A DNA stretch of 63,531 nt, the filler included, from Reticulomyxa filosa (taxonomy: Eukaryota; Protista; Foraminifera), in assembly GCA_000512085.1 (NCBI GenBank). It is 23 parts of 23 records of this genome, joined end to end, with 100 filler letters (N's around TTAATTAATTAA, not from the genome) between each part and the next. Parts side by side here need not be neighbours in the genome. Positions count along the whole stretch, not along the records: positions 20,037 to 21,508 come from ASPP01027434.1; 22 more parts are not named here. The stretch is one strand, 5' to 3'. This document shows, piece after piece, positions 1 through 63,531 of the stretch; positions within the stretch are counted from its first letter, which is position 1, and every line of letters begins with the position of its first letter. The translations under genes and the position numbers were made by a program. The notes under the pieces are model-generated. The model ran no database searches, was not told where the DNA came from, and was given only the letters and a program-made list of their open reading frames with translations.

Positions 1-40
<40 letters not shown>

Positions 41-198
41 CAACTTTTTTCACAACTTCCTTTTTTTTAACAAATTAAAAACAAAAAAATATATGTATAT
101 ACACATACATTATGTACATATAAAAATGTTATAAATGTCTAAAATGTAATACTACATACGTATATGCATATGTATGTATATATTCATGCGTGTGAAGG

Positions 199-548
199 AC
201 GACAATAACGTGCAATGGCAATTGAAAAATAAGAAGCGACGCAATTCGACCAACTTGCATACGAAATTTGTGACGAGACCATCACCGCAGACGCTACTAG
301 ACAAGAAAATATTGACCAGCGAGGACTACTCCAGCATCATCACATCAAGCTCACCTTCACAAGCGCCATCGACTCATCGGAGTGGCCGTCCAGAAATGCA
401 GCCCACAGCACCTCCACGTTCTGCAAATAACAACGTCCATGACGTTACCATCACGCGCAATGCTCGACACCAAACGGGAACAAGACCAGAGCAACACATT
501 AAAAAAAATGACAAAGTTATTTATTATCTTTATATACATATACATGTA

Positions 549-579
<31 letters not shown>

Positions 580-1482
580 ATGTATATGTATGCATGTGTG
601 TCGTTATTAGTAATGCCAAAAAAAAAAAAATAAAAAAAAATAAAAAAAAAATGCGATTTAAACTTTGATCGTGTCTTTGAAAAATGAACGCAGACATCAG
701 ATGGCTTACACAACTCGACGGGTGGACATCATGGAGACCAACAGAGCGAGTCGGACTTGTGGGAGAAGAAGATGTCATTGCCTCCTTTGCCGCCTTCGGA
801 AAGGAACTCGTTGCGCGATTATCCGAAGCAAGAGCTGCAAGATCAGCTGTCGGGCGATGTACATACGAACATTGAGGAGTTGAAGGAACGCGGAATGATG
901 TCGATCGCGACAATCGGAGGCAACCTGTCTGTCGCTCGTCCTCAACCTATCGAGGAAACCCCTTCGGAGGACGTGTATGTCATGACTCCGCTCAGTCAGA
1001 TCGGAGACTCCATGTCCACACGCGCGACCACACATCCCGTGTTCCGGTCGTACGAAACAAGCATGGAGGAGGTGGAGCCCCCCTCGTCCCTCCAGAATCG
1101 GAACGTCCATCGGAGAAACAGCTTCGATGGAGGAGTGGTACCGACAGCATCTGCAGAAGAAGAAGAACAAGAAGAACAAGAAGAGAACAGCCGTGATGAT
1201 GGAAATAATCACACAGACAACAACAACAATAATGGTGCCCAAGGCTCTTCTCGACGATTCATTAAGAAAAATGGAGTCGCTGTTACCGGTGAGCCACAAG
1301 AGCATAGTAATGATAACAACGACAACAAGAAAGGTAATAGTGAGGATCATAACCATAACCATGCTCAGAATCATATCCAGAGTCATGCCCACAGTCACAG
1401 TCCAAACCACCACGCTCCTGAAAGCAAGAGAAATGTCAATACTGACAACGGCGTCAAAGCAAATAATAGTGTCAATACAAAC

Positions 1483-1547
<65 letters not shown>

Positions 1548-3182
1548 CAATAATAATAACAACAATAATAATAACAACAACAATAATAATAATAATAATA
1601 ATAATAACGATAACAGTAACAATAAAAACAATAACAACTATGACGTGATGAATGGACAAAAAACGCTGCACAACGAAGAATCGAATGTGAACTATAGTGC
1701 AACGCGGCCGAACCAGGTACGGTCTCAACGGAGGTTGACTTTGGAATTGAAGGAAATGATGCAAGCCCAACTGAACGAAGGGTCCTTTCAGCAAAACACT
1801 TTGCCGGCACAAATCTACCAAATGGAAGACGTTTTGAAACAGTACTATGACCAAAAGCAAATTTTGCAAGAAAAAGATATCCACAAGTTGTTGCAGCACT
1901 TGCAAGATATGAGATTGGCTCATGAAAATGCTTTGGAAGATTTGAAACTGAAATCATGGAATGTCTTAGTTTATCAAAAAAATAGGTACTCTTTTTATTT
2001 TTGTAGTGTGGAGTCAATTACAAATGATACATATGGACAAACATATATTGTATACGTATATGTTTGGTCAAAATCATTAGATTTAAGGCATTGCAAAGCA
2101 AATACGAAGAAATGGAAAGTAATTACAAACAACAAGTCCAATCATGGCTCCAAACTTGCCAATCATTAGAGCTGCAGCTTACGAAGCAAAACAGACCAAA
2201 CGTGCGAGGCTCCAAGCATGGCAATGCAAACACAGATGGAGATAACGACAGCGCCAACGACAATGAAGGCCAAGCGACCAAAGACCCGATATCTGTGCTC
2301 AGCATGCTGAGCGAGCAGCTGTCGAGTTTGACGGATCCCAAAACACCACAGGTCGAAAGCATTATTCAGAAAATCAAAGAGCAAATGGATCGAATGCTTT
2401 CCAAAGGCCATCATGAACACGCCAGAAAAGGCCAAGCGACTTGGAGTGACTCGGTCGAGTCCAATCAAAATATCGAAAAATTGCAAACCGAAGTCAAAAT
2501 GCTAAAAGCGGAAAAACAAGAGTTACTGCTTACACACGAAAAAGAGATTCGAGAAATCAAAATGTTGCAGAAAAAAAACATGCCTTGACCAGCAACAAAA
2601 ATACCTCGGATGTGAGATTGATTGAGGAAATGAATGAATTGAGGGATGAATATGAAAATAAGCTTCACGATCAAAGAAGGCAAACGATTGAATTGCGAAA
2701 AATTGTTGACGACAATATACACAGCAAAGTTGAAATGGAAGGTTTGTTGTTTTTAACTATTTTTGCAAATGTATTTATATGTATACATATACATATATAC
2801 ATATATAAGTGTATATATATGCTCGTTGCACTTGATCATCACGTGTGTGGATGAAATAGAGTTGAAAAAACAGTTTCAACAAAAAGACACCATGATTGTT
2901 CGATTACAACGAGAACTGCACACTGAACAACAAAAAGTCAAAGAGTTGAACTTTCAAATAAAGAACACTGAAAAAACTCCTATTACTACTCCTGATAACC
3001 CAATTGATATTGTCGAACGCAAAACAAACAACGAAGAACCACTTTCGTACAATCCAGAGTGTGACATCTCACCTGAAATTGAATGGAGGATCAAATATGT
3101 CAAACTTTTGCAGTCCAAGCAGGCATTGGAAAAGAAAGTGTTAGATTTGTCACAACAAATTATTGACTTGTGTGGTGACTAG
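199..3182 (+). CDS. RPEL-motif (G-actin binding) protein with poly-Asn tract and C-terminal coiled coil; 5'-truncated, spliced
   Basis: LHTKFVTRPSPQTLLDKKIL fits the RPEL consensus LxxKLxxRPxxxELxxRNIL. Exons at about 199-514, 700-1960, 2082-2741 (1-nt shift in the A run near 2575) and 2860-3182, separated by GT-AG introns with TA microsatellites. Confidence 0.65.
1481..1637 (+). repeat. (AAT/AAC)n microsatellite encoding poly-Asn
   Basis: Seen directly; in frame with ORF 757..2169. Confidence 0.97.
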
Positions 3183-3764
3183 TATTTTCTGTGGAATTTT
3201 TGTTTTGTCAGTCTTGTTATTCTTTTGTTTTTATTTGTCTCTTTTCCAGTTTTTGTAATGTAAATTTTCTTTTTTTTGAAATCACAATTTTTTTTTATGA
3301 ATCTTTCTTCGTTTGGTTGCTTTTTTTTTTTCCTCTTCCTGAAAATGTTTGCGTTGTTTTTTTTCCCAAAAGATTCGTCGTTTCTAATTTTCCTTTGCTG
3401 TATCAATTTCAGTTTTTTTGTTTGTCTTGATCTCTTTGACTTTTTCCCTCATGCTTGTAACAATTGAGAGTGAACTATCATCTCTAAAGTGTATCTGTTT
3501 GATTGTCCGATTGTGTACATTCTTCAAGTTTTTGCTTCGCAAAGCAGAGAGAACAAAATGCTAAAATTTTTTGGTTTTCAATCGTGATACGAACCGAGGT
3601 GTTAGCAATATTTCACAAGTTAATTTTTGCTTTGTCTGATTACAAAGAGAGAAAATATTTTAAGGAACGTACGTTGACAATTTGTGCCAAACACACAAAG
3701 TTTCTAGCTTTTTGCCCAAGCACCAAAAAAAAAAAAGAAAGGTAATTTCTATCTGTTTACTTTG

Positions 3765-3992
3765 TCAAAGTGCCTCATCATCACTCAAATGTGACTCCAA
3801 GTCATTTTTAAGATCACCCTTTGGCAGTCCAGCCATGTCCATAGCTTTATAGCGGTTGCGAGACTTTTTTTTGGTGGATTGTTTCACTGAATGTTCAGAG
3901 CGGTCATTTTCATCTTCAGTATTGGTTTGACTGTCACTGGTAGGAGAAATGGGAGTGTCTTTGATTGAGCTTTGACTGGACGAAATACTTTG
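3765..3992 (-). CDS. C-terminal fragment of an unknown low-complexity protein
   Basis: Open minus frame from the contig edge: QSISSSQSSIKDTPISPTSD...RYKAMDMAGLPKGDLKNDLESHLSDDEAL*. Confidence 0.55.
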   Translation of the reverse strand, partial: QSISSSQSSIKDTPISPTSDSQTNTEDENDRSEHSVKQSTKKKSRNRYKAMDMAGLPKGDLKNDLESHLSDDEAL

Positions 3993-3994
3993 AT

Positions 3995-4094
3995 NNNNNN
4001 NNNNNNNNNNNNNNNNNNNNNNNNNNNNNNNNNNNNNNTTAATTAATTAANNNNNNNNNNNNNNNNNNNNNNNNNNNNNNNNNNNNNNNNNNNN
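3995..4094. other. Artificial contig-joining spacer (first of 22)
   Basis: N44-TTAATTAATTAA-N44 (stops in all six frames). Further copies start at about 8061, 13322, 17010, 18300, 19937, 21509, 27049, 28494, 32080, 33857, 36602, 44318, 45441, 46819, 48052, 49255, 50412, 52909, 57975, 60847 and 61955. Adjacency across spacers has no biological meaning. Confidence 0.98.
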
Positions 4095-4812
4095 TTATTA
4101 TTATCACTCAAATACCTTGACTAATTTGTTTGCTTGCTGTGACAAAAAGGCTCTTGCAAAGAAAATCGTGTTTGAAAAAATATTTATTTTATAAATTTTT
4201 TTTTACAAATGTATTGGCAATCACTTCACATGTTTGGTATATTGAAATCAGATCTTGTCGATGCTTAGTATACAACCCCCCTTCTTAAAGTACATCTTAT
4301 TATTTTCCCTCTATCTTTTATAAAAATATCAAGGACAGTGTTTGCAAAGTTCTAAATAATTAAGTTATTTACTCAATTAAAACAGTTTTTGCGATTTCTT
4401 ACATTTTTATGTACTCCATTTTAAATTTGATTTTAGTTATTAAATAGTCTGACTCTGAATTACTATTAAGAATACATGAAGCAGTCTAGTTCACTGCAAC
4501 AATGAACTGTATGTATCTTTGGGCCAAAAATCTAAACTTGTTCCTCCACATCTTTTGTAAATGTGATTTATAATTTCGAAAAAGTGAGTGCTTTTGACTC
4601 AACAATGTGGTCTTGCTCATCATCAAAGTTTTAATTTTAACATTGTTTACTATTTAAAAAAGAGCTAGTTTCATTGTTTTGTAGATACGACCACTGTTCT
4701 AAATTAAGCAGCCTGTCTCTTGTCGTCAACGTAAAAAAATACTAGCTCTTTCAAACTCAAATAATTTAAATTTTTAAGCTGCTTAACACTAAACGGTTAT
4801 CAATTGCAAAAC

Positions 4813-7159
4813 ATGAGCTCATGCAAGGCAACCTGCTCAGTTACAGACAGCACACAGCAATTATACGCCGAAAATGAATTAGAGTGCCAAGAAGAAAGAC
4901 TGCTCTCTTGTTCAAAATCAAATCATGATGAAGAAAGCACTCCTTCAGTGTTTCAAAGTGAAGAGAGTGAAAGCACAGAAAAATTGGTATGAGTACCGAG
5001 AAAAAACAATATATACTTTTTTTTGTTGAGAAAATAGATCTACACGAATATGTTCAAATAACAAACATAAATAGGTGCAACTTCAAGTTGATTATTACTT
5101 CAGCGATGAAAATTTGAAAACGGATAATTACCTGTTATCTTGCATGCACGAAGATCCAGAGTATTGGGTACCCGTGAAAACAGTGTTGCATTTGAGCGGA
5201 GTCAGAGCTTTGACCAGAAACGAAAAAATAGTGATGGAGGCAATCCGAAAATCGAAGCTGCTAATTTTGAATGCGAACGAAACGAAAATCAAAAGGCCCA
5301 ACTTTGTGCCTCCGAAGCCTAGACAGAATAAAAACCTGCGTCGTACGGTGTTTTTATATGGACTCCCTCCGAGCGTGACCAAGGAAGAGATCATGCAGCT
5401 ATGCCAAAAATACGGAGTGATTAGAAACGTATATTTGGATGTGTGTTGCACACATGTCCAAACAACACCAAGCAATTCTGAAGTGAAAACTTTGTCCGAC
5501 GGAGCTGACTTTAGCCCAAAAACAACTGTTGACAAAGACAATGAACTTTCGGGAATCGTTTGTCCAGGTTTGTAGTATACGTGTTTTTACTATTAGTTCT
5601 TTGATTTTACAAAGGCCATAGAAAATCAAATCATCGTAATAATAACAACAACACCAAAATAGAATTAGTATGTGAAGAAAATACTGAAGAAGAAATACAA
5701 GCCCCGGATCGTGAAACAGCAGAAATTTTCATAACCAACAAATTTTGTCCGCGCTTAAGCCAATGGATTCCGTTTGTAGTTGGGGATCAGAGTGGCAGTC
5801 GTTTGGTGCTGCCAAAATTGGAATCTCCAAGCGACAGTAAAGATGAAAGTGGGCCTGTTTTGAGTGTAGATACGAAGCACGCAAACAACCAACTCTCCAA
5901 CCCAATCCCCTTTTGTTCACGTTCAACCCCACGTTCCAATAAAAGCTTAGAAGTGAATGATTTTCGACATTTAAGAAGTGCGTTTGTGGTATTCGAGTCG
6001 CAGGTACGTACTGCTTTTTTTTTTTTTATATATACCGTACATATATGTTTATATGATCTGTACATTGAACAAAAAAAATTCGAAAACGTCTATTCCTAGA
6101 GTCAAGCAAATAAATGTGTCCGTGGACAAATGCATTCAAACGATGGAATTTTTGCAATGCATCAATACGATTTCAACAAACAGCGCAAGAAAGTAACTGC
6201 GTTTAAGGCTCAAGGGTTGTCCCCACTGTTTGATAAAAACTCTCAGCTGCGCTCTCGCTTTCAAAAGTTTACTTTTGAACCTGATTCCACAATTAAATTT
6301 TCCATTACTCCCCACAACAAAACGGTTGCGGAGACGAATGCATTTTCTGTGAGCAGTGAGTGTTTTTCACGTTCAAATGTTACTCCACTGACAAGTGACG
6401 ATAGCATAGACAAAAACAATACCGAAGAAACTCTCAATGTGTTTCCGCAAAGTACTGTCAATCCAAACACTGTTGTCTGTCTTGACAACAATGCCAAAGC
6501 TACTCATTCTTTTCAATCACATTCTGAGCAAGCTTACAACCAGAAAAAAAGCAGCTGTCCAAGAAAATATTTCCGGTCTCGCACTGCTCCCGTATATTGG
6601 ACAAAACATCCAAAAAAAATTTTTAACCCAACCCGAAGTGAGTCAAAACATTGGAGAAATTTCAATAACAAACCAAATCAGTATGAGACCTTAAACAGCA
6701 CTCGTTAAGTCTTTTTTTGTTTCGTTTTATTTTTGCTTTAGAATTTTTTTTTAAAAACGCTTTATGAAAAACACGATAGAACCACAAAATACGTATACCA
6801 GTGTTGCGGCACGTACAAACTTTGATTCAAATGTAAGTTACAGACTGACTATTTTTATTTTTTTCAACAACATTTTATTTCACGATTATATATAATAATA
6901 GCAAAATGACTGCAGCTCTCAGCTCATGATGTGTAGAAATTTCGTTGTGATGAACAGTACATCTTTGCCACCAATGGTTCAGGATCAGATGCAAGCAATT
7001 CAATATCCTCAAGTGTTTGTACCTTTGGGAACAGGATTTGTGCCCAATGTCGGTATTGTTACTTTGCCTGCCAATGCTTGCTGGAACATCTCATTGCCCA
7101 CTCCAATTATGCCAATGGTCGCATATCCTGAACAGCTCCAGTTTTACTCGTGGACATAA
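4813..7159 (+). CDS. La-related protein (La motif + RRM, LARP6-like)
   Basis: La motif QVDYYFSDENLKTDNYL...WVPVKTVL; RRM RRTVFLYGLP...SAFVVFES. Six exons splice in frame: 4813-4986, 5075-5567, 5663-6003, 6100-6703, 6780-6832, 6902-7159. Confidence 0.9.
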
Positions 7160-8197
7160 GTACATAAAAAATGGTCAACAATCGAAGAACCAGAAAGTGC
7201 GCATGCTCTTCAATGTAAATTGCATGAAGGATAAAAACTCATCAATTTTGGATGAAAACATTGTGCACGACTGACAAATGTTCGTTGTTTTTTTGCGTTT
7301 TCATCTCAAACTTTAATAAATTTTCGTTTACAGCTGTTCAATATAATGAATTTTTTAACTTTTGAAACTGTTCTGATCGTATAAAGTATATTTTGTTTCT
7401 TCACTTGCCTTGGCTTAACAGTTAACCGTGTAAAGCAAATAATGTTTAATGGTTAACTTAAAGTGTTTAGTAAAATAAAAGGCAAATTGAAAATCTCAGT
7501 TCTCACCATAGTCCTCCTTAATTGACACAAGTCTCAAAAAAAATTGTTCATGATTCGTGCAGTTGTTCGGTATAAACACTATTACTTTACTTTTTAAACG
7601 TTTTTCGAAGTTCAACAACAAGTTCCGCTGCTTAGAATTTTTTATTGCTTGGATATTGCATCATTGGCAAAGAAAATAATGACCCAAGAAAGTTTCAAGG
7701 AAAAATATCCTCTCGGTTTGTACTTTATTTCTCTGATTCCGTACTTTTTCTTGTGTTCATGACAAGTTTACAAGGATCAAGGCGCAAAAAAAAACAGAGA
7801 AAAGAAAAAAAGAAGCCGAAAAGATCAGAACAAAATATCCCGACAGAATACCAGTGAAGTGTTCCAAATTGTTTTTAGGATTGAGAAAAAACAAACAATT
7901 GTTAAACTATCACAAAATGGAATTGTAAAATGGCATAGGTGATTTGTGAAAAAGCAGCGAAGAGTGATATTGCTGACATTGACAAAAAAAAGTTTGTTTC
8001 TCTTTCGCAATCTCAAAACAAACAAACAAACAAAACTCAAATAATGGGAAACGGGGAAAANNNNNNNNNNNNNNNNNNNNNNNNNNNNNNNNNNNNNNNN
8101 NNNNTTAATTAATTAANNNNNNNNNNNNNNNNNNNNNNNNNNNNNNNNNNNNNNNNNNNNTGAAATTTATAACTTTTAAAAGTAATGTAATTTTTAA

Positions 8198-8668
8198 TTT
8201 ATACTTCTTTCTAATTGTTGTACTTTTTCTGCATGTATTTCTTCTTCTAGTTGAATGATAGCATTTAATTCTTGGTTTTCATTTTCCAATTTTTCAACTT
8301 TTTTCATTCATTATGGCCTTTTTGTTTGTTTTTTTTTGCTTTGGAATATTTATACTTGAGAATAAATTGAGTCTACATTCAATTCTGCTTAAATCCTCAA
8401 AACAACACATAATTTTTTTTTCAAAAAAACCAAAACTAAATGTATTAACATCAAAATTGGATCCAATGAAAAATTAATGTAAAATTTGAATAAATTTAAT
8501 ATTATTTATTTTCAATTTTCATTTTTTTAAAAAACTTTATTTATCCTTAATTTTGCTTTTCATAATCATAATTATTATTTCAAAAATATATAGAAAATTG
8601 TTTTAAGGATTCGAAAAATTAGTTTTACCTGGATCTTTAGTTGTTTTTTTTTTTGCATTAATATTGAA
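8198..8668. repeat. Internally deleted tandem duplicate of about 9482-10938
   Basis: Blocks 8198-8355, 8355-8395, 8398-8477 and 8469-8668 match 9482-9640, 9826-9866, 9998-10079 and 10742-10938 in the same order. Confidence 0.9.
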
Positions 8669-8669
8669 G

Positions 8670-10140
8670 ACGGAGACCTTAAAATTTATACAAATTTTGC
8701 TTTACAGAAAGAAATCCAAGAATTTTTGAATCCTACAAAGTAAGCTTCAGTTTGTTTATTGAGAATTGAACATTGTAAATTTTTTTTAGCTTTCTGCATG
8801 TGATTTTCCCTTTCAATCTTTTCCAAATATTTTTGCATTGCCTCAAAATTACTTTGATTGTCAGAGTTTTTTTTTTGCCTTTTATGTGGAATATCTTAAG
8901 TATATTCTATATTTTTTTTTTCGTTTTTTTGGTAAATTAATGATAGCATTGTTTGAACTTAAATTAGGCGTAATATCAACTCCATCTTTGTTTAATTGGT
9001 CAAATGTTTGCGTTAGTGTTGTTTATATTTAATTTTTTTTTTCATCAATCAAATATTTAATTTCTTCCAAGAACTTCTTGTTCCAATGTTTTATATTTTG
9101 ATAGATGTCCCATAAATTTGGAAATTTTTTTTGATTTCCGTCCATTTTTTAAAAGACAATGCTTTTTTTTTTATTATTGAAGTATATCGAATGAAGATCC
9201 AAAATAAACTCATCATCAAAATTTTTATAAGCAGGCTCGATCAACGCTTTTGCTTCCAACAGTTTGTCATTATTGTTATCCATTAGCGTCCTCTTCTATT
9301 TTATTTAATTTTTCCACTCCTTTAAAATGTTAATATTTAATCGCAATTGTGCTATTTCGATTGGTTCAGCTCTTTTTACAATAGTATTATTTGTGTTTCG
9401 TTTATTGCTTTGTCATTTCCATTTGCATTCCTACTTCATTAACATTACTTGGAATTTTTCGTCAAAAATTTTCATTTGATTCTTTATACTGCTTTCTAAT
9501 TGTTGTACTTTTTCTGCATGTATTTCTCTTTCTAGTTGAATGATATCATTCAATTCTTGGTTTTCATTTTCCAATTTTTTCAACTTTTATTCATCTATTT
9601 ACGATTTTTTTTTTGTTTTTTTGGCTTTGGAGTATTTATGCTTTCAATATTATTACTTTCATCGCATATGTCGTATATTTTACTAATATGTCTGTTTAAA
9701 TTCTTTCGGCTAACCAAACTAAGACAACAATCGTTACATTTGAATAGCTGATTATTTTTTTTTAACAAAATTGTTAACTAATATAATTTTGACTTTTTTT
9801 TTCCATTTAATTCTTTTTTGTTGCACTTGAGAATGAATTGAGTCTACATTCAATTCTGCTTAAATCATGTATTGACTTTCATTTTGTTTTAATCTAACAT
9901 TCGATTATTTTTGAATGTTTTCTTGACTTTTATTTTCTCTTTAGTCAAATCGTGTGGTGCAATAGACAATGCAAATTCAAAATTGTTATGTAACTATTCA
10001 AAACAACTGATAATTTTTTTTTTCAAAAAATCAAAACCAAATTTATTAACATGCAAAATTGGATCCAAGGAAAAATTAACATAAAAATCAAACTGAATTG
10101 GATCAGTTAAGTCTATCCGATTTAACAACAGCTATATTTC
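8670..10140 (-). pseudogene. Decayed Lys/Glu-rich coiled-coil gene of a tandem family
   Basis: Minus-strand fragments such as MDNNNDKLLEAKALIEPAYK and DQLNKDGVDITPNLSSNNAII are broken by stops and frameshifts. Confidence 0.5.
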
Positions 10141-13100
10141 TTGAATTAAATTAGCAATATCTTTTTTTCGTTCGACCTTATTAATATTGATATATGCTGC
10201 TACTTGATTAAATTTGTTGTGCTATTTATTTATTTGCACTTCTTTATGTTTTAATTGGCCAACAATATTATCTAAATCTTTACATTTTTCTTTCATCAAT
10301 AGGTCAATTATATATCATTTTTGAGATTGACTGAAAAAACCTCAACTTTTTTTACTTATTACAATTCTTATTGTTGTAGGATTGTCGTAGAAAGACCGAA
10401 ATGATTCTAAAATAATCTACGCTTTTCAAAGTAAAAGAATATGTCGTTTCGTTCTTTTATGAAAAACACATAATGGAAACACTATATTAACATTTAACAA
10501 TAATTTTACATTCTAGTAAAATTGTAATATTAAAGTTTGATTTGATAAATCTTGTAAAAAAGTTTTAGAAAAAAAGATTCTTGTCAATAACACATCATGC
10601 ATAATAAAAAAAAATGTTTATGATTTAAATTAGCAACTATTTATAAGTGTAATGAAATATCATCATATACATTACCTTAAAATGATATTGATACCAAGCC
10701 TCTAGAACAAAACAAAAGTACGACTAGTTCATCACTTTATAAAAAATTAATGTAAAATTTGAATAAATTTTTAATATTATTTTATTTATTTATTTTAAAA
10801 AACTTTATGTATCCTTAATTTCGCTTTTCTTAATCATAATTATTATTTCACAAATCATATAGAAAACTGTTTTAAGGATTCGAAAAATTAGTTTTACATT
10901 GATTCTTAGTTTATTTCTTTTTTTTTGCATTAATATTAAGTTATTTGCCAGTTGTTTAGTTATGAATGATTATTCCTAGTGTCAGTTGTAATTGTCATAT
11001 AATAATCTTATTTGTCATATTTGCCACATAGATAATTTACATATTCAACTAACAATTTATTTGTAATTGACTATATGTATAGTTGTTATATTCTAGTTGA
11101 ATTGAAGTTATTTTGTTGATATAATCAGATTTATTGTACATGCGGAAGTAGTCACTGTGTAAATTTTCGTCAAGCATTTAATTTGTATTCACATATTTGC
11201 TTTAATAAAGCTACTATGATTGCAATAATGAAGTATTTTTAGATTAAATATTCTAAAATAATAAAAACTTAAAGTAGTTTATAAATTTTGAAATGGTTTT
11301 TCGATTATAAATAATTTAAATTCAAATTTTAATCAATTCAAAAGTGATTTCTCAACATCTCACAACATCACCCCTTTTCCTCTATCAGTATCTAGTTTCA
11401 CAATAAATAATGTTTTTATTGTATCATCTTCACATAAAAGTTATAACAATTGTTTCATTTTTGATTATTCAAGAACAAATTTTATACATGTACTTAAAGT
11501 TATTTTTCTGGTAATAGATTTCATTGTAAAAAAAGAAAACTCAGGATTCAGAAAACATTATTTGTCGAATCCTTAATTTCAATTTTTCTTTTCTTATTAT
11601 TTAAAAATAATTAATACTCAATTAAAATTTTTTTTTGAAAAATTTAGATATGAATATCATTTTGTTGAACTTGTACTATCGACATTTAAGTGAACAACGA
11701 GTATATTTTTCATACCTAACGCTAAATTTTCTTAAGACTTTGAGTAGCATATATATTTGTTTATACTTTAACTTTTGTTTCATCATTGATTGTGTACCAT
11801 CTGGAACATTTGACTATTTTTTATAATTAAATAAGTAGTTTGATGTATATTATTATTTTTTTTGTTAGATTGAATAATGGTATGCTTTTATTTTATCTTA
11901 AAAATCATCAATCAAATGATAAAGTCAAATGGAAAATTGTTTTTTTAATTTCAAAAAGTTATATACATATTTATATGATAAGTAAAACACTTTGAAATTT
12001 CCATCCAAAATACAGTGTTTCAAACAATACAAAGACAATTTGTATATTTAAACAAATTTAAATTACCAATACATTCAATGCGTATTTTGAACGATATCTA
12101 AATCTAAACACATATCACAACATTATTTGCAAAGACTAAATATCAATTAAAAAAAGCAATATATTACTAGATCAACTGCCGCTAGAGCGGGTAATGAAGG
12201 CGGCACTCGAGCGCACATTTGCGGAGTTTATGCTAAGGCATCCTTTCTTAATTGGCGTCTGGCAATGAAGCCATTGGCAATTCTTGAGCGGGCAGGCGAT
12301 TATCGTTTCGGTGCAGCGTTTAACTTGGTCATCATATATCATTGAACGAGATGGCGACATGGCCTTGAAGGCTTTTGACAATTTTCCAATGGCGGCGAAT
12401 TGGACAAATCTTTTATTTTTTGTAAAAGTTAAATATATTATATTCGAGCATTCTCCATTTGTCTTTGTCGTAGAAAATAACCAAGTATATATTTGGAAAG
12501 CCCAAAGAAATACGCATCTTCATGTAATATGAAATTGTCTATAAGTTAAATTTGATTGTTATTTTTTGCTGTTTTCTACTAAAAAATTCCTTAAACAGCA
12601 ATCTTTTGCTTCAAAAGTACTTTAAAACCTTTTTGTTATCAAGCAAATTTTTGCTACTGTTTCGTATGTAAAAAAACCTATAACTGCTTTGGACTAACTT
12701 TGCTTTCTGATCGCTTTTTAAGTTTTTTTTTTGTAATAAATTATTTTTTGTTAAATTACCTTTGCTTTGTGTACTTTTTGATTTTACTTTGCAATTGATT
12801 TTATTATGTGTGCTTTTTTTTTTCAGTCTTTTCTAAATGAAAGTATGTTTCATATGATGATTCCATTTGAACTGCGCTTGTAATGAATGAATATACGGCT
12901 TTATATTCATTGCAAAAACAAAAATTTAGGCAATTTTGGTTTTAGTTGATCAATTGTACATTTGCATTCCACTTGCGACTGCTATATCATCCATTGAAAT
13001 ATATTATCACTTTCTATTTGTACGCGATCGAAAAAGCACTATATAGTAGTTATCGATCATTGTTTTTTCTTTTTCTTTTTGACATTCATCATACACCCGT

Positions 13101-15284
13101 TCAAGTGTAACTTAAATCAACTTAGCACCATTCTCAATTTGGTTATACTAGTCTCGTAATAACTGTAGAACTAAAGTCGAATATGTAATTTTTTTTGTAG
13201 CCACAAATGGTAGTCAAGACAGTAGAATAGTTATCTTCAGTCATCCTGCATTATAGTACTCCAAGGTTAAACATCATCCAACCAAGTGGCTTTTGGAAAG
13301 AAGAGCATTTGGACAACTCAANNNNNNNNNNNNNNNNNNNNNNNNNNNNNNNNNNNNNNNNNNNNTTAATTAATTAANNNNNNNNNNNNNNNNNNNNNNN
13401 NNNNNNNNNNNNNNNNNNNNNTTTAGTTTTTTTTTTAGTTTTTTTTGCGTGTTTTTTTTTTTTACTTTTAGAGTTTGGAATAAGATGTTTTTATATTGTG
13501 AGTTTTTTTTTTGTGACTATCTTTCTAATGCTTCCAATTTTTTGTTGTTGCTGTTGCACTGTAAAATTCACTTTATATAGATGATTGCATTCAATAACTC
13601 AGAAATTTGTTTTACAAAAAAAAAATTATGAATACTGTGCAAATAGTTCTTTTATAATGCATAACACACATTCGAACATTATATGGAAGTCATCAAACTT
13701 TTTTTGTTTTCCTAAGATTTTGCACACATAAAAACTATTGGAAGAGAGTAAAAAGCATTAATCAACTGTTTATGATTTTTGGTTCGTTACGTATACAAAA
13801 AAACTCAATCCCATATTACGATCCTTCGCAGGGGGTAAATCCGCTCATTCAAAACATTCCCGAGTATGTTAATGTCCAATTGATTAATTTTTTAAAAATT
13901 AAGCCATTTTAGGTATCCAAATTTTTAACTTATTTTTGATTTGAAGTAATATTTATTTTTATTAAAAATTATTTTCGTCATTAGAAAAATATATATTTGA
14001 TTGGTTATAAAGAAGAAATAAGATGATTATAAGTCAATGACCAAAAAAGTTCAAAATATTATTCTTGAAAATAAGAACTTGAATAACACATCTTGAATGT
14101 TCTTTTTATTAAAAAAAAAAATTTCTTTTATAAGCGGAACACAAATTCTGTATATCTGCAAAGAGAAGTGTTTAAGAATTTCTTTTTAAAAAACAATTTC
14201 AAGTGTATTTAACCAATGTCCAATGTTTCTCGGTCGTAATAAAAAAGAAAAATGTAGAACTCATTATTGGATTATTGTTATCTTGCTTATGTCTAATAAG
14301 TTAAATATTTATTTGAGCTTAATTTCTATTTTGTTTTTTTGTGCTTGTTTGTCAAAGCTTAGCATTTAATGATAAATATATAGTGGAGAACCACACTTAT
14401 TATTGATAAGTGAATGAGCTGTTAATTATTAAAAAAGAAAGAGAGAATATATGACAATAAAATTTAGTTTATTGTAAGTTTATCTCAGATGACCCTTGTG
14501 AATATTATTAGTTCCACAATGAAATCTCTTATATTGATTTATAAGAGCTAATACTTTAAGCAAATTAGATTGAAGGATGGTTATAATAGATGGACCATAT
14601 TGTCACGTTTTAAGCAGTGTTGTGTTCATGATTCATTTTACTAGCAACAAAGATAATGCACTTACCTTATATAGTAGCTTTTTTTAGGTTTTGGATTTGC
14701 ATTTTTTCAATAATATTATCAAATTTTAATGTGGTCGCTGTTTGTTAGAAGCGTCATAAACGTCATTTGAACCTGTTGTTGAACGGCTACATAGTTTGTT
14801 CTGGAGGCGTGATCGTTCACACTTCATTCCAACATTTCATATCTTACGACGTCATCGCAACGTAATTTAAAAAGTTTTTTTGTCAAAATATTTTGTTTTT
14901 CCTTTTAACTCTAAAAAAAACTGGTGTTGAAGCAATAAAATTTGTAGCTACTTTCCTGTAAATAAATTTTATTTGCCTCTTGTTGTTTAAAGTTGTTTCT
15001 TTAAAGGAATCCTTTTAAGATTGAATGTATAACAGTCTTAGTTTATATTTTTGCTTCAGATTACAATTCTCTTTGACGATTGGCCGTGATAGATTTAGAT
15101 TCATTATTCCATTCTTCTTAAAATAGAATATACGATCTGAGCCCTAACTGACGCCATCACTGTCTCCAACAAATTATTGCCTCTGAAATATTTATGAAAT
15201 GAAAATCACGATACACAATAAACTCAATTGGCTTTTAATTTTGTGGTACAGAAAATATATTATAATTTCAGCTGATCTTCAGCA

Positions 15285-16968
15285 ATGACAAGTCATGTCA
15301 GAAGCAAGAATAGCAGCAAAAAGCCAAATGAAATTGACATAGAAATCTTTGAAAAATATTCAACACAAGACGATTCAACAGATGCTTGGTCTCTGGAAAA
15401 TGGAGATGACAAAGAAAATATACCACTTGAAAATATCAAAACTTATGACAGGAGTTCTTATCAAAAGCGTCCTTTCAAAACACGTAAAAAAAATGAGCAA
15501 CAAGAAAGTGAAGATATCGATCCGTTTTGCGCCAATCGAACCGATAATAATTACCAGACAGCTGTGAACAAACGTTTGCATTCAAGCAAAGGGGATCATC
15601 GCAATGAAATTGATAATTTGAACACACAAAAAGATAAGCGGCTTATTAAATTGACAGCAGCTTATTCACAGCTTCCACCAGTTCAATTTAAAAAAAAAGT
15701 GCAAAGTACATTGAGAAGCAGCAGACAGCAGTGTCGAAAGGCGACCTAACAAAAACGAAGCAAATACTTAAAGAAGTGGCAGCAGTTGAGAGTGGCAAGA
15801 GATTAAAAAAAAAACAGGACAAGAGCAACAACTAATTCAATTAAAAAAATTGAAAAGTTAAAGAATGTTAAAAAAAATAAAAAGGATCAAAAATACAAAA
15901 GCCTGAGACGCAATTCTCGTGTGATGATATATTTGAAGCAACAAGCTTTGCCAATGGCATCTCTGTTTGTGATTCACCCGGAGACACTATGGAGATCATA
16001 TTGGGACTTGTTTGTGTTGCTATTGGTATGTTATAACGCAGTAGTGGTTCCAGTGAATCTGGTATTTGACTCCTCGCCTTTTAATATTTTCGCATTGGAG
16101 CTATTGTTCAATGCATTTTTTATGGTCGACATTGGACTACAGTTTTTCACAACCTTCAAATATGACAAAGGTCCCATGATTGGACGAGTGGAAATGTCCC
16201 ACCCCGTTATTATTAAACAGTACCTTCGGACCTGGTTTATCATTGACCTGATGGCGTCCCTGCCAATCGATTTGGTTGTCACGTGGTCGACGTCTTCCAA
16301 TGCTAGTGTCACTTCCTTCAATTATTTGTTAAGATTGTTGCGAGGTTTCAAATTCATGCGTATTCTGAGAATGTCAAGGATATGGAAGAGATTGCTATAC
16401 AAGGCCAGGATTAATGTTATGTGTCCATTAAAAAAAAAAAAAAAATGAACATAATAATTAAAATGAACCCCTTTTTTTAAAAAAATTAAAAAAAAAAAAA
16501 AATACGTATATAAATATATATATATGTACATACATAGCTGGCCGTAGTTCGATTATGTAAATTGATAGGGTTTCTTTTGTTGCAATGGCATTGGATAGGA
16601 TGTTTGTATTGGCTAATTGCAAAGAACCAAGGGTTTGCGGACGATTTGAATACGGTCAGCTGGACGCCTACTAAAAACGTATTGCAACGTTCCTTTCTCT
16701 CACAGTACTTGCGGGCCTATTTTTGGGCGATAGTCTCGAGCACGGGGGTTGGCAGCATCAACACTCCAACGACAAACGTGCAGTATGTGTTCACCACACT
16801 TGTCGTTATCGTGGGCATGCTCATGTACGCTGTCATCGTTGGTAGTATCACTTCACTGCTGCGATCCATGGACACGCCTGGAGGAAAGAGACAAGAGAGA
16901 ACAAGTGTTGTTCAAGAGTATTTACGACAAAGAGCTGTCAGTTCCGACTTGACAGAACGTATACTACA
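15285..16968 (+). CDS. Cyclic-nucleotide-regulated ion channel (CNG/HCN/KCNH superfamily), 3'-truncated
   Basis: IHPETLWRSYWD (S1), YLRTWFIIDLMASLP (S3), LLRLLRGFKFMRILRMSR (S4), HWIGCLYW (S5), pore YFWAIVSSTGVG, S6 and the start of the C-linker. Exon 1 (15285-16415) has two A-run frameshifts; exon 2 is 16538-16968. Confidence 0.92.
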
Positions 16969-16971
16969 GTT

Positions 16972-17009
<38 letters not shown>

Positions 17010-17109
17010 NNNNNNNNNNNNNNNNNNNNNNNNNNNNNNNNNNNNNNNNNNNNTTAATTAATTAANNNNNNNNNNNNNNNNNNNNNNNNNNNNNNNNNNN
17101 NNNNNNNNN

Positions 17110-18102
17110 TTTTACACCCAAATACGTGATATCCTGGCGGCAACCGACTTCGATCAAAAAAAGCTGAAAGTGAGTCTACTGACAGAAACAATAACGAAAC
17201 AAGAAGAAGTAGGCGGCGTGTTAGTGAACGACGAGGCTGTATTCGGATTTATTACCGTGCTGTCACTCACGAAGCATTTGTTTCGTTTTTTTTTTTTTTT
17301 TTTTGGATTGATATTTGCAAAAAAAAACAAAAAAAAAAAAAAACAATCACTTCTATATATGTATATACGTATACATATATGTATATATGCAATTTGTTTA
17401 TTTTTTTTTTTTTTTAGTGAGCACTTGTCTCTCGCTCATATTTGTCGCTTTTTACTTGACCGTTGCAAAGATGACGAGAAAAAAAGTAAATTGAGAAACT
17501 ATATTGACTTGAATGCAAAAGGCAAAAGTAAAAGTCTGAACCAAAACAGTACCAGCCCCAAAAATGTTGGCATGCTGTTTCATGAACGGCCGATCAATGT
17601 CCCTGTGGAAATGATATACCACATTTACGAGTCATTGTATTTGGACATTGAGTATGTATTGAGCGATGAATATGCGTTGATAACTCCGGAAGAGAAACAA
17701 TTTTTTAAATTTGATTACCTTTTGCACATTGTCAGATATCGTTGGATACCAAAACAGGACTTGCTCCCAAAGAAAGACAACAAAAACAAGGCACACGGAT
17801 TTTTAGATGATGATGAAAATGAAGAAGAGGAACAAAAAGACGAACTCAACCTTAATGCCACTTCACAAGAAACACTACCTGATCAATTTGCAAATACACT
17901 CTTGCCTGAAATTACATCCGAAAGGAAAAAAGAGACGTTGGTTTATGAACATTTTGAAGACGAATTGTTTGTCAAACATGCTGTCTTTTCTTATCCCACC
18001 GAACGAAATGACAAAGTTTGGAATGTTTGTATCATCCCCTTTGAAAAATTTAAAGTCATTATTGACGAGTGCAAGAAACAATTTGGATTTATCTCAACAT
18101 AA
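17110..18102 (+). CDS. BCP1: BCCIP/BCP1 family protein, 5'-truncated
   Basis: VFGFITVLSL, VGMLFHERPINVPVE, FKFDYLL and YEHFEDELF motifs; one intron at about 17280-17417. Confidence 0.88.
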   Translation, partial: FYTQIRDILAATDFDQKKLKVSLLTETITKQEEVGGVLVNDEAVFGFITVLSLTKHLFRFFFFFFGLIFAKKNKKKKKQSLLYMYIRIHICIYAICLFFFFFSEHLSLAHICRFLLDRCKDDEKKSKLRNYIDLNAKGKSKSLNQNSTSPKNVGMLFHERPINVPVEMIYHIYESLYLDIEYVLSDEYALITPEEKQFFKFDYLLHIVRYRWIPKQDLLPKKDNKNKAHGFLDDDENEEEEQKDELNLNATSQETLPDQFANTLLPEITSERKKETLVYEHFEDELFVKHAVFSYPTERNDKVWNVCIIPFEKFKVIIDECKKQFGFIST

Positions 18103-18936
18103 CAATGTTTTTTTTTTTAAAAAAAAAAAAATGATTATACAATATTTGTTCTTTTTTTTTTTTTTTTTGGATTATTTGTTCCTTTTGTTAGAATTTGCCA
18201 TTATTGTTTTATTCAAGCATCACTTACAGTTGCAAAACTAAACAAAATTACTACATCCATCGCAATGCTCTTTCGTGCACAATCAATTACAAAAAAAAAN
18301 NNNNNNNNNNNNNNNNNNNNNNNNNNNNNNNNNNNNNNNNNNNTTAATTAATTAANNNNNNNNNNNNNNNNNNNNNNNNNNNNNNNNNNNNNNNNNNNNC
18401 CACCGACTACGACATCACTTTTCAAAAAAAAAATTTACAGTTTTTAGAGCAAATTTGATAATTTTTTTTGTATTGTGTGCTTCTTATATCGGAAACGTCA
18501 CACAATCTAAGTCGAGTATTGATTACAATTGCCTCTTTACATCTTTATGTTCAAACAAAAACACTCATTCGTGCGCTTGGAAGGAAAACGTTCCGCGAGT
18601 AGGAACAGACAGGAAGAATTTTTTGATTATAAAGTTGAGAATCTTTTTTTCGCTTCGATACAGTCGCTCGAGTGAATGAAATCAAATGTCAGAGCAACAA
18701 GAATAAGTTGCAAATGATCAAGTATAGATTAAAATAAATTTTCAAAAATTCTCACCTTAATAAAACAACAAAAAAAAATGAATGAGAAAGTTATTAGTAT
18801 TTTCATCTCTTCACAAAAAATGAGACTCACTTTGATCAGACATGCAAAAGCAAGAACCATCCGAACAAAAGCGTTTTTTCCCCCTTTTTTTTTAAGAAAA
18901 GTCCACTTTGCAAATAAACATTAAAAAAAGGCAACA

Positions 18937-19576
18937 ATGATGAAAGACTTGGAAGTAAACACAAAAAATGAAAGCATGCGTCGCGCAATGGTCGACGAAC
19001 ACGCTGCTGTGAGTCGTCTTGCAATAGAGATGAAAGCAGCGACGGCGAGCGAGCAGGGCCTGCAGCTGAAAGCATACGTGCAAACGGTGGGCAAGCCAGC
19101 CGAAGCAATTGGAACAAGCCAAATTAAAAGAAGTACAATTCACACAAGCTATCCTCTTGGAGTTCATATGACATATGACATTATATATGTATGTATACAT
19201 ATTTAATGGCATTGTTTATTTTGTGTTGACCATTTATAAAATGGATGGTTGTTTTTTATTGTAAAGAATGAAACAGAAGCTCGGCGGCGACAAATGGAAG
19301 GCAAAAGCGCAGAGATGGGAGAAAGAATGCAAGGAGCTGCAGAAGTTGAACGACGAGTTGCAACGCAAAAATGCAGAGTATTTGCAGCAACTGCTGAGAA
19401 AAGAGGAGGACATCCAAAAGGCTCGCGAGCAACGACACGCCGCGGAAAATGAAATCGAGAATTTGACCGAGCTGTTGCAGCGATAAATGCAAGCTTGTCG
19501 TCATTGGAAAGCAAAATCAAAGCGTTCGAAAGCAAAGTCCAAGAAATTGAAGAATGTAACGACGAAGAAAATTAAA
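18937..19576 (+). pseudogene. Frameshifted coiled-coil protein remnant
   Basis: Coiled-coil segments QLEQAKLKEVQF, WEKECKELQKLNDELQRK and SLESKIKAFESKVQEIE lie in different frames. Confidence 0.5.
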
Positions 19577-20042
19577 GTGAAAAAAAAAAAAAAGGGTTTG
19601 ACCATCAATGTTTTTTTTATGGTGAATATAACATATGCCTCAGTAGTCCAATACGGTGGTGTTTGAAAGGATCAAAATGCCATTTTTGCCGTTAGCACAC
19701 ATTACTTCAAACATTCTTTTTGTGCGCCATAGCGGTTGGCTTTTTTTTTCCTCTTCGCAACATACATTAACTAAAAGAGAGTTATTAGACAAATAATAAT
19801 AATAAAAATCTTGCAGCGCTTTTAAAAATTGGCAAACAAACCAATCATGGTAGTAGATGAATCATGTTTGCAATTTCGTATGTCCCCTATGATCAACCAC
19901 CGAATTTAAAATCCAAAAATCACGAACAAATAAAAGNNNNNNNNNNNNNNNNNNNNNNNNNNNNNNNNNNNNNNNNNNNNTTAATTAATTAANNNNNNNN
20001 NNNNNNNNNNNNNNNNNNNNNNNNNNNNNNNNNNNNATTTAT

Positions 20043-20340
20043 AGTGACCTTGGCTGCATTAGGGCCCAGCCATCTTTGGGGAGTTCTTCGGATCTTCTTG
20101 GGGGGTGGTTCAACCTCAAAAGGGTTGATGGGTTGGTTGGTGTGCTGGGGTGAGTCTTGGGTGTATCTGTACCAAGTCGCAGGGTCTTATACATCCATGC
20201 CTACACACTAACACACGGCTGTGTTATATTGTTGATAGCAATATCAACAATGTGGCTGGTCGTGCAATGCTCCAGCTCACTATACTGTAGCGGAGATGTG
20301 GGTTCGAATCCCACCGCTGACCTTTATAAAAAAAAATAAA
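20043..20340 (+). ncRNA. Multi-hairpin structured element with 3' tRNA-like T-arm and A-rich tail (ncRNA, SINE or retroelement 3' end)
   Basis: GC-rich island with hairpins capped by cUUCGg (20086-20091) and GCAA (20238-20241), a T-arm GTGGG-TTCGAAT-CCCAC (20298-20314), then CGCTGACC and TTTATAAAAAAAAATAAAA. Confidence 0.6.
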
Positions 20341-21608
20341 ATTGTTATCTACTTTAAAAAAAACATAAAACGCATTACATACTTTGTGTGATTATAGTTT
20401 GTTTACATTATAGAATCGAAATCATGTTTCATTTGAGTATTGCAGTTTGAGCAGTTTTCGATTATGAAGATGCAATGTTTGACGAACGTTGGCATTAGAG
20501 TAAGACTATATTGTTAATGATGATAATGTCGATTTATTATTAAATTGCTTATAATCAATGTTCAAATAATTCTTATGATTAGATATTTGCGCATTTGAAT
20601 TGACTAAAAAGTTTTTTTTTGGTCCTTTTCATTTTAAATTTTAATCAAACTTCTGGTTCAAGTGCAATCTTTTTTTGTCATTTAGACTTGCTTTCGAATG
20701 GTTCTGCTATTTCAGTTCATTAACATCAATTTAAACTTTTTTTGGTAAAAAAATCAATTATTTATAAATATGTGATATTCAAAGCAAAAAGTTTTGTTTT
20801 TTTTAATACTAATTTGCCAACGAAGTCTATGAAAGTCCATCCAAAACCAAAATAAGGATATGATTTATATCTTGATTGCATTTGCAAAGAGAACGTGTAC
20901 TAACACCCGAGATTATTACAATTGTCATAATTATGATAGTTGTTGTTGTAGAGTCATAAAATTCTGTTGTTCGCAACTGTCATTGATTGATATAATAATA
21001 ATAATTATTTGTTATTCGTCTGTTATTTGAAAGTAACCAAAAAAAAGATATAATAATAACACCAAACTATATATAATGATGTTGGCATCTCTGATTTAAA
21101 TTGAACCGATTGTCCACTGGCTAAATATATTTGAACGCAAATATGATCGCAAATATAAAGTGTTGATATGCCTTCTGTTTTCCAAAATAACAAAAAAATT
21201 ATTGTTTGTTTAGAACGTTGAAACAATAGTCTCAATAACGCTGAAAGTGGAAGTAGAAAAAAAAATTGTACAATAATCGAACAAAACTGAAACAATCCAA
21301 ATATTGTATTAATAACTCTACCAATTATATGATAAAAATAATATATATCTTTTTTAATACTATTCAAAAGGTATTGCACAAAACTTCACTTCCAACTTGT
21401 GACTTGTTGTCACACATATCCTCTTTTTTCTCCGTCATTTCGTCTATCTTTTCATTTCATTTGTAGTACACATTTGTGTTCACAATGCTGATGTTTGACT
21501 CATTCAAANNNNNNNNNNNNNNNNNNNNNNNNNNNNNNNNNNNNNNNNNNNNTTAATTAATTAANNNNNNNNNNNNNNNNNNNNNNNNNNNNNNNNNNNN
21601 NNNNNNNN

Positions 21609-21647
<39 letters not shown>

Positions 21648-21731
21648 GACGAGAATGCAAAAGAGGACAAGGGGGCGGGGGGACGGAAAAAAAAAAAGGT
21701 AGTAAATTTGATTGTCGATTTCGATTGGGTA

Positions 21732-23584
21732 GCCATGACACCACTGATCCAATGAAGGTATCAGGGATCGAAATGTTGAAAAAAAAAGCTTGCATGGACA
21801 ATGACGATCCGAATGTGAAGAAGGCGGACACCGACGAGAAGCAAGAGGGCGATGGCGAAAATGAACACATGGACGCACTGCCATTGGAAATGTCCGGTGA
21901 AGATGTCATCCCCCTTCGGTCTGGGGAAATAATTTACGACACATTGGTGAAAAAGCCCCGTCGGGTCATTCGAAGTGGATTCTTGCTGAAGGTCGGCGGC
22001 GGGGGCGATAAAAACCGCTCGTTCTTCATGATCTTGTTCAACGACATGCTCGTCATGTCCAAAGTGGTGGATGAACATTTGACAGAAATCACCAGCAAAT
22101 TTGACCCTATTGAAAAATATCAACAGTTTGCAGAAGACCACGGACAGGTTAGATATCTAATCCAACTTATTTATATACATATATATATATATGTATATAT
22201 ATTGTATATGAATTGTTTGTTTCCAATCCACATCATTCTCTAAAGTCGGGTCCACGCCGAACCACCTCTGCGCTCTCCAATATCGTCGGCCTCATATCGA
22301 GCAAACACTTGCGGACAGAACAAGGCGACGTGGAGAATGGCTATCTGAGAATCAAACAGCAGCTGCCCGTGGACGACTGCTTCAGTGCATGCGATATGAT
22401 GGAATCTTGCGATGACGAGTACGAATACTACCAACACCGATATGGAGAAACATGCCTTCAAATACGGACTTCCGTGCATTCCTTCGTCGCTGTCTGTAAA
22501 GGACAAGTGCAAAAGCAACAGTGGCTCAAATGCTTTTCGGAAGTGGTATGCACAACGTCGTCAACAATTACAACAGCAAAAACACATTGCTTTCTTTTTT
22601 TTTTTTTTTTCTTAATTGGATAGTCATATATATATGTATATATATATATAGTATATACATATATACTATTAAAACCAATTTATACTTTTTTTTTGTATGT
22701 TTGTTTGGTAGTGCGCAGAATATCAAGAGCGCAAAAAAAACACAGTAACAACATCAATGAACATGATGTGCGAATTAATACCTGCGCCCATTGTCCAACC
22801 CAATGACTTTTCCTCACACTGCACCATGGTGGATTGCAAAACTAAGTTTGGCCTCATCAATCGAAGATACAGCTGCCATTACTGCGGCCGCTTGGCGTGC
22901 AATCGATGCACAAATTATAAGTTGCCGCATCGCTTGAATCCCAATGTCTCCATGCGAACTTGCAAACATTGCTAGTTTTGTAATTTGTTTGTTTGTTTGT
23001 TTATTTAAGTCTTGTGTTAACAAACTCAAACACATAACAATAATAATAACAACAAAAGTGCACGTTACAAAGAACGTCAGTCTTTGGCGATAACGTATTC
23101 TCCACAACCACCCATTTTAGAATCACAAGTGTTGGCACAAGGCCATGCGGCCAATAGTGCAAATGACCGAAAAGAAGAGAAACGACAATCATTGGATGGC
23201 AGCACGTCCACCGATGAAAGAGACAAGAAAATTCCGGAAATACACAAGTCTGCTACTGTCGTGTCGGCCAATACGCCAAACAACTTCACCACCACTCCAC
23301 ATTCTACTTCTACTCCTTCTTTCGATCTTGATTCCAATAATTTGGAGGTACTGAACAAAGTCAAATACAAAAACTTGGAGCTCATGTTTCGTGAGTACTG
23401 TCAACACACAGAGATCCCTGTTTCAAATAGTCACATGGTGCCATTGGACCATGTCAACCATTTTTTAAACCGTGTGGTGCAGCCTGTGCTTGATGCTATG
23501 ACCACCAAACAAAAAAATAACGCTGCTACCATAGTTAAGCATTACACAAACAAACATGTCATCCCTACTTGCTTCAAATTATAG
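21732..23584 (+). CDS. PH + FYVE domain protein (FGD/Phafin-like region), 5'-truncated
   Basis: PH: RRVIRSGFLLKV...FMILFNDMLV...QKQQWLKCF. FYVE: APIVQPND...CTMVDCKTKFGLINRRYSCHYCGRLACNRCT...RTCKHC. Exons about 21732-22147, 22246-22545, 22712-22974 and 23010-23584. Confidence 0.85.
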
Positions 23585-23914
23585 ACACGCTGTAAATGTG
23601 AAAATATAGTTGACGGTTATAACAGATTCATCCTTACAAAAATGAAGTCATTTTTTTCCATCACCAAGTGCATTCATTGTTTGTATGTTTAAGGCACCAA
23701 CTTTTTTTTCATCAAAACAAATATTACAGTAATGGTTAATTTTTGTTCCAAGCTGTTTTGATTTCCATATATATATTTATTTTATTTTATTGTTTTGTAA
23801 GATTCTGGGAACATTCTGACAATATGATTGCTATTCTCATTTACAACGACAACAAAAACAAGAGCAGTTTAAAAAAAGGGACCTGTCAAAAAAAATAAAA
23901 TATTATCCTTCTTT

Positions 23915-26900
23915 ATGATGAAGCTTTTACAACAGCAACTCTGTCCAAGTAGTGGTTGTACCACATTTTGTTGTTCTCAACTCCCTGGAGGACCCCATGT
24001 CATTTTGGCATATGTTACGCGTCTTTTTTCTTTTTTCTTTTTTTTTGCAGACCTTAACATGTATGAAGAAACTTGAAAAAAATGTAGCCCAACCATTTGA
24101 GTTTATATTGCATCTCTGATGACGCACAATCGTCAGGTGAACTGATTTGTGCACAAGAATATATTTCATTGGGGCATTCTTCACGTGTGTTATCTTTAAC
24201 GAATATCCCCAAGTATGTTGGTGTGAACAGTGAAAATTGTTAAAAAAAAATAAGAACAAGTTTGTTTGTGCAGAACAGATTGGTTGGACGAATGGATAAG
24301 GACAAGGAAAAGATTGGAAAAAGAAGAGAGCAAAACAGAATGGAATGAATTGGATAATTGGTATGACACACAAGTGGTATGGTTTGAAGATGGTCACTTT
24401 GGATGGTTTTATTTACGATTTGGAACAAGAAAAGAAGATGATGGTGATAATGATGATTCTACAAGTGCTCATAACAATGAGAATAATGACAGTGATGACA
24501 ATGACGATGATGAATTGGGGACAATTGAATTGGTGTGGATACTTGCACCCTCACATATTGATGAGAGCATATCCAAACGGTGTCATGATATGCAAATGAG
24601 TTGGAGTCCACAAGTGCGATACTTTCTGACTGGCAATAATACCAATAACAACAATGATGAAATGTCGAACAAGGAGGGCAATGCAAATACATTCGGATTG
24701 ATCTTTCATTCCATTGAAAATATGTTTATTATTGTGCCAGTAGTTGTGAGCGGTATTGATATCACTGTCCATGGAATGAAATGCTTTTTCATTCGACAAG
24801 TCGAAAAGGCAGCAGTGGTATGGGACATTTGCAGTTGGATTGTCGCCAATGAAGCCAAGGAGGTATCGCATCCCTCCAATCATCATTTTTTATTGCAACT
24901 CCTATTCTTGTATTCGCCACAACAAATAACAACAAATGCAAATGCAAATGCAAATGCAAATGCAAATGCAAATGCAAATGCAAATGCAAATGCAAATGGG
25001 GATGACCATGATCACTCGAATTCCATTGGAAATCGCTTGCTTCATATGCGTATCCGAATGGATGTGGCTGTGCCATCATCATGTCGTACTGACAGTGATG
25101 ATAACAAGAATAATACAAATGCAAATGCAAATAATAATGACAACGGTAATGGTAATGATAATGGAAATGGAAATGGTGGTGATAACGGCAAAATGGATAT
25201 AGAAAAGAATAGGAAAGATGTGAAGAAATGTCAGGTCATCCAATTTACAACGGTTGGAGTCAATGGCTATCGTTTCAATATTCACACTCCATCCACAAGA
25301 CAAAGCAGCAATGAGAACGCAAATGTCTTGGATGAAAATGATGATCTCTCTGTCCAAATGAGCGTTAGCATCTTTCGTGAATTGATATCGCTGTACCCAT
25401 TGATGAAAAGGGATCTGTTGTTGTTAAAGCAACAATCACAAGGGTTCAATGACCACAAGAGTGATGAGAAAGACGAGGACACGAAAAAAGAGGGGGAAGA
25501 GTTGGGTATCGATGAGATCAATCGATATAAAAACATACCCTTGGCAATGAGTGACGAGGAAATACATGAGTTGATACAATGGCTACGCAAACGATCCTTG
25601 GCAATGAACACGGAAATCCATCGAATTAAACACCAACTTATTGCAAAGCACGATCATTTCTCTCGGATCCAGTCTCACATTGACAATAGCGAAACGCAAC
25701 GATTATCCAAATGGGAACAATATCTGCTGCATACTTGCCAACCCGACCAACAGCACGTTTGTGATCTCTTATTTCTCGGAGATGAACAACTCTTGCGCAT
25801 GGCTTATGACCAGCGTCTCGATATTGCCCTTTTGAAACGATGGCTCAAATGTCGACTACGAGGAACAAGTCCCAGCAATTACCAATCGAGTGTTTCGTAA
25901 TATACAAAAATATATACATATATAAATATAAATAAATAAATAATTACATCAATACCCTCTCCCCCCCCCCTCCCCAAAAAAAAAAATGTGTCTGTATATA
26001 TTTGTTCGTTATTGGGTTGGGGGAAAAATAGATCGGTGTGACAATAGTTCCCATTTGGAATAAAATAAACAATGCATTGATTGTAATGGAAAATCGAATG
26101 TATTGGTGGTCTTGTTGTGATGGCAAGGTGGTGTCCTTGCGCAACTATCAGATTGTGCAAGACGATCCTCCTTCTTCTCTTCCATTGGAAGAGAAACAAT
26201 TGGAAACAGACTCGACACGCAGCACAAGTCATTATCCGATGCAGATGGTGCTGCAAGAGGTCCCGTTTTCGACCGACTCGGGAGATAAAGAATTTTTGTG
26301 GACGCATATCCAGACGGCCAAGTATTGCAACCTAATGCCCAAAAAAAGTGGAGAGCGCACCAGGACGTTGGTGGTATGCCTGACGTATGGAGGCATTGTA
26401 TATGCTGGAGTTGTCCAATGCAAGGAAGAGCATGGCTCCAAATCGCAACCCCATTTGAAACTGCGACGAGTAGAGCTGGATTATGACGCATTGGCGATTA
26501 AAGACATTGACGTGGTGACTTGTGGAACTGAAGAAATCGAAGAATGGAATGACGAGTCGGACACTGATTGCCGACAAAAAGTTTATTTGATTACGCAAGG
26601 ACTGTTATCACCTCATCGCTTATTTTTATTAACCATTGATGGTATTTATCACACTTTTTTTTTTTTTTTTGTTTTAAAAAAAAAAAAAAAACAACAACAA
26701 ATGGCAGTGGAAATGGAAATGTATTGAGACTTTGATCGATCTGTCAACATAGATGACACTGATGAAATCACAAATCAAGTTGTTGAAGTAGGTTGGATCG
26801 CACAGCGCAATGGGGTTATGGATGCCACAACTGTGTCGAAAATGCCAGAGACAAGACATCAAGATGAATATGTGTATACGGCCAGTGGATGGAAACAAGG

Positions 26901-26985
26901 AGGACAATTGAATCGCTATTCCTATCATGTGGCCACCGAATCGATTCTAGAGACTCCACAATCCGATTTCAAATATTTTACAAGT
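23915..26985 (+). CDS. Large beta-rich plus helical protein, possibly a divergent APC/C subunit 4; 3'-truncated
   Basis: Spliced ORF from MMKLLQQQLCP through ORFs 24266..25900 and 26038..26727. The segment QRLSKWEQ...LLFLG...QRLDIALLKRW recalls the APC4 helical domain (from memory). Confidence 0.45.
24934..24997 (+). repeat. (GCAAAT)n encoding (Ala-Asn)n
   Basis: About 10 perfect hexamer units in frame. Confidence 0.95.
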
Positions 26986-27148
26986 GCGTCATATTGAATC
27001 TTCCCATTTATTTTTTTTTTTTTTTGTTCACAATAGTTGTTTTTTATTNNNNNNNNNNNNNNNNNNNNNNNNNNNNNNNNNNNNNNNNNNNNTTAATTAA
27101 TTAANNNNNNNNNNNNNNNNNNNNNNNNNNNNNNNNNNNNNNNNNNNN

Positions 27149-28016
27149 CAGTCGAAGAAGAAGAACAAGAAGAACAAGAAGAACAAGAAGAAGAAGAAGA
27201 AGAAGATCACAAAGACCTTCATTTGACGAATCATATACCACACTTTCCGCTATGTTCCGGAACGGTCCAGCACTCGCACGTCAATACATGACATCGGAAG
27301 AGTGCGTGTCCCCGCTCTCCACGGCAACGCCAGCATTGGCGAATATCAAACAAAAGAGCAGCAATAGCAGTAGAAGCAGCTTTGCATATTTGCACACTGC
27401 GCCAAACACGACGAAAACGGTCGTGACAGTCAGTACCGCGACGCCAGCAGTGACAACAGCAACGACGACGACGACGACTTCCAACAAAAGCAATCGCATG
27501 CATCCATCTCCGGACACGGACACAACCAGACATGCCCGAAGTCGCATGCCCTCGCTATCAACCATCGCCGTGGCGTGGAACAACCACGCGGCCATTCGCA
27601 GCGAGAAAACAGTACTGGAAGAGGTGTGGGAATGCATTCGATGTGTCGAACTCATTGATCCCTGCTTCGACAAAGATTCGCAGTTGCTGCGATCTTATCG
27701 CACTCGGCTCTATCCTCATCTCGCCACAAGCAAGCCACCCACGACCACACATGCCAACGACGACAAACGAGACCAATCGAAACAAGAACAAGACCAACAC
27801 CAACAGGAACAACATGGAGATCAAGATGAACAAGACCGAGAAGAAGAAAAAGAAAAAAATATTGATGATGAAGTCGAACAGTTGTGCACTGTCGCCGATT
27901 GGAAATATTATATGCGAATGCAAATTGCATCCGAAACAATTGACCGACTTGGAGGTATTTGCTTGTTTGTTTTGCTATTTCATCGTTAATCATTGAATAT
28001 AAAACAATAATAATCA

Positions 28017-28052
<36 letters not shown>

Positions 28053-28493
28053 TTTATGATAACAATAAAAAAAAAAAGGATTGGTTGGATTAGTACATTT
28101 GGGCGTTGACGATAGCATTGCCCATTGCTCGTTGGACAAATTGCGACAGATCTTTTATTCTTGCATATCGCGTCGACTGCATGCGCAACTTGTGCAAAAC
28201 TTGGAAAAAGAAACGTCTGTGCTGTCGCGCAAAGTGAAGCAAAAAGACCGCACGATTGACAAACTCACCGCCGCTATGGCCAAGTATCAAGCGGCTTTAC
28301 GACAGACCCCTTCTTCCCAACGCTATCTCTCGTCGTCGCAGCTGACGACCCCAGAGTCGCAACAACGGCCAAAAATTGACATTCTGGAAGACCACGGTCA
28401 TGAGCATGTCCATAGCCATCCACACGCACACCAACACAGACATCCAAGGAACGACGACGAAGAAGAAGAAGAAGAAGAAGAAGAAGAAGAAGA
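27149..28493 (+). CDS. Internal fragment of an unknown protein with low-complexity and short coiled-coil regions
   Basis: GC-richer coding exons at about 27149-27954 and 28079-28493, flanking an (ATT)n intron. Confidence 0.7.
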
Positions 28494-28593
28494 NNNNNNN
28501 NNNNNNNNNNNNNNNNNNNNNNNNNNNNNNNNNNNNNTTAATTAATTAANNNNNNNNNNNNNNNNNNNNNNNNNNNNNNNNNNNNNNNNNNNN

Positions 28594-31340
28594 TATCCTC
28601 TTCGCGATTAGAATCGACAAAGTGTAATTTCAGCAATACAATCTAAACACAAGTCGACTTGCTCACATTTTGAGCATTGGAAAAACCAATCTCCTTTGGT
28701 GGATTTGCTCCCATAACAATAGCAGTGGTCACTCACCATGCCGATGCTTTTGTAAGCTCCTAGTAGGGATTCGTAACTTCACATTATGGACATCGTCATT
28801 TCGAATATTGGAGACTCGGGTCATCGTTGCGCGCGACAATTTTACTTCTTTCACAAACAATCCTCGCTTTGATGAACATGTAAAGTAATTTATTCCTTTG
28901 TCTTTGTCTCCGTCTTCGTCTTCATTATCATCGTCATTCACTTCTGCTTTCTCGCTCTTTGTCTTCACTTGCTTTTTTGATATCGTCCAAAATATTTCGT
29001 CATCGCTTCCGTTCACTGGTCGAATGTTTTGCAAAGTTGGAGGAGGGGATGTTTCCAAATGATGCGACTCTTATTTGAATTGGTCTCGATTTGGTCTTTG
29101 TGCAATGATTGTTTGTTGCCAAGAGTTTATCACACTTTACTCTCACTCTTCGATTGTTCCAATGCAGTCATATACAATGGATATTTTCTAAATACTCAAT
29201 TCATTCGCTATCATCACCATTGTAATAAAATACACAATTTGGCCTTGGATAACTGTCATTGTTGAAAATTCTTGCATCCATCAACATAAGTCCATTTAAC
29301 AATTTTTGTGTTGACGATCCGATGAGTAAAGGTATCATTTGTATTTACTTTTTTTTTGACATATTCGTTGTTGTTCTTCTTGCTTGCTTTCTTGAGTCGT
29401 TCAACACGTTGCCCGTAGTCAATAGTCGAACCTGGAGATAGTTCAGCAAAAATTACATGTGCTCTTTTGACAAACGCAAGACACATAACTCTTGCAGTGA
29501 TTGAGCCAGAAAATGCAATAATCTCTCTATATTCACAAATTATCAATGCTCAATGTTGCCTGCGAGCTTGCGATTCCTTCCATCAGCACGAACATGACCC
29601 AAAATCCAAATTTGCGCATATGCGCACGCACACGACTAGTTTTTACACGATTGCCCAATATCTGTGTTTCGATTATTGTGTTTCGTTTATAAAATTAGCT
29701 ATTTCCATACATTTAATTTCCCTTGCATTGGAGCCTGTTAGATTGCAGTTCGACACATATTTGCGGACAATTATTGGCATGGCAAAGCAACAGAAACTTG
29801 TGTCCACATACGTTGATGATAAACAAGTTCTTTGCAATATTTTGGGTTACTGCTTCGAGATATTGACATATTCCGTTCAACATTTTCCATTGGGACGAAC
29901 TATGTGAAGTTAGTATACGTTCGAGAGTGGCGACTTTGCGTATTTTCAAGCGCAAAAAGAGATTCCATAACCAAAGTCAATAAAACCGGCCAACTAGTTG
30001 TTATTTTTTTTTCTTTTTAAACAAATCATCCTCCTCATCCCATCCTCTTTCTGTTCTTGCTTGCCGGTGTCCTGTGAATTTCGAACTAAATTGAACCACT
30101 CTTGCACCATAATGTCCACATCGTTTTTACATTGCACGATATTACATTTTTCTTTTTTTCTTGGCGAGCTTGATTTCATATTTGGAGGTCTAGATATTGT
30201 CTCCAATTGATCGAGAGAATCTTGCCAACTGTTCCAGCTACATATCGCGATGTTTTCCAACTACAAGTTTATCTTCTCTTGTCGCTATTGTGATGGGAAA
30301 CATACTTGGCATAATCGAATGGATTTGAGCATTTGTAATGATAGACTGTACAATTTTCATATTTCATTTTACTATTAGACATATTCGTTTCCTCTTTTTT
30401 CTTGCTTTTGATTGCCGCCCAACACGTCGTCTGTAGTTTCCGGATGCAATTCAGCAAAGAAAATAGGCTCTTGCTCGACAAATGCAAGGCACGAAACTCT
30501 TGGAACGATGGCTCGGAAAATGTAACGATCTATATTTATCTTTTTTCACCTATAAACGTGTTCAAATTTTGCACGTTCAAAATTTCTCCCATCAATATAT
30601 GTACGATTCAAAATTCAAATTTGTGAATTTGGGCACACATACAATTAGTTTCGACGCAGGCTCAGTCTATGCGTTTATAAAATTGCATTTCTATAACGGC
30701 CGAGTTTCTCTTACTTGTTGGCTCCTGTAGATCACACTTGGACACAATATTTGCGGATAATTCTTGGCACGACAAAGCACTAGAGACTTGTATCTGCTTA
30801 TGTTGACGGCAAACAAGTTCTTTCAAATACTTCGGGTAGCACTTGCCATATTCGTTCAACACTTTCACAAATAGCGACTTTGCGCGTTTCCATGCGTAAA
30901 AAGGCAAGTCAATAAAACCAATTTCAATAAAGCTGTCTCCATGTATTTTTTTTTTTTGACGGTGTTCTTGCTTTTTTCACTTGCTTTCCACTTGTTCGTC
31001 GCTCCAGTCGTCACTACACCATAGTATCAACATCGTTTTCACATTGAGTATCACCGTTTTCTTTTTTTCTCTCTGGCGAGCTTTCTTCTATATTTGACGG
31101 TACCAGTACCATCTAACACATCGTCCGTATTCCATAGCCGATCTCAGATGAAGTTTGTTAAAGATCTACGCACTTGCTCGGCAAACACAAGGCAAACAAC
31201 TCTTGTGGCAATGAAGCCGGAAAATGCAACTATATATTTTCTTTTTCACCAATCGACAATGCTCAATATCGCACATGAGCTAACGATTCCAAATTCAAGT
31301 TGCGACTTTGCGCACGCACACGACAAGTTTTGGCACGATA
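28594..31340 (-). pseudogene. Decayed gene with a CAP-Gly remnant and an internally repeated unknown domain
   Basis: KGINYFTCSSKRGLFVK is the CAP-Gly signature; upstream blocks are repeated 2-3 times; many stops and frameshifts. Confidence 0.6.
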
Positions 31341-32259
31341 TATGCCTTTTCTTTCTTTTTTTTTCGCTTTTTTCTTTTTTTATCTTTTTTTCGCTTTTGT
31401 ATTTTTTTTTCTATCTTTTTTTCACTTTTTTTCCTTTTTTCTCATTGTCATCTTTTTTATTTTTCTTTTAAATTTTTCTCAACATTTTTTTCATTTTTTT
31501 ATTTCTTCAATTTTCTTAAATAAAAATTTTTCACAATTAATTTTCCCTCCCCTTCTTTCCCCATTTGCTCTCCCATTTGTTTCCCCATTTGTTCCACCCT
31601 TTTTTTCCAAGTTTTTCTCATTTATCTCCCCTTTTTCCACTTATTTTCTTTCCCAAATGTTCAATACAATCTAATACAAACAGAAATAAAAAATAAAAAC
31701 TAAAACTTTCCAATATAAACAAATTCACAACTTGAAATATTTTTTCATTTTAAAAAAAACAAACAAAAGCATACTTTAACATTGAGCTAAAAGCTCTATA
31801 TTTTTTCTTTTGTAGGGAGGGGACAAATAAAATTTTTGTTGATAAGTGCATGCCTATTGACAACACAAACATTTGATAAAAAAAAATAAAATAAAAAAAT
31901 AAAAGATACAAACTCTTTTGCTTTTTTTGCACTACAGGGTGGCTTCAACCCCAAAATTGTTCTGGGAGTTTGACGTATACAGTTTTTTTTGAACAGACGG
32001 GTCGAGGCTGTTAACGAAAAAAAAACAACGTCAATTATGTCAAAAAAAACAAACGTATAAATATATACCAAACCATTTGNNNNNNNNNNNNNNNNNNNNN
32101 NNNNNNNNNNNNNNNNNNNNNNNTTAATTAATTAANNNNNNNNNNNNNNNNNNNNNNNNNNNNNNNNNNNNNNNNNNNNTTTTTTTTTTTTAAGAAAGAC
32201 ATTAAAAAAAATTAAATAAAAAAAAAATGCGCAATGCCAAAATAATTACATAAATGACA

Positions 32260-33850
32260 GAAACAATATGAAGATGCCTTGTACCTCATGCAGTTGGCAT
32301 TTGAGTCGTTTTCTCAAGCAGATAAAAAATGGCTGGAAATAATCGACAATTATGGATTGGTTTGCTTGGATGTTATGTCTTTATATTTCTTTTCATTTTA
32401 TATTCACAGTTATCATACATGTGTAAAACATACCATAAATTTATATTTCTATATGTACATATATGCATATAAATGATAAATAAGAAAGTCTTGTAAACTT
32501 TTGATAACAACAATGTAATGATTAGATTGTGTGGCTATTTTATTTGAAACAAGACGAAAAGCAAATCATCCAGGCTCATCAGTGACTACAAATAGCAGAG
32601 CATGGATTGAAACAAGCCCACGGGAAGAATATGGAACGACTGAGAGAATTGCGTGGGAATGGATTTATACCTGAGTTGGCGTTGTATGTGCGATTGAACA
32701 TATTGAAGGCCTTGCAGTGCTTTTATCAAAATGACTTGGACGGCGCACGCAACTTTGTCATCAAAGCTGAAACGGATTGGAGACGACTACAAATCTCGGA
32801 CACTAATTTGGCCGAAATGCAAAGTATGGGCTTTACCGAAAAAGAGGCGACCAGAGCCCTACGATTGTGTCAATCCAATATGGAAGAAGCAATTCAACAC
32901 GTCTTTGCCAAACGAAATGAAACAAGACAGCGCGATGAAGTTAATTTTTATACAATATATAAATATACATATATATATATATATATATATGCATATTTAT
33001 ATAAGTAATAAGTATATGTATGTATATACATATATACTATATATATGTATATATATAAAAATAGGAACGCGCCCGAGCTCGTCGCTATGGTAAAACCAAA
33101 GGTGAGGTCCCTTCAACACATGGGCTTCAACGAGGCCAGATGCAGAGCCGCTTTAATTGCAACGAGCAAAAATCTAAGACATGCCATTCAATATTTGCTT
33201 AACCCAACCGCCGAACAAAAAGAACAAGTCGATCGATTGGAGGCTGAAATTGTTACTTACCATGAGTACACTACAATTGCTTCAAACAAAAGAACAGGAA
33301 GAAAAAGAAAAAGAAAAAGAAAAGGAAAAAACAAATACTGATGAAAAAGAACAAGAGAAAGAAAAGCAAACTGAAAACAATGATGCAAACAAAGACGAGG
33401 ACAGTAAAATGAACGATAACAACGCAAAATGAAACAGACACACGCGAGGAAATAACGATTTCTGAACCTGCCATTGTTGAACCAATGAATTTAGATACCA
33501 ATGCTTTTCCTAATCCACATTTAGGAGATGTGACTGATCCCAATGAAGAAAATATCGAATTGGCTGATGACTTTGAGGATGTCACTATGAATAACGCAGC
33601 TAATGATGATAACAGAGAAGAAGAAATTTTGGATGATTTGGATAATATTGATGATCCAGGTGTCCTTTTTTTCCCCCCCTCTCTATCTCTCTCTCGTTCG
33701 TTGTTTCTATCATATCTTCACATTTTTGTATGTGTGTATGAATTGATCAGAAGCATATTTGGACTTGGAACTCACGGACGAAAAACAAGCGTTAGATCAA
33801 CTGAATACATTGCTGGCATCGATGCCAGGGTCCTTTTGAAATGTTTCACA
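32260..33850 (+). pseudogene. NUB1: NUB1 (NEDD8 ultimate buster 1) homologue with two UBA domains, disrupted
   Basis: IDNYGLVCLD-IVW, AHGKNMERL, ELALYVRL and UBA motifs SMGFTEKEATRALR and HMGFNEARCRAAL. In-frame TGA at 32583-32585, frameshifts near 33100, 33260 and 33430; introns are retained. Confidence 0.85.
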
Positions 33851-34754
33851 AAAAAANNNNNNNNNNNNNNNNNNNNNNNNNNNNNNNNNNNNNNNNNNNN
33901 TTAATTAATTAANNNNNNNNNNNNNNNNNNNNNNNNNNNNNNNNNNNNNNNNNNNNGCGCTTTTGGTTCATTTTTTATTTTTTTTTGGATCTGTTTTTTA
34001 AAAATAAATCGATCATTTTTTGTTCGACAATAAGTCAAAAAAAAAGATTAAAACAATTATGTAAAGTGATATAAAATCCAATGCTTAACTTATTTTTAAA
34101 AAGTATTGAAATTTTTTATTTGCGAAAAATCTGACAAACTATAATTAAACAAACAACATTTACCATTGAGGAAACAAAACAAAAAAGTAAATGTTGTGGA
34201 AGTCATAGTGCAAGCAATGAACCGTGCCCAGTACTACGCAACAGAAGTCACTCTTGGCCAAAGCGAAACTACAACAGGACACTGTGTGAAGAACAGATTA
34301 TGAGATATTTGACAAAATTGTTTAGTATTAAAAAGTAATTGAAAAATGCTTTTCCAATTTCTCAATTATTTTCTCATATCATCAACAAAAAAAGTGTTGA
34401 AAGAAAACGACAGTCTTTTTCCAAAGTATGACATAAAGTACAAATGGAAGCTGGTAACTTCAATTAAGATAATTATCAAAGGGTAAGTAAACCAATATTA
34501 GAACTTAATCTCCACCAAAGTATTATAAATGAAATATAAAAATATGTACGTTTTTTTAATACATATAAAAGAAAATTTTCCTGGACATGGAATATTGTAT
34601 AGAGTTTGGCAAAAGTTAGCAGAAAACAACTGTGTATTTGTTTAGATGTTTTTTGAAGTGACCGGCAATCAAACCAATGTTTAAAAATACAACATCTGAT
34701 CAGCTCAAAAAAAAGTATTTCGTACTTCCAACCAATTTGATTTGTACAACATTT

Positions 34755-35568
34755 TCAAACCAAAAAAAAAAAAGAAAGGAGAGAAAAAAAAGATATTATT
34801 GTTTCTTCTTTCTGCCTCTGCTCTCTAATCAGTTTCCTTTCATTCAACTTAATGAACCGCAGCAAGGCATCTCTTCGTTCGAATATCTTGCAAAATCTTT
34901 TTTCGCACTCAAAGCGAAGATAAGTTAAATTTTCGTTGACGATGTTGAACAAGGCGCGTTGAACCACCGTGTCAATGATTTCTTGGACGGTGATATCGTA
35001 TTGGATATCATTGGGAATGATTCCGTGTTTAAGAGATGGGTCTAAAGTCTTTTGATTGGAGCGTTGCATTTTAGTGAGTTTAATTTTGCGATCTTTCAAA
35101 ATGGCTTTGATTCTGGGAAACACATGTGTGCGCAGAATGCCCTTTTCGAGTAAATCCACACAAGTGCTGCACACTAATCCGACAGTGGCTTGGTAGATGA
35201 TCTCAAAGACGGCATCGCTGAGATCAAATATGAACATATCGACCGGTTGTTTCCACGCGCGAACAAAGTGTTTGCGATACTCTTGGATAGTTTTGGGTCG
35301 ACCACTTTCAAATGCAAATGCCGTGATTAACAAAGACAGCGCATTGCAAGACAACTGTCCAATGAGGTTGATACCTTCAATCAATGGTTTGTAGATCCGT
35401 TCGTTGTACTTACCAAAGCGGAGTTTGGTTCTCTGAATCAAATCGTCACAAACCCAAGACATGTTGTACCCACTGTCACGAAGAATGCCTACTAATTTTC
35501 CTCATGATATTCTGGCTCCATTTCCTATCATTTATATATGTAATATATACGTATACATACATATATAC

Positions 35569-35599
<31 letters not shown>

Positions 35600-35997
35600 T
35601 TAGATTAAACAAGTATTTTGAATGACAAAAGTTTGAACACGAAACTATAATGTCTCCATGAACAATAGACTCCTTTTCAAACTTATCTCGATAAATGACG
35701 AGAAGCCCCAAGCACTTTCCAAAGGCGCGCACAAACTCGTAAAAGATTTCGCAAACGAAGCGACGCATCATGGTGTGAACACGCACAATATAGCGCATTC
35801 TTTCGGAAAACTCGTCCGAGCAAACTTTGGACAGGAGGTCAAAGTTGTATTCCAATAAGTGCATGTACTTGTATTTGGCATTAGCAGGGTCGTGATGCAA
35901 ACTGGCACTTGACAAATGTCCGTATATTTCGTCGTACTTGCTTCGTTTCGACGCATGTTTCCAATACTCGGCCTCTTTTTCTTTGTGCTTTTCGTCA

Positions 35998-36044
<47 letters not shown>

Positions 36045-36520
36045 GTCATTATTGGATGGCTCATAAGGAGATGAATTCTTCCATGTCGTGGACTCACTGT
36101 ACGCTCGTTCGCGACTGGCGACTGCGCGATTGGACGGAAGTGACGACGACGCGGCGGCGGTGAGCGAAGAGAGAGAAGCGTCTTCGATGACAGGGGCAAA
36201 TGGCAACTCCAGCGCCAGCCGCTCAAACGCCAAAAAGTATTCGTACAAGTTTTCCTCTGTCAAGCAAAACTGGCACATGGCACTGATCAGCGGGAAGTCT
36301 GATAATGAGATATCTTTGTGCACTTGCGATTCTTCGCTGTCCGTCGAATACTGCGACTCTGTCACACACACACACACACACACATATGTTGCAGTAATCT
36401 TTAACACATCAAATTAGACAAACAAACAAGACTTCCCACCTTGGTCTCTTTCTTCATTGTAATGGGGGTCCGTGGCCCGCATTTTCGCACTCTTGTCAGA
36501 TCGCTTCGATTTTATATCTT
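34755..36520 (-). CDS. Unknown helical protein, 5'-truncated (weak Niban/FAM129-like C-terminus)
   Basis: ORFs 35532..36407 and 34755..35462 join through a TA-repeat intron with one A-run shift. The family guess is by eye only. Confidence 0.6.
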
Positions 36521-36765
36521 TCAAAGAAAAGAATAATTAAAAAAAAAAAAAAATATATATATACATATACATATATATATATATATATGTATATATATAA
36601 TNNNNNNNNNNNNNNNNNNNNNNNNNNNNNNNNNNNNNNNNNNNNTTAATTAATTAANNNNNNNNNNNNNNNNNNNNNNNNNNNNNNNNNNNNNNNNNNN
36701 NTCTTCCCCTCGCCTCCCTTCTTTCTTTTCGTTTTTTTTTTTTTTTTTTTTTTTTAATTCAAAAA

Positions 36766-37506
36766 TACCTCCGCACGAATTTCTGCAAAGTCACATGACA
36801 AATCAAGCTCATCCTTGAACATTTCCGCTTTTAAAATCAACGGGTGATAATACGTATCTGTAACGTAATCCTTGAGTTTCTGCAATTGCTCTGAGATCAA
36901 AGTCCACCGAATATCGACCGTCGATTTCTCAACTTTCTCAAAATCGGGACTTGGGTCTACCCAAATTATTTGACTTTTTTTTTTTGCAATTATCCCCCCC
37001 CTTTTTTTTTTGTTTCTCATCGTCAAACATTTTTTATTGAAAAAATTGAGCAGACAAAAAAAAAAAAAAAAAGGACAAAACAGAGCCGAGAAAAATGCAA
37101 AACTTAAAAAAAAAAAAAAAAAAAAAGTAAACTTTAAGCGTTCTTTGTAGCGCACGACTTCGACAAATTCTGAGTCGAAAGGTACATGCCACATCCAATG
37201 ACCACGTGGCAATTTGCAAGAAGATGAGTGTGAATCATAACTACCGGGTTCATCTTCGCTTAAGAGACCTGATTGTGGGAACACCCATTCCCGTTTACAA
37301 ATGAATATGCATACGCAGTAGTATAGCGTGTCGAATTCCATGCCCCGATAAGCTTGATAAAAATGATACATCGACAGAAATACTGCACGTGGTTTATGAC
37401 GATATGTCGACTGTCTCACGTACAGTTCCAACATTTGCCAGCGCTGCTGCAATTTACTCGGAGATGCTTCCTCTTGCATTTTTTTTGAAGAATGATCCAG
37501 TTCCAT
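36766..37506 (-). CDS. N-terminal part of an unknown protein
   Basis: Coding-like ORF 36754..37518 containing a T-run/A-run intron at about 36975-37135. Confidence 0.6.
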
Positions 37507-38067
37507 CAGTTGGAACAAATTCTTACGTATTGAGAGAAACTTAGTTTTTTAGTTTTTTTGGGTGGGTTGTCAAAACATTTTTTGTAAATTCCAGCAGTTA
37601 AGAAGTTGAATAATGACATTTTTTCGGTCGTTTTGTACTAAAATTTAGTATTTGATTGATTATTAGATAATACAAAAACTTTTATGTGGGCTGTATACGA
37701 AAAATTATGGCGTTTTTAAACCATAATTTTTTCGTGTTACTGTAGTTTTTGTTTTTACTTGATTGTGATATAGTTGTCACTGCAAATAGACGACACAAGT
37801 GCTATTGATTAAATATGTCTGCAGCAATTAATGACGAGACATAGTATTTGTTTAGGAACAGTGGCTGTGTTCCCTCTTGTGAACACAAGCAACACTTGTT
37901 AAGTATCTTTCAGCATAACCAATTTATTGATTATTTAGTGCTTTTGCAAGTAATAAAGCAATATACTCTTATTGAGTTGTTTTTTGCACTATTTTTAAAA
38001 AAAGAAGTGGCCCTTTTTAATTTTTTCCTCAATAAAATTATATTTGTGACAAAAATCGACCTTTCAG

Positions 38068-39887
38068 ATGGATACAACAGAAGTAATTTCCATTCACGAA
38101 GATTTTTATTCATTTTACAAGAAATATAAGAAACTTGATGAAGTTGCTTCGGCCGGAGACCAAGCAATAATCGAGTGCATTGAGCTATTGCATTTGTTAG
38201 AGAAGCGAGTTGCAAAAGAGATGATATTTTCGAGTGGCGAAACAATAGAAGATGTACACACGGTAGTATTGAAGTTCGGACTAATTCCACACTACATGAG
38301 CGAATTGTACACGATCAAAAACCCCCCAAATCGAACACGTTGGCTTCGACTCTCGGACATGTACGCCAAGCAATTTATCAACCAATCTCACAACTGGAGC
38401 ATTTTATCAGTTGCGTGTGAGTGCAAGTGAACCCCAACAATATTCTTCCCCCCCCCTCCCAAAAAAAAAAAAAAATGTGCACGTGTAAGGAGGAAAAACA
38501 CCTTATTACCGCGTTTTCGCAACTTTGAAAAATTTGCACAAAGACAATTTTTTTTTATTAAAAAAAAAAAAATAAAAATAATAATAAAATATGAATTTTC
38601 AAATTTGTCATTTATGTAATGTTGAAATATAGGACGAAGATTTGAAAATATTTGAACGAGGATTCGGTGAGGATTGCCAAGAAAAGTTGGATCCATATGC
38701 CGCTCGAACGGAATTGGTTAAGCGCTATCGCATGGACCAAGAATGCGATGCGATATTGGAAAAGCTGTTAGGCGATAAGTCCTGTTACGATCTCAATGAA
38801 ATCTCAAATGATACACATTGGAAGTACTTTCGCGAAGAAGAAATGGAAAGAGAATTTTGGCTGGCTCTTTTCCAAAAAGCCATTCGACAATCTTTGCATA
38901 CCTTAAAGTTCTTTTTGTTTGTTTGTTTTTGAAAGGGGTCTTTAAAAAAAAAAAAAAAGTAGTGATGAATGAACTTTCTTTTTCTCCCTCTCTTATCTCT
39001 AATGTGTCTATTGTTTAACAGACAAAATGCAGAAGAACGCCCTTTGGCGGCAATGTCAGAAGAAATTGAGAAGAGCCAAGCCGTGCAAGCAGAAGAAAAA
39101 AAGTACACTGCAGGACAACAAGGAGCAGACAGTGGAAAAAATGACAAGCCTGGGAACGATTCCGACAATGTACTGGGCTCAAAAGTAGATATTGGACAAC
39201 GCACTTTTGAAAGATATCGTCTGCACGTTGAAAACCGTGGTGACCAACAAGGAAACAAGGCGGAAAAGTCCAAAGGCCCATCAATTACAGTCGTTGGCTC
39301 GAATGGTCGTATGAAGCGATTTGAGAATTTAGATGACTATGAAAAAAATGGATTGGACAAACGCGTTGACAATATTGTGCAAATGCGAACCAATCGAAAC
39401 CAAGTATTCAAAGACGCCAACCCTTGGACATATACTGCTGAAGAAGCTGCACAACTGGGATTATTACCTGAAATACCCAAAGACTATGACCAAAAAAGCA
39501 AAGATGTTGAGTTGATTGGAGAGAGGGGTGAGACAACGTATCAATTTTTTTTTGTGCACAAAGGTGCGTCTACAACGACAACGCACACCGCAAATATAGA
39601 AAAAAATGCGCAGTTATCAGCAGACCCATTATGGCCATCGTTGTCCTCATCAAGCAGCTGATGATGATGCCGATGATGGATCACAACTGAAAATGGGCGA
39701 AATTGAGTATCGCATGAGAGGTGAAATCAAAACTTTTACTATGGAAGATATGCCAAAAGAAGAGGAAGAAAAAGATCACGCCGATATGACTGAAGAAGAA
39801 TATGAAAATTGGATTCGGGAGACACGAGGTTGGGAAAATTGGAAAGATGATCACGAAAGAGGTATCGGAAATCCTTACTTCAGATAA
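38068..39887 (+). CDS. TAP42: TAP42/IGBP1 (alpha4) PP2A regulatory protein
   Basis: IFSSGETIEDVHTVVLKF, EEEMEREFWL and C-terminal RGWENWKDDHERGIGN; four exons. Confidence 0.92.
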
Positions 39888-40460
39888 AACATTTATCACT
39901 TTTTTCTCCATTGTCCCTAGTTGTTTTTTTTACTAACCAAATTAAACAAAAAGCGAATTTAGTTAAAGCTTTGTTTCTTTGGACGACTCAATTTGTTTCG
40001 TTTGGATGTTTTTGAGAAAAGTAAAAAAATTGAGTTCAATTGTTACGTCCTTCGTCAAATCACTACAACAATTAAAGCAGCATACAAATGTTGCTTACTT
40101 TTTAAATCGTAATTGTACCGATACTCATCCGAAAAAAGATAAGAATTATTTTGCATCGAAAAAAATTTTAATATATGTAGGTTTCTTGAGGGGGTAGATG
40201 TATTGAGGAGAAATTCTTGCGAAAATTGTCAGATGTTGTCTGAGAATAGCGTAACCGCCCTATTTTCTTTTCATTTTTTTATAAAATGAAAAATTTAAGT
40301 TTTACCCAAATTTGGACATAATTGATTTGGACAAAAAAATGTTATTTTTTGAAATGAAAAAAATTGAATGTAAAAATTTTCCCCTTTTTGAATGCTCACA
40401 ATGACATGGAAATCGTTTGTGGACAGATAAATCCTCCACAAGTCAAAAGAAGAGATTACC

Positions 40461-41548
40461 CTATTTTTGATTACTAGCCCCTTCATTTTTTTCTTTTTTG
40501 AAGGATACCATCAGCCTTTTTCTGCCAATTTGGTGTCCATTCATCATTTCGATGGCAATGGATGCATCTTGCTTGTTATTGAAATGAACAAAACCAAATC
40601 CTCTTGTTCTACCATCGTCTTGTCTCATTACATTTGCACGAACAGCTCCATAAGGAGCAAATAACTGCAACAGTCCTTGATCATCAATGTCTTCGGGTAG
40701 ATGAAACACAAACAATGCATGTTGTTTGCCATCAGAAACCCCGCCAGTGAAAGCACTTTGCAGAGCCGTAGCAAATGGATTGGCAAATGCCAACGGATTG
40801 ACTAAGGGGTTCAGGCCCATCGTCAATGCTGGGTTGATAGCCATTGCAGCCTGATGGTTTACCAAAGATTGAGAAGGTGAAGCAGCTCCGGCGCCTTTCG
40901 TATGATAATTACAAAGCAAAGCCACACAAAACACAAAAAGTTGAACGAGACTTGCAATTATTATATATATTTTGCGTTGTGCGTAAAACTCACTATTAAG
41001 GAAAAAGTTATTCAATCCGTATGCAGAGTAATCAGTGTCAGGAAGCCATCCCATAGGATACATCAAATTATAAGTGGATGGATCTGTGGCGACATTCCCT
41101 GGCCATGTATACGTGTTTATTTGTTTTAATTTTTGTGCAAGAAGGGTCTGTTGCTTGGCGTTGGCAAGTGCTTGCTTGGTTGCTAATGATTGCATTTGCT
41201 GTAACGCGATTGCATTTGCCTGTCAACCATCATAACCACACATTTTGCATGTATGCATAACATACGTAATTTTTTTTAGTATGCGTTGAGCTGTCTCGTC
41301 GACATAAAAGAATAAACAAACAAAAAAAAAAGAACTTCAGCATATGATTTTAGTGGATCAAATCTTGTTTCACTTGACATCTGACTGGTGCCACGACCAG
41401 CACCGTAGCTTGTTGGCAGCGAAGTGCCATTGGTGATTAATCTTTTGTCGTCAGTTGCTTCCCCTTGGCTCACACTTTGATTATTTCCATTTAAGGCTTC
41501 AGTATAAGCGTTTATTGAATCGCTGATTGATTTGTATGCTGATTCCAT
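40461..41548 (-). CDS. Single-RRM RNA-binding protein, CELF/Bruno RRM3-like
   Basis: LFVFHLPEDIDDQGLLQLFAPYG...RGFGFVHF...AIEMMNGHQIGRKRLMVSFK; three exons. Confidence 0.85.
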
Positions 41549-42445
41549 AGTATGCTTTTTGTTTTCTAATCTATTTATTTCGCTTCACAACAAAAACACA
41601 AAAAAACTCTAACCCCTTTTTTTTTAAAAAGAAACACGCAAATGCGCAAATACAAAAATTTATCGCCCCCCCTTTCGGTCAAAATATAATGTCACACAAA
41701 AATAAAAGCAAAAAATTCATAGATTCAATTCAATTTTTTTGTTTTGTTTTTTATCTTTAAAATCGTGTAAATTTTTATTTGTTCGTTCTATATTTTTGCA
41801 ACTTTAAAAAAAAGTTTTTTTAATCGGTTTAGTTTTTGACGGTGTTTACATTGGTGGAATGACAGCAACATGCCTTTGTCTTTACGCATTCCTGTGCTTG
41901 TTTTCAGCAGGCGAAGAAGTACAGAAAAAGGACGAAAAAATAAATAGAGAAATAGATGTATGAGCAAATGAAAAAAATAAATAGTAAAAAAGTGGTAGTG
42001 ATGACGAAAACAAAAATAAAAAAAAAGGCAAAAGAAGTCATAGATAACAGAGCGCAGAAAATGAGAATAAATCCAAGTACGGGAATTATAAAAAAAGAAA
42101 AACATACGAGACAAGTTCTTTCATTCGTTATTTTACAAAAAAAAATCCTAAATTACAAACAATACGTGAAAACGTCACACACCTTATAGTTAAATTTGTA
42201 CAGGAACAATGCCACGATATAATTCAAGGCGAAATCTGGAACTTTTCAAAATAAAAAAAAAAGGGACAAGCAATACAACTTGCGTTCCAAAAAAAAATAA
42301 GTAATTTAAGAATACTCGTGGCGTGTAATCGTTTTACAGTAATGGATTCCGCGTAGTGTTTTTGTGTAGGGGCATTGCCTCTTTTTGTGGTACGCGTTCC
42401 CTTTTTTTAATTGAGGCTAATAATAAATAAGCTGAAACAGATCCA

Positions 42446-43887
42446 ATGTCGTCCACGGATTTAAGTAAGTATTTGGGATATTGTTTGTGATTTCTCTCTC
42501 TCTCTCTAGCTCATAAATCTTGAACATGATTTCCTTTAAAAAACTGCACGTCGGAACTGGACGAATGAACAGCTTTGGAAAAGGCGACCGAGGAACTGGA
42601 AGCGGTGATAGAAGAGGACGGTCGAACCCGAGTGGACAAGCTGAATAACCTATTAAACATCTGCAAGGACTTTAGTAAACCTTCGGATTGGGATCCACCC
42701 AACAACGTTTCCGTTCGTCTTCTAAAAATGTGAGTTTGTTTGGAAAAATGAGGATTACAAGCCCATGAACGACACTTAAAATTTTTTCAATCTCGACAAA
42801 AAAAAAAAAAAAACAAAAAAAAAACTCCAAGGTCCCCTTTTCATTTCAAATTTATATAATTCGAAGTTTGAATAAACAATTGGATCAAACTTTATCTCAC
42901 CCTTTTAGTCTGAATCAAAAACCAGTATCAATGAAAAAGGGGAACAATATAAAGTTTTAAAAATTGAACTTTTTGTTTGACTTTGCCAAAAAAAAAAAAA
43001 AAAAAAATGAACTTGTATAGCATTCGATTGTTTTGGTGGACCGAGACCGTGCGGTTCGTTTGAATGGCGCTCGCGCGATTCGGTATTTGACATGGGACAA
43101 AAGCGTACTGTTGGACATAATAAAAGTGAATATTCCGATTTTGATGTGTCGGTGTTTGGAAAGAGAGAGCGAGGAGAAAAAATACTTTTGGGAACGAATG
43201 CAAGCCTTCAAGTGGGCGAGACACATCATGGACATTGCTCCGGTGGACGTACCAAGATGTGTTGTCATGTCGCTAGTAGCCATTGTTGGCATTCCAAAGG
43301 ATGAGTTTAAATCTGTTGCTTTGGACACTTTGAGAGAATTGAGTTCTGTTTTTTTTTTTTTTTAAAATATACAATGGACAATAAACAAGAACGTTGGTTC
43401 TTCCCTTGCTTCCTCCCCCTTTTTTTTTTTTTTTTTTTATTTTTTTTTTTGAAATGGAATGTCCCACATATACATATACATATATGTATATGTATATGTG
43501 TAAAAATATCGGTATATAAATATCCCTCCTCCTCTTTGCTTGCTTGTTGGGAACAGCTTTGAAAAATCCATTGCTCGTTGCTCAATGCAATGGCATCAAA
43601 GCAATGATCGATGTGATATTGGATAGCAATTTGAAGGACTCGGCCCACACGTACACACTGACACTGCTCTACATGATTGATCACCCCAGCACAAGGCGGT
43701 TTTTGAGACACTCTTTGGATATTCGCGCTCTGCTGGCCCCCTTTTGGGCCCCCGAGTCAGTGCCCAAACCAAATATGCCAAAGAAAGACAGAGAGGCGGA
43801 AGAGGAAGCACAAAGGAATCGAGAAGTTGTTTCTCACAAAGTTTCGTACAATGAACGATGTTTTGGGGTTTCAATTGTGTGTAATAC

Positions 43888-43931
<44 letters not shown>

Positions 43932-44234
43932 TGTATGTATATATAATTTGCACATGTAATTGCATGTATGAATGTGTATGTATAAATTTGCATGCGGATC
44001 AGACGCTGATGACAATGTTCAAGTCAGTCACTGGGATATTATATTTGGCCAGTGACCCGTACGGATTGAAGCCATTGGTGGAACTGATTCGATTGCCTAG
44101 TCAGGTGACGGCGATGACATGGTCGAGAAAACGTCTGTTTGACGTGTTGGAACAAATCTTGCAGCCTTTGTCCGACAGCAAAAAAATTGAAGACGCCAGA
44201 GGACCGAACTTGATTGTCAATTACATTGTCATGG
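42446..44234 (+). CDS. RICTOR: RICTOR/Pianissimo/Avo3 (TORC2 subunit), N-terminal part
   Basis: VRLNGARAIRYL, ERMQAFKWARHIM, VVMSLVAI, TLLYMIDHPSTRRFL. Exons about 42446-42464, 42573-42729, 43021-43342, 43558-43840 and 44003-44234. Confidence 0.92.
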
Positions 44235-44437
44235 TTTAATTGCATTTTAAAAATGGATTGATTGAAGTTTTGCAAAAAAAAAAAAAATAGTTTTTTTTTT
44301 TTTTTTTTTTTTTTTTTNNNNNNNNNNNNNNNNNNNNNNNNNNNNNNNNNNNNNNNNNNNNTTAATTAATTAANNNNNNNNNNNNNNNNNNNNNNNNNNN
44401 NNNNNNNNNNNNNNNNNAAAAAAAAAAAAAAAAAAAA

Positions 44438-44792
44438 GATGGTGATAATGAGGCATGGCTATTGAATGATTTTTATGACAGCGAATGGTACGGGTCCCCT
44501 CTTCGAGGCTCATTTCCAATAGGATGGACAGTAAGCGGGTCTGTGACCGACTTTGCGCAGCCTGTGTTGCAGCAAATACTCCAAGACGCGACGGCCAATG
44601 ACTCGTTCATTATGGCGCCCTCTGGTCTTGGCTACTCGTATATCAATGACTTCCCTCCACGTGAAATACCCATCTATGCAAATAGCACTGCCATCCGTGC
44701 GAGCAGAACAAGTTATCTCGTTTGGACAATCTTTGTATATACATATATGCATATATGCTTTGCTTTTATATTGTATTTGTATTGTTGTTTGT

Positions 44793-44835
<43 letters not shown>

Positions 44836-45337
44836 CTATATGTAATGATTTGTCCATTTTTTTGTTTTCTCTGTCGTCATATGGGGGTGGGGTCGGGGAA
44901 TGGATATAGAACAAAGTATAGTGAATTTTATTGATGACTGGGGAAATCCTAATGGCTACAGCTCTCATGTAAATACTTTTTTAAGCAGTTCTCCTGACGT
45001 GCCCCGCAATATTGACGCGATTTTTTATTACGCTTATAAAAACTATGCTCTGTTAAATGGCAGTGTCTTTTGGTGGAATAACGAGATCCCGATCGTTGGT
45101 GCAAAGCAATTGCTCTGGCAAGGCTTCAACTCTCCACACGAATTGGCCATGAAGTTGAACAATTATACTACCAACTCCTCCAATCCTCAGTCCTATTCGT
45201 TGATCCCTGTCCATGTCTGGAGTATGAATATGACCGCAGTTCAACAGTGCATTAGCTACTTGAGTCCACATGTCAAAGTTGTGTCACCTTATCAATTGTT
45301 AGAACTCATTTACGCCAACGTTCAACCTACTGCTTAA
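44438..45337 (+). CDS. GxGYxYP-family putative glycoside hydrolase, C-terminal domain; 5'-truncated
   Basis: DGDN, RGSFPIGWT, NDSFIMAPSGLGYSY, YSLIPVHVWS and VKVVSP motifs; one intron at about 44720-44915. Confidence 0.88.
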
Positions 45338-46177
45338 CGTGTTCGCTTTTTTTTTTTTTCCCCCATTAGTGTCAAAAAATTTAATTAATCATAACAAGAC
45401 GAGGTAATCATAGCACAAAATAGTGTCTTACAATTTTTTTNNNNNNNNNNNNNNNNNNNNNNNNNNNNNNNNNNNNNNNNNNNNTTAATTAATTAANNNN
45501 NNNNNNNNNNNNNNNNNNNNNNNNNNNNNNNNNNNNNNNNAAAAAAAAAAAAAAGAAACCTTTTTTCTATTCATTAAGACATAATTTACAACTCATAAAT
45601 ATTTACTTCAAAAAATGTTAAAGTTGTAATTTTTTTGAATATTTTGACATTTTTTGACAAAATAACTTAAAAAAAGCAAAAAATTAAAAAACATTTTATT
45701 TGTGCTTGTGCAATCGTGATTCCAAAAACAACTTAATTAAAAATTATAATTGTTTTTTTGAAATGAATCCCTAATCAAATATTCACTTTTTCTTGGTTAA
45801 TGATTTTCCTCTGGAAGAGAAAAAGTTCTCATGGCTTAACTAAATGAAGTAATAAGTATAATTTGTTGAAATTTTTTGATCAAGTTATAGTTGTTAACAA
45901 AATTGAACACAAGTTTCAGGTTCACAGAGGGATATTATTAGCTGTAATTAGATAAGATATTTTATAGGCATTCACATAAATAAAGATTAAAAGTCTTCGT
46001 TATGATTATAGAAAATTTTTCAAAGTATTTCGACACCTATTAAGACGTCACCAGAAGAATAAAAACACGTAAACGTAATGGATATTAATTTGTTTTTAAA
46101 ACACCAACAGTAAAACTGATAAAAATTCTTGTTTTGTGGACGCTTTACGTTGAACCCTTAAACGACAAAAAAAAAAC

Positions 46178-46818
46178 ATGTGGCGGTCTCTGCCACAATC
46201 GTCCTTCGCCTGTGACGAAAAATGTATTTGTTCTGCCATGGATTAGACAATCACGTGGGTTATTTTTTAAAAAGAAGCGTGAATTAATATCGCCTCCACC
46301 ACTAGCACTGAATGAGATTGACCACGACAACTTGGTGATTTTCAATACGAAAAAAGCAAAGACAAAGCCGAGTTACGACGGGAAGGAAGCTTTAATACTG
46401 GGTCAGACTTTCACAGACCATATATTGACACTGCAATGGGATAACGATTATGGATGGAAGGATCCGGCAATCGTGCCATATAATGAAAATAAGATATTTA
46501 ACAAAATGGACCTCGCATCATCGGTCTTCCATTATGGGATGCAATCCCACCAAACACTGATCGCCTCACTGGATAAGAATGGTAAGTATGTGCGAATCTT
46601 CCGTCCAAAGTTTCAAATCCAAAATCTATTATACACATGCGAGCCAATGTTTTTTCCAACCTTTGATGGCAATGAGTTTTTGAATTGTTTATATGATTTA
46701 TTGCGTTTGGAAAAGTCTTGGATTCCTCCATCGAATTTTAACACCCACAATTACAATCCAATGTAAATGTGCAACATGTAAGTTGTAATATGATATCGAC
46801 CGATTCCATGAATGTGCA
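46178..46818 (+). pseudogene. Branched-chain amino acid aminotransferase-like N-terminal half, degenerate
   Basis: LGQTFTDHIL...GWKDPAIVPY...ASSVFHYG...RIFRP...PTFDGNEFLNCLYDLLRLEKSWIP; conserved motifs lost, with frameshifts near both ends. Confidence 0.75.
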
Positions 46819-46918
46819 NNNNNNNNNNNNNNNNNNNNNNNNNNNNNNNNNNNNNNNNNNNNTTAATTAATTAANNNNNNNNNNNNNNNNNNNNNNNNNN
46901 NNNNNNNNNNNNNNNNNN

Positions 46919-48051
46919 GTTAGATCTTGCAATGGAAAAATTCGCCGATTATAAAAAATTAACAGATAACTTCATGATAGTTTTATGTAGTTATGTTGAA
47001 AAACCTCCTATGGAATTAGATACACTTTATGAGTTTTGTAGAAACTTGGATCGTTATTACCTTTCAGATTTAGACACAAAATTTGAAAAAGAAAAAAATT
47101 GTTGAGTGGTTCCAGCAAGGAATTTCAATTGATGGTGGATAGAGAGAAAAGTGAACTATTTCATATAATGTGGAAAAGGCAAACAACACACAACTCAGAT
47201 CCGATTTCTATCATTGTGAGTATATTTAAACAGGCAGATTCGGATTGGGGTAATTTGATTTCCAAAATTAGGAACAATACATTGCAGTATATCGATTTAG
47301 AGCCATACAAGATTACAAACTGGAAATTGGAGATGAACATTTTGTTTTCCGACACCAAACACCAAGAAAAGAACACAGCGCAAGATTATTCACAAAACAT
47401 AGAGAACGCTCTTATTTTTTTAGAAACAGAAGAACACTGGAAACTATTAAAAAAAGCAACCGACATAATTCAAAATATCCATCAAATTAAAACTACTGTT
47501 GATGACAAAGACTGGCACAATTTTGTAGAAATTATTGACCAATCAGAAAAAAAAGATACAAACATCCATAAAGAAGGCATCAGGATGGTATTTAAAATGT
47601 AAAGATTATTTTGGGGATATTTCAGATAAAAAAGATATGTTGGAACTCATTTGCAATAATAAGGAAAAAATACAAGCTTTAGCAAATGATGAGATTTTTA
47701 CAAACAGACAACAATTTGAAATTTTAACAAAAAGAATGGATGACTCTCAAAATGAAAAATTTCGCCAATTGGCTGGCACATTGCCGGAGGTCAATGAAAA
47801 AATGAAAGAAAAAATCTGGGATATCAATTTTCGATCAAGCTATGAATTGGCAAAAGCTATACTTACACTCTCCGAACAAAAAAGCAAGTTCGGTAACAAG
47901 TTGGCGAATTGTTTGAACATGGATTTTGAAGGACTTTTTGGCTTGGTCGAGGAAGGCGATCAGTTATCAGTAGTAAAAGGGCTTGGGCAATTCGAACGAG
48001 CAGGTCAAACAGGAAAATGGGTATTGGATGATTATGAAACAATTTTTGGTC
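46919..48051 (+). CDS. Internal fragment of a large helical protein (two frameshifts), possibly RNF213-like
   Basis: Continuous intronless coding sequence across the contig; ORFs 47099..47602 and 47535..48051 overlap by a frameshift. Confidence 0.55.
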
Positions 48052-48547
48052 NNNNNNNNNNNNNNNNNNNNNNNNNNNNNNNNNNNNNNNNNNNNTTAAT
48101 TAATTAANNNNNNNNNNNNNNNNNNNNNNNNNNNNNNNNNNNNNNNNNNNNGATTTTTTTCCCTTTCACAAAGGGAAAAATTTTTTTCCAAAAAATTCCA
48201 ATAATTTCCAATAACTCCCAAACTTTTCCAATTCCAATCCAATAATTCACCGAGGATGGTGGGCAGTTCTTGGCAAATATTAACCACTGCCACAGTTTGG
48301 GTTTTCCAATGTCTCCAATACCCAACTCTTTCCAACCAACAAATTTCCACAGAAAATTTCCAACCACTGCCACAGGTCGAAAATGACCAACTTTTTTTCC
48401 AAAATAAACTTCAAAAACCGAAAGATGTCGGTGTCTGGCAACTTCTTGAGCACAAATGACCTTCAAAAAACAACTTTTTTTCAGTTAAGTTGAAAATGAT
48501 AATGAAGGTGGTAGAGTTTTTTTTTTTTTTTTTTTTGATGTTAACGA

Positions 48548-48975
48548 GATGTGCAATCAATTACAATTATTACAGCAAAGTCTGGATGAAGTATCCATTT
48601 GGTCGAATAAATGGAAGATGTTACTTGCAGCTGATAAGGAGCATTGTATCACATTCAGACATCAGAATAAAATCAAATTCCTAAAATCAAACCCGAAGGA
48701 ATGCGGTCATGTGAAGTATCTTGGATTGTTCCTTGATTCTCATATGACGTATCCAAGCATGTTAATTACATCCGTCCGAGTCTCGAGTATGCATCAGCAT
48801 TTTGGAATGGTGCGGCGGACACTCATAAAAAGCGATTAGAAAGGATACAAAGGATTGCAATTTGTCGAATTCTTGGTTTAATGAACCAGACCGCCTGTGA
48901 CACTGTCAATGTAATCTCACAACTTCCTCCTCTCGACGAAGACAAAAAGAAGTGAAGCTATACAATAAGTGTAGT
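48548..48975 (+). mobile_element. Non-LTR retrotransposon (LINE) reverse transcriptase C-terminal remnant
   Basis: LQQSLDEVSIWSNKWKM, VKYLGLFLDSHMT, then after a shift and deletion RPSLEYASAFW...RLERIQRIAICRILG. Confidence 0.88.
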
Positions 48976-51488
48976 TGAAACTTTCAAGATATCTGAGATT
49001 ACGAGTTTGCGCAAGATCAAAGATTTACAAGATACCGAACGAAACAGCGAAAAGGGCTTTCGAAACATAACAATAATGAATGTTGCACAAAATTGAACCA
49101 CTTTTCTATTAAATGAGCAATTCCTGAATAATCATGGATTAAATCCCTATTTCACATGGCAATGGAATAGACATTGGATATTTGAAGGAGTGGATAACCC
49201 AAGACATGTGATGCCACAATATTTCTTATCTAACCTGATGGAAGCACAATCATTNNNNNNNNNNNNNNNNNNNNNNNNNNNNNNNNNNNNNNNNNNNNTT
49301 AATTAATTAANNNNNNNNNNNNNNNNNNNNNNNNNNNNNNNNNNNNNNNNNNNNTTTTATTATTTCTTTTGAAGGTTCAGCATTTGACTAGATATTCAAC
49401 AAAACAATTCAATGTAAACACGGGTATATCACAAGTTTTCTTTATAAAATAAGATTGTTGAAAATTTGCCAACATCAAATTGACCAGCACTGCATTGTTT
49501 TGTTGTAATATATCAATACTGTAATTTTATCGTAAGAAAATCACACATTATTGTTGGACCAGAGAAAACTGTTTTTCAGTTGAAGAAACAACAATAGATC
49601 ACAAATAAGCAGAATAAAAATAGACAATATCATAATCACATAAGATGTGTGACAATTGTCAACATATCTATCTGCAGAATCGATTGCATCTTCAATTGGT
49701 TTCCACTTCCATATTGGATGCATGCACATATATTATCACATTACCAATTAACTTAAAGATATTGTGAATTGTTATTAATCTTTTCTCTCTTTTTGCTCCT
49801 CTTTATGTAGTAACATAATTTCAGAAATAATAAACTTGTGGTTAATGTATGATGAAAATGAGATGCATGTACCATATTGAAAATTTTTGAAAGGAAAAAT
49901 AATGAATTATAGTTATTATTGTCAATAAAAAATATTGAAAACAAGAAGGATTTGTAAAAGACAAAATTTATATCATTTATTTCAAATAACAATAATACAA
50001 AGTGAAGAAGCAACTCGATAATTATAGATTTGACAAATGAATAAATAAAAAAAAAATTTTAAATTGAAAATTATGATAAGTTGAAGAGTTCCTTAAAAAG
50101 GGTCTAGTTCCAGATTTTTTATTTTTGTATGTTGCATCATTTGTTTTCTTCATTGTTTCCAAAGTTTACAAGGATAGAATTTACACTCCCGGATTGCCGA
50201 AGAAATTCTGTGTACGAAAGTAGTCGAAAGAGTTCAAAGAGATTATAATGATCTTTTTTCATTGAAAAATATTTTCGATCTATATGCACAAGATATCAAA
50301 ACAATCAGGCAGCACCAAAGAATAGCTTACAAAGATCTTTATCTAAGCAATCATTTGAGATACTTTAGATTTTTTTCGAGACAGTCAAAACTTTGACTTT
50401 TGCACTGTTTCNNNNNNNNNNNNNNNNNNNNNNNNNNNNNNNNNNNNNNNNNNNNTTAATTAATTAANNNNNNNNNNNNNNNNNNNNNNNNNNNNNNNNN
50501 NNNNNNNNNNNAAAAAAAAAACTACCGAACGGACAATTTGTTTCACCTTTAGTAAATTGTAGAATTTTTTTGTAAACAATAATTATTGACAAGTGTCTTT
50601 TTTTTTATGAAATGTGCACAATTTATTGTTGGTACTGACCATATCCATCCGCTTTAGTATGAAAAGGGATGAGAGAAGTGTTCTTTTATGTGTCTTGTCG
50701 GATTGTCTAGATAGCTTGTAAGTTAATAAACTTACAAATAATTTTGACAACACGACTAAGATAAAACCATTTTCTTATGTAAATAATACAGAAAGAACGT
50801 GTTAATTGTTGATGTTTTTTTCCATTATCTTTCTGAATATTATTGCATATTGCAACATTAATTATTATCTAAAAAAATACACTATACAATTTACAAAGTA
50901 AGTATCACTAGATGGAAAATACAAAAAAGGAACTAGGCATTAACTCGAATTACCGTAACTAAATCAAAAGTGCATAGTCATAATAAAAGAATAACAGAAT
51001 AGACTCAGTATTTTTGAACATATTCCACAAAAACTGAAAAGTGGTGCTGACACAGATCAATTGTACGTGTTGGTGATTACATTAAAATGGTGAATCAACA
51101 TTATAAAATAAGGCAATTTATTCTGACTACTTACGCTTTTACAAGTTTTCTTTTACACTGTTAAGACGATTAATAAGCAAAAAAAATTGATAAAATAAAA
51201 CTACAGTTGTTTTACATTACATTTTAAAGATTTATCAAAAAGGAATTTGCATTTTTTTAAGTACTACCACTTATCAACAAATTACATATAACGAATTCTT
51301 TTAATTACTCGTCAAGCCATTTTATATGAATAATTTTTTCAAGAATTTTTTAGCTATTTAAACAATAGAAAAAAAAAACAATAAAGTTTAGTAACGATTT
51401 TAAATGTTTTGTCAAGGTGGCAAGAACGTTAAAACTGACATCCTCCTTCCGAACAAAGGTTTTTTTGATTCGACATCATTTTTGGATC

Positions 51489-52504
51489 ATGGCAGCGTTG
51501 AGATTAGCTGGGGTGGGAATTGCAAATACTAGAGATGATGCATATTTTCTTCCAGGAGAAGAGGTATGCATAGGAACGAGCAACAAAGTTTTAAAGCGAG
51601 TACGCGAAACTGTGACATGTTTCGTTGCTATAGGGAGAACCTGGAGCATTATGCTCCCAAGAGGATTACCTTGTCACACGTTGCAAATTTTTCATCTCAC
51701 AAGCTGAGAAGCATTTAAGTAGTCGACCCGATGGGCCCAGTGAAAGGGAAACCAATTTACTCGAAGTGTGTGTTTACCATGGCTTATTTATTTAGTTTTA
51801 ACAAACTGAAATTTCTGTTATAAAAAAAGAAAAAAAAAAAGGAAAGGCCAAGTGAACTTTTTGTGTATGTGGTGTGTGTATGGGAATGAAATTGCAAATA
51901 GGCGTTTAAAGATGGCGTAAAGACAGTAGAAAATTGTATTGAAGTGAAGCACGATCTTACAAAAGTCAATCAAAAAATAGACGAAATGAAAGATAATAGC
52001 AATAACAACCCCGACATGCATGAGCTCCAATCCGGACTTGAAAAAGTGGGCAAAGGTCTTGATCGTGTCTTGCGAGGTTGCGCCGCAAATGTCGTCAATC
52101 AATACAACGAGTGTGCACAAGACAAACCAGAATTGCAGCCAATCACATTACCACGACAATCTCTGTGGAGCCGAGATATGTATGACGAACCACGGGAGAA
52201 GAAGAAGGAAGAGAGTCCATTACGTGCCAATCAAGATTCTGTCTCACAAAACAATCGGAATCGAGAAAGACGCCAACCTTTGCAACCACAAAGAGACAAG
52301 GACGAAGGGAGAACAACACAAACACCGAAAGCCAAACCTCAACAGCCAAAGCCGATAGAAAGGAATCTTATATCTTCGAGAGACACTGCAAGGCCAGGAT
52401 CATCCACAACGGATCACAATAGCGGAAATAGCTTGTTTCTTGCCGCTAGTTTGCTAATAGCTTTAATTTTTGTTATTGGAGGCATAAGAATGTTTAAAAA
52501 ATAA
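51489..52504 (+). CDS. Unknown tail-anchored membrane protein (complete, 3 exons)
   Basis: Exons 51489-51563, 51634-51765 and 51902-52504 splice in frame; C-terminal TM segment LFLAASLLIALIFVIGGI followed by RMFKK*. Confidence 0.8.
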
Positions 52505-52829
52505 GACTGTGTATTGTTTGCTAAGTATTGTTTCAATCGTTGCGAAATGAATACTCATGGCATTGTGACAGCTTCAATTGTTCTACATCTACTTTCAGAG
52601 TTTTTCTAAAAATTTTTTAAAAAAATAAGTGAGAAGGGCGCGAGGAAAAATGCAGGCAAAAAATAAATGTAACTGTGATAAGAAACGCTAAACTAACGAC
52701 TTTCGAGGTCATTAATTTATCTTTTATTTACTCGTTTTCATTTCGACTTTGCGGAAAAAACGCAATTTGGATCGAACATCAATTCAATTACTATCTTATA
52801 TTATATAATCTTTTATTCTATCATGCACT

Positions 52830-52908
52830 TGTAGGAGAAGCTCCTACTGTATAGAGAGAATCGCTAAAGGGGCTGATGAGCTCCCTGTGGGTTAAACTTT
52901 TCCTAACA
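52830..52908 (+). ncRNA. Degenerate type III hammerhead ribozyme-like motif
   Basis: CTGATGA core at 52873-52879 within three stems in hammerhead register; GAAA is replaced by TAAA and the cleavage triplet is GCT. Confidence 0.45.
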
Positions 52909-53106
52909 NNNNNNNNNNNNNNNNNNNNNNNNNNNNNNNNNNNNNNNNNNNNTTAATTAATTAANNNNNNNNNNNNNNNNNNNNNNNNNNNNNNNNNNNN
53001 NNNNNNNNTGGCAATACATATAATGTACACAAATTTGAAAAAAAAAAGGAGTAAATTGATACAACAAGTACTCTTCCCCTCCCCCCTCTAACTTAAAAAA
53101 AAAAAA

Positions 53107-53930
53107 TTAATCCGAATGGGAAACGTAACTGACAAGAAATATTGCTCCCTGTCTTAGACACAACACGTCTTCTAGGTATTCCAAGCCATGCTTGGTCACT
53201 AGCTCCTTTTGGAAAAAATTAATTGGTGTGGGGGACACTAGACGACTTTTAGTGCGACTCGACACACATAACTGACCTTCCGCATTGCTTCCCCATGCGT
53301 ATAAAAGAACATTGCAAGCTGCTCTTGTCTTTGTTCGGTCTCGACACATCGCATACATATATGGACCCTCAAACGTATTGAACATTATTCGGTCCACTTG
53401 CAGGCCCTTTTCTTTGAAATACGTGTTTACACAAAATTCAATTTTTTCATCTCCCACCAAACTGTTCCCAAAAAGTCCATCCATATTTCGACCCAAGCAA
53501 ATAAACGAGTCGTCCGACAACAAAATTATTATCACATTTTCTGTCACGTGCAACTGCTTGCACTTCATATTTGTGTCTGTTAGATTCCAGCCGAACAGTC
53601 CTAACACTAACAATAAACTTGTCAATCGTTTTAGCTCTAGGTTGCCTATTTTCTTGAGTTTACTGGTAATCTTTCCTACAAAGTACACGTGATCTAGCTC
53701 AAGCATTATTATCTTCTTGTTTTGTTAATTTTTTTTGTTAGTAGTTTCAGAGCCACACGCAAAACCTTTCAGTTCTCCACCAAACCTTGAGTATTTTTTT
53801 TTCAGCTTCTTTGAAAGAAGAAGATAACAGTTCCAGTAATCCAATATATTATTACCTTTTCATTATGTTTTCATTGCGACGGTACCAAGCAAATTTATCC
53901 TGAAAGAGGAAACCAAAATGTGTGACATTG
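53107..53930 (-). CDS. RCC1/BLIP-II repeat protein fragment (5' part disrupted)
   Basis: ICLGRNMDGLFG and LYAWGSNAEGQLCV...SPTPI repeats. Confidence 0.7.
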
Positions 53931-54062
53931 AGATATCCTTTTAAGCTTGTATTGTTTGCTATTTTATAAGCGTCCAACGACGTTCAAAAGGGGGGGACAT
54001 ATGTTGTTTAAAATTTTTTTTTAAACAAGTAATTTTGATATTGTGTAACTTAAAAAATCCAA

Positions 54063-55450
54063 ATGGAAGAAAATAAACAAATGAGAGCTTCAAAACGTTT
54101 GGTTTGGATCGCAGGTTGTTGCAGCGTTGACAAAAAAGGGATTGGTAGCCCCGACGGTAGTGCAAAAGAAGGCAGTGCCAGCAGCATTGGAGAAAAAAGA
54201 CATATTGCTGAGAGCAAAAACGGGTTCTGGGAAGACTTTGACATTTGTATTACCAATGATTGAGAACGCATTACGAAGTCTGGAAATGGAGCAAAACAAT
54301 AGTGGAAAGCTAAGTTATGAGAATGGAATAATGAAGCGAAGCAGAATAAAATCGATAATATTAGTACCAACGCTAGAGTTGGTGAATCAAGTGGTTGAAG
54401 TTGTGAATGACATGATATATTTTTGCAACGACATATTATCATGTTATTCTTTGATCGGAATTGGTAACAAAGGCTTGGATATGGAAAAGCATCGATTGCT
54501 GGAGCAGCCACAAATCATTGTATGCACCCCTGCAAGATGATTTTTTTATGTTTAGACATAGACATCAATGTGTACAAAATCAACAAACAAAATACCTTAA
54601 GCAAATACAAAACGACAACAACAACAAACAGATTGGCCAGCCATTTGAAAGCAGGGGATCTGAGTTTGACAGGCATTGAAATGGTTGCAATTGACGAAGC
54701 CAATCTGGATGATGGCTCATGACTTTGAATCGGACATTCGTGAAATCGCTTTGGACTTGTCTTCGTCCCGATTCATGTGCAGCGCCACCTTGAATCCTCA
54801 CACCACTGCGCTTCAAAAGCATTTTTTGATGCATCATCCAACTGTTATTCAAATCGATCAATTTTCGTTTGCAAAAATAAATCATTGACACAAAAGAAAT
54901 AAAAGGAAAGTTATACGTGTTATAAACACTTATATCTTTACAAGCAAATGTAAGAACTTAAACAATGAGTAATAACGAAGTAATGCCTCATCGTGGCATC
55001 GATTTTCGAGAAGTTGATGCAGTGATCAATTTTAGCTGTCCACTCACACTCAAAAAGTATATTCATCGCATTGGCCGAACAGCCAGACAATTCCAATCCG
55101 TCGACCCTTGGTGCTGTTCAAATCATTCAAAAGTTGCTATTGTCCGCCAATGATCTCTTCTTACCTTTCCGTTATCGCTGTGAAAGCATTTGTTGCTTCA
55201 TCACTCAAAGTTAAATACCGTACTCTTTCATTTCATTTTATTTCTATTTACTTGTATGTGTTACTTTTGTATTTGAGCAGATTTGATTAAACCCAGTGCC
55301 ATCAATCCATTCTGCAGTCAATATGTTTTCAAGAAAGCTACACTTGCCCAAACTGAACAGCGAGAAGATAATGAACGTCTCAAAGTTCACAGAGTTAATA
55401 ACGACTTGTCAAGAAAAACAAAAGAAAGTCATCTTTTCAAGGAATGAGTA
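54063..55450 (+). pseudogene. DBP9: DEAD-box helicase DBP9/DDX56 pseudogene
   Basis: PTVVQKKAVP, AKTGSGKT, LVPTLEL, TPAR, DEAN, SATL, RGIDF and [10 protein letters not shown]. Several frameshifts, a lost GT donor at about 54537 and a large deletion in domain 2. Confidence 0.85.
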
Positions 55451-56980
55451 AATCCCAAATCCAATTAGTCAGAAGACGAGATAAACTTAAAAAAATTATC
55501 AAAAAAAAGAAAGTAAACATCCATTTGGTTGTTATTTTGTATTTTTTTTAATTCAATTGTTTTCAATTGTGAAATTTTGATTATGTTGAGTTTAACACAA
55601 ATTTTAATAAAATTCAAATTTATTTTTTTTACCTGACGAATTTGTACTCAATTAATTGTTGTTACTGCGAGTGCTGCAGCGGTGGAAATTAACAAATCGC
55701 GTTTTGAAAGCTGCAATCACTCGTATTTGTGGTGCGTTCAATTTTCGTAGCTGTATACATTAAACTTATGGATACACGTCGCTATGATATTTGTTGCCCA
55801 CCTGCGCTATCAGCATTATCACGGGATTCAGTGATCAGTTGCAAGTTTTGCAATTTTATTTATTTATTTTAGAGTTATTTACTTTACAAACATATACAAA
55901 TAATATATTTTTACATCTCTCTTTCATGTAAATGAAATGAAAAAGAAAATATAATCGCTTAACGTTGCACTTTGAATAACATAGATTGGATTGGGCTTTT
56001 ATTTTGTATTAAATATGAACGAGTGGATATACGATGGAGTGCTACATGATATTATTCACTTCACTGACGAAGAGTTTCAACTCCATTGTGCATATAACGA
56101 CATCCACCACACATTTGCTATGTGAAGAGGCTGGAAGCGAAGAGGAGTTGATTCGGAAAAAAAAGAAAAAATACAAATCGTGTATTCTATTGGCTAGTTC
56201 CGGCGGTCATCCCACTCATGTATCTGCCAGATTGGATCAAAAGGGGCTCTACAGATATTGTTTTATATGTACTCTTTTTTATTGGCCTGTGTATTTTTGT
56301 TGTATGCTTTTGCTGCGCTGTTCGTGTCGTCATGCACACTAATTTTGCTTTGGGACATTTTGAAACTTAATAAAAAAATTTTCTTTTCTTTGCAAATGTC
56401 ATTTTAGATTATCCTAAATTTGCTCCAAAGTTGAAAAAGCAATATTTCATTTGTAAATGGTTTTGCTTTTGCTTTTTATTTCATATTTACTAATTTTCAA
56501 ACTTATTAATTTTTTTAAAATTTGATAGTTGTGCATATTTCATAATCAAAAAATTGCCAATTTTTTGACAAATAAGTAAATTTAAGATAATATTACACAC
56601 ATAAAATCCACCTTATGAAGATTATCCGGTTTTCAGATTTAAATTCAATTAAGTATTTATTTTTTGCGCTTTTTTAGTATATTTTTTTTTCTTTTATTCA
56701 TATTTGTTATCGGTTTTTAAGACGAACTTTTTTAGTGTTTCGTTTAATTTTGGATTTTCCAAGTCGAAAATTTATTTTGTCAAAGAGTTTGACCATGCAT
56801 AAAGATTTGCATTGCACAAAATATATTTGACACATTACCAAAAACAGTCTTGATTATAACAAAAAATTCTTTCTTGATATCGATCAACAGCATTTCTCTT
56901 CCTCATACGACGCAAATTTTTTTTCAAATAAAAAAAACTTATAAAAACTTTTTGGAGTCGACAAGAGGTTTTTTGTATTT

Positions 56981-57974
56981 ATGGAAAAAAGTGCTTTAAA
57001 AAAGGTTTCGTTTTGAAGAACGTCTTTATCATGCTTGAACAACTTCGAAAAATATTTCCCAAGATAGATAAAGAGATCATCTTAAAGGCATGGGAGCAAT
57101 GTGCTGATGTTGACAAGACAAACGCTCTTTTAACTTGGCTAACCGAAAACACGTAACAATAATTTTTATTTGTAAAAACATTAGCTATATGTTTTTTAAT
57201 AAAGTATTGCTTTGTATTTTTTTATACAGTACAAATCTTCAACAACAACATCATTTGATGATGTTATTCCGGGATTTTGGCAATAAATTTGAAAAAATAA
57301 TAATATCACAAACATGGAAAAATAACAATCAGGTTTGTGTTGATACGGCTATGGAATTAAGAGAGATTTGCGCAATTTCCAACCTGAATAAGTTAAAGAT
57401 AAATAAAATTTACATATATTACTTTAAAATAAAATAAAACCATTATTGATATTTGTAAATAATAGGTCTCAAGAAAAAAATGAAATAAAAATATCTCGAG
57501 AAATGTGTTTGCATATTTTGTGGAATATTTTGAAATATCCTAAATATATTAAATATCGTAAAATTCACAAACAAGCTTTATACAACAATTTATTTTCGAA
57601 GTGTCATCACGTATGTGCAAATCTGAAACAAATACTCGTAAATGTGCAAAATGAACTAGAAAAATTTGGATTCAAAAAAGGAAATGATGATAATTGGTAT
57701 TACCAATATGATCATATTCAATTATTACATCTGTGGAACTGCTATCGATCATTGATTAATCAACAAACCATGTTTTTTATATGTGTTTATTTTGTTTTAA
57801 TAAAATTAATCATATAACCAATCATTTAAATAGATATAAAACAAGATATTGGCTTAAAAACAAAGTGTGTATATTATGGAATGGAAAATGGAAAGATTAT
57901 GAAAGTGTATTTGATTATGGACATCGAACAATAATGTTATTTGATCAAAATAAATTAAAAATAAAATCATTACA
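56981..57974 (+). CDS. CUE-like + PUB-like domain protein, 3'-truncated
   Basis: MLEQLRKIFPKIDKEII (CUE-like) and ILWNILKYPKYIKYRKI...LEKFGF (PUB-like); short GT-AG introns. Confidence 0.7.
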
Positions 57975-58074
57975 NNNNNNNNNNNNNNNNNNNNNNNNNN
58001 NNNNNNNNNNNNNNNNNNTTAATTAATTAANNNNNNNNNNNNNNNNNNNNNNNNNNNNNNNNNNNNNNNNNNNN

Positions 58075-58116
<42 letters not shown>

Positions 58117-59552
58117 GAGTACTCGTACTTCTCGAGGTCATACGTACCATGTATGTTCTCGCCACTGACGTCGACATCAATGTCAATGCTGTGCAGATTT
58201 CGATTGGTCTTAGACGGTCGAAGTTGCTTTCGCTCTTTGCGCGCTCGCTTGTCGGCGTCCTTTACCGTCCATGCATTTGCCAAACGATCATCAATCTCTT
58301 CCTCTTCCATCTTTTTCTTCTTCGCTGTCGTCGCCACTGTTTCCATCGGTGTCAATATCGGCGTCAGTGTTGGCGTCGGCGTTGGCGTCGGCATTGGCAT
58401 TGGCGTCACTGTCGGCGTCGGCGTCATCAGGTCTCTCTTTCCCTTTGACGGTCGCTTCCTCTTTGTCGTTGTTCTCGTTATCGTCTTGGTTTTCTTTTTC
58501 GTCGGTCGCGACTTGTTCTCACGCACATCTTTCTCCTCGTGTTCCGTCTCATTGTCCAATGACGATGGAGGTGGTAACTTTACAATCTCCACCAAACATG
58601 TGCGTAAGTTTACCACAATTGACAATATTGTGCCTAATCCAGTTTTTTTTTTTTTTTTTTCAAAAGGGGTATATATACATATATATATATGTATACATGT
58701 ATGTATATAGTTGTATATAGTTATACATATATACATATACATATACAACATCAAATAGTTCAAACTCACCGACTTCATTCCATGCGAATGCTTGATTAAG
58801 GCCACTTCGCTTTCCATTGAAATCGTAATAGCGTCCGTAACTGTAAAAAACAAAACAATTGTCGGTCAAACGCGCGGGCACAGGGAGTGCAACATTGTAA
58901 TGAGACGGTACGATGGCAATGCCGACGTACCCACCGATTTCGGACAGATGCGATATACGTACTTTGCAATGATAGACTCCTTTGCTAGGCACTGCAAACT
59001 CATCTCCGAACAACACCACCCCATTCCGAAAGTTTGTGTTATAACACTGTATGCAGTACTTCTGTTCATCCTCCTCTGTCCTGATCATCTCATGCAACCG
59101 CAACAGTTGCGATTGGCTATGGTTTTCAAAGTATGTCGTCAGTATTGGTTCTATCACTGTCACCGTGGGATGAGGATTCGGATGAAAATAAAAATTTGCT
59201 AATGTATTTTTTATGTTATTGTTGTTGTTGTTGTTGTTGTTTTTTTTTTTAATAGTCTTTGCTCTGTCCTTCAAACATTACACACATGTAGGTTAGAAAA
59301 TAACCAGGTAAAAATTTAAAAATTATTTGGATCAGCACATCTGGGGGGTACATCTTCAAACTTGCGCTTCGGGACCAATTGTAGAGTATGTGAACCACTC
59401 CGTGAATACTCAGTGGGATCACTCTTGGCTGGTCGGTTCAAGGGGAACAATTTTTTTTCAAAAAGGACAAAGTTCAGCATGCTTATGATCCTAAACAAAA
59501 TTTTAAAACAATAATGCATTCTTACTCTGCCTGCAGGATCTGTGGAAAACAT
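58075..59552 (-). CDS. SPRY/B30.2-like domain protein, 3'-truncated
   Basis: SKGVYHCKVRI...YVGIAIV...FAWNEV-GTILSIVVNL pattern followed by a Pro/Thr repeat region; spliced. Confidence 0.65.
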
Positions 59553-59861
59553 ATTATTGATATAAAATGTCAACAAAGAAAAATTTTTAGAGATTTATCT
59601 CATGTTACTTTTGTACAAACCCCTTTCGAATTCTAACTTCTCATTACAGGAGTCATAGGTCGATAATCAATACTCTTTTCAAATAGAATATCAAATAGCT
59701 ATACTGTGGCCAAAGGGAACCTGATTTTACTCATTTTGTGTATACAGCAATGACAAAAAAAAAAGCTTGGATTGAAAGAGGAAAAGACTAATTTGTGTTC
59801 CGCAGAAAAGGATTTCCCCTTCTGGCAAAAAAACAGAAAAATTCGTCAAGAAAGAAAGATC

Positions 59862-60805
59862 ATGTCGAGAGATCAAGGTGAAAATCCTTCAAACGACTCT
59901 TTTGAGGTAAAGATGGCAGAACAGAATTTGACAGCGCAAGAATTGCAAGAAAAGAAGGAAAAATTTTTGCAAGAGCGAGAAAAAAAGGACAGCAGATGAT
60001 GGATGCAATGGCTAAACGACGATTGAACCGAACGCATCAATCAGACAAACAGCAGAACCGACAAGTGGACGCATTTGACGCAGAGTTTAACAACGAAATG
60101 GACAAAATCGAGTCGGAATTGGAGAAGAAGGATAACACATTTGAAAAATTCAAAGAGTTGAAAATGCAAGCATTTCAATTGGAAAGCAAGTTGGCAAGTG
60201 CAGCAAAGTTTTTGCCCAATTATACGTTTGAAAGAAAATCCAAGCAAATACAGCAATTGAAAGACAAAATTACCCAAACCCAACAAAATGTTTTGAATCT
60301 ATTTTTTGCATATAAACATATATATAAGGATTTTCATTTTTGTTTATATATGTATATGTATATGTACATATACATATACATATATAAATATAACAAGGTT
60401 GCACCACGGCCCAAATTCCGTCTGAATCGAGTCGCTTCTGATAAGCCAACAACCAACAGCGGCAATGAGATAAAGGAGGACAATAATAGTAAAGTCGTGC
60501 CATCCACGTCGGATACGACGAACAAGACGATCGAGAAAACAGAGATTGTAAGTGCTGCATCGGAAGAAAGAGTGCTGCAAGGCAATACGGACGAGGTGAT
60601 CATTAGCAATCTTTGCAACGAAGAAATCGAAAAGATACATGGCACTATCAATGGTAAAGACGTGTGGTTGAGCGACTTGAAAAACTGCAAAATTCGAATC
60701 TGCGATCACATTGGAGCGCTGCGAATGAACAATATCCATTCTTGCACTATCATCACCGGACCGATCACTACTAGTTTGCATGTTGAAAATATTTCCAATA
60801 GCGAA
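59862..60805 (+). CDS. TBCC: Tubulin-specific chaperone C, 3'-truncated
   Basis: N-terminal helical domain (AAKFLPNY...APRPKF) and C-CAP/cofactor C beta-helix (GKDVWLSDLKNCKIRI...TGPITTSLHVEN); A-run frameshift near 59985; intron about 60289-60397. Confidence 0.9.
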
Positions 60806-60808
60806 GTT

Positions 60809-60846
<38 letters not shown>

Positions 60847-60946
60847 NNNNNNNNNNNNNNNNNNNNNNNNNNNNNNNNNNNNNNNNNNNNTTAATTAATT
60901 AANNNNNNNNNNNNNNNNNNNNNNNNNNNNNNNNNNNNNNNNNNNN

Positions 60947-61954
60947 AACAATGCCATCACTTTTCTTCCGATTGTAATACCGTATTGTTGCCATACAAAG
61001 TATATATGACAAAAGGAAGCTGCTTCTCTTTAGTCAGTTTCGATCGCTCTTTGCTCGTTAAAAATGGCCTTATCAAATCCAATATCTTTTGTCGGACTTC
61101 TTTAAATGACACGTTATATGTCAATGGTAGCGTCAATAACAATGGGAGTCCAATTAATTCATCTTCTTCCCGATACTGGGCACTATAAAAAAAGTTCGTT
61201 GTTCAAATTTTGAATGTCTTTAACTGTGGCAATACTTGTTGTCAATTTTGATTATTGTTATTATTTGTAGTGTTCGTGCTAGAAGCAGTAGCATTGCTAT
61301 TGTTGGATTCATTGTTTCCATTGGATGTACTGTTGTTGTTCACTATTAGACGAGGATGCAGATATTTTATCGTCTGATGCTAACGACTTTGGTACATAAT
61401 ACACGACAATGTAGTCATTGTGACGATTGATTTCTGCAATCATATCACGATTTTTCAAGTCGCAATGGCTTTTGTTTTTCCACACATCGCAAACAAATAA
61501 ATCATCTATTTGTCACATTAAATTGCTTTGCGATGGCTTTCTTTAACCCCATCTGCAACTTTGAGCATCTTTTACAAAAACACATATAATTTTTTTTTTT
61601 TTTAAAAAAAAAAGAAGGAAATGTATTCATATTTTGTATTTACACAATAACAAATACAAACTTTGATGTCGTAGACAGTGGATATAATATTTTGAGTTCA
61701 CTTGGATTGTAAATGATCCTAGACTTTGTATCACTCGGTCGGCATAGGTGCGCTTAAGAACATGCACGGATCACAGTCGGAACATTCGACACGTGATTTA
61801 TATTGGACTTGCAACAAGTCCACAATGATTGATACATTTCTTTTTAAATAAGTGCGCCATGCTTCTTCGGCGGCAACCGCTTTGTCAGGACGAATCATTT
61901 GATTCCACTGATTCTGTTGGATCTGATTTAAAGCTTCATGCAATCCATCTAATA
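60947..61954 (-). pseudogene. USP4/11/15-type deubiquitinase remnant
   Basis: LDGLHEALN, AEEAWRTYLKRNVSIIVDLLQVQYKSRVECSDC, DPCMFLSAP; stops and deletions. Confidence 0.8.
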
Positions 61955-62056
61955 NNNNNNNNNNNNNNNNNNNNNNNNNNNNNNNNNNNNNNNNNNNNTT
62001 AATTAATTAANNNNNNNNNNNNNNNNNNNNNNNNNNNNNNNNNNNNNNNNNNNNAT

Positions 62057-63531
62057 GATTGGCATAGTAGAACATATGCAAAGATATTGATTTTTATTGT
62101 AGAAAACGGATCGTGGAGTGTATTAGATACATTGATAAGTATTTTGGAGGGTAATGATCACAATGGTCGATATAGTGCAGCAAGGATAGGACAACATACA
62201 TTAGAGTCATTAATACATGCTTTGAAGAGTAGAGACTGGTATGTTTATCGAAATGTGGTAAAGTTATTGAGAAAACTGGTACAATCTGGACTAGAATTTG
62301 TATTGAATTCATTAATCATTGATTTGAAAAATAAGGACTGTAATACTCGTGTGAATGCTTTAATTTCATTGATTGTTCTGGGAAAAGAAGCCGTCACAAC
62401 GAATGTGTTGGAAGTATTGACGACTTCATTAAAGGATATAGAAAATCGGATTTGTAAGAGTGTAACACGCACGTTGAGAGAATTCAGGGAAATTGAAGCA
62501 ACAGAAGATGTGTTGAAGGCATTAACTGTGATTATTTTAGATAATGATATTCAGAGAGAAGCAATCAATGTGCTGCGTTTGACGGAGCCATCTAACGCTA
62601 TACAAAATGCGATCAATTACTTAGTTTTCGCTTTGACTGACAAGGATAGTAAAGTTTGTGCAAATGCCGAAATGATATTGGATTTCATGGGCTGGGATGC
62701 AGTTGTCGAACATATACTACATTATTTGGTTATTCTCAGCGATGATATCAGAGTTTGCAGAAAAGTGATTGAAATCTTTGATAGTTTTGAGCCTGCTATA
62801 GGAACAGAAAATGTAGTGGATCAATTATCTTTTAAATTAAAGGTTAACATTTCTTTTCGTGAAAATTTCTTAGGGGTATTAAGTTCAATGGGATCAGTTA
62901 CAGAAAGTGTGTTAAATAAATTAACCATTGCTTTAAATGATAAAAACGCCAATGCAAAAAAAGCATTAAATTGTTTACATGGTGAAATAGTTTTTAAAAA
63001 ATCTGAAATTTGGAACACAGAGGCAAAAGACGATATTTGGAAATGCCATGAGATTATTACTCTTAGTAGAATCGCAAACACGTATTATGAAAACATCAAA
63101 ATGAAGACATCATACACGAAATACGCATCTGACAAAAATGAAGAAAAAAAAGTGGAATTACAAGAATTATTATCGTGTGAAGAAAAAGTTATGGAGATAG
63201 AATCAGATGAATATAATTTATCACCAACTAATTATGTTGAAGAATCTCCAAACCGTTGTCTGGAAGACACATTGTTTAACAATGATGAAAAAAAGATTGA
63301 CAATAGAACAATGGAAGAAGAATACACCAAAATGATAGAAGAAAACCCAACATTGAAAGAGTACCACGACACGGTGATTGCAACATTGAATAATGTATTT
63401 TCAAATGCATGTGCAATCAATGTGTTGGTAACATTTTTTGAAAATCTAATGGAGCAGCGTTCATTGATTGAGACATTGGCACGTCGTCTGACAATTGGTC
63501 AACGACATAATTTGATTTCATTACCAGCTCG
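62057..63531 (+). CDS. Intronless HEAT-repeat (PBS lyase-like) protein, open at both ends
   Basis: A single stop-free frame of about 490 codons, missed by the ORF track, with repeats such as LIHALKSRDWYVYRNV, LIIDLKNKDCNTRVNA and LVFALTDKDSKVCANA. Confidence 0.8.

Follow-up and report, generated by a model that had tools for sequence, protein, structure and literature searches.

The left end of a small contig of the foraminiferan Reticulomyxa filosa carries a real, previously undescribed unit, predicted to fold strongly and probably derived from tRNA-Leu, read from one copy, whose body occupies positions 20044-20322 on the + strand (279 nt). The window, meaning the whole stretch of DNA analysed (63,531 nucleotides including filler), consists of 23 small R. 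filosa contigs joined by N spacers, and the unit lies on the contig at 20037-21508. A DEAD-box protein encoded on another of these contigs has 100% identity to one from R. filosa, which identifies the host. The GC content of the body is 51%, compared with 26% in the 1.2 kb of downstream flank, and the limits of the body were set by this GC step together with a flanking repeat and tRNA position 73. The sequence TTTATA stands immediately before 20044 (20038-20043, + strand) and immediately after 20322, right after tRNA position 73 (20323-20328, + strand), forming an exact 6-nt direct repeat and candidate target-site duplication, for which the chance is 0.001-0.003 per position before correction for boundary choice. 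Since the last four bases of the left copy also pair within the closing stem of the predicted fold, that copy may belong to the RNA rather than to the target site.

No poly(A) or simple-repeat tail was found between the flanking repeats. An A9 run at 20328-20336 (+ strand), which the original prediction had counted as evidence of a tail, lies beyond the flanking repeat and loses that weight, being at background frequency (59 runs of at least nine A on the + strand in 61,331 window bases). No T4 terminator occurs within 130 nt of the unit, the first being at 20455, and there is no second copy elsewhere in the contig or in the 61 kb of sequence that the window holds. Protein coding was rejected on the basis of stops in all six frames and the absence of any 100-aa ORF covering the unit. 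The left contig edge, at 20037, is only 7 bases ahead of the body; the original prediction was right about the edge, but a 5' part missing beyond it is not implied, because six edge bases complete an 8-bp stem (20040-20047/20277-20284) and the unit is thereby closed inside the contig. The edge itself needs no repeat element as its explanation, since 20 of the 46 contig ends in the window fall in simple repeats.

Predicted fold of the unit

That the DNA would fold better than its shuffled versions was borne out for the + strand of 20043-20340 (z = -4.36; 0 of 200 shuffles as low), the - strand of the same interval giving z = -2.12 (3 of 200 shuffles). On 20037-20292 (+ strand) the z score was -5.60, and the minimum free energy (MFE) and centroid structures nearly coincided, both at -105 kcal/mol. 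The first 256 bases of the contig had the lowest folding energy among 456 strand-windows of equal size and ranked first of 90 in a rough z scan that covered 90 of these 456 segments with 10 shuffles each, 5 of the 90 lying at -4 or below. In the predicted fold 73% of the unit is paired, the pair probabilities (p) having been computed on 20037-20330.

A closing stem of approximately 17 bp, with its 5' strand at 20040-20060 (+ strand) pairing with 20266-20284, encloses a four-way junction from which domains I, II and III emerge. A match comparable to its perfect 8-bp helix (p = 0.97) was seen in 184 of 20,000 shuffles, and the 21-nt 5' arm of the stem, tested alone as a duplex, was matched by 116 of 300 shuffled arms. 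Domain I (20063-20134, + strand, z = -2.1) is a three-way junction carrying a cUUCGg hairpin and a second hairpin, both of which had been drawn manually in the original prediction and were recovered by computation, the former with its base at 20068-20077/20101-20110 (p = 0.82) and its cUUCGg cap (p = 0.93), the latter at 20110-20116/20122-20128 (p = 0.95), along with the helix enclosing them (20063-20068/20129-20134, p = 0.91). Domain II (20136-20212, + strand, z = -2.6) is a long irregular hairpin, the third of those proposed; the arm exists, but its limits are not 20140-20216 as first drawn, and its inner helix (20158-20166/20189-20197) reached p = 0.99. Domain III (20214-20264, + strand, z = -7.9) is a 23-bp hairpin with a GCAA loop that extends the fourth hairpin seen earlier (20223-20256, p = 1.0); the tRNA copy described below begins with the 3' arm of this domain. 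The fourth hairpin, with z = -7.2 alone, supplies much of the total signal, although the rest of the fold still had z = -2.98 after its removal (0 of 60 shuffles).

G.U pairs accounted for 19 of the 94 centroid pairs, and none of the 1x1 mismatches was A.C; this pattern marks the + strand as the RNA strand, in agreement with what had been argued from the G.U pairs, and the z score of the - strand is weaker. Strand-biased C-to-T and A-to-G drift can produce a one-stranded G.U excess, and the excess alone is therefore no proof of selection.

Two bases after the closing stem begins a predicted minihelix of 36 nt (20287-20322, + strand, p = 0.71), in which 20287-20292 pairs with the acceptor 3' strand (20315-20321) and is followed by a 5-nt linker and the T arm. 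The new pairing comprises six Watson-Crick pairs and one bulge and opens with a G1-C72 pair; as much pairing is found in 2 of 234 real tRNAs and in 69 of 3000 shuffles, and the energy gain of the minihelix was ordinary (38 of 234 real tRNAs). In domain III as well as in the closing stem, the tRNA 5' half supplies the 3' strand, and for that reason it is masked in the predicted fold, in which only the top half of the terminal tRNA copy appears to be exposed. Competing arrangements were less stable than the preferred fold at -117.3 kcal/mol: an acceptor partner at 20136-20142 gave -109.4 kcal/mol, and a Leu skeleton running from 20044 with a 185-nt insert gave -98.6 kcal/mol. The junction of a GGTCG/TGACC stem and a CTCC/GGAG arm in the original prediction did not survive in context, where it was 11 kcal/mol worse (-106.3 kcal/mol), and was the MFE structure only for the isolated interval 20257-20322 (z = -1.99; 7 of 200 shuffles).

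tRNA likeness at the 3' and 5' ends

At the 3' end, the T arm (20298-20314, perfect as originally noted) with its consensus B box (20301-20311) and the acceptor 3' strand together make up 24 nt (20298-20321, + strand) identical to tRNA genes. Exact matches to these 24 nt were found at 21 metagenome, 3 genome and 1 viral loci. Manual reading of the 21 metagenome loci identified 11 intron-bearing eukaryotic Leu(CAA) genes, 4 bacterial tRNA-Cys genes and 1 phage Leu(CAA) array, the remaining 5 being degenerate sequences of tRNA-like type; the upstream hairpins of the element were present in none of the 21. Across 20246-20322 (+ strand) 57 of 84 positions (68%) agreed with those of a spliced eukaryotic Leu(CAA) gene, a value that includes the 24 nt by which those genes were chosen. 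The Leu 5' exons, in contrast, constitute an independent probe, because the genes were selected by the 3' 24 nt and not by their exons. The Leu(CAA) 5' exon aligned at 20246-20281 (20243/46-20281 across the two aligning variants), just the place expected for a 5' half, with 24 of 38 positions identical. When shuffles were scored anywhere in the element, two of three exon variants were equalled by 8 and 20 of 1000, and the third failed to align at 20246-20281 (348 of 1000); when the search was confined to the 62 nt that precede the T stem, 0 of 2000 shuffles equalled the top exon score. The aligning Leu exons ranked first and second among 223 tRNA 5' halves, and under a null that took the best of all 223 halves the exon score was reached in 19 of 100 shuffles. 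We conclude with moderate confidence from these alignments that 20246-20322 is probably a whole decayed tRNA-Leu, and the exon match at 20246-20281 speaks against the view that the 3' end is a tRNA mimic of no D- or anticodon-arm ancestry. A piece of the Leu 3' exon aligned nowhere in the element (243-422 of 500 shuffles), profile HMMs of tRNA 5' halves gave no match on the real sequence and were uninformative, and when the 3' region was aligned by MAFFT to four Leu genes in unspliced form, the correspondence hardly extended past the common 3' end, the 5' part of the element falling against the introns of those genes.

Compared with eukaryotic tRNA-Leu(CAA), the element shares 24 of 24 3'-end positions and 24 of 38 5'-exon positions, as well as the offset of T8-G9-G10-C11, but it has C73 instead of A73, a short variable region, broken stems and no T4. 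Four of the seven acceptor pairs are kept and three are broken, A14 and G18G19 are missing, the anticodon stem is 3 bp long, position 70 is G, and CCA is not encoded. Judged from its bases, the copy cannot work as a tRNA, because the acceptor, D and anticodon stems are broken and position 73 is C. A functional tRNA gene was rejected, ARAGORN calling none, the Rfam tRNA model scoring 16.2 bits on the T arm only and the acceptor keeping 4 of 7 pairs, and so was a permuted tRNA, no 5' half being present after 20322 (cf. PMC3978253). A tRNA-Leu cloverleaf was set aside as well, upstream arms 20040-20060 and 20214-20237 pairing with the tRNA 5' half in the predicted fold.

Rfam searches of the 3' end at E values up to 10 returned only T-arm matches and one full-length antisense match, to RF04354 (Plastid-ycf2 5'UTR), over 20244-20322 (21.8 bits, E = 0.0086); the search of the 3' half yielded no tRNA score, since overlapping clan hits were dropped. 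The RF04354 consensus itself reads as an antisense tRNA gene with the T loop and D arm reversed, trnI-CAU adjoins ycf2 in plastids, and a plastid tRNA read from the opposite strand may be what this family represents. If RF04354 is indeed the antisense of a plastid tRNA gene, the match supports a tRNA origin.

The matching loci yielded observations of their own. Two tRNA-Leu(CAA) genes with the usual anticodon intron (L016 and L024) carry an extra D-loop insert of ~49 nt, lying ~145-95 bases upstream of the T arm, with the spliceosomal-intron signals GT...CTAAC...TAG; the insert is absent from the near-identical L007, L020 and L021 and could be a spliceosomal intron that lies within a tRNA gene. 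Five degenerate tRNA-headed sequences (L009, L014, L019, L011 and L022), which have the T arm and acceptor strand in common with the element, gave no ARAGORN call without introns and resemble SINE heads or pseudogenes. Four phage tRNA-like genes (L028, L044, L045 and L048) have a clear anticodon arm, a long variable region and an odd D region.

At the 5' end, a degenerate A-box-like motif without the invariant A14 and departing from the strict consensus lies at +8 (20051-20063, + strand), and a B-box-like GGTTCAA lies at +64 inside domain I (20107-20113, + strand), so that +8/+64 reproduces a tRNA-like spacing. The TGGC at +8 is one of only two in the element, the other being T8-G9-G10-C11 of the tRNA copy, and GGTTCRA occurs only at +64 and in the T arm. 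A TRGC in the first 30 nt with GGTTCRA 40-75 nt further on was found in 32 of 20,000 shuffles, the motif having been relaxed after inspection of the sequence. A whole-length Leu alignment of the left unit starts exactly at 20044 and is not significant (23-115 of 300 shuffles), and neither is the likeness between the putative left and right units (291-415 of 500 shuffles).

Explanations considered for the unit

The explanation we favour, at a little short of an even chance, is a composite, tRNA-Leu-derived, SINE-like Pol III element that was retroposed. From the observed boundaries, flanking repeat, computed fold, 24-nt tRNA identity and Leu-exon alignment, we infer transcription, trimming and mobility along the following lines. 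A tRNA-Leu(CAA) copy already in existence would have become the right-hand unit and been attached to a left-hand unit of older origin, whose A/B-box-like motifs, kept at tRNA spacing (+8, +64), would act as the promoter; Pol III would start near 20044, and the perfect B box at 20301 could be a second factor-binding site. Pairing of arms 20040-20060 and 20214-20237 with the tRNA 5' half would leave no cloverleaf, and the freed acceptor strand would re-pair with 20287-20292 to form the minihelix, which would allow RNase Z trimming at position 73, the end of the body. A borrowed LINE-type reverse transcriptase would insert the RNA into AT-rich DNA, duplicating six target bases.

In favour of this SINE-like reading are the self-contained unit, the sharp GC step and the exact 6-nt repeat at both ends; counted against it are the lack of a strict A box, of T4, of a tail and of a second copy in the window. 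Measured against SINEBase, which in PMC3531059 defines SINEs by a length of 75-662 nt and at least 60% identity to tRNA over 60 nt, the element fits in length (279 nt, hence below 1 kb) and in tRNA identity (68% over 20246-20322, the 24 selection nt included). The 5' head has the motif layout reached by 32 of 20,000 shuffles, no strict A box and no significant whole-length Leu match; as for tail and duplication, the 6-nt flanking repeat is present and the A run lies outside it at background frequency. Typical SINEs carry a poly(A) or simple-repeat tail inside the duplication, whereas this element has no such tail, and to our knowledge tetraloops and 73% pairing exceed what a SINE needs. Likeness to complex SINEs resides in the length of ~280 nt, the 3' tRNA-derived unit, the promoter-like 5' motifs and the short flanking repeat. 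The Culex Twin SINE is reportedly of dimeric tRNA origin. The premise of the original prediction that tRNA parts of SINEs occur only at the 5' end fails, given that dimeric 7SL-tRNA SINEs with a 3' tRNA unit, such as B1-dID of rodents, are described in PMC13023118. It is quite conceivable, at somewhat under even probability, that the unit works like a complex SINE, but we do not assign it to the class itself. If it is a SINE, tRNA-derived composite retroposons extend to Rhizaria, and insertion of a tail-less RNA ending at tRNA position 73 is suggested.

The well-defined fold, with MFE and centroid at -105 kcal/mol, z = -5.6 and cUUCGg and GCAA loops, also fits a functional single- or low-copy ncRNA gene, a possible but doubtful reading in which the 245-nt four-way domain would be the working RNA and the minihelix its processing handle: cleavage by RNase P ahead of G20287 and by RNase Z behind C20322, as in mascRNA of MALAT1, would release the 245-nt domain and a 36-nt tRNA-like piece. 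It draws further on the 19 G.U pairs against no A.C, on a 24-nt 3' strand that stayed unchanged while the tRNA 5' half drifted by about one-third, and on a new acceptor partner that opens with G1-C72, the closing stem ending 2 nt before that G. However, a U-rich or A-rich triple-helix element is absent, the mascRNA model scores 11 bits against a cut-off of 42.5, there is no D arm, and the minihelix has 11 bp with a bulge and an ordinary energy gain (38 of 234); nor does the element contain an SRP helix 8, an RNase P/MRP motif, an Sm site, a box C or a telomere template motif, or have a homologue in the collections searched. A processed ncRNA would represent a second, independent use of tRNA-processing enzymes for an RNA 3' end. 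We give a similarly low probability to a bolder idea, an undescribed foraminiferan class of tRNA-born RNA in which antisense arms would strip tRNA-Leu of its D/anticodon half and the minihelix would be used for cleavage or tail-less retroposition. The six-base partner would rebuild the acceptor end as a bare minihelix, and either RNase P and RNase Z would excise the 245-nt RNA or a reverse transcriptase would copy the unit without poly(A). Were this true, mascRNA-like processing or tail-less retroposition would occur far outside vertebrates. The unit also illustrates how a tRNA can turn into a new RNA by refolding against an inverted copy of itself.

The two long stems come close to complementing the 5' half of the tRNA copy, their mismatches being mostly transitions. 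This fits a dead relic, namely a tRNA-Leu pseudogene with a fold-back (inverted) duplication of its 5' half, later split by other hairpin DNA. The G.U excess would then reflect drift of the non-template strand (C-to-T and A-to-G) without selection, strand-biased mutation being known at Pol III genes; the broken cloverleaf and the large share of z due to the fourth hairpin (-7.2 alone, -2.98 without it) point the same way, and the element would be an ordinary one. We nevertheless consider a relic unlikely: domains I and II are no tRNA copies, yet they fold cleanly into the junction with 1-2-nt linkers, and the stable tetraloops, intact 24-nt 3' end and exact flanking repeat also stand against it. 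Decidedly improbable is a tRNA gene truncated by the contig edge, with its first 30 bases falling outside, and interrupted at the canonical 37/38 site by a 243-nt intron (20044-20286), or an unspliced scaffold of this kind. Positions 31-37, carrying a UAU (Ile) anticodon, would then correspond to the seven bases at the contig edge, and the 3' exon to 20287-20322; the edge bases do fit A31-U39, U32, U33 and a purine at 37, U32 could form a pair with the intron base third from the end, the closing helix is separated from position 39 by a 3-nt bulge, and the five bases preceding the T stem are also seen in phage tRNAs, as a short variable loop. This intron reading was demoted because the element has C73, where 97 of 97 Ile(UAU) genes have A73, and G38, which occurs in 1 of 82 (both counts from a viral and phage set, not foraminiferan), and because 243 nt exceeds the 6-133 nt given for known eukaryotic tRNA introns in PMC4090602. 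In addition, all 16 long intron-type Ile(UAU) genes among the matches listed have C32 and A38, the stable helix lies 2 nt out of register for splicing, and the Leu-exon match and the local acceptor partner are left unexplained. Insertion of a MITE (20042-20282, with a TA duplication) beside or into a tRNA remnant would account for the inverted repeats at the ends, perfect over 8 bp (TA included) and imperfect over ~20 bp, but what would be the right 'terminal repeat' is simply the tRNA-like sequence, and its pairing is G.U-rich and one-stranded, which is unexpected for a DNA terminal repeat; we regard this as scarcely credible.

Known systems, homologue searches and other window features

The element resembles mascRNA and MEN-beta (of MALAT1 and NEAT1) in placing a tRNA-like top half, a possible guide for RNase P and RNase Z, behind a structured RNA. 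It differs from mascRNA (RF01684, 11 bits versus 42.5) in being a minihelix only, derived from a recognisable tRNA-Leu, with no run of 5 U and no A-rich tract or triple-helix element, and an upstream triple helix is what mascRNA needs according to PMC8457004. In the element and in the tmRNA tRNA-like domain alike, a large structured domain precedes the T arm and acceptor strand; tmRNA was rejected in view of the missing G3.U70, A73 and CCA, no ARAGORN call and a score of 11.5 bits versus 47. Helenus TRIMs are LTR elements with a tRNA-like sequence within the LTR (PMC10886601). Like them, the unit may be a mobile element of small size, and it carries A/B-box-like motifs together with a tRNA-like sequence that is non-functional, but no second LTR, primer-binding site or polypurine tract was found in the contig, and its repeat is 6 bp, not 4-5. 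LTR ends follow the TG...CA rule, and those of the element do not, although a single unit in contig and window would by itself be compatible with a solo LTR.

The broader outline of the original prediction, an RNA-like unit ending in a tRNA top half and plausibly a retroelement or ncRNA, held up, and the Rfam check it had proposed gave no gathering-level match to a known family. On 20037-20290, Rfam at E values up to 10 returned only a 14-bit miRNA hairpin match. SRP RNA, RNase P/MRP RNA, U snRNA, C/D snoRNA, telomerase RNA and hammerhead/HDV ribozymes were rejected, no Rfam match and none of the core motifs of these families being found; likenesses seen by eye to U3, U1, Y RNA, group I introns and the HDV ribozyme failed in order or pairing. 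Homology searches turned up tRNA 3' ends and nothing else. A long-variable-arm pattern had no match in the metagenomes, a junction 16-mer had none in viral contigs, and a closing-stem pattern hit at least 120 loci in viral contigs, none of them related among the matches listed. The upstream 261 nt compared with 288 loci gave just two 14-nt matches (E = 0.48), and blastn against phages and plasmids gave only 21-36-nt matches, those in the T arm mostly on tRNA-Leu where annotated. The openly accessible literature searched contained no description of a structured ncRNA or SINE in Reticulomyxa or other foraminifera; the first foraminiferan tRNA genes were reported in PMC3079666, and tRNA abundance data are given as lacking for foraminifera in PMC11980380.

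Other parts of the window also drew attention. A GC-richer contig end at 52830-52908 contains a 6-bp hairpin and a CTGATGAG motif resembling a hammerhead core; by eye, GAAA and the closing stems were a poor match to that ribozyme, and no Rfam gathering match was obtained. An AT-rich contig carries, in a part with no long ORF, internal direct repeats of 160-205 nt and ~88% identity at 8198-8665, 9483-9866 and 10739-10937. The AT-rich interval 50512-50767 had z of about -6 on both strands (10 shuffles only) and includes a 28-nt imperfect inverted repeat at 50697-50756; because its folding is symmetric on both strands, it resembles a DNA palindrome.
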